In this document: piece by piece, positions 1 to 34,543 of the stretch | How positions within the stretch are numbered: position 1 is the stretch's first letter | How the letters are laid out: each line of letters begins with the position of its first letter | NCBI GenBank assembly: GCA_030603395.1 | Contig: JAUVXX010000001.1 | Location: 170,921-205,463, forward strand | Length of the DNA: 34,543 nt | DNA from: a bacterium | Lineage (GTDB): Bacteria; Patescibacteriota; Minisyncoccia; Minisyncoccales; CG1-02-41-26 | Reading direction: 5' to 3' | The notes under the pieces: model-generated | The model's database searches: none | What the model was told of the DNA's origin: nothing | Seen by the model: the letters and a program-made list of their open reading frames with translations, nothing else | Translations under genes and position numbers: made by a program

Positions 1-683
1 TTCAAAGAGATATTTCAGGGTTTTTTAAGAAATTCAAAAAGGACAAAGTCCTTTCGCCGTTTTTAAAGAAATGGTATGGTATGCATGGAAGTTGCGCCCA
101 GGACCTGTATGGCCTTTTAATGATAGCCATATTTTTACAAAATACGGTGATTAAAAGGAGCGTTCAGATGACGAAGGTTATGCTTGAGAAATATGGTATC
201 AAGGTTAAATTTGATAATAAAGAGGTTTATTATTTCTGGAAACCAGAGGAGATGATGAAGGTTCCGGAGCAGGAATTAAGGGATTTAAAAGTAGGGTACA
301 GAGCTAAATTGTTTATTAAAACTTCAGAAACCTTTGTTAAAGAAAAAATTGATGAGAAAGAGTTGAGAAAATTGCCGGTGGAAGAAACTAAACAGAGGTT
401 ATTGAAAATTTATGGAGTTGGCCCAGAGACTGCCAGGATTCTATTAGTTGAAGCACTGCACCACCATGACATTTTTGAGCATGTTGCACCTTGGCAGCAG
501 AAAATTTATTCCAGATTACTGTTTAACAAAAAACTTGTTTCGGTCGACAAAATAATTAAGTATATTAAGAATAAATGGGGTGAATGGGCGAATTTAGCAG
601 CCAGCTACATCTGGGAAGATATTTTCTGGCAGAGAAAACAAGGCAAGAAAATTGAATGGCTGGAAAAAGAAATTAGATTGTAA
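1..683 (+). CDS. HhH-GPD superfamily DNA glycosylase (AlkA/Ogg-like), 5'-partial
   Basis: Frame is open from position 3 (QRDISGFFKKFKKD...), so the gene begins before the window. GYRAK motif and HhH motif LLKIYGVGPETA. Confidence 0.85.
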   Translation, partial: QRDISGFFKKFKKDKVLSPFLKKWYGMHGSCAQDLYGLLMIAIFLQNTVIKRSVQMTKVMLEKYGIKVKFDNKEVYYFWKPEEMMKVPEQELRDLKVGYRAKLFIKTSETFVKEKIDEKELRKLPVEETKQRLLKIYGVGPETARILLVEALHHHDIFEHVAPWQQKIYSRLLFNKKLVSVDKIIKYIKNKWGEWANLAASYIWEDIFWQRKQGKKIEWLEKEIRL

Positions 684-726
684 TTTATAGCCAGAATTTA
701 GTTCGGGGTTGAAACAAAAATCGCCT

Positions 727-1755
727 ATGAGCAAAGTTTATTTTTTAAGAATCAAAAGCAGCGCTCCCGAAACTTTAACTGACGCTGGAAAGAAAATTTC
801 AGAGGTATTTTCTGATTTTTTCGGCCTTGAAGACAAGGTGGCAGTAAAGCTTCATTTTGGAGAGAGGGGGAGTCAAACTTATTTAAACCCGCTTCTGGTG
901 AAGGCAATCTATGAAAGTTTAAATGAGAGAGTTAAAAAAGCAGCCTTGGTTGATTGCACTGTTTTATATAAGGGAGAAAGATCCTTCGGTTCCTCGCATA
1001 AAAAGTTAGCTCAAGACCATGGTTTTGACTTTGCCCCAATTTTAATTTTAGATGGAGAAAAGGGAGATGAAGAGCTAAAAATTAAGGTTGGGCTAAAACA
1101 TTTCAAAGAAATTAAAGCTGGAAAGGGAATAAAAGATTTTAATGCCATTTTAGCCGTTTCTCATTTTACCGGACATGGAGGAACGGGGATTGCCGGAGCT
1201 TTAAAAAATGTCGGAATGGGTTTCGGAAGCAAGGGAGGAAAGTTAGAGATGCATCAGGCATTTAAGCTTGAGATAAATCCAGATTTGTGCCAGGGCTGCG
1301 GGACCTGCCAGGAAGAATGTCCAGCTCAAGCTATTTCTATAGAGGACGGCAAAGCTCAAATTGATTACCAAAGATGCATTGGCTGCGGAAAGTGTATTGC
1401 CGTTTGTCCGCCTGGAGCAGTTGGGATCCCCTGGGGAGCAAGTTCGTCGCAAGATTTACAACAAAGGATAGTTGAATATGCTTTCGGAATTTTAAAGCAA
1501 AGGAAGGCTTTCTTTTTGAATGTTCTGTTAAATATAACTTCTGGCTGCGATTGCCTCGAAAACGTCCAGGAGCCAATGGTTAAAGATTTGGGTCTTTTGG
1601 GTTCCGAAGATATTGTAGCTATTGACCAAGCAAGCTTAGATTTAATAGGTAAAGAGAAATTCAAAAGTCCCGGAGTGAATCCAGATGTCCAGATAAATTA
1701 TGCTCAAGAAATAGGCTTGGGAGAAAAAGATTATAAATTAATTGAAATAAAATAA
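727..1755 (+). CDS. DUF362-domain protein with inserted 2x[4Fe-4S] ferredoxin domain
   Basis: KLHFGE, SHFTGH..GALKN.GMG and CDC motifs, plus CQGCGTCQEECP and CIGCGKCIAVCP. ATG at 727 preferred over TTG at 709. Confidence 0.85.
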   Translation: MSKVYFLRIKSSAPETLTDAGKKISEVFSDFFGLEDKVAVKLHFGERGSQTYLNPLLVKAIYESLNERVKKAALVDCTVLYKGERSFGSSHKKLAQDHGFDFAPILILDGEKGDEELKIKVGLKHFKEIKAGKGIKDFNAILAVSHFTGHGGTGIAGALKNVGMGFGSKGGKLEMHQAFKLEINPDLCQGCGTCQEECPAQAISIEDGKAQIDYQRCIGCGKCIAVCPPGAVGIPWGASSSQDLQQRIVEYAFGILKQRKAFFLNVLLNITSGCDCLENVQEPMVKDLGLLGSEDIVAIDQASLDLIGKEKFKSPGVNPDVQINYAQEIGLGEKDYKLIEIK

Positions 1756-1813
1756 TCCTTTACGATAAAATTAGAATAGCATTGAAAGGTCAAAAAATAA
1801 TTTCAAAAATAAC

Positions 1814-2092
1814 ATGGCAGAGGAAAAACATTTTACAATTGAGGAAGCCAAAAGGGTCGGGGAGGCATTGGGAATTGATTGGACAAAGTTTGACGTTGAG
1901 CAGTTCCGGATGGGCATGGACGTGGAATTGGAACATGGGACAATAGACGCCAAAACTAACGTGACGGACGACGACGAAATGACGACGGGGAAAATCGCCT
2001 TAGCCCACTTAAATGAATTCCCGGATTACTACACTCGCCTTGAAAAAATGGAAAAAGAAGGAGATGAGTACTGGGAAGAGAAAAAACTATGA
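1814..2092 (+). CDS. DUF5661-like small acidic protein
   Basis: GMDVELEHG...KIALAHLNEFPDYYTRL pattern. Confidence 0.75.
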   Translation: MAEEKHFTIEEAKRVGEALGIDWTKFDVEQFRMGMDVELEHGTIDAKTNVTDDDEMTTGKIALAHLNEFPDYYTRLEKMEKEGDEYWEEKKL

Positions 2093-2538
2093 AAAAGGTT
2101 ATTATAGGCGGGACGTTTAATATGCTGCACAAAGGGCATAAAGCATTTTTAAGAAAAGCTTTTGAAGTGGGCGAGGTAACCATTGGTTTAACCTCTAACA
2201 AGATGGCGGCCAGTCTCAGGAAAGAAAAGGTCAAGGATTTTAAAGATAGAAAGAAGGAATTAGAAGATTTTATTGCTCAGGATTTTTCGACAAAGGCTAA
2301 GATAGTAAAAATTGAAGACAAATTCGGCCCTACCCTGAAAGAGGACTTCGACTACATTGTTGTTTCTCCCGCCACCTATCCAACAGCCATATTAGTTAAC
2401 CAGGAACGTCAAAAGAGAAACAGAAAACCCATAGAAATTGTCAAAATAGAGTTTGTTTTAGCTGACGATGGAAAACCCATCTCCTCTACCAGGATATTGG
2501 GTGGGGAAATAGACAGACAAGGAAAAACATTGAAATAA
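2089..2538 (+). CDS. coaD: Archaeal/eukaryotic-type phosphopantetheine adenylyltransferase (cytidylyltransferase superfamily)
   Basis: GGTFNMLHKGH (HxGH), IVVS and DGKPISSTRI motifs. ATGA overlap with the upstream gene. Confidence 0.75.
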   Translation: MKKVIIGGTFNMLHKGHKAFLRKAFEVGEVTIGLTSNKMAASLRKEKVKDFKDRKKELEDFIAQDFSTKAKIVKIEDKFGPTLKEDFDYIVVSPATYPTAILVNQERQKRNRKPIEIVKIEFVLADDGKPISSTRILGGEIDRQGKTLK

Positions 2539-2549
2539 GTTAATAAAAT

Positions 2550-2972
2550 ATGGGTAAAACTAAGAGTCCAATTTTGATGGTGGACGGGATGGTTCTGAAA
2601 GGTGACAAGGTTTTACTGACAAAAAGAGAAATTTATCCCTTTCAGGGATGCTGGGTTTTGCCCGGCGGTCATGTTGAATATGGCGAAAAAGTAGAAGAAG
2701 CAATCAAGAGAGAAATGAAAGAGGAATTGGGGGTTCCAGTGAAAATCAAAAAATTAGTCGGGGTTTATTCGGAATCCAGAAGAGATCCGCGGTATCATTC
2801 GGTTTCTGTGGTTTTTTTCCTTAAAAAGGGTAAAGGTAAAATTCGCTTGAACTACGAATCCTCCGAATTTAAATATTTTTCTTTAAATAATCTCCCTAAA
2901 AAAATTGGCTTTGACCACCGAAAAATACTTAATGAGTTTAAAAGAAATAAACGAAATTTAACCCGGAGTTAA
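2550..2972 (+). CDS. NUDIX hydrolase (MutT/ADP-ribose pyrophosphatase-like)
   Basis: Nudix box GGHVEYGEKVEEAIKREMKEELG, plus RDPR and FDH motifs. Confidence 0.9.
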   Translation: MGKTKSPILMVDGMVLKGDKVLLTKREIYPFQGCWVLPGGHVEYGEKVEEAIKREMKEELGVPVKIKKLVGVYSESRRDPRYHSVSVVFFLKKGKGKIRLNYESSEFKYFSLNNLPKKIGFDHRKILNEFKRNKRNLTRS

Positions 2973-3003
2973 TCGCACGGGGTTCGACCTCGTGCGATTT
3001 TTT
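2971..3003 (+). terminator. Intrinsic terminator
   Basis: AATCGCACGGGG-TTCGA-CCTCGTGCGATT hairpin followed by a T-run, directly after the stop codon. Confidence 0.8.
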
Positions 3004-3029
3004 ATTTTAAAATAAAAAAAGCAAGGTAA

Positions 3030-3062
3030 GGGTGAATTTCAGAAACTTTGAAATTTTCACCC
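3030..3062 (-). terminator. Probable terminator of the minus-strand orphan gene
   Basis: Imperfect inverted repeat GGGTGAATTTC...GAAATTTTCACCC. An A-run lies upstream on + (a U-run on -). Confidence 0.5.
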
Positions 3063-3365
3063 CTACCTTCTATGTAGAGCTGACCACTCTTTTTCGACGG
3101 AAATCCTCGGTTTAGACCTATCTGGTTTTCTGAGGGTTTTTATGATTTCCCTTATGATTTCAGACGAGACCGGCTTGTCTTTCTGTTTGTGTCGTTTGGC
3201 GATTCTTCTAACTTGTTTTATTTGCCCTTTCTTTAGTCCTCCGTGCTCACCCAAGCTAAAGCCTTTGGCTGAATAGCAGAGTGGACAGTGTCCATCCTTC
3301 CAATACATATGGTGAGTTTTGCCCGTACACGAAAAACATCGTCGAATAGGCTGCCATTGATTCAT
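3063..3365 (-). CDS. Hypothetical basic protein with CxxC...CPxC (possible Zn-binding) motif
   Basis: ORF has an SD-like AGGGGGTG before ATG 3365 (alternative GTG start at 3377), its own promoter and a terminator. Confidence 0.55.
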   Translation of the reverse strand: MNQWQPIRRCFSCTGKTHHMYWKDGHCPLCYSAKGFSLGEHGGLKKGQIKQVRRIAKRHKQKDKPVSSEIIREIIKTLRKPDRSKPRISVEKEWSALHRR

Positions 3366-3427
3366 TCTTTTTTTCACCCCCTTCCTAAAAGTTTAAAAAT
3401 AATAAAAGGTGCAGTTTTTCTTCTTTT

Positions 3428-3456
3428 ATGATAAAACCCAGAAAATATTTTGTCAA
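3428..3456 (-). promoter_or_regulatory. Sigma70-like promoter TTGACA-17-TATCAT
   Basis: Near-consensus boxes with a 17-nt spacer upstream of the 3063-3365 ORF. Confidence 0.65.
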
Positions 3457-3470
3457 ACGGGTTGACAGCT

Positions 3471-3499
3471 TTGAGATAAAATATTGCTTCTGGTAAAAT
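3471..3499 (+). promoter_or_regulatory. Sigma70-like promoter TTGAGA-17-TAAAAT with extended -10 (TGG)
   Basis: Divergent partner of the promoter at 3428-3456. Confidence 0.6.
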
Positions 3500-3550
3500 A
3501 AGGTAATAAGTTCCGTAAAGGTCGGAGAGCAATAATTAAAAGCAAAAAGC

Positions 3551-3928
3551 ATGAACTGGAAAAAGGCAATTGGTTTCGGGGTGTTTATTTGGATTTTAAT
3601 GTTTGTCATCATTTCTATCTTCATTGCTTTTGATGTCTACAAATTCAGCTGGATACAGGGAATTATTACTATCATTGCTGGGGTAGTCGCCTTTATTTTG
3701 GCTGGTGTGGTTAAGCCAGCTAAAATAGTTTTGGCTTTGGCTTACGGATTGATTTGGGTGGTTATTGGCCTGGTCCTGGACGTAGTGGTTACCATACGGT
3801 TTAATGCGGAAATTTTCTCTTCCTGGTCGCTCTGGTTTGGTTATTTGTTAGTTCTCTTTGCGCCGGTTTTAAGGGTTGAAAAAGGATTTGAAGTACCCAA
3901 AACTGAACCAGACGGTATGCCCAACTGA
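3551..3928 (+). CDS. Hypothetical membrane protein (~4 TM)
   Basis: Four hydrophobic segments and an upstream promoter. Confidence 0.75.
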   Translation: MNWKKAIGFGVFIWILMFVIISIFIAFDVYKFSWIQGIITIIAGVVAFILAGVVKPAKIVLALAYGLIWVVIGLVLDVVVTIRFNAEIFSSWSLWFGYLLVLFAPVLRVEKGFEVPKTEPDGMPN

Positions 3929-4003
3929 AAAGGAGTTTTAAGCAAATTTACCAATTGAGTTTATCAAAAGATTAAACTCCAGAGGGGGATTGCCTTTCTC
4001 AAT

Positions 4004-4071
4004 AATCGCCAATCCTTCGACCTCGCTCAGGACAAGGGGGCGATTTTTTGTTTACACTGAGTTCGTCGAAG
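4004..4071. repeat. Terminator-like hairpin plus an inverted pair of CTTCGAC..CTCAG short repeats
   Basis: AATCGCC...GGCGATT followed by a T-run. CTTCGACCTCGCTCAG (4015-4030) and CTGAGTTCGTCGAAG (4057-4071) are imperfect inverted copies. Confidence 0.55.
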
Positions 4072-4089
4072 TGGTAGAATAAAGATACT

Positions 4090-4290
4090 ATGGAGTGCAA
4101 GATTGAAGAAAATTTAGAAGATTGTCCTTGTACTTATCCGGGTTGTCCGAGAAAGGGCAAGTGTTGTGATTGTTTGAAGTATCACTTAGCAAGCAATGAA
4201 TTGCCGGCCTGTTGTTTTTCTGAAGAGACCGAAAAAACTTTTGACCGCTCCTTTGAAATGTTTATTAAAGACCAACAAGGGAAATTATAG
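4090..4290 (+). CDS. Small Cys-rich protein (DUF6485-like)
   Basis: CPCTYPGCPRKGKCCDCLKYH...LPACCF pattern. Confidence 0.75.
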   Translation: MECKIEENLEDCPCTYPGCPRKGKCCDCLKYHLASNELPACCFSEETEKTFDRSFEMFIKDQQGKL

Positions 4291-4332
4291 CAGCAGAATT
4301 AAAGGTCGCTAAATTAATAAAAAAACAAAATC

Positions 4333-4551
4333 ATGATAGGATTCTTTACTCAAAATCAATGGCTCTTTTTTCTAATAGCTGTTTGGGTACTTCCCTGGAA
4401 AGGATGGGCTTTATGGAGGGCAGCCAAAAGAGAGGAAAAGAAGTGGTTTATAGCTCTCCTTGTCCTCAACACCCTGGCTATTTTAGAAATCCTTTACATC
4501 TTCGCCTTCAGCAAGAAGAAAACAGCCACCCCGGAGTCTCCTTCGCAATGA
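4333..4551 (+). CDS. Small membrane protein (DUF5652-like)
   Basis: W.LPWKG.ALWRAA....K.WF..LL.LNT..IL.I.Y pattern. Confidence 0.75.
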   Translation: MIGFFTQNQWLFFLIAVWVLPWKGWALWRAAKREEKKWFIALLVLNTLAILEILYIFAFSKKKTATPESPSQ

Positions 4552-5135
4552 GATACAAAAAACTGCCCAGGACTTTTTATACTGGGCCCACTTTGAAGGT
4601 GGCTAAGGAATTGTTGGGGAAGTATATTGTCAGAAAGATAGGAAAGAAAAAATTGATTGGCAAAATTATAGAAACCGAGGCCTATATTGGTCCACAAGAC
4701 AGGGCCTCGCATGCTTTTGGGGGTAAGGTGACTTTGCGCAACAGAGCGGCATATTTTTTTGGCGGCCGCATTTATATTTATTTGGTTTACGGAATACATT
4801 GGCAACTGAACATATCCAGCAGTCGAGAGAAAAAACCAGAGTGCGTGCTTATCAGGGCTTTGGAGGTACCCGGGGAAAGCAAAGAGATAGCTTCGGGGCC
4901 GGGCAAGCTCTGTCGCTATCTAAAATTGGATAAGTCGTTTTACGGTGAAGATTTAACGGGCAGCAAAAGGATTTGGCTGGAAGACCGGGGAGAGAAAGCG
5001 AGGATTTCCCAAATTACGGCTACCCGACGGATTGGCATTGATTACGCTGGAACTTATTGGTCTCGTCGAAAATGGCGGTTTTTGTTAAAACCAAAGGAAA
5101 ATAGTAAAATAAAAAAAAAGAAAGGTCGGGCATAA
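4548..5135 (+). CDS. mpg: DNA-3-methyladenine glycosylase (MPG/AAG family)
   Basis: VAKELLGK, IIETEAYIG..D.ASH, VLIRALE, GPGKLC and RIGI motifs. ATG 4548 overlaps the upstream TGA. Confidence 0.9.
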   Translation: MRYKKLPRTFYTGPTLKVAKELLGKYIVRKIGKKKLIGKIIETEAYIGPQDRASHAFGGKVTLRNRAAYFFGGRIYIYLVYGIHWQLNISSSREKKPECVLIRALEVPGESKEIASGPGKLCRYLKLDKSFYGEDLTGSKRIWLEDRGEKARISQITATRRIGIDYAGTYWSRRKWRFLLKPKENSKIKKKKGRA

Positions 5136-5141
5136 ATAATA

Positions 5142-5169
5142 AATAACCAATAACCAATAACCAATAACA
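5142..5169 (+). repeat. Heptamer tandem repeat (AATAACC)x3 + AATAACA
   Basis: Read directly from sequence, in the leader of the SIMPL gene. Confidence 0.9.
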
Positions 5170-5173
5170 AAAC

Positions 5174-5965
5174 ATGGATACCCAAAACTTTAAAGCAAAA
5201 CACAAGTGTCTGTTGGTCGTCCTTTCTATTTTTTTGATGGTGGTGACGGTTTGGTTTGCCGTAGCTATTCAGAATAAAATCAAAGAGGGAAAATACATTG
5301 GCCAGGAAATTGAAGCTAAAAATACCATTACTGTTTCTGAGACCGGTGAGATTTACGCCAAGCCCGATTTGGCCCTTACCACTTTTTCTGTCATCACTGA
5401 AGCAAAAACGGTAAATGAAGCTATGTCTGGCAATACTCAGGACATGAACGCCATCATTAGCGTGATGAAAGACGAAGGCGTTGAGGAAAGAGATTTGAAG
5501 ACCACCAGCTTTACCATTTACCCCCGTTATGAATGGCAAAGGGTAGAGACCGAAATTTATCCTTATCCTCCCGGGAAAAGGGTGTTGGTTGGCTATGAAG
5601 TGCGACAATCTTTGCAGGTGAAAATCAGGGATATGTCTAAGATAGGCGATATTATTCAGGGAGCAACTGATGCTGGAGCCAATCAGGCAGGGAATCTCCA
5701 GTTTTCCATTGATCAGGAAGATGAACTGAAAAAGCAAGCTCGAGGCCAGGCCATTGACAAAGCCAAAGCCAAAGCCCAAGAATTGGCTCAACAACTCGGG
5801 GTTAGCTTGGTTAGAATCACCCATTTTTCAGAAAGCGGGATTGCTCCTCGTTTTTACGGGTTAATGGAAGAAGCGATAGGAAAGGGTGGTGGCGAAGCTC
5901 CCCAGATTGAAACTGGCGAAAATCTCGTAAGCGTAACAGTTAGCATAACTTACGAAATCCGCTAA
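5174..5965 (+). CDS. SIMPL/DUF541 domain protein with N-terminal membrane anchor
   Basis: TITVS..GEIYAKPDLA, GAN and A...AKAKAQELA..LG motifs. Confidence 0.85.
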   Translation: MDTQNFKAKHKCLLVVLSIFLMVVTVWFAVAIQNKIKEGKYIGQEIEAKNTITVSETGEIYAKPDLALTTFSVITEAKTVNEAMSGNTQDMNAIISVMKDEGVEERDLKTTSFTIYPRYEWQRVETEIYPYPPGKRVLVGYEVRQSLQVKIRDMSKIGDIIQGATDAGANQAGNLQFSIDQEDELKKQARGQAIDKAKAKAQELAQQLGVSLVRITHFSESGIAPRFYGLMEEAIGKGGGEAPQIETGENLVSVTVSITYEIR

Positions 5966-7210
5966 ATGAAGTTTATTGCTGATTTTCACATTCATTCAAA
6001 ATACTCAAGAGCTACCTCTCCCCAGATGGATTTGGAACATTTAGATGAGTCAGCGAAAATTAAAGGGATTAAGATTTTGGGAACCGGAGATTTCACCCAC
6101 CCGGAGTGGTTCAGCAACCTGAAAGAGAAATTAGTGCCGGCAGAAACAGGACTATATAAGCTAAAATCTGGGAGCGAAACACGGTTTATCTTAACTTCGG
6201 AAATAAGTTGCATTTACTCGAAAAAGGGGAGAGTCAGGAAAATTCACATCATCATTTTCTCTCCCGATTTTGAAACAGTTGAGAAGATAAACACTCAACT
6301 TGGCTGGATAGGCAATTTAAAATCAGACGGCAGGCCTATTCTGGGTTTGGATGCCAAAGAATTAACCAAAATTGCTTTGAATATTAATTCAGATTGTTTG
6401 GTTGTCCCCGCCCATTTGATGACCCCCTGGTTTTCTTTGTTTGGCTCAAAATCCGGTTTTGATTCAATAAAGGAGTGTTTTGAAGATTACTCAAAATATA
6501 TCTATGCTGGCGAAACAGGACTTTCAGCAAGTCCATCAATGCTTTGGCGAATGCCCGATGGCCGAAAAATTACTTTAATAAGTAATTCAGATGCTCACAG
6601 TCCCCCCAAGATAGGCAGGGAAACCAATGTTTTTGATACAGAATTGAGTTATCCAAAAATTGTTGAGGCGATAAAACAAAGAGACCCTCAGAAATTTCTC
6701 TACACCATTGAATTCTTTCCCGAGGAAGGGAAATATCATTACGATGGCCACCGAAACTGTGATATAAGTTCAAGCCCGGCTGAAACAAAAAAATACAATG
6801 GGATTTGTCCTCGCTGCGGCAGGCCTCTGACGGTGGGGGTTTTGAGCAGGGTTGAGAAATTAGCTGACAGGCCAGAAGGTTTTAAGCCAGAAAATACCAT
6901 CCCTTATAAAAGCTTAATTCCCTTGGCAGAGATAATTGGAGAAGTTTTGGGGGTTGGAGTTGGCACCAAGGAGGTGGAAAAAGAATATAAAAGTTTAATT
7001 GAGAAATTTGATTCAGAATTTAATGTTTTACTTGATGCTTCCATTGGTGATCTGAAATCAGCTACGTTGCCAGAGATTGCTGAAGCCATCTCACGCGTTC
7101 GAGAGGGGAAAGTAAAGGTGGACCCCGGTTACGACGGGGTCTACGGAAAAATAAGGATATTTTCTGAGGAGGAAAAAAGAGAGGTCTCCGGCCAAAAGTC
7201 GTTATTTTAA
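5966..7210 (+). CDS. Endonuclease Q family protein (PHP domain + Zn finger)
   Basis: ADFHIHSKYSRATS, GTGDFTHP, ETGLS, SNSDAHS, GKYHYDGHRNC, CPRCG and PGYDGVYG motifs. Confidence 0.9.
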   Translation: MKFIADFHIHSKYSRATSPQMDLEHLDESAKIKGIKILGTGDFTHPEWFSNLKEKLVPAETGLYKLKSGSETRFILTSEISCIYSKKGRVRKIHIIIFSPDFETVEKINTQLGWIGNLKSDGRPILGLDAKELTKIALNINSDCLVVPAHLMTPWFSLFGSKSGFDSIKECFEDYSKYIYAGETGLSASPSMLWRMPDGRKITLISNSDAHSPPKIGRETNVFDTELSYPKIVEAIKQRDPQKFLYTIEFFPEEGKYHYDGHRNCDISSSPAETKKYNGICPRCGRPLTVGVLSRVEKLADRPEGFKPENTIPYKSLIPLAEIIGEVLGVGVGTKEVEKEYKSLIEKFDSEFNVLLDASIGDLKSATLPEIAEAISRVREGKVKVDPGYDGVYGKIRIFSEEEKREVSGQKSLF

Positions 7211-7219
7211 AGGGAAACT

Positions 7220-7585
7220 ATGTCCGTTGAAGAATATCATTTTGGTTTCATAACCATTGATGGTAAAAACTATACCGATGATGTTGAGGTTCGCCCGTCC
7301 GGTGAAGTTTTAGATTGGTGGAGGGGAGAGAGTCATCTGATTGATGTTGAAGATGTCAAAAGAGCCTTGACTCAGAACCCAGAGGTGATAATTATAGGGA
7401 CAGGTGAGTCGGGACTGGCTCGGGTAACCGAGGAAGCCAAAAAAGAAATTGAAGAAAAAGGAACCAAGTTGATAATTGATATGACCGAAGAGGCAGTCAA
7501 AACCTTCAATATTATTAAACAGGAATCCGAAGCAGAGGAGGGGAAAAAGACCAAAGTGATTGGTTTGTTTCATTTGACTTGTTAA
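7220..7585 (+). CDS. Mth938-like (DUF498) domain protein
   Basis: FG.I.IDGK.Y..D, IIGTG, T.EA...FN and C-terminal HLTC motifs. Confidence 0.85.
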   Translation: MSVEEYHFGFITIDGKNYTDDVEVRPSGEVLDWWRGESHLIDVEDVKRALTQNPEVIIIGTGESGLARVTEEAKKEIEEKGTKLIIDMTEEAVKTFNIIKQESEAEEGKKTKVIGLFHLTC

Positions 7586-7589
7586 ACCC

Positions 7590-7617
7590 TTGACTTTATT
7601 TTAGAAAGTACTATACT
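7590..7617 (+). promoter_or_regulatory. Sigma70-like promoter TTGACT-16-TATACT
   Basis: Near-consensus boxes about 115 nt upstream of ATG 7733. Confidence 0.65.
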
Positions 7618-7732
7618 GGAGGTTAGTGGTTCGTGGTAAGATAACTTAAGTCGCTAAATTTAGAAAATTTAGAGGACCTTAGGAGTTCCAACCAGAGCCC
7701 AAAAGGTCTTTTTTTATTAGTTTCGTTCAATT

Positions 7733-7906
7733 ATGGCAGATAATGAATCTCAGCCTCAAGAAGGTGGTTTCGAAAGAAAGATGTTTAAGGGTGACTGGAA
7801 ATGTGCAGATTGTGGAAAAGAAATCCCCGAACTTCCCTTTGAACCAGACCAAGATCGACCTATCTATTGTCGAGATTGCTGGTCCAAGAGAAGGACTCGA
7901 AGATGA
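7733..7906 (+). CDS. CxxC-x17-CxxC-type zinc-ribbon protein, 57 aa (missed by the ORF track)
   Basis: MADNESQPQEGGFERKMFKGDWKCADCGKEIPELPFEPDQDRPIYCRDCWSKRRTRR; characteristic PFEP...RP.YC..C motif. Confidence 0.9.
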   Translation: MADNESQPQEGGFERKMFKGDWKCADCGKEIPELPFEPDQDRPIYCRDCWSKRRTRR

Positions 7907-7912
7907 GGCTTC

Positions 7913-7942
7913 GCAAAAACCCGCCCCCTGGCGGGTTTTTGC
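7913..7942 (+). terminator. Intrinsic terminator, potentially bidirectional
   Basis: GCAAAAACCCGCC-CCCT-GGCGGGTTTTTGC perfect hairpin. Confidence 0.85.
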
Positions 7943-8013
7943 TTTATATTAAAATATTGTAAAATAGAGAAAAGGTCTAAAAGGATTTTAGAGACCAAAT
8001 TGACTATTTAAAA

Positions 8014-8826
8014 ATGGAACTAAGAATACTAAAAATCAGTCGTCTCTTACCAATCGTCTTAATATTATCTTTTTTAGCAGCCTATTTTCTTCCCGGCGGG
8101 GGAAAGAGCGAAATGATTGAAACCACTCTGGGAGTGGTGGGCTTATTGTTTGCTATCCTGGTGGGCTTTTTTGTTACTGATCTTTGGACAAGATTCCAGA
8201 AGATAAGAGAAAATGTTGCGGTAGAGGTAAGCGGTCTGCAAACTCATTATTTATTTGTTAAAATTATGAATCGTTTTCCCGGCCATCAAGAATGGGTTAG
8301 AAAACAACGAGAGCTCATTGATGAGTATGTCAGGAAATTTTTTGAGGTTGAATGGAGTGACTACGGCAAAGTAGACCCTTATTTCAACAAAATCATAGAA
8401 TCTTTAAAGGATGTTGGAGAACTGAAAACAAATAATGAAACAGAAACCTACACCAATATGCTTCCTCTATTAAATGAAGTGACCACCTCCAGAGAAAAAT
8501 TATTTATGTATGGAAAAGACAAATTATCCAAAGCAGAATGGACAGTAATCGGTTCTTTGGCTGGCATACTTTTGTTCTCAATATTTTATCTGAATACCGG
8601 CCATTTATCTTCCGTACTTTTAACTGGAGCTTTAACTTCATCAGTAATAATATTGTTGTTAATCCTGCGTGACCTGAACAACTTAAGCTTCGGCGAAGAA
8701 ATGATTTCCTTTGAACCCTATGAGACAATTTTTGATGTTCTGGAGAAACCAAGATTTTATCTGAAAAGAGACATAGCAAGCGGCAGAGTCAATCCTCCCA
8801 AAGATAAAGAATACAGAACCGATTAA
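8014..8826 (+). CDS. DUF4239/bestrophin-like membrane protein
   Basis: G..FAILVGFF....W..F......V..E pattern, a soluble helical middle region, two C-terminal TMs and a DL...F motif. Confidence 0.6.
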   Translation: MELRILKISRLLPIVLILSFLAAYFLPGGGKSEMIETTLGVVGLLFAILVGFFVTDLWTRFQKIRENVAVEVSGLQTHYLFVKIMNRFPGHQEWVRKQRELIDEYVRKFFEVEWSDYGKVDPYFNKIIESLKDVGELKTNNETETYTNMLPLLNEVTTSREKLFMYGKDKLSKAEWTVIGSLAGILLFSIFYLNTGHLSSVLLTGALTSSVIILLLILRDLNNLSFGEEMISFEPYETIFDVLEKPRFYLKRDIASGRVNPPKDKEYRTD

Positions 8827-8852
8827 AGATTTTTTATCGCTAAAATAAAATT

Positions 8853-10391
8853 ATGATATTTGGTCTTTTTCTTATTTTATCTATTTCAATTGTTGGCTAC
8901 AGTTTGGCTATTTTGGCGAGAAAGAAAGGCACAGGTACTGAAAATACCAAGATATTTATTGTCTTGATTTGTTCCATGGTTACCTGGGTAGTGATAACTT
9001 TACTTGAAGACCCAGCCATCTTAAAAGAAGGAGCGATTAAATCTCTGGTTAAGATAGATTATGTCATCGCTCCCTTAATGAGTTATTTCTTCCTCCTTTT
9101 TTGTCTAAGTTTTCCAGAAAAAATTACCGGTCGCGCTTCTTTAAAGAAAGCTCTGCTTTTCTTGCCAACCTCATTCTTTATCCTGCTTCCTTCCTTAGGG
9201 CTGGTGGTAGGGGAGGTTGTCGTCTCTGACAGGGTGGTCAATATCTCAGCCGGCAAGTTTTACTGGTGGTATACTGCTTATCATTTTGTTTACGCTGGTT
9301 TAGCTTTTCTTTATCTGATTCTCAAATACAGAATTCTTAAGGGTTTTCAGAAAACCCAGCTTTTATATGTCATCATCGGAATTTTCCTGACCACCATCTT
9401 TTTTATCAGCACTAATTTATTGGTGCCCCTTATCCCGCGGGTTGCTTACTTTTCCAAGGTGGGTTTGTATGGTATTTTCTTTTTCTTGGGCTTCACCACC
9501 TATGCTATTTTGCGCTATCGTCTGATGGATATCAGAGTAGTTATCCGGCGAGGAACAGTAGAGTTATTTACCATCCTAACCTTAGTTTTTTTATATGCTT
9601 TTCTTCTCTTTCTTATCTCTCCTGTTGCTCAGAAAGCAGCCTTGATTGCTGTAGGAACAAGTTTTTTTATCGTCGCCCTTTCCATTTTTCGTCCCTTAAG
9701 AACGTTTTATGAAAAAATAACTAATCAATACTTCTTCAGCGAACTTTATCAGTCAGAAAAAATTCTAAAAGGTATTGCCAAGAAGCTAACCACCATCATT
9801 GAATCTGAGAGATTGTTAGTCCTGATTGCCGACACCATTTTTGAAGCTTTAAAGCCGGGAAAAATTGGCATCCTCATTTTCAACCCTGAAAGGGGAATTT
9901 TTGAACTTAAAAAATCAATAAATTTCAAAAAGGAAAACATTCCTCTTTTAACCAAAGAAGATGTTTTTATTAATTATCTTTTTACCTCAAAAGAGCCGCT
10001 GGTTCTTTCGGAAATTAAACTTCAGACGATGAAAGAGAAGGACGAGAAGAGAAAAGATAATCTGAAAAAAGTGGCAAAAGAGATGGAAAGAATGGAAGTT
10101 GCCTTAGCCCTTCCCTTAATTGTCAGAGATATTCTTTCTGGTGTTATTCTTTTGTCAAAAAAAATGTCAGAGGAACCCTATTCCAAAGAAGACATTTCTC
10201 TGTTGAGCTCCTTGAGCAGTCAGGCCTCAATTGCCATTGCCAATGCTCAACTCTATGATGAAACCAAGGAGAAGAGAGATGTCTTGGAAAAATTCTACAA
10301 AGTGACCGTGGGAAGAGAATTAAAAATGGCCGAACTAAAAAAAGAGATAGAACGGCTCCGAGCCGAAGAGAAAGAAGAGACATCCGATTAA
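8853..10391 (+). CDS. Multi-TM (HisKA_7TM-like) + GAF sensor protein ending in a short coiled coil; no kinase domain
   Basis: About 9 hydrophobic segments, YAILRYRLMDI, GAF-type LALPL....L.GVILL..K....YS.ED..LL..L..Q.SIAI.NA.LY, and tail VGRELKMAELKKEI. Confidence 0.8.
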   Translation: MIFGLFLILSISIVGYSLAILARKKGTGTENTKIFIVLICSMVTWVVITLLEDPAILKEGAIKSLVKIDYVIAPLMSYFFLLFCLSFPEKITGRASLKKALLFLPTSFFILLPSLGLVVGEVVVSDRVVNISAGKFYWWYTAYHFVYAGLAFLYLILKYRILKGFQKTQLLYVIIGIFLTTIFFISTNLLVPLIPRVAYFSKVGLYGIFFFLGFTTYAILRYRLMDIRVVIRRGTVELFTILTLVFLYAFLLFLISPVAQKAALIAVGTSFFIVALSIFRPLRTFYEKITNQYFFSELYQSEKILKGIAKKLTTIIESERLLVLIADTIFEALKPGKIGILIFNPERGIFELKKSINFKKENIPLLTKEDVFINYLFTSKEPLVLSEIKLQTMKEKDEKRKDNLKKVAKEMERMEVALALPLIVRDILSGVILLSKKMSEEPYSKEDISLLSSLSSQASIAIANAQLYDETKEKRDVLEKFYKVTVGRELKMAELKKEIERLRAEEKEETSD

Positions 10392-10461
10392 AGAGCTTGA
10401 TTTATTAAAAGTTGCTGGTAAAGTATAAATAGAATATTTTCAATTAGATAAGGAGTGAACA

Positions 10462-10617
10462 ATGTTAGCACTGCTCAAGGATTTAAGGGGAATTTTAGAA
10501 GTTTTAAGGGATTCAATAAGAATGCGATTCTCTGGTTATCATTTTTCTCCTCCTTATCCAGGGCTAATGCGTTCCAAGGAGGGAAAAAAGAAGCGAGAAA
10601 AAGCAGGGAAGAAATAG
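10462..10617 (+). CDS. Small basic orphan protein, 51 aa (missed by the ORF track)
   Basis: SD AAGGAG 6 nt before the ATG, upstream TTGATT-16-TAAAGT, and a terminator just after the TAG. Confidence 0.55.
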   Translation: MLALLKDLRGILEVLRDSIRMRFSGYHFSPPYPGLMRSKEGKKKREKAGKK

Positions 10618-10624
10618 AGAAACA

Positions 10625-10656
10625 GGGAGTCGAGTGTTTATGCCTCGACTCCTTTT
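10625..10656 (+). terminator. Intrinsic terminator
   Basis: GGAGTCGAG-9nt-CTCGACTCC followed by TTTT, between convergent genes. Confidence 0.75.
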
Positions 10657-10681
10657 ACATTGCAATTCTTTTGACAGCTAA

Positions 10682-11701
10682 CTAATTTGGTAGCCAACTA
10701 ATTAAATTATCTTTTATTTTAAATTTTCCATCAAGAAATTTTTCAATTACCCAGATATTAGTTTTACAGTGATTGGTCACTTCTGAAACACTGACCTGGG
10801 ACTTTTCCGGACACAGAGCCATAAAAGGTAAAATTTGGTCGGCTGAATGTTTGTCAAGCGAAGCTCCTGATTTTGCTTGTTCCAAGAAATTTTGAGCTGC
10901 CTTTTTACCAACTTCTTCGGCTGATTTGCCAAGTTTCCCCAAGCTGTCTGCTCCGATAATGGTATTGGTAAATTCTCCGATGATATTGAGCTGGCTTCCC
11001 GGAGATTGGCTCTGGTAATACTCTATTTCTTCTTCAATGGGCAGTTTCAATTTCCCTAAAATTTCTTTAACTCCAGCCACTTGGCGTTCAGCTACTTTTT
11101 TTTCTTTCAAAAATTCTGAAGCCCCGGAGATTATGGTAACTTTTTTGATGGCACCCTGCTCGGTTAAAGAAATTGGTTTTAAGGTAGCAGGAAAAATTAG
11201 AACTTCAACCTCAGCTCCACCTTCAGGGTAAAAACCTCTTTTGATAACGTTGGTTTCTATTGGTGGTCCCATTTTTTCTAAAATTTTCAAAAAGACATAT
11301 CTGAAATAGTCAATGGTTGGAGAAAAGAAAGTGTCGGTTGCCCCACCTTTGAAAGAGATTTTAACTTGGCCTGGAGCTTGCAAACAAGGCAAAATTAGAG
11401 TTTGCAAAACCAAGGTAATACTGCCAGCTGTTTCAATTTTAACTTGGATGTCTTTTGATTGAATTTCTTCAGGGTAAAACCAAATCTCCTCTGACCCCAA
11501 TTCATCACCTTCTAACCTCCCCTGACAAAGCTCGCTTAAGGCTCGGAGGCCGAGAAGGTGCTGTCGCATCAAGCCAGATTTTTCTCTACCCTTTCTGATG
11601 TCAAAAACATGGCAGGGTTGGCGAGTGACTGCCGACAGGGCCGCTGCCGTTCTTAAAATCTGTCCACCCCCTTCAAATTTTGAACCGTCAACTTCAATCA
11701 T
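10682..11701 (-). CDS. rtcA: RNA 3'-terminal phosphate cyclase
   Basis: DGS..EGGGQILR, QHL, TAGSITLVLQ, RGFYPEGG motifs and catalytic D.H.ADQ. Confidence 0.95.
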   Translation of the reverse strand: MIEVDGSKFEGGGQILRTAAALSAVTRQPCHVFDIRKGREKSGLMRQHLLGLRALSELCQGRLEGDELGSEEIWFYPEEIQSKDIQVKIETAGSITLVLQTLILPCLQAPGQVKISFKGGATDTFFSPTIDYFRYVFLKILEKMGPPIETNVIKRGFYPEGGAEVEVLIFPATLKPISLTEQGAIKKVTIISGASEFLKEKKVAERQVAGVKEILGKLKLPIEEEIEYYQSQSPGSQLNIIGEFTNTIIGADSLGKLGKSAEEVGKKAAQNFLEQAKSGASLDKHSADQILPFMALCPEKSQVSVSEVTNHCKTNIWVIEKFLDGKFKIKDNLISWLPN

Positions 11702-11707
11702 TGTTTT

Positions 11708-11757
11708 ATCTTAGCGAGTTTCTACGGGGTTGACAAGGAAATTAAAAGGGTTAAGAT
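11708..11757. promoter_or_regulatory. Divergent promoters with overlapping -35 boxes (rtcA / gre-like gene)
   Basis: Minus strand: TTGTCA(11736-31)-17-TAAGAT(11713-08). Plus strand: TTGACA(11730-35)-16-TAAGAT(11752-57). Confidence 0.6.
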
Positions 11758-11777
11758 GAGATGTAATATAATACAAT

Positions 11778-12248
11778 ATGATAGCAGAAACCCCAAAATA
11801 CTATTTAACCAAAGAGGGATCGAGAGGATTAGAAAGGGAGTACGTGGAGTTATTAAAAATGAGAAAACTAAAGTCAAAAGGTGATACTCCTTCGGTTTTT
11901 CACTCCGAAGAATTAAGCGCTGAGTTCGTCGCTTTCCGAGAAGACCTTGACCTTCTGGAATCAAGAATTGAGGAACTGGAGCACATTTTGAAAAACGTTG
12001 AACTCATCAAGTCTCCTTCTCAAACAGAAAGGGACAAGATTTACCTGGGCGCCCAGATAAAGGTTGAGGTGGATGGGCAAACTGACGAATTCGTTCTGGT
12101 GGGAACTTTAGAGGCTAACCCTGTCATTGGTAAAATTTCCAATGAATCTCCGGTAGGGCGAGCCCTCCTGAATCACCGGGTGGGCGATGAAATAACCATA
12201 AGTTCTCCCATAAAAGTAACCTATAAAATAAAATCAATAAAGTACTAA
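11778..12248 (+). CDS. GreA/GreB family transcription elongation factor, divergent tip
   Basis: YLT.EG...L..E...L, RI.ELE..L and EA.P..GKISNESPVGRALL....GD motifs. Confidence 0.85.
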   Translation: MIAETPKYYLTKEGSRGLEREYVELLKMRKLKSKGDTPSVFHSEELSAEFVAFREDLDLLESRIEELEHILKNVELIKSPSQTERDKIYLGAQIKVEVDGQTDEFVLVGTLEANPVIGKISNESPVGRALLNHRVGDEITISSPIKVTYKIKSIKY

Positions 12249-12262
12249 AATTAACTTAATTT

Positions 12263-12284
12263 GAGGGGCTGCGGCTCCCTTTTT
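12263..12284 (+). terminator. Possible intrinsic terminator
   Basis: GGGGC-TGCG-GCTCC hairpin followed by a T-run. Confidence 0.5.
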
Positions 12285-12289
12285 ATTTT

Positions 12290-13597
12290 ATGGAAAAAAT
12301 TCTTGATTTTTTTATTAATATCCAAATATTAAAAAAGAAGAAAAGAAAAGGTTGGCTGGTTCACCGGATAAAAGATTCAGAAAGTACAGCCAGTCATATT
12401 TTTAGAATGACCATAATGAGCTGGATTTTGGGAAGAAAAAAGGGATTGAACATTGAAAAAATTCTCAAAATGTCTTTAATTCATGACCTCTGTGAAGTAT
12501 TTACCTTTGATGAAACTCCTTATGACCCCTTGCTGTCTAAAAAAGATGGTTCACCTCAGGATCAGAAGAGAATAACCGAGATTCTCAAGAAATGGCCTAA
12601 ATTTACTCTTGAGCAAAAGGGAGAGAAAGTTCGCCGAAAATTTGAACGAGAACACCAGGCCTGTAAAAAACTTCTCGCTGACTTACCGACTGATAAAAGG
12701 AAAAAGATAGAAAATCTTTGGCTTGATTTTGAAAAAGGAAAGTCAAGGGAAGCCAGATTTGCCAAGCAAGTAGATAGAGCCGAAAATTTTTTGCAGGGAA
12801 TGGAATATTGGGCAAAATACGGGAGAATCCAGAGAGACCTCTGGGTAAGATGGGCCAGAGAGATTTTTGACGATCCAGTGTTGATAGAATTTGAGAAAGC
12901 GATAGAGAAGAGATTCTGCGAAAAGAGCAAAACCGAACCAAAAGAGAAGATGGATAAAATCTTAGATTTTTTTATCCAAATTGGAAAGCTAAAAACAATT
13001 TCAAGAAAAGGGCCGGTATTAATAGGGGTTAAAAATCCTGAAACCGTTGCTGAACATGCTTTTCGAGTGGCGATAATGGCTTGGATTTTAGGAGAAGAAA
13101 AGAAGGTTAATTTTAACATAGAGAGAATTCTTAAAGTGGCTCTAACTCATGATATCTGCGAGGTATATGTGGGAGACATAACTCCCTATGATGGAATTCT
13201 TCCCAAAGCTAAAAAAGATTGGCCAGAATTATTTGATAGATGGCCCAGATTTTCTAAAGAAGAAAAGAGAAAAAAGGCCATTGGGAAACAAAAGAGAGAA
13301 AAAGAATCCTCGAGAAAACTTACGGCAAACTTACCCCGAGATTTAAGGGACGAGATAGGAGGTTTATGGCTTGATTATGGGCGGGGCTCCACCAGGGAAG
13401 CACGGTTTGTTAAACAAGTTAATAGGATGGAAACTCTCTTACAGGCTCTTGAATATGGGAAAGAGAATAAATGTCGTCCTTTTAAATCTTGGTGGATTGG
13501 GTCAAAAGAACAAGTGGATGATTCTCTTTTAGTTAAATTTATGGAGGAGTTAGTTAAGAAATTTTACAAGAGAAAGGAACTTTTTAATTGCCAGTAA
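12290..13597 (+). CDS. Tandem double HD-domain protein (YfbR/HDDC2-like 5'-nucleotidase fold x2)
   Basis: Two homologous halves, each with LK...R.G, E..A.H.FR, HD..E...D.TPYD and REARF.KQV motifs. Confidence 0.85.
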   Translation: MEKILDFFINIQILKKKKRKGWLVHRIKDSESTASHIFRMTIMSWILGRKKGLNIEKILKMSLIHDLCEVFTFDETPYDPLLSKKDGSPQDQKRITEILKKWPKFTLEQKGEKVRRKFEREHQACKKLLADLPTDKRKKIENLWLDFEKGKSREARFAKQVDRAENFLQGMEYWAKYGRIQRDLWVRWAREIFDDPVLIEFEKAIEKRFCEKSKTEPKEKMDKILDFFIQIGKLKTISRKGPVLIGVKNPETVAEHAFRVAIMAWILGEEKKVNFNIERILKVALTHDICEVYVGDITPYDGILPKAKKDWPELFDRWPRFSKEEKRKKAIGKQKREKESSRKLTANLPRDLRDEIGGLWLDYGRGSTREARFVKQVNRMETLLQALEYGKENKCRPFKSWWIGSKEQVDDSLLVKFMEELVKKFYKRKELFNCQ

Positions 13598-13614
13598 ACT
13601 TTTTATCATCTATC

Positions 13615-13638
13615 TCGGCCAGCCACGGCCGATTTTTT
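13615..13638 (+). terminator. Intrinsic terminator
   Basis: TCGGCC-AGCCAC-GGCCGA followed by TTTTTT. Confidence 0.75.
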
Positions 13639-13705
13639 ATTTACTCTAAATGCCAAGCAACTTTTGAAATTTCTGGGAGATTAGTATAATAGAATAAACC
13701 GTAAA

Positions 13706-14734
13706 ATGAAGAAGATTTTAAAATTTGTCATTGCCTTATCAATTGGTTCGGTCATTTTCGGCTTTGTTATGAAAAGGGCTGGTTGGGACAGGTTAAGTGA
13801 GGCCTTTCTTTTGTTTTTAAGCGTCAAGGGAGTCATAATTATCCTGCTAACTTTTACCATAGCCGCCATCAGTGTCTTAAGATGGAAACTAATCTTGCGA
13901 GCTCAGGGTTTGGATGCCAGGGTCAAAGATTTGGGGAAGTTATGGTCGGTAGGGTTTGCTTTAAGCTACCTTACCCCGGTAACTCTTCTTGGGGGAGAGG
14001 CCTTCCGAATATATCTAACCAAGAAGAAACTCAACTTCAGCTGGGAGAAAAGCGCCGCCTCGGTCATCATTGACAAAATTTTGGACGGCACTTTATTTTT
14101 GATGTTTCTGATAGCTGGCATTTTGGCCTTTGTTTTTTATGGCTATTTCCCTTCGGCCATGATGGCTTGGCTGGTGGCTTTGGTAATTTTGGGATTGTTG
14201 GGGCTCCTGTTACTTTTCTATTTTAAGGCGATGAACAGAGAAAGTGTTTTAGAATGGTTTTTGAAAGTTTTTGGAATTAAAAAAGAGAAAATTGAAAATA
14301 CTAAAAATGGCAAAATAATATTTGATACTGAAAAAGAAGTTATCCGTTTTTTCTCACCTAAAAGGAAGGATTTCTGGAAGGGGCTTGGTTTAAGTTTTTT
14401 AAGATACTTTCTGCTCTTTTTAAGGGCAGGTATCTTAATTTTCTTTTTGAAAGAAGGAATTGAGATTTTCAAGGTTTTGGCTATCTATGGTTTTGCCAAC
14501 TTGGGTTTACTTTTCCCTTTGCCAGCAGGCCTGGGGAGTCTGGAAGCTGCTTCAGCTTTCAGTTTTGGAAATTTGGGTTTGGGCTTTGCCACTGGAACAA
14601 TTTTCGGCATGGTTTGGCGGGGGGCCGATTTGTTTTTGTGTCTGATAGGAGCCATCTTTTTGGTCAAATTCGGGGCGGAGCTTGCTGAAGTTAAAATCTT
14701 AGGATTTATTGACAATTTAAAGAAACTAAAATGA
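13706..14734 (+). CDS. Lysylphosphatidylglycerol synthase TM-region / flippase-like protein (UPF0104)
   Basis: RW..IL, TP....GGE..R.Y, DK..D and P.GLG..E motifs; multi-TM. Confidence 0.85.
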   Translation: MKKILKFVIALSIGSVIFGFVMKRAGWDRLSEAFLLFLSVKGVIIILLTFTIAAISVLRWKLILRAQGLDARVKDLGKLWSVGFALSYLTPVTLLGGEAFRIYLTKKKLNFSWEKSAASVIIDKILDGTLFLMFLIAGILAFVFYGYFPSAMMAWLVALVILGLLGLLLLFYFKAMNRESVLEWFLKVFGIKKEKIENTKNGKIIFDTEKEVIRFFSPKRKDFWKGLGLSFLRYFLLFLRAGILIFFLKEGIEIFKVLAIYGFANLGLLFPLPAGLGSLEAASAFSFGNLGLGFATGTIFGMVWRGADLFLCLIGAIFLVKFGAELAEVKILGFIDNLKKLK

Positions 14735-15135
14735 AATTTCAAATTCAAACCAAGGGTTTTAATGATATAATTAACATAACTGATAGGGTTTCTAAGATGG
14801 TCGGTGAATCAAAAGTAAAAGAAGGGATTTGCTTGCTCTCTTCCCCGGGTTCAACTTGCGGCCTAACCACCATTGAGTATGAAGCGGGAGCGATTGAAGA
14901 TTTAAAAAGAGCCCTGGAAAGAATTGCCCCGATGAATGATGATTATAAGCATTGTCAGAAGTGGGGCGATTGCAATGGTTACGCCCATGTTAGGTCAGCT
15001 CTGCTTAAACCATTTTTGACCGTGCCCGTTGAAAATGGAAAATTAGTTTTGGGCACCTGGCAGCAAATTGTTTTCTTGGATTTCGACAATCGTTCAAGAG
15101 AAAGAGAAATTAATGTTAAAATAATAGGAAAATGA
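14731..15135 (+). CDS. yjbQ: YjbQ/UPF0047 family protein
   Basis: NG.AH.RS and L.LGTWQ.I...DFD...R.R motifs. Confidence 0.9.
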   Translation: MKFQIQTKGFNDIINITDRVSKMVGESKVKEGICLLSSPGSTCGLTTIEYEAGAIEDLKRALERIAPMNDDYKHCQKWGDCNGYAHVRSALLKPFLTVPVENGKLVLGTWQQIVFLDFDNRSREREINVKIIGK

Positions 15136-15776
15136 AAATTAGTTTAACCCCAAATAAAGTTATAAAATTTTTAATCTTAAGCGATCTTGTCTTCTGGACT
15201 GGTTGGGGTCTTATTAATCCAATTTTCGCCATCTTTGTTATAGATAAAATTGTTGGAGGTAGTATTTTTGTGGTAGGGATAGCTTCAGCTGTTTACTGGA
15301 TTACCAAATCATTATTTAGGATTCCTATTGGAGTATTTTTAGATACTTGTCCTTCAGAAAAAGATGATTATTTTGCCTTAGTGGCCGGACTTTTTATTAC
15401 TGCTTTAATCCCCTTTGGATATATTTTTGCTAAAATTCCATTGCACATTTATATTCTTCAGGGAATTCATGGGTTTGCTTTGGCAATGTCTCTCTCTGGC
15501 TGGACTGCTATTTTTACCCGTCACATTGATAAGGGAAGAGAATCCACCGAGTGGGGCTTAAATGCTACTTCAGTCGGTTTGGGTACTGCAGTTGCTGCAG
15601 CAGTTGGTGGTTGGGCAGTAACCCAATACGGCTTCACCCCGGTTTTTATGGTGGTAGGAATTTTAGGATTAATTGGGGTGGCATTACTTTTTGGATTGAG
15701 AAATCAGATAAGGGGGGTTTTTGACCACGGCTTACATTTCTCTCTCAAAGATGTTTTTAACGGAGAGAAAAAATGA
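15132..15776 (+). CDS. Half-size (6-TM) MFS-like transporter
   Basis: Six hydrophobic segments, P.FAIF and MFS motif-A-like G..LD. Confidence 0.7.
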   Translation: MKISLTPNKVIKFLILSDLVFWTGWGLINPIFAIFVIDKIVGGSIFVVGIASAVYWITKSLFRIPIGVFLDTCPSEKDDYFALVAGLFITALIPFGYIFAKIPLHIYILQGIHGFALAMSLSGWTAIFTRHIDKGRESTEWGLNATSVGLGTAVAAAVGGWAVTQYGFTPVFMVVGILGLIGVALLFGLRNQIRGVFDHGLHFSLKDVFNGEKK

Positions 15777-17508
15777 AAAACCAAGAATTAGCCAACATTT
15801 TTTATGAGATCGCTGATTTTTTGGAAATGGAAGAGGTGGCTTTCAAGCCTCAGGCTTACAGAAAAGCAGCTCTGGCTCTGGAAACCCTGGGTGAAGATAT
15901 TGAGGAAATCTACCAGAGAGGTGGTCAGAAGGCAGTGGAGGAGATTCCAAGTATTGGTAAAAATATTGCTGAAAAAATTATTGAATATTTAAAAACAGGG
16001 AAAATAAAATACTACGGAGATTATAAAAAGAAATATCCGGTAAATATGGCTGAACTCACGGCGGTTGAGGGATTGGGTCCCAAGATGGTAAGAGATTTAT
16101 ATGCAAAGCTGAAGATTAAAAATTTAAAGGATTTGGAAAAAGCCGCCCGAGCCGGCAAAATTAGAGATCTCTTCAATTTTGGCGAAACTACCGAGAAAAA
16201 TATTTTACAGAGCATCAAGTTTCTAAAAAGGAGTAAAGGCAGATTTCTTTTGGGAGATATTTTGCCTCGCGTTCGAGAAATTGAAGACAATTTAAAAAGT
16301 TTAAAAGAGGTTGAAGAAGTTAGCGTCTGCGGGTCGGTCAGGAGAAGGAAAGAAACAATCGGCGATGTTGATTTCCTGGCGGTAACAAAAAGTCCAGACA
16401 AAGTGATGGACTTTTTTTGTTCTTTGCCCGGCATTGTTAAGGTTTGGGGCAAAGGTCGGACTAAGTCCTCCGTAAGATTGACAGAGGGCCTTGGTATGGA
16501 TTTGCGAGTTGTTCCCAGAAAATCTTACGGCTCGGCCTTGCAGTATTTTACCGGCTCAAAAGAGCATAATATCCAAACCAGAAAAATTGCTCAGGCGAAG
16601 GGATTGAAGCTTAACGAATACGGAGTTTTTAGAGGAAAAAAGCAGGTGGCTGGCAAAACCGAGCAGGAAGTCTACAAAATTCTGGGCATGGAATGTCCTC
16701 CTCCGGAAATAAGAGAGAACAGAGGAGAGATTGAAGCAGCTCTTCGACAAGCCCAGAGTAAGCCCAATGGATTACCTAGATTGGTTGAACTAAAAGACAT
16801 CAGGGGTGATTTACATTGCCATTCCAAATGGGATGGAGGGGCGAACTCAATTTCGGAGATGGCCAAAACAGCGATGAAAATGGGATATCAGTACTTAGGG
16901 ATTACCGATCACACAAAATTTTTAAAAATAGAGCATGGCTTGGACGAAAAACAATTGGCTCAACAAGGTAAAGAAATAGACAGGCTTAATTTTCAATTTT
17001 CAATTTTCAATTTTCAAATCCTTCAAGGATGCGAGGCGAATATTTTGAACAATGGCTCTATTGACATCAAAGATGAGGCCTTGAAGAAATTGGATTATGC
17101 CATAGCAGGCGTTCATTCAAACATGAAAATGACTAAAGAGAAAATGACCGAAAGGATTATCAGAGCCATGAAAAATCCCTATATCAAGATTATCTCCCAC
17201 CCCACTGGCAGAATTTTGAAAAGAAGGGACGAATACCAAATTGACATTGATAAAGTTTTAAGAGCCGCCCGAGAAACAAAAACCATTTTAGAAATAACTC
17301 TATTCCTGAAAGATTGGACTTAAATGATATTAACATCAAAAAAGCCATTGAGATGGGAATAAAATTAATCATCAACACCGACTCCCACCACCAGGACCAA
17401 TTAAGATTTATGGAATTTGGTATCGCCCAAGCGAGAAGGGGTTGGGCTGAGAAAAAAGACATCATCAACACCCAATCCTTAGAAAAATTGCTAAAATTCT
17501 TCAAATAA
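15773..17508 (+). CDS. polX: DNA polymerase X / PHP domain protein, interrupted by a 1-nt frameshift near 17296
   Basis: AYRKAA, GSVRRRKETIGDVD, YFTGSK.HN, DLHCHS and TDH motifs. The C-terminal N..PERLDL...TDSH..ARRG lies in another frame ending at 17508. Confidence 0.9.
16988..17017 (+). repeat. Heptamer tandem repeat (AATTTTC)x4 within polX
   Basis: Perfect repeat; encodes NFQFSIFNFQ. Confidence 0.9.
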
Positions 17509-17510
17509 AA

Positions 17511-17711
17511 ATGATTATCTCAACAAGTTCGATTTTCAGCAAAAAAGTTTCTACTTTCTTAAGTTTATTGATTATTTTCATTCTTGCTTTGACCACGGGA
17601 GCAATCATTATCTGGCAAGCTCAAAAATTAGCCACTCTTCAAAGACCTTCAACCTTTTTAATATCTTTCCCTGACATCGCTGATCTAGAAAATTATCAAG
17701 GCGAGGAGTGA
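17511..17711 (+). CDS. Small single-TM hypothetical protein
   Basis: Hydrophobic stretch TFLSLLIIFILALTTGAIIIW; starts 2 nt after the polX stop. Confidence 0.55.
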   Translation: MIISTSSIFSKKVSTFLSLLIIFILALTTGAIIIWQAQKLATLQRPSTFLISFPDIADLENYQGEE

Positions 17712-17760
17712 AGAAGCCCTTTCTATTTCCCTGTTTTCAGAGTAAAATAATAAAAAATAT

Positions 17761-17901
17761 ATGGAAAATCAAAAACAAGTTCAAGCCCCGGACAAAAAAG
17801 AACTTCCAAAGAAATCTCCCCAAGGCCAATTTATTTGGGTGGTTTTGGGAATAGTAGCCATTCTACTTATTTGGCTGTTATCATCTTGGATTTATAAGTG
17901 A
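17761..17901 (+). CDS. Small single-TM protein, 46 aa (missed by the ORF track)
   Basis: MENQKQVQAPDKKELPKKSPQGQFIWVVLGIVAILLIWLLSSWIYK; fills the gap up to the next gene and has an A-rich leader. Confidence 0.65.
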   Translation: MENQKQVQAPDKKELPKKSPQGQFIWVVLGIVAILLIWLLSSWIYK

Positions 17902-17903
17902 AT

Positions 17904-18323
17904 ATGCCAATAGAAAAATCGGCAGGCGCCATTGTTTTCCGGCGAAACGAAGAAATAAAATATCTTTTAATTCAATATCAAAGAGGCCATTGGGAATTTC
18001 CCCGAGGCCTTATTGAAAAAGGGGAGTCCTTGGAAGATACGGCCAGGCGAGAAATTAAAGAAGAGGTGGACATAGAGAAGATTAACCTTATTCCTGGATT
18101 TAAAGAGTGGATAAAATTTTTCTTCAAGGGAAGAGAAGGAAAGGTGATGAAGATTGTTACTTTCTTCTTGGCTCAAACTGAAACAGAAAAGGTAAAGCTG
18201 TCTTACGAACACAAAGATTATCTCTGGCTCCCTTATCAAGAAGCCATTAATCGCTTAACCTTTAAAGAATCCAAAGGAGTTTTAAAAAAAGCCAATGACT
18301 TCCTTTCAAGAAAAAGTTTATGA
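17904..18323 (+). CDS. NUDIX hydrolase, asymmetric Ap4A hydrolase-like
   Basis: EKSAGA, HWEFPRG.IE.GE....TARRE..EE and LS.EH....W motifs. Confidence 0.85.
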   Translation: MPIEKSAGAIVFRRNEEIKYLLIQYQRGHWEFPRGLIEKGESLEDTARREIKEEVDIEKINLIPGFKEWIKFFFKGREGKVMKIVTFFLAQTETEKVKLSYEHKDYLWLPYQEAINRLTFKESKGVLKKANDFLSRKSL

Positions 18324-18549
18324 AATAGTTAAAAAAATTTCCAGGGGGAAAATTCTAAGTTACCAAAAAGTAGCTCAAAGAGCCGGCAGACCCAAAGCTT
18401 GGAGGGCAGTAGGGAATATTTTAGCCGAAAACAAAAACCCCAGCATTCCATGTCATCGGGTTATCAGAGCCGATGGAAAGATCGGGGGTTACAATAGGGG
18501 AGTTAAAAAGAAAATGGAATTATTAAGAGAGGAAGGACATCCTTGTTAG
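18295..18549 (+). CDS. Single-domain O6-methylguanine-DNA methyltransferase (Ogt/MGMT family)
   Basis: G...SY...A..AG.P.A.RAVG, active-site PCHRV and GGY..G...K..LL..EG motifs. Confidence 0.85.
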   Translation: MTSFQEKVYEIVKKISRGKILSYQKVAQRAGRPKAWRAVGNILAENKNPSIPCHRVIRADGKIGGYNRGVKKKMELLREEGHPC

Positions 18550-18552
18550 GCA

Positions 18553-18900
18553 TTAGGTTTTGACTTCCTCCACGATTTTCTTGAAAATCTCTGGTTTTTC
18601 TCGAGCAAGTTGAGCTAAAATTTTTCTATCAAGCTCAATTTTATTTTTTTTCAGGCCATTGATAAATTTACTATAAGAAATTCCTAACTCTTTACAGGCA
18701 GCCCCAATTTGGATTTGCCAAAGACGCCTGGCCTCTCTTTTTTTGACTTTTCTATCTCGGTAGGCATATTTTCCAGCATGGACGAGGGCATCTTTGGCTG
18801 CTCGATACTTTGACCTTCTGCCCCAACGAAACCCCTTCGTCTTTTTGAGAAGGCGTTCTCTTTTTTTATGAGCAGTTTTCCCTCGTTTGACTCTCACCAT
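18553..18900 (-). CDS. rplT: 50S ribosomal protein L20
   Basis: MVRVKRG...YAYRDRK.KKR..R.LW...I...YSKFI.GL.....ELDRK.LA; true start is ATG 18900. Confidence 0.97.
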   Translation of the reverse strand: MVRVKRGKTAHKKRERLLKKTKGFRWGRRSKYRAAKDALVHAGKYAYRDRKVKKREARRLWQIQIGAACKELGISYSKFINGLKKNKIELDRKILAQLAREKPEIFKKIVEEVKT

Positions 18901-18907
18901 AGGTACT

Positions 18908-19046
18908 AGAGAGTTAGTCGCGGCACGCGACACTCGCTTCCGCGAGTGCGCTAACACCGCTCTTTAAAAACCCTCGGTTTTTAATCTTTTCCTACACGGG
19001 AGAACCTGCGGTTCTCCCGACCCCTCTCCGATATGGGTTTCTCGTG
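18908..19046. other. GC-rich multi-hairpin intergenic element between rpmI and rplT
   Basis: Hairpins GTCGCG/CGCGAC, CACTCGC/GCGAGTG, TAAAAACC/GGTTTTTA and CGGGAGAACC/GGTTCTCCCG. Confidence 0.6.
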
Positions 19047-19048
19047 GT

Positions 19049-19234
19049 TTATCCGATCAGCTTCTTTATTTTTTTGGCTAAGGGTTTGGAAATATGAACC
19101 CATTTGCGGGTCTGTCTAATTTTATTTCCCGATTTCTTTGCTCGGTAATGATCTTGAGCCGTAGCTCTTCTCATCACCTTACCCGTTTTGGTAATTTTAA
19201 ACCTCTTTTTTAGTGATTTTCTCGTTTTTGCCAT
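19049..19234 (-). CDS. rpmI: 50S ribosomal protein L35
   Basis: MAKTRKSLKKRFKITKTGKV.R.....H...KK; located between infC and rplT. Confidence 0.95.
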   Translation of the reverse strand: MAKTRKSLKKRFKITKTGKVMRRATAQDHYRAKKSGNKIRQTRKWVHISKPLAKKIKKLIG

Positions 19235-19748
19235 GTTGTTCTTTAGCAATAATCATGGTTAATCCTCTGCCCTCTCTTTTTAATTCTCTCTCAATTTTAA
19301 TGGGTACCGTTTCTTTCAGAACCTCCAAAAAGTGACTCATCTTTTGTCTGGAAAAATTGCTGAGGGCTTTTTCTCTTCCCCGAAGCACCATTTCAACTCT
19401 AACCCGGTAATCTTTTTTTAAGAATTTTTCGGCGCTTCTTGCTCGGGTTTCCAGATCGTGCTCTGAGATATTAAAACTCAACCTAACGTTTTTTAACTCA
19501 CCGGTCTTGGTTGCTCTCTGCTTCCTTTCTTTTTTACTCTCTCGGTAGAGATACTTTCCATAGTCCATTATTTTACAAATCGGAGGTTGCACTTTTTGAG
19601 TTATTAAAATAAGGTCCAATCCTGCTTCTTTGGCTTTTTGAATGGCTTCCGTCAAATCAAAAATCCCAAGTTGCTTGCCATTTGGGTCAATTACTCTTAC
19701 TTTGTCAGCCCTTATTTGGTTGTTGATAAATACTCTTTTTCGCAAAAT
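19197..19748 (-). CDS. infC: Translation initiation factor IF-3 (probable ATT start; in-frame TTG at 19745 is the alternative)
   Basis: IN.QIR...VRVID..G.QLG, PPICKIMDYGKY.Y, HDL and RGRE motifs. The longer ORF-track start lies inside the tmRNA. Confidence 0.93.
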   Translation of the reverse strand: MLRKRVFINNQIRADKVRVIDPNGKQLGIFDLTEAIQKAKEAGLDLILITQKVQPPICKIMDYGKYLYRESKKERKQRATKTGELKNVRLSFNISEHDLETRARSAEKFLKKDYRVRVEMVLRGREKALSNFSRQKMSHFLEVLKETVPIKIERELKREGRGLTMIIAKEQHGKNEKITKKEV

Positions 19749-19755
19749 TTTAACT

Positions 19756-20097
19756 TGGTGGAGGCGGAGGGGACGAACCCTCGTCCAGAAATTTTTCTGG
19801 AACAAATCTACAAGCTTAGTCCGCTTTGATTTAGGGTTTAAGGATAAAAAGTGGACGAAAAATTCTTAAACCCGAGCCCATAAAATTTGGCAATTATTTT
19901 GGGCAGGACAATTACCTATCTCGATTTATGACACCTCTTGCTGTCTATCGAGAATCAACAGGGAGATGGCGTTACGCTACTGCGTAAGCAGGTCTTGAGA
20001 ATAAGTTGTCACTTATTTCAGGTTCTGAAAGATTAACGAGATTCCAGAACTCGGCTTGCTCATTTCAGATTAAATTTCTGTCAAGTCTTTCACCCCC
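19756..20097 (-). ncRNA. ssrA: tmRNA, ~342 nt, one-piece
   Basis: Acceptor stem GGGGGUG/CGCCUCC-ACCA with G3:U pair, T-arm GAGGG/CCCUC, P2 CAGAAAUUU/AAAUUUCUG, pk1 CGAG/CUCG plus UUCUGGA/UUCAGAA; adjacent to smpB. Confidence 0.95.
19972..20010 (-). other. tmRNA tag reading frame (A)DNLFSRPAYAVA*
   Basis: Resume context AAUAAGU-GAC after pk1; hydrophobic Ala-rich C-terminus and UAA stop. Confidence 0.85.
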
Positions 20098-20539
20098 GTT
20101 TTTTTAACGCTCTTTCTATTTCTCTTTCAACTTCTCTTTTTTTGATTTTTTCTCTTTTGTCAAATTTCCTTTTGCCGCGGGCAATCCCGAACTCAAGCTT
20201 GATTTTACCCTTGTCAGTATACACCTTCAATGGCACCATCGTCAAGCCTTTTTGTCTGGCTTTACCAATCAAATGCTTGATTTCCGCCTTTTTTAAGAGG
20301 AGTTTTCGGCTTCTCTGAGGATTATAATCCTTGGGGGCATTTTTGGGCTGGTAGGGAGGAACGTTAGCGCCGAGTAAAAAAACTTCCTCTCCCTTGAGCA
20401 CCACAAAACTCCCCCTCAAAGTTATTCTGCCGGCTTTGATTGATTTTACTTCCTGGCCAATTAAAACAATTCCAGCTTTAAATTTCTCCAAAATCTGGTA
20501 GTTAAACAGAGCTTTTTTATTTTCAATTATAGTCGCCAT
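20090..20539 (-). CDS. smpB: SsrA-binding protein
   Basis: NKKA.F.Y.I.E...AGIVL.G.EVKS, R.RKLLL and GK...DKRE motifs. Confidence 0.97.
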   Translation of the reverse strand: MATIIENKKALFNYQILEKFKAGIVLIGQEVKSIKAGRITLRGSFVVLKGEEVFLLGANVPPYQPKNAPKDYNPQRSRKLLLKKAEIKHLIGKARQKGLTMVPLKVYTDKGKIKLEFGIARGKRKFDKREKIKKREVEREIERALKKRG

Positions 20540-20546
20540 CTCTTTA

Positions 20547-20571
20547 ATTCTAACAAAAAATACGGTAAACT
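20547..20571. promoter_or_regulatory. Back-to-back -10 boxes, each 7 nt from its start codon (leaderless smpB and argS)
   Basis: Minus strand TGT-TAGAAT-7nt-ATG; plus strand TAAACT-7nt-ATG; the intergenic gap is only 39 bp. Confidence 0.55.
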
Positions 20572-20578
20572 AAAACAT

Positions 20579-22240
20579 ATGATAAGGGATAAAATCAAAA
20601 AATTACTTAAAGAAATTACCGGCAAAGAGGCAAAAGTAGAACATCCAGAAGATACCAGGCACGGCGACTACTCAACTAATATAGCTATGAGGACTGGACT
20701 TGACGCTAAGGAAATTGTGAAAAAGATTGAAAATAATCCCATGTTTGAAAAAGTTGAGGTAGCACCACCTGGTTTTATTAACTTTTGGATTGATAAAAAG
20801 GAGCTTGAGAGATTATTTTTAGAGCTTATAGAAAGGGGTCCAAAAATATTTCAGAAAAAGCCAGAAAAGAAAGAAACCATAGTTATTGAGTATTCCTCCC
20901 CTAATATTGCCAAACCCCTGGGCGTTCATCATCTCCGCTCAACTATTATTGGCCAGGCCTTAGTTAATATTTTAAGATTTATCGGGCACAAAGTAGTTTC
21001 TTTAAGCTTTCCGGGCGATTGGGGGACCCAATTCGGCTTTTTAATTGCTGCTTTCAAACGTTGGGGTAACCGGGAAAAATTGAGGAGGAATCCGATTCCC
21101 GAAATGCTTGATCTCTATGTTCGTTTCTCGCAGGCAGCTAAAAAAGATCCAAAACTTATTGAGGAAGGAAGAGAAGAATTTAAGAAACTGGAAGAAGGGG
21201 ATAGGGAGAACAGAAAAATTTGGAAATGGTTTTTAGAAGAATCGTTGGAAGATTTTAATCAGGTCTATAAGCTTCTTGGTGTCAAGATTGAGCATACCAT
21301 TGGTGAGAGTTTTTACGAGCCTGAACTCAAACCCTTAGTTAAAGATGCTTTAAAGCGAGATGTTGCTAAACGAGGGAGAGATGGTTCAATTGTCATTCAA
21401 ATTCCTGGCAGTCCCACCCCAGAGATTATCCAAAAATCAGACGGAGCAACCATCTATACCACCCGAGAATTAGCAGCTATTCGCCATCGTTTAAAGAAGT
21501 GGAGAGCCACCAAAATTCTTTATGTAGCCGCCAATCAACAAACATTTCATCTCAAACAGGTTTTTGGTACTGCTCAACGCCTTGGCATTGCTAAGTTAGA
21601 ACAGTTAGGTCATGTAAAATTCGGGATGATGCTGACCTCTGGTGGGAAGAAATTTGCTACTCGTGAGGGTCGCTTGATCCCCTTAAAAGAGGTTTTAGCA
21701 GAGGCAATTCAGAGAGCTAAGAAAATTGTTGATGAATTGAATCCATCCTTACCCGAAGAATTAAAAGAAAGCATTGCCCGGGATGTTGGAGTAGGAGCAG
21801 TGAAGTTTTTTGACCTTTCCCACAACCGCTTAGTAGACATTATTTTTGATTGGGATAAGATGTTGAATCTTAAGGGTTTCTCCGCTCCCTATATTCAATA
21901 TACTCACGCTCGTCTCTCCAGTATTTTGAGAAAAGCTAAATTTAGAAACAAAAGAAACCCTCGCTTAACTATCTCTCACCCTTTAGAAAAAGAGATTATG
22001 GTGGTAGTTCTTCGGTTTGGCGAGATTGTTCGAGATGCAGGAGAAACTTATTTCCCAAATAAATTAGCCAATTACCTTTACGAATTAGCCAACACCTTAA
22101 ACGTTTTCTACGAGACCCTGCCAGTACTTAAAGCTAAAAATAAGGAGCGAGAATCTCGTTTAAATCTTGTTTTTGGAGCAAAAGAAATTTTAAAAACTGG
22201 TCTAAATCTTCTTGGTATTTCCGCTCCGGAAAAAATGTAA
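20579..22240 (+). CDS. argS: Arginine--tRNA ligase
   Basis: HGDYSTN, PGFINF, EYSSPNIAKP, GDWGTQFG, KSDG..Y, PYIQY.HAR..SI and C-terminal PEKM motifs. Confidence 0.97.
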   Translation: MIRDKIKKLLKEITGKEAKVEHPEDTRHGDYSTNIAMRTGLDAKEIVKKIENNPMFEKVEVAPPGFINFWIDKKELERLFLELIERGPKIFQKKPEKKETIVIEYSSPNIAKPLGVHHLRSTIIGQALVNILRFIGHKVVSLSFPGDWGTQFGFLIAAFKRWGNREKLRRNPIPEMLDLYVRFSQAAKKDPKLIEEGREEFKKLEEGDRENRKIWKWFLEESLEDFNQVYKLLGVKIEHTIGESFYEPELKPLVKDALKRDVAKRGRDGSIVIQIPGSPTPEIIQKSDGATIYTTRELAAIRHRLKKWRATKILYVAANQQTFHLKQVFGTAQRLGIAKLEQLGHVKFGMMLTSGGKKFATREGRLIPLKEVLAEAIQRAKKIVDELNPSLPEELKESIARDVGVGAVKFFDLSHNRLVDIIFDWDKMLNLKGFSAPYIQYTHARLSSILRKAKFRNKRNPRLTISHPLEKEIMVVVLRFGEIVRDAGETYFPNKLANYLYELANTLNVFYETLPVLKAKNKERESRLNLVFGAKEILKTGLNLLGISAPEKM

Positions 22241-22241
22241 C

Positions 22242-22805
22242 ATGCAAAACACTTATTTCATTTTAAGGCACGGCCAAACACCCTATCAGCTTCAAGAAGA
22301 GAAAATATTGTATCCCTGGCCAGAGCCCTCTCCCATTTTATTAACCGAGAGAGGAAAAGAACAAGTAAAAGTTGCAGCTGAAGAATTAAAAAAGGAAAAA
22401 ATTGATTTAATATATTCTTCAGATGTTAATCGGGTCCGCCAAAGCGCCGAGATTGTTGCCAGAGAGCTTGACTTAAAGGTAATTTTTGAACGGCGGCTCA
22501 GGGAAAGAAATTGGGGAATTTGTAAAGGGAAGCCCAAAAAAGAATATGATAAGCTTTTCTCTGTCCGCAAAGAAAAATTCTCCAAAGCGCCTCCTCGAGG
22601 TGAGAACTGGAATGATGTTAAGCAGAGAGTGTTAGGCCTCATAAAAGATATTGATAAAAAATACCAGGGAAAGAATATCTTGATTGTCAGCCACGGCTGT
22701 CCTTTATGGCTTCTGCAAGGAGGACTGAAAGAGTTAAATGATGATGAACTCTTGGAGCAAAAACCTCAACTTTCTCTTGAGGTTGGCGAAGTTAAAAAAA
22801 TATGA
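22242..22805 (+). CDS. Histidine phosphatase superfamily protein
   Basis: LRHG, SSD..R..QSA, LRE..WG, GE and VSHG motifs; ATG 22242. Confidence 0.9.
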   Translation: MQNTYFILRHGQTPYQLQEEKILYPWPEPSPILLTERGKEQVKVAAEELKKEKIDLIYSSDVNRVRQSAEIVARELDLKVIFERRLRERNWGICKGKPKKEYDKLFSVRKEKFSKAPPRGENWNDVKQRVLGLIKDIDKKYQGKNILIVSHGCPLWLLQGGLKELNDDELLEQKPQLSLEVGEVKKI

Positions 22806-25660
22806 CTATAGATTTCCCCAAAATTGAAAAGGAGATTTTAAAATTCTGGAAAAAGAACAAGATTTTTGAAAAGACCCTAAAGAAGACCCAAAAAGGTCCC
22901 AGATTTATCTTTTATGATGGACCCATTACGGTTAATGCCAGACCCGGTGTCCACGCCACCCTGCCTCGAATCTTCAAAGATGTCATTCCTCGTTTTAAAA
23001 CCATGCAAGGTTTTTATGTCGAAAGGAAGAATGGTTGGGACGTCCACGGCTTGCCTGTGGAAATTGAAGTAGAGAAAAACCTGGGCTTCAAAACCAAAAA
23101 AGATATTGAGAAATTTGGTATTGAGAAGTTCAATGCTGAATGTAGGAAAAATGTCCAAAAATATCTGCCACTCTTCCGCGATTTGACTGAGAGAATAGCT
23201 TACTGGGTTGATATGGACGACTCTTACATTACCTATGAGAGAGAATACATGGAAACTCTCTGGTGGATTATTAAACAGGTTTGGGACAAGGGTCTTTTAT
23301 ATCAGGACTTTAAAGTTGTTCCTTATTGTCCAAGATGCGGTACTTCCCTTTCTTCCCACGAAGTTGCCCAGGGATATCAAAAAATTAAAGACCTTTCTTT
23401 GTACCTAAAGTTCCCGGTTAAGGGAGAAAAAAACACTTATTTGTTGGTCTGGACAACCACCCCCTGGACCTTACCTGGCAACGTGGCGGTGGCAGCTAAT
23501 CCGGGGTTTACCTATATCAAGATAAAAGTTGGTGAAGAGTTTCTAATTTTAGCTAAAGAAAGACTAGATGTTTTGGATAAAGAGTACAAAATTGTTGAGG
23601 AATTTAAAGGGAAAGAACTGTTAGGCATGGAGTACCAGCCACTTTTTGACTTTAGAGAGCTCGATAAAAAAGCCTATTTGGTGGTGGCTGGAGATTTTGT
23701 TTCTGGAGATGAAGGGACAGGATTGGTTCATATGGCTCCTGCTTTTGGTGAAGATGATATGCAGGTTGGCAAGAAAAATAATTTGCCAGTTATTGTCAAT
23801 GTTGATGAAGAAGGTAAATTTACCAAGGAGGTCAAACCATGGGCAGGTCGGAATGTTACTGATGAGAAATTAAACAAGGAGATTATCAAGGAAATTGCTG
23901 GTAAAAAACTTTTGTTCGGTGAAGAATTTTACGAACATGACTATCCCTTCTGTTGGCGATGCAATGCCAAGCTGATTTATTACGCCAAAAAAAGCTGGTT
24001 CATTAAAATGACAGCCCTGAAAGAGGAACTTCTCAAAAACAGCCAGGAGATAAATTGGCTTCCCTCCCACCTTAAAGAGGGTCGATTTGGTGAGTGGCTG
24101 AAAGAACTTAGAGATTGGACTTTTTCTCGTGATAGATATTGGGGAACCCCTTTGCCTATCTGGCAATGTCAAAAGTGTGATTTTCAAAGATGTATTGGTT
24201 CAATCAAAGAACTTGAAGAATTACAAGCTACCAATTACAAATTAGAAGATCTCCATCGTCCTCATATTGATAAAGTAGAATTGAAATGTGAGAAATGTGA
24301 AGGAGAGATGAAGCGCGTTCCTCAAGTTATTGATGTTTGGTTTGATTCTGGAGCTATGCCTTTCAGTCAGTATCATTATCCTTTTGAGAACAAAGACCTG
24401 ATTGATAAAAAGATACAATACCCAGCTGACTACATTGCTGAAGCCATTGACCAAACCCGAGGATGGTTTTACACTCTTTTAGCTATCGCCACCCTACTTA
24501 GCAAAGGCACTCCCTACAAAAATGTTCTTTGCTTGGGTCTTGTTTTAGATGAAAAGGGAGAGAAAATGTCAAAATCCAAAGGAAACATTGTTGACCCCTG
24601 GAAGATTACTGATAAATATGGAGCTGATGCTCTCCGTTGGTATTTCTATACTCTGAATCAGCCTGGTGACTCAAAACTTTTTTCAGAAAAAGATTTGGAA
24701 AGTACTTTAAAAAGATTCATTATGACTTTTTGGAACTCCCATTTATTTTTCCAGACCTACCTGACGAAGAAATTTGACTATCACGATAAAAGTAAAAATA
24801 TTTTAGATAAATGGATTCTTTCTCGCTTAAATAGATTAATTTCGGAAGTTACCAGGAGCCTGGAAGAATATGATATTACCGGCGTCACCAGGAAAATAGA
24901 GAACTTTGTGGTTGAAGACCTCTCTTTATGGTATATCAGGCGTTCCAGAAAGCGGTTTCAAAGACCTCACAGCGAAAAAGAACTAAAAGAAGCTTCAGCA
25001 ACTCTGGGATTTGTTCTTTTGAATTTAAGCAGATTAACAGCCCCCTTTATTCCGTTTCTATCAGAGAAAATCTATCAGGATTTGACTAAAAAAGAGAGTG
25101 TTCACTTAGAGAGTTGGCCAAAGTCAAACGAGAAATTGATTGTCAAGTCCCTTGAACAGCAAATGGCTTTGGTTCGCCAGATGGTAAGCTTGGGATTGCG
25201 GGCCAGGACCGAAGCTAAGATAAAAGTTCGTCAACCCTTGAAGGAATTAAGAGTCAAGAATGAAGAATTAAAAGACGAAAAGGACTTATTGGATTTAATA
25301 AAAGAGGAAGTCAACGTTAAAGAGATAGTTTTTGATTCTAAAATTAAACAAGAGGTAGAACTTGATACCAAGATTACCCCAGAATTGGAAGAAGAAGGCC
25401 AGGTGAGGGAAATCATTCGTCATCTCCAAACGCTAAGAAAGAAAGCTGGTTTGACGCCTCAGGATAAAATTTCAATCTATTATTCAGGCAGCCCTCAATT
25501 AGCCAAAGTTTTACTCAAAAACAAAACCTTGATTCAAAAAGAAACCAGGGCTAAAGACATCGCCCGTTTGTCAGGAAAAGAGGTCCTTATCGGAGAAAAG
25601 GAACTCAAAATTGATAATCAAGAACTTAACTTAACAATCAGAAAGGTCGACAAAAGATAA
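22802..25660 (+). CDS. ileS: Isoleucine--tRNA ligase, type 2 (IleRS2)
   Basis: GWDVHGLPVE, WTTTPWTLP.N, GTG.VH.APAFG, SR.RYWGTP, DQTRGWFY, KMSKS and YIRRSRKRF motifs. Confidence 0.95.
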   Translation: MTIDFPKIEKEILKFWKKNKIFEKTLKKTQKGPRFIFYDGPITVNARPGVHATLPRIFKDVIPRFKTMQGFYVERKNGWDVHGLPVEIEVEKNLGFKTKKDIEKFGIEKFNAECRKNVQKYLPLFRDLTERIAYWVDMDDSYITYEREYMETLWWIIKQVWDKGLLYQDFKVVPYCPRCGTSLSSHEVAQGYQKIKDLSLYLKFPVKGEKNTYLLVWTTTPWTLPGNVAVAANPGFTYIKIKVGEEFLILAKERLDVLDKEYKIVEEFKGKELLGMEYQPLFDFRELDKKAYLVVAGDFVSGDEGTGLVHMAPAFGEDDMQVGKKNNLPVIVNVDEEGKFTKEVKPWAGRNVTDEKLNKEIIKEIAGKKLLFGEEFYEHDYPFCWRCNAKLIYYAKKSWFIKMTALKEELLKNSQEINWLPSHLKEGRFGEWLKELRDWTFSRDRYWGTPLPIWQCQKCDFQRCIGSIKELEELQATNYKLEDLHRPHIDKVELKCEKCEGEMKRVPQVIDVWFDSGAMPFSQYHYPFENKDLIDKKIQYPADYIAEAIDQTRGWFYTLLAIATLLSKGTPYKNVLCLGLVLDEKGEKMSKSKGNIVDPWKITDKYGADALRWYFYTLNQPGDSKLFSEKDLESTLKRFIMTFWNSHLFFQTYLTKKFDYHDKSKNILDKWILSRLNRLISEVTRSLEEYDITGVTRKIENFVVEDLSLWYIRRSRKRFQRPHSEKELKEASATLGFVLLNLSRLTAPFIPFLSEKIYQDLTKKESVHLESWPKSNEKLIVKSLEQQMALVRQMVSLGLRARTEAKIKVRQPLKELRVKNEELKDEKDLLDLIKEEVNVKEIVFDSKIKQEVELDTKITPELEEEGQVREIIRHLQTLRKKAGLTPQDKISIYYSGSPQLAKVLLKNKTLIQKETRAKDIARLSGKEVLIGEKELKIDNQELNLTIRKVDKR

Positions 25661-25673
25661 AACTTTAAAACAT

Positions 25674-26045
25674 ATGGCATTACCATTTCAAAGCAAACCA
25701 AGAGTTCCCCACAAAGCTCCACCGTCCCTGCCCCCAGAAAAGAAACCCAGCAAGCCGGATTTTTTCGGCTCAAGGGGTTCTCTTACCAGGGGAGAATTCA
25801 GAGAGAAATTAAGAAAAGCTGCTCCAGAAATTCCCCTCTCCTCAAAATGGATAGAACGTGACAAGAGAGTAGCCATAGAAAAGAAGTTAGGTTACGGAAA
25901 ATATGGTTCTGATATTAGTCGTAAGGATGTCCGAGGACTAATTTGGGACCTCCTGCAAGAAAAAAGTAAAGCAAAGACCTCGGAAGTGAAAGACGAAATC
26001 GACCGAACCATTCGATGGCTCAAGAAAACCACCGACACCTCCTAA
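25674..26045 (+). CDS. Hypothetical basic protein with Pro-rich N-terminus
   Basis: 123-aa ORF filling the gap between ileS and recO. Confidence 0.65.
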   Translation: MALPFQSKPRVPHKAPPSLPPEKKPSKPDFFGSRGSLTRGEFREKLRKAAPEIPLSSKWIERDKRVAIEKKLGYGKYGSDISRKDVRGLIWDLLQEKSKAKTSEVKDEIDRTIRWLKKTTDTS

Positions 26046-26052
26046 GATTTAA

Positions 26053-26796
26053 ATGCCGTTTACTCATTACAGGACGGAGGGGATTTTTTTGAGAAAGGAA
26101 GGTCGGGGAGAGGCCGACCAGCTTTTTAGTATTTTTACTAAGGATTTTGGCAAGTTGGAAATTTTTGGTAGAGCCATTAGAAAAATTACTTCAAAATTGA
26201 GGGCTGGAAGCGACCTTTTTTATTTATCAGAGATTGAATTTATTCAGGGAAAAACTCACAAGACCTTAACCGATGCTATTTTAATTGATAAGTTTAAAAA
26301 AATTAGGGAGGACCCCGAGAGATTGAATCTTGTCTGTCAAATTGCCGAAGTTCTGGATTCTCTTTTAGGATGGGAGGAAAGAGACAACAAAATTTGGCAC
26401 TTGCTAAATGAAGCCTTACAACGATTAGATAATTGTAAATTGAAAATTACCTATTACTATTTTCTCTGGAATCTCTTTTCAATTTTAGGACACAAACCCG
26501 AACTTTATTCTTGCCCGGTTTGCGGAGAGAAACTTTTACCAGAGACATTTTATTTTGTACCAAGAGAAGGAGGGGTTGTCTGCTGGAAATGTCTTAAAAA
26601 GTTCGCTAAAGAAGAGAAAAAGCTTTCAAAAGAGATAGCCGTGGATACGGTTAAGGCATTGCGGCTTTTTCTCTCAGAAGATTGGGAAACGCTACCAAGG
26701 ATTAAAATAACCGAAGAGACCAAAAGAAATCTCAAAGAAATTTCCGAGCTCTACCTCTGTTATTTAAAGGAAGAATTGGCAAAAGCTAAAAAGTAA
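26053..26796 (+). CDS. recO: DNA repair protein RecO
   Basis: GEAD......T...GK......IRK..SKL, LG..P.L..C..CG and GG..C..C motifs. Confidence 0.92.
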   Translation: MPFTHYRTEGIFLRKEGRGEADQLFSIFTKDFGKLEIFGRAIRKITSKLRAGSDLFYLSEIEFIQGKTHKTLTDAILIDKFKKIREDPERLNLVCQIAEVLDSLLGWEERDNKIWHLLNEALQRLDNCKLKITYYYFLWNLFSILGHKPELYSCPVCGEKLLPETFYFVPREGGVVCWKCLKKFAKEEKKLSKEIAVDTVKALRLFLSEDWETLPRIKITEETKRNLKEISELYLCYLKEELAKAKK

Positions 26797-26813
26797 GTTA
26801 AAATGAAAAAATC

Positions 26814-28472
26814 ATGCGCAAAGTTTTTATAATCTTTATTATCGTTTTGTTTGCCGGCGTAGGCATTGCAGGTTTTTGGTATTGGCAAAAGAACCAATAC
26901 TCCAAGGATATTTTGAAGCTTGAGATTTTGGGACCAGAGGCGGCGCAAGCCGGGGATGAAATTGAGTACTTAGTTAGATTCAAAAATAATGGCAAAGTCC
27001 GGCTGGAGAACTCCGAGCTGATTTTTGAAGCACCCGAACATTCTATTCCCCAGGGATTTGAGAATTTGAGAATAACCAAACAATTAGAAGACATTTATCC
27101 GGGGCAGGAGCAAATTTTCAGCTTTAAGGTTCGGGTTTTTGGTAAGGAAAATGAAACCTTGATGGCTCGAGCTTGGCTCAGCTATCAACCCAAGAACTTA
27201 AAAGCTAGCTATGAATCAAAAACAACTTTCAGCACCCAGATTAAATTCGTTCCTTTAACCTTTGAATTTGATTTGCCCCTTAAGGTTGAAAAGGACGAGA
27301 AGATAGGATTTTCTTTGAACTACTTTTCAAGCATTGACTACCTCTTGGAAAATTTAAGGGTGAAAATAGAATATCCTGAGGGTTTTGAGTTTATTAGCGC
27401 TTCCCCGCAACCCTTAGATGAAACTGAATGGCAGGTTCCCTTTCTGTCTCAAGCTGATGGAGGAAGAATAGAAATAAATGGAATAACCAGAGGAGAGGAA
27501 GGGACCCAGAAAATATTCAGAGCCCAACTGGGTTTGGTAAGAGATGGACAGTTCTGGCTGTTAAAAGAAACAGCCAGGGCTCTGGAGATAATTGAGGCTT
27601 CTTTGTACATCTCTCAGCTAATTAACAACTCCCCTGATTATCTTGCTAATGCGGGAGATCTTCTTCACTACGAGATTTTCTTCCGTAACATTGGCCAAAA
27701 AGCTACTCAGAAAAAGTTTCTTTTCGTGGAACTTGAAGGAGAGTTTTTTGACCTCTCCAGCCTAAAATCAGAAAGGGGAGAATACGGAAGAGGGGACAAT
27801 ACTATTATTTGGGACTGGAAAGTGGTTCCAGCTCTTCGCTTCCTTGATACTGAGGTCGAAGGAAAGGTGGAGTTCTGGATTAAGGTAAAAGAGGCAGAGG
27901 ATATTTCAGATAAAATAAAAAGCCCCAGCTTGAGAGATGAAATCACCCTGGGAGGAGTTAAGAAAATCTTTGAGGTAAAAATCAATTCCCAGATAAAGCT
28001 CTGGCAGAAAGTTTATTTTGAAGAAGAGTTTTTTGGTAATTCAGGTCCCTTGCCACCAGAAACAGGGGGAAGGACAACCTACACGGTTTTGTGGCAGGTG
28101 GAAAATTCCTGGAATGATTTGAAAAATGTGAATGTAAAAAGCATTTTACCAAAGCAGGTCAAAGCAACCGGTAAAATTTTCCCGGAAGATGCTAAATTTA
28201 CCTTTGATTCAAAATCCAGGCAAGCCCTTTGGAATATTGGGGAGATGGAGGCTTGGTTAGGTGATTCAGATATGCCTTTAACCCTGGCTTTTCAAATTGA
28301 ATTCACTCCTGACTCTGCTCAACAAGGAGAAACGCCTGATTTGGTCGGGGAAGCCGAAGTTCTGGGAGAGGACGTCTGGACTTTAGAAATACTCCAGGAA
28401 GAAGCTCCTTCGGTTGACACCACCCTACCCAACGACGACACAGTAAGCGAGCAACAAGGAATAGTCCAATAA
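26814..28472 (+). CDS. Membrane-anchored extracellular beta-rich protein (repeated Ig/DUF11-like modules)
   Basis: N-terminal TM, repeated GD.(I/L).Y.(V/I).F.N.G modules and GPLPP..G..TTYTV.W motif. Confidence 0.7.
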   Translation: MRKVFIIFIIVLFAGVGIAGFWYWQKNQYSKDILKLEILGPEAAQAGDEIEYLVRFKNNGKVRLENSELIFEAPEHSIPQGFENLRITKQLEDIYPGQEQIFSFKVRVFGKENETLMARAWLSYQPKNLKASYESKTTFSTQIKFVPLTFEFDLPLKVEKDEKIGFSLNYFSSIDYLLENLRVKIEYPEGFEFISASPQPLDETEWQVPFLSQADGGRIEINGITRGEEGTQKIFRAQLGLVRDGQFWLLKETARALEIIEASLYISQLINNSPDYLANAGDLLHYEIFFRNIGQKATQKKFLFVELEGEFFDLSSLKSERGEYGRGDNTIIWDWKVVPALRFLDTEVEGKVEFWIKVKEAEDISDKIKSPSLRDEITLGGVKKIFEVKINSQIKLWQKVYFEEEFFGNSGPLPPETGGRTTYTVLWQVENSWNDLKNVNVKSILPKQVKATGKIFPEDAKFTFDSKSRQALWNIGEMEAWLGDSDMPLTLAFQIEFTPDSAQQGETPDLVGEAEVLGEDVWTLEILQEEAPSVDTTLPNDDTVSEQQGIVQ

Positions 28473-28480
28473 ATTCTAAT

Positions 28481-29806
28481 ATGGCAGAGAAAATGGATAA
28501 AATTATATCTTTAGCTAAAAGAAGGGGATTTATTTTCCCTTCCTCTGAGATTTACGGAGGGTTTGGAGGAGTTTACGATTTCGGGCCATTGGGCTTTGAG
28601 TTGAAACAGAATATCAAAGAAGTTTGGTTGCGAACAATGAAAAGCCAGGAAAACATAGTTCCTTTAGATTCTGCTATTTTAATGAATCCCAAAGTTTGGC
28701 AGGCCTCGGGACATCTAACGGCTGGCTTTGCCGATGAATTGGTAGAATGTAAGTCCTGCCATAAAAGATTTAAGACTGATGAGATAAAAGGGAATAAATG
28801 CCCGGAGTGCGGAGGAGAAATTACCAAGCCAAAAAAGTTTAATTTAATGATGAAGACCTTTGTCGGAGCGGTTGAAGACGAAGCTGCCGTCACTTATTTA
28901 AGGGGTGAAACCTGCCAGGGAATTTATGTTAATTATTTAAATATCTTGAATTTAATGCGGCTCAAAATTCCCTTCGGGGTGATTCAGATTGGTAAGGCCT
29001 TCCGAAACGAAGTCAATCCCAAAAACTTTATTTTCAGAACCAGAGAGTTTGAACAAATGGAAATGGAGTGGTTCTGTGAGTCGAAAGAAGCTGCTCATTT
29101 TTTTGATTTTTGGAAAGAGCAGAGAATGAAATGGTACGAAGATTTAGGAATGAAAAAAGAAAATTTAAGAATTGTAGAAATACCAGAGGGAAAGAGAGCG
29201 CACTATGCTAAAAAACAAATAGACATTGAATATCATTTTCCATTTGGCTGGAAAGAAATTGAAGGGATTCACAATCGGGGAGATTTTGATCTCTCAAATC
29301 ATGCAAAGCATTCCGGGGAAGACCTAAGATATTTTGACGAAGAATCAGGCCAGAAATATTTCCCCCATATTATTGAAACTTCAGTGGGGGTTGAGAGAGC
29401 TCTCTTTGCTTTTTTCTGCGATGCCTATCAGGAAATAAAAGGTGGCAGAACAAAAACAACCAAAGCAGTAAAAGAAGTTGAAATTTTATTAAAACTTGAC
29501 AAATCTTTAGCTCCAATAAAAGTTGCTGTCTTGCCCTTGGTTAGAAATAAACCAAAATTAGTTAAAAAAGCCAAAGAAGTTTATCAAATGCTAAAACCTC
29601 ATTTCACCTGCCAATATGATGAACTCGGTTCCATCGGTCGTCGCTACCGACGAGGCGATGAAATTGGCACAATCGCAGCTATCACCATAGATTTTGAAAC
29701 CTTAGAAAAAGAGGATGTAACCATCCGCGACCGCGATTCCATGGCTCAAAAAAGGATAAAAATAAAAGACCTAACCAAAACCCTAAAAGAAAAATTAAAA
29801 GCTTAA
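28481..29806 (+). CDS. glyQS: Glycine--tRNA ligase, alpha2 type
   Basis: KRRGF...SSEIYGG, YLR.ET.QG, QIGK.FRNE, FR.REFEQME and SIG.RY.R.DEIG motifs. Confidence 0.96.
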   Translation: MAEKMDKIISLAKRRGFIFPSSEIYGGFGGVYDFGPLGFELKQNIKEVWLRTMKSQENIVPLDSAILMNPKVWQASGHLTAGFADELVECKSCHKRFKTDEIKGNKCPECGGEITKPKKFNLMMKTFVGAVEDEAAVTYLRGETCQGIYVNYLNILNLMRLKIPFGVIQIGKAFRNEVNPKNFIFRTREFEQMEMEWFCESKEAAHFFDFWKEQRMKWYEDLGMKKENLRIVEIPEGKRAHYAKKQIDIEYHFPFGWKEIEGIHNRGDFDLSNHAKHSGEDLRYFDEESGQKYFPHIIETSVGVERALFAFFCDAYQEIKGGRTKTTKAVKEVEILLKLDKSLAPIKVAVLPLVRNKPKLVKKAKEVYQMLKPHFTCQYDELGSIGRRYRRGDEIGTIAAITIDFETLEKEDVTIRDRDSMAQKRIKIKDLTKTLKEKLKA

Positions 29807-31075
29807 ATGCCTTTTAAGAAGACTACTCTCAAAAACGGACTCCGTATTATCACTATCCCCATGAAAAATACTAAGACAGTGACTATTTTGGTAGTGGTGG
29901 GAACTGGTTCCAAATATGAGGAGAAAGAAACAAACGGCCTCTCTCATTTTCTGGAGCATATGTTTTTTAAGGGAACCAAAAAAAGGCCAACCACTTTAAA
30001 AGTCGCTGAAACTTTAGATAAGATTGGCGGCGCCTACAATGCTTTTACTGGAAAAGAATTTACTGGTTTTTGGGCAAAGGTTGAGAAATCTCATTTAGAT
30101 TTGGCTTTGGATTGGGTTAGCGATATTTTTTTAAACTCAAAATTACAAGCCCAGGAAATAAAAAGAGAAAAAGGAGTGATAATTGAAGAGATAAATATGT
30201 ACCTGGATATGCCGATGAAATATATTGAAGACCTTTTTGAGAAGCTGCTTTACGGTGACCAGCCTGCCGGTTGGATGCTTGCGGGAGAAAAAGAGAATAT
30301 CTTAAAACTTCAAAGAAAGCATTTTATAGATTACCTTAAAAACCATTATTCTGCCTTAAATACCATAGTTTGCGTGGCAGGCAATTTTAACCAGAGAGAG
30401 GTTAAGGAAAAAATTAAAAAATATTTCAAAAAAATCAGAAATACTCCTCCTCAGTCAAAATTAAAAGTGATAGAATTACAAGTTCAACCGAGAAGTTTGG
30501 TTCATCTCAAAAAAACCGACCAGACCCATCTTTGTTTGGGGGTGAGGGGATATAGTCTCGGGCAGCCTCAAATTTATGCTCAAGAAATTTTAGTTGCAAT
30601 CCTTGGTGGAAATATGAGTTCTCGGCTTTGGATATCAATTAGGGAAAGAAAGGGTTTGGCTTATTATGTCCGAACTTCATCGGAACTCTACACTGACAGC
30701 GGCTACCTGGTTACCCAAGCCGGCATCCCACACAAAAATGTCAGAGAGGTCATCAGTTTAATTTTAAAAGAATACAAAAATATCAGAGAGAACAAAGTTC
30801 CTAAAGTAGAACTCAAAAAAGCCAAAGATTATCTAAAGGGAAACATGACTTTGAGCTTAGAATTATCAGATGCTCAAGCTTCTTTTTATACCGGCCAAGA
30901 ATTATTAACCGGGAAAATTTTGACACCCAAAGAAAAATTTGCCAGAATTGATAAAGTAACCGTAACCGACGTTCAAAAAGCAGCCAAAGAAATTTTCAAA
31001 CCAGAGAAGTTGAATTTAACCCTGATTGGACCACATAAAAACAAATCAGAATTTCAAAAGTTATTGAAACTCTAA
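29807..31075 (+). CDS. M16 family (pitrilysin-like) zinc peptidase
   Basis: HFLEH inverted zinc motif, NAFT and SSRL...IRE..GLAY motifs. Confidence 0.92.
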   Translation: MPFKKTTLKNGLRIITIPMKNTKTVTILVVVGTGSKYEEKETNGLSHFLEHMFFKGTKKRPTTLKVAETLDKIGGAYNAFTGKEFTGFWAKVEKSHLDLALDWVSDIFLNSKLQAQEIKREKGVIIEEINMYLDMPMKYIEDLFEKLLYGDQPAGWMLAGEKENILKLQRKHFIDYLKNHYSALNTIVCVAGNFNQREVKEKIKKYFKKIRNTPPQSKLKVIELQVQPRSLVHLKKTDQTHLCLGVRGYSLGQPQIYAQEILVAILGGNMSSRLWISIRERKGLAYYVRTSSELYTDSGYLVTQAGIPHKNVREVISLILKEYKNIRENKVPKVELKKAKDYLKGNMTLSLELSDAQASFYTGQELLTGKILTPKEKFARIDKVTVTDVQKAAKEIFKPEKLNLTLIGPHKNKSEFQKLLKL

Positions 31076-31087
31076 ACCTTAAACCAT

Positions 31088-32119
31088 ATGGACCAACAAC
31101 CCACTTTTAATATTAGCTGGTCAACAATTTTTAAGATTATTGTTGTGGTAATTGTTCTCTATGTTCTTTATTTGATTAAAGATCTTATTGTCTGGTTTAT
31201 TTTCGCCCTGGTCATTGGGATTTTGTTTAATTACCTGATTGACTTTTTGGAAAAGAAGAGAATTCCCCGGGTGGCGGCAGCGATCCTTTTATATTTTGGT
31301 GTGTTTGCTATTATAGGTTTCTTTATCTACAAAACAGCTCCTATTTTTCTTTTTGAAATTAAAGGATTTACTCAGAATCTTCCTCAATATCTTGAGAGGA
31401 TTTCCCCGTTCTTTGAAAAGTTCGGAGTCCAGGCTTTCCAGAGCACCCAAGCCCTTACCGAAGTTCTGCAGGTCAATTTGGAGAAAGCCGGGGAAAATAT
31501 TTTCAGCGCCGTGTTCAGTATTTTTGGTGGAGTTTTTTCTACCCTGCTTATTATCTTTTTGGCTTTCTTTATCTCATTGGAAAAAAATTTAATTGAAAAG
31601 GTATTAGCTACTCTCTCTCCTTCAAGATATAAGGAATATCTCAATGGTCTCTGGGGAAAGGCAAAGCAAAAAGTCAGCGGTTGGTTTATCTCAAGGGTAA
31701 TTGGAGCGTTGTTTGTTGGCACCTCTACCTACCTTATCTTAAGAGTCCTTAATGTTGAGTATGCTTTAATTTTGAGTTTAATGGCAGGTATTTTGGATTT
31801 TATTCCTATTGTTGGTCCCCTTATCGCTGGTTTGATTATTGCTTTTATCGTTGCCCTAACCTCTCTTTTCCAGGCTGGCTTTGTTTTGATAGCTTTCTTC
31901 ATTATTCAGTTATTAGAGAACAATCTTCTCTTACCACTCCTTTTCAAGAAATTCACCGGTCTGTCGCCGGTTTTGGTTTTGGTGGCTTTCGCTGTGGGAG
32001 CTACACTTTGGGGAGTTTTGGGGGCAATTTTGGCTATTCCTCTAGCTGGAGTTATTTTTGAGCTTTTAAAGGATTATCTCGTCAAAAAGAAAAGAGAAAT
32101 CTTACAAGAACTCCCTTAA
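31088..32119 (+). CDS. AI-2E family transporter (UPF0118/PerM)
   Basis: IP.VGP, Q.LE.N.L.P and G..WG..G..LAIP motifs; multi-TM. Confidence 0.88.
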   Translation: MDQQPTFNISWSTIFKIIVVVIVLYVLYLIKDLIVWFIFALVIGILFNYLIDFLEKKRIPRVAAAILLYFGVFAIIGFFIYKTAPIFLFEIKGFTQNLPQYLERISPFFEKFGVQAFQSTQALTEVLQVNLEKAGENIFSAVFSIFGGVFSTLLIIFLAFFISLEKNLIEKVLATLSPSRYKEYLNGLWGKAKQKVSGWFISRVIGALFVGTSTYLILRVLNVEYALILSLMAGILDFIPIVGPLIAGLIIAFIVALTSLFQAGFVLIAFFIIQLLENNLLLPLLFKKFTGLSPVLVLVAFAVGATLWGVLGAILAIPLAGVIFELLKDYLVKKKREILQELP

Positions 32120-32138
32120 TGCTTCTTAATAAAAGTTT

Positions 32139-32831
32139 ATGAACACCCTTTATGTTGTAGCCACCCCTATTGGCAATCTCAAAGATATATCATTGCGCGC
32201 CCTGGAGATCCTGAAGGGCGTTGATTTAATTTTGTGCGAGGACACCCGGGTTACCCAAAAACTTTTGAATCATTTTGACATTAAAACCAAAACTTTATCT
32301 TATCACCAGCACTCAAAACTTAAAAAAATAAACTATATTTTAGAACTTCTTAAAGGAGGGAAAAATTTGGCTTTGGTTTCTGATGCTGGCACCCCCGGAA
32401 TTTCTGACCCGGGAAACAAGTTGGTTGAAGAAGTGGTTGAGTCATTAAGTGCTCAGGTAAAAATTGTTACCGTTCCGGGTCCTTCAGCCATCACCGCAGC
32501 CGCCAGTATTGCTGGAGTCGCCATGGACAAATTCTTGTTTCTTGGCTTTCCGCCCCAAAAGAAAAAGAGGAAAAAATATTTTGAGGAAGTTATTAAATCA
32601 AAATACCCGGTAATCTTTTACGAATCACCTTACCGGATTTTGAAAACCCTCAGCGAGTTAAACCAAATGTTTCAAGTTTCAGGTTTCAAGTTTCAAGTAG
32701 TGGTTTGTCGAGAGTTGACTAAAAAATTTGAAACAGTCTACCGCGGAACAATCGAAGAGGTAATTGAGAAAATTAAAAAAGACCCGGTTAAGGGTGAATT
32801 TGTGGTTGTCATCTATCCCATTAGAAAATAA
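32139..32831 (+). CDS. rsmI: 16S rRNA (cytidine1402-2'-O)-methyltransferase
   Basis: LYVVATPIGNL.DI, EDTR, VSDAGTPGISDPG, YESPYR, RELTK.FE and KGEF motifs. Confidence 0.96.
   Translation: MNTLYVVATPIGNLKDISLRALEILKGVDLILCEDTRVTQKLLNHFDIKTKTLSYHQHSKLKKINYILELLKGGKNLALVSDAGTPGISDPGNKLVEEVVESLSAQVKIVTVPGPSAITAAASIAGVAMDKFLFLGFPPQKKKRKKYFEEVIKSKYPVIFYESPYRILKTLSELNQMFQVSGFKFQVVVCRELTKKFETVYRGTIEEVIEKIKKDPVKGEFVVVIYPIRK
32669..32696 (+). repeat. Heptamer tandem repeat (GTTTCAR)x4 within rsmI
   Basis: GTTTCAA GTTTCAG GTTTCAA GTTTCAA; encodes FQVSGFKFQ. Confidence 0.85.
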
Positions 32832-33259
32832 ATAGCCACAGCTATTATCAAAGATGGACAGAGAATTTCCCAGAAAAGGGAAATTTTTCTGTCTTTAAAA
32901 AAATGAATTCTTTTCATAAAAGTATCGTGCAGTGTAAGTAATTTGTTTGAAAAAATTAAACCCAAAAGAACAAGGCCGTCCGGCAAGATAGCAAAAAATC
33001 CTCCTGTTCCAGCCAAGAAGAAGTTTTTTGAAATAATAAAAATGAGAAAAGCTCCAGTAGAAATATCTAAAAATACCTTTAAGAACTCTGGCAGCGATTT
33101 TTTCCATCGTTTCTCTTGAATATTTTCAATTGAATATTCTAAATGTGGGAAAAAATCCAAAAAATAATGGCTCAAAAAAGCCAATACCAAAGCTAAGGGT
33201 AAAAATTTAATATTTGTTGCAATTGCCGCTCCGACCAAAAGATGAGGAGTCAGAACCAT
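32813..33259 (-). CDS. Membrane protein, YdjM-like metal-dependent hydrolase motif pattern
   Basis: H...G, SH..LD..PH, PD and H...H motifs among TM segments. Confidence 0.6.
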   Translation of the reverse strand: MVLTPHLLVGAAIATNIKFLPLALVLAFLSHYFLDFFPHLEYSIENIQEKRWKKSLPEFLKVFLDISTGAFLIFIISKNFFLAGTGGFFAILPDGLVLLGLIFSNKLLTLHDTFMKRIHFFKDRKISLFWEILCPSLIIAVAIYFLMG

Positions 33260-33305
33260 GAAAATTTAACAAAAATATGATAAGATGATAAAATCATTGT
33301 AGCAT

Positions 33306-34543
33306 ATGCCAAAGACAAATAAAAAATTTATTTCAACTGCCATTGATTATGTCAATGCTTTTCCCCATGCCGGCCACGCCTTAGAAAAAGTTCAGGCTGA
33401 TGTAATAGCTCGTTATCACCGACTATTAGGTGAGGATACTTTTTTTCTGACAGGTACAGACGAGAACAGCTTGAAGAATGTTCGAGCGGCTGAAAAAGAA
33501 GGAATAAGCGTAAAAGAGCTGGTAGATAGAAATACTAAGAAGTTTTATGAATTAAAAAATATCCTAAACTTATCTTTTGATGACTTCATTAGAGCTACTG
33601 AAAAACGTCATATTAAGGGAGCTCAAAAACTTTGGCGAGAGTGCCAAAAAGATATTTATAAAAAGCCTTACCGAGGGCTGTATTGTGTAGAATGTGAGGC
33701 ATTTTACAAAGAAAACGAATTAGTAGACGGTCTTTGCCCCGAGCATAAAATTAAACCTGAGCTAATAGAAGAAGAAAATTACTTTTTTAAACTTTCAAAG
33801 TATCAAAATCAATTAAAAGAAATAATTGAAAGTGATGAAGTAAAAATAATCCCGGAAACTCGGAAAAATGAAGTATTAAGTTTTATTAATTCTGGACTTG
33901 AAGACATTTGTATTTCTAGAGCAGTAGAAAGAACTAAGGGATGGGGAATTGATGTGCCTGAAGATCCCTCTCAAAAAATTTGGTGTTGGTTTGATGCCCT
34001 CAGTAATTATATTAATGCCTTAGATTACGCAGAGGGAAGCAAAAAATTTCGAGAATGGTGGCAAGAAAATGAAAATAAATTACATATCATAGGAAAGGGA
34101 ATTTTAAGATTTCATACTGTATATTGGATAGCATTTCTCCTTTCGGCAGAACTTTCCTTGCCCGAGACAATTTTTGTTCATGGATATCTAACTTCTGGTG
34201 GTCAAAAAATGTCCAAATCGCTCAGAAATGTCATTGACCCCTTTGAGCTGGTTAAAAAGTATGGTACCGACGCCGTTCGTTATTTTCTCTTGCGGGAAAT
34301 TTCTCCAACCGAGGATGGTGATTTTACCTATGAGAAATTTGAAGGGAGATATAACTCGGATTTGGCTTCGGGCTTGGGTAATCTGACAGCCAGAGTTTTA
34401 ACCATGGTGGGAGAGATAAACCCCAAACCCCAAACCCCAAACCCCAATTTTCAAAGAATAATTGACAGAACTTGGGAAAATTATAAAACGTCTTTAGACA
34501 ATTTTAAATTTAATGAAGTGTTAAGTTCAATTTTGCAATTGAT
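33306..34543 (+). CDS. metG: Methionine--tRNA ligase, 3'-partial (absent from the ORF track because it has no stop in the window)
   Basis: MPKTNKKFISTAIDYVNAFPHAGH, TGTDE, YCVECE, CPEH, WFDAL.NY and KMSKS motifs. Confidence 0.96.
   Translation, partial: MPKTNKKFISTAIDYVNAFPHAGHALEKVQADVIARYHRLLGEDTFFLTGTDENSLKNVRAAEKEGISVKELVDRNTKKFYELKNILNLSFDDFIRATEKRHIKGAQKLWRECQKDIYKKPYRGLYCVECEAFYKENELVDGLCPEHKIKPELIEEENYFFKLSKYQNQLKEIIESDEVKIIPETRKNEVLSFINSGLEDICISRAVERTKGWGIDVPEDPSQKIWCWFDALSNYINALDYAEGSKKFREWWQENENKLHIIGKGILRFHTVYWIAFLLSAELSLPETIFVHGYLTSGGQKMSKSLRNVIDPFELVKKYGTDAVRYFLLREISPTEDGDFTYEKFEGRYNSDLASGLGNLTARVLTMVGEINPKPQTPNPNFQRIIDRTWENYKTSLDNFKFNEVLSSILQL
34418..34447 (+). repeat. Heptamer tandem repeat (AAACCCC)x4 within metG
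   Basis: Perfect repeat; encodes NPKPQTPNP. Confidence 0.9.

Follow-up and report, generated by a model that had tools for sequence, protein, structure and literature searches.

Overlap of smpB with the tmRNA gene, and a candidate promoter inside smpB, in an order of Patescibacteriota

Structure of the smpB/ssrA junction

We analysed a window of 34,543 nucleotides from a bacterium of the order Minisyncoccales (phylum Patescibacteriota; assembly GCA_030603395.1, contig JAUVXX010000001.1). The host genome has a size of 678 kb and is 98% complete. The positions given below are those of the window, that is, of the whole stretch of DNA that was analysed. Three features make up the junction:

20090..20539, minus strand: smpB including its TGA stop, 149 aa (open reading frame, PF01668 match and phmmer)
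19756..20097, minus strand: ssrA (tmRNA), with the CCA end encoded (Rfam RF00023, acceptor stem)
20090..20097, minus strand: smpB/ssrA overlap of 8 nt (sequence, open reading frame and Rfam match)

The product of smpB matches the SmpB profile PF01668 over profile positions 1–143 with 175.3 bits against a cut-off of 27 (E 2.9e-52; G000:C3:191019-191450), and phmmer linked it to the upstream open reading frame of every relative examined (E 1e-48 to 1e-94). Its closest relatives, with 65–92% identity, are labelled as Patescibacteria, Parcubacteria, Nealsonbacteria, Paceibacterales or Minisyncoccales, and the assignment of the window to the CPR seems reasonable. The tmRNA scores 127.6 bits over the full Rfam model RF00023 (positions 1–374; E 8.4e-50), for which the gathering score is 47. 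In the Rfam alignment the acceptor stem has 7 bp, in which GGGGGUG pairs with CGCCUCC, a G3:U pair included, followed by ACCA; the T-arm is aligned as well. Because of this 7-bp stem, the tmRNA 5′ end was placed at 20097.

The 3′ end of smpB reads AAA AAA CGG GGG TGA, and the protein ends in ALKKRG. Since CGG occupies positions 20098-20096, GGG 20095-20093 and TGA 20092-20090, nucleotides 1–8 of the tmRNA consist of the final GG of CGG followed by GGG and TGA, and the smpB stop is tmRNA nt 6–8. The first-pass annotation had proposed that smpB ends in the acceptor strand of the tmRNA, with G1 (20097) in the middle of the CGG codon, and the coordinates of the open reading frame and of the Rfam match bear this out. 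Thus, both genes lie on the same strand with smpB upstream, and the stop is inside the mature tmRNA sequence, which is the layout known from Carsonella.

We also considered whether the overlap could be an artefact, either because the tmRNA 5′ end is misplaced or because UGA is a sense codon. ARAGORN called no tRNA or tmRNA in the window, and the tmRNA call rests on Rfam; in addition, UGA is recoded in some CPR lineages. However, the full-length Rfam match with its 7-bp stem, G3:U pair and ACCA argues against an artefact, and 57 relatives whose tmRNA exceeds the gathering score have the identical boundary. The genome encodes an RF2-type release factor of 311 aa with an SPF motif, TGA ends 63 of its 283 long open reading frames, and the length of SmpB equals that of relatives ending in TAA. 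The artefact reading is contradicted by these observations, and we regard it as extremely improbable. UGA is a genuine stop in the host genome.

The basic C-terminal tail is required for SmpB function. In the window it is intact (...GKRKFDKREKIKKREVEREIERALKKRG), and D-K-R and the following columns are conserved across the 58 relatives. The residues R148 and G149 sit past the conserved tail, where alignment columns 255–257 are variable in the same 58 relatives.

Candidate promoters and the downstream infC gene

The first-pass annotation had stated that no intergenic space is left for a separate ssrA promoter. It is true that there is no such room, but a separate promoter is not thereby lacking, for a promoter-like element lies within the codons of smpB, where it is marked by constraint on synonymous sites and recurs in 55 of the 58 relatives examined within the order:

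20216..20245, minus strand: P2, candidate ssrA promoter, with -35 TTGACG (20245-20240), an 18-nt spacer and -10 TATACT (20221-20216) (consensus scan and conservation)

The two hexamers of P2 match the sigma-70 consensus at 10 of 12 positions, and the -10 ends 118 nt ahead of tmRNA G1. The scan of 19400-21200 returned 4 promoter-like sites against 3.4 in shuffled sequences, which is no excess; what speaks for P2 is its conservation and not the consensus scan. Another site of this kind (TTGAAG-17-TAAAAT, 20230-20202) recurs in few relatives only and was set aside.

We determined how often the motif TTGACN-18-TATAcT occurs at the same codons of smpB (codons 99–109, the GLTxVPLxxYT segment). Besides the 55 of 58 genomes in the order, it is found elsewhere in the phylum in 32 of 56 smpB genes that lie at most 300 nt upstream of ssrA. 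Among smpB genes not adjacent to ssrA it occurs in 2 of 69 (65 such genes were listed, of which 60 were taken in and 5 left out); adjacent and non-adjacent genes sit in different clades, so that 55/58 and 2/69 do not count independent events. The choice of synonymous codons is fixed at the hexamer positions only. The Leu codon of the motif is TTG in 55 of 56 cases, compared with 163 of 799 Leu codons elsewhere in these genes. The Tyr codon is TAT in 56 of 57 (background 185/275), the Thr codon ACT in 42 of 43 (background 53/178), and where the residue is Asn the codon is AAT in 10 of 10. The sixth base of the -35, which is the third base of a Thr codon and the weakest -35 position, drifts (ACT 28, ACG 22, ACA 4, ACC 3).

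Sigma-70-like sites were also found within 200 nt upstream of 9 of the 49 tRNA genes of the genome, with 0.052 expected per 200 nt, and in four cases they end 9–15 nt before the tRNA. Such sites ahead of tRNA genes suggest that the host plausibly uses this consensus. Judged from conservation, P2 embedded in smpB probably makes most of the tmRNA, and it probably drives infC-rpmI-rplT too. Judged by titles and abstracts, the literature holds nothing on an ssrA promoter internal to smpB. P2 would show cleanly how, in streamlined genomes, a coding sequence can serve as a promoter too, and it cautions that absent intergenic space is no proof of co-transcription.

The outer parts of the locus are a candidate promoter of smpB and the gene for initiation factor IF3:

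20547..20555, minus strand: P1, candidate smpB promoter, an extended -10 TGTTAGAAT that ends 7 nt before the ATG (20539) (sequence and relatives)
19197..19748, minus strand: infC (IF3), starting at ATT 19748 or TTG 19745 (open reading frame; rpmI and rplT come next)

The pattern TGnTAnnnT stands 5–8 nt ahead of the smpB start in 27 of the 58 relatives, compared with 39 of 1896 for all ATG triplets of the same loci. As the -10 of P1 is only 7 nt from the ATG, this suggests that the smpB mRNA is leaderless or nearly so. The start codons of smpB and of the divergent argS are separated by 39 nt (20540-20578), and at least one of the two promoters must therefore sit within the coding sequence of the neighbour.

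On the other side, infC starts 7–10 nt past the CCA of the tmRNA, a distance too short for either a promoter or a Shine-Dalgarno sequence. IF3 homology follows ssrA directly in all 58 genomes of the order, at a distance of 30 nt or less in about 40 of them (positions extrapolated). We found no terminator-like site on the minus strand across 19400-21200. The encoded CCA is missing in many relatives. In these, the 5′ end of the infC mRNA would arise when the tmRNA is processed at its 3′ end, in the manner of punctuation. Operons that contain tRNAs or are punctuated by them are known from the mitochondrial punctuation model and from secG-leuU in E. coli. As in these, a cut by RNase P or by 3′ processing would separate the messages, here those of smpB, tmRNA and infC. 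The difference is that the element here is a tmRNA, that the upstream message would lose its stop and that an infC leader of about 7–10 nt is left.

The overlap in related genomes

We assessed how widely the overlap occurs. In the sample of the window's order, all 61 genomes had a tmRNA match, and 58 loci were examined; G007, G028 and G059 were without a usable tmRNA locus and were left out. Three of the 58 are uncertain: the tmRNA of L058 scores under the gathering score, Ns lie upstream in L057, and the contig end cuts the locus in L056. A set of 80 related loci (L250-L329) served for taxonomy only. It turned out that smpB is located directly upstream of ssrA on the same strand in all 58 genomes, 27 of which have the smpB stop within the tmRNA gene. 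The overlap is -8 in 18 genomes and -18 in four, and sizes of -30, -28, -21, -11 and -1 occur once each. The remaining 31 loci show no overlap, with a gap of 0–20 nt in 11 and of 23–372 nt in 20. The spacing in the order is a continuum from -30 to +372 nt.

For the phylum as a whole, 141 genomes were searched, 124 had a tmRNA match, and in 62 of these the retrieved flank contained smpB, upstream and in the same orientation. Only one of these 62 adjacent pairs from the rest of the phylum overlaps (-12). The smpB/ssrA overlap is a speciality of the window's order.

In many genomes the tmRNA starts with GGGG(G/A)UGA, whether or not smpB overlaps it, which indicates that smpB makes use of a UGA that was already there. 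In the sister genome of the same genus (G001), the acceptor stem reads GGGGACG, U6 of the tmRNA is changed, and the smpB reading frame extends to -21. This run-on fits the idea that the stop is whichever in-frame stop comes first.

To follow the overlap in evolution, we used a maximum-likelihood tree of SmpB and IF3 (58 rows, quick search). The presence or absence of overlap changes at least 16 times on this tree; shuffled labels gave a mean of 19.6, and 29 of 500 shuffles were equally low. The strongly supported branches by themselves force four changes. Well-supported sisters disagree with each other (-8 and +372, -18 and +118, -8 and +194), and the window's own clade has the overlap in 6 of 6 genomes. 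The exact -8 state was seen in at least eight families of the order, and the -8 overlap may be ancestral and often lost. The overall pattern is that of a boundary which is tolerated and drifts, and not that of a guarded device. The first-pass annotation had left conservation of the overlap to a survey of relatives, and the result is divided: the overlap is common in the order, but it is scattered on the tree and nearly confined to that order.

We consider it probable that the smpB/ssrA/infC block reflects a tolerated cost of tight packing, which would be at most a constant tax on the yield of SmpB and no tuned homeostat. Several points speak against this reading. The exact -8 state in at least eight families could mean long ancestral retention, hence some benefit. 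The overlap clusters in a single order, and packing alone explains this only if the order is more compact; the listed genome sizes (rounded) are 0.3–1.0 Mb in the order and 0.5–2.1 Mb in the phylum sample. Finally, the evidence for P2 is comparative, and its contrast between adjacent and non-adjacent genes is not one of independent events.

An overlap of smpB and ssrA has been described in Candidatus Carsonella ruddii, an insect symbiont (Mao et al. 2009, via Hudson, Lau & Williams 2014, Front Microbiol 5:421, PMC4131195). According to the latter paper, the idea of a non-stop smpB mRNA has already been published for Carsonella, and the overlap is reported nowhere else and is called unique. Carsonella and the window's organism both have tiny genomes with the stop of smpB inside the tmRNA. 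In the same paper, Carsonella SmpB is described as lacking the normal C-terminal tail, its extension being random sequence. In contrast, the SmpB tail with D-K-R is intact here, and the tmRNA supplies only two variable residues and the stop; 27 of the 58 genomes examined show the overlap here, in a CPR order that is free-standing; and a conserved promoter in smpB and an abutting infC are added. Hudson et al. also surveyed overlaps between coding sequences and t(m)RNA genes in general, at a time before CPR genomes. In that survey 250 cases were counted, about 1 in 15000 mRNAs, mostly from few events in close relatives. These overlaps resemble the present one in that an upstream coding sequence on the same strand has its stop inside a tRNA-like gene processed by RNase P. 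The text seen of a 2025 paper on a tmRNA database (PMC11915505) makes no mention of overlap or of CPR, and the literature on tmRNA or SmpB in Patescibacteria/CPR, judged by titles and abstracts, holds nothing on this layout. What appears to be new is the prevalence of the overlap in a CPR order, combined with an SmpB tail that is intact, a promoter within smpB and an infC close behind ssrA. Going by Hudson et al., Carsonella had until now been the only natural example in print of an smpB message that brings about the loss of its own stop. The frequency of the overlap in a large CPR order offers many natural pairs with and without it, in which the effect of the layout can be tested.

Fate of the smpB message and readings of the layout

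RNase P matures the 5′ end of tmRNA. Under the packing reading, smpB, ssrA and infC-rpmI-rplT would form one tightly packed, co-oriented block in which the spacer between smpB and ssrA shrank to zero in the order. With the spacer gone, smpB would read on into the tmRNA gene up to the earliest stop in its frame, a UGA at nt 6–8 that is widely conserved. Two promoters would serve the block, the extended -10 before the smpB ATG and P2 within smpB. Since there is no terminator before ssrA, each full smpB transcript would carry a tmRNA, and its stop should then be lost on 5′ maturation. P2 does not change this for smpB, as any RNA that includes the smpB stop also includes the 5′ strand of the tmRNA. 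The predicted RNase P cut falls between 20098 and 20097, one base into codon 148, so that the cleaved message would end ...AAA AAA C-3′ and be stop-less. The first-pass annotation had predicted such a message after a cut at G1, and this is supported by the geometry, by the lack of a terminator and by the presence of both RNase P components in the genome, the RNA (153.8 bits) and the protein rnpA (98.8 bits).

Ribosomes that reach the end before the RNase P cut would terminate at UGA. The 3′ strand of the acceptor stem is located about 330 nt downstream and the stem forms late, so early coupled ribosomes should terminate normally. Later ribosomes would run off the stop-less message, and existing SmpB-tmRNA would be expected to rescue them and add the tag (A)DNLFSRPAYAVA. 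Cleavage of the smpB mRNA, tagging of SmpB and the size of the effect are what we infer at this locus.

It is also conceivable that the overlap has no practical consequence, the smpB mRNA being translated before or without the RNase P cut, so that nearly all SmpB ends at UGA. Ribosomes might hold the acceptor stem open, long precursors might be poor substrates, or the message might decay first. The stem forms only once the whole tmRNA (~330 nt) has been transcribed, and coupled ribosomes get to the stop first. A likely leaderless mRNA and a weak-looking promoter suggest few ribosomes per message, and R148 and G149 are outside the conserved tail. However, RNase P processes tRNA-like domains of polycistronic transcripts efficiently in the bacteria that have been studied, and nothing in the sequence blocks such processing. 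We find this reading quite unlikely.

Trans-translation is nearly universal. To evaluate what happens to tagged SmpB, we looked at the tag and at the proteins that act with it:

19972..20010, minus strand: tmRNA tag frame, with resume codon GAC (tmRNA nt 88), the 12 codons DNLFSRPAYAVA and then TAA (Rfam alignment)

The tag frame is kept as ANLF..PA(Y/L)AxA in most of the 58 relatives, and its C-terminus ...PAYAVA is a typical hydrophobic degron. The genome gave three family matches for ClpP and encodes FtsH too. In this 98%-complete genome no ClpX is above the cut-off (best match 21.6 bits, cut-off 370), no RNB domain of RNase R was found, and Lon_C gave a weak match only. The usual partners of trans-translation seem reduced. 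We also searched the genome for ArfB and RqcH as routes of release that do not depend on tmRNA. No ArfB-sized protein with an RF-1 domain was found, the only RF-1-domain genes being RF2-like (311 aa) and RF1-like (243 aa), and RqcH was not found (NFACT_N 27.8 bits, under the cut-off of 31). Given the 98% completeness, a real absence of an ArfB/RqcH release route is likely. Trans-translation appears to be the sole rescue route encoded in this genome.

The arfA message is cut by RNase III at a hairpin to a non-stop form, and its product is then tagged and removed by trans-translation; the truncated ArfA retains activity and gets released if tmRNA fails. The resemblance to the present locus is that a rescue factor's own message would be made non-stop and its product tagged. 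Here, in contrast, the factor is SmpB itself, and tmRNA-independent release was not found, so that the switch half is missing.

The first-pass annotation had proposed a built-in homeostat, that is, a selected feedback in which the non-stop smpB mRNA made by RNase P lets SmpB-tmRNA tag and destroy new SmpB and so holds it at a set level. The geometry forces self-tagging of any ribosome that arrives after cleavage. The -8 layout recurs in 18 of 58 genomes from at least eight families, the tag with its degron-like end is conserved in relatives, and with ClpP and FtsH encoded, degradation of tagged SmpB is plausible from gene content. Moreover, the same logic has been proposed for Carsonella and is established for arfA (Garza-Sanchez et al. 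2011, as cited in PMC4131195). Against this, the overlap is nearly as scattered as shuffled labels (16 changes and a mean of 19.6, with 29/500 as low), close sisters have gaps of 118–372 nt, and 31 of the 58 relatives have no overlap. No ClpX was found above the cut-off and no RNase R domain was found. Since most tmRNA probably comes from P2, its output would not be tied to the smpB mRNA. With neither an ArfB-sized RF-1 protein nor RqcH found, ribosomes would stay stalled on the non-stop message when SmpB is scarce; the loop would only subtract and could not restore. For the same reason, the expectation that near-full-length SmpB accumulates when tagging is limiting is not supported. The lack of a release route and the evolutionary lability of the overlap make a homeostat unlikely, and the proposal is not upheld by our analysis.

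Another idea is that termination at UGA and the RNase P cut compete, and that the outcome sets the level of SmpB. Self-tagged SmpB would be destroyed, which would trim SmpB to the amount of tmRNA made from P2, and the layout would be ancestral in the order. We find this improbable as well. To our knowledge, how SmpB is matched to tmRNA in cells is poorly understood. If true, it would be the first example in nature of a rescue system that controls stoichiometry by placing a tax on its own protein subunit, and it would be set in a CPR order that appears to be without ArfB, RqcH and RNase R.

Some further observations concern the translation factors and the tmRNA itself. The RF1-type factor (G000:C7, L061 1186-1917; 243 aa) has a PKT motif and GGQ, starts directly after rpmE and apparently is missing its N-terminal domain. 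The resume codon of the tag (20008-20010) is GAC (Asp) in the window, GAG (Glu) in the sister genome G001 and GCN (Ala) in nearly all other relatives.

We also examined nine RNA runs, all of them assembled contigs. Only one shared sequence words with the stretch (share 0.08); four were compared, and none covers 20081-20700. Run X3 contributes 36 nt, which match the 3′ end of the tmRNA. Run X1 contains one contig of 349 nt, which is the tmRNA of a close relative and corresponds to 19774-20080 with 8 differences. This contig joins tmRNA nt 231–324 to nt 18–260 through 12 foreign letters, that is, it goes back by 307. The back-joint is probably an assembly artefact from stem repeats; a permuted or circular tmRNA would be the alternative.
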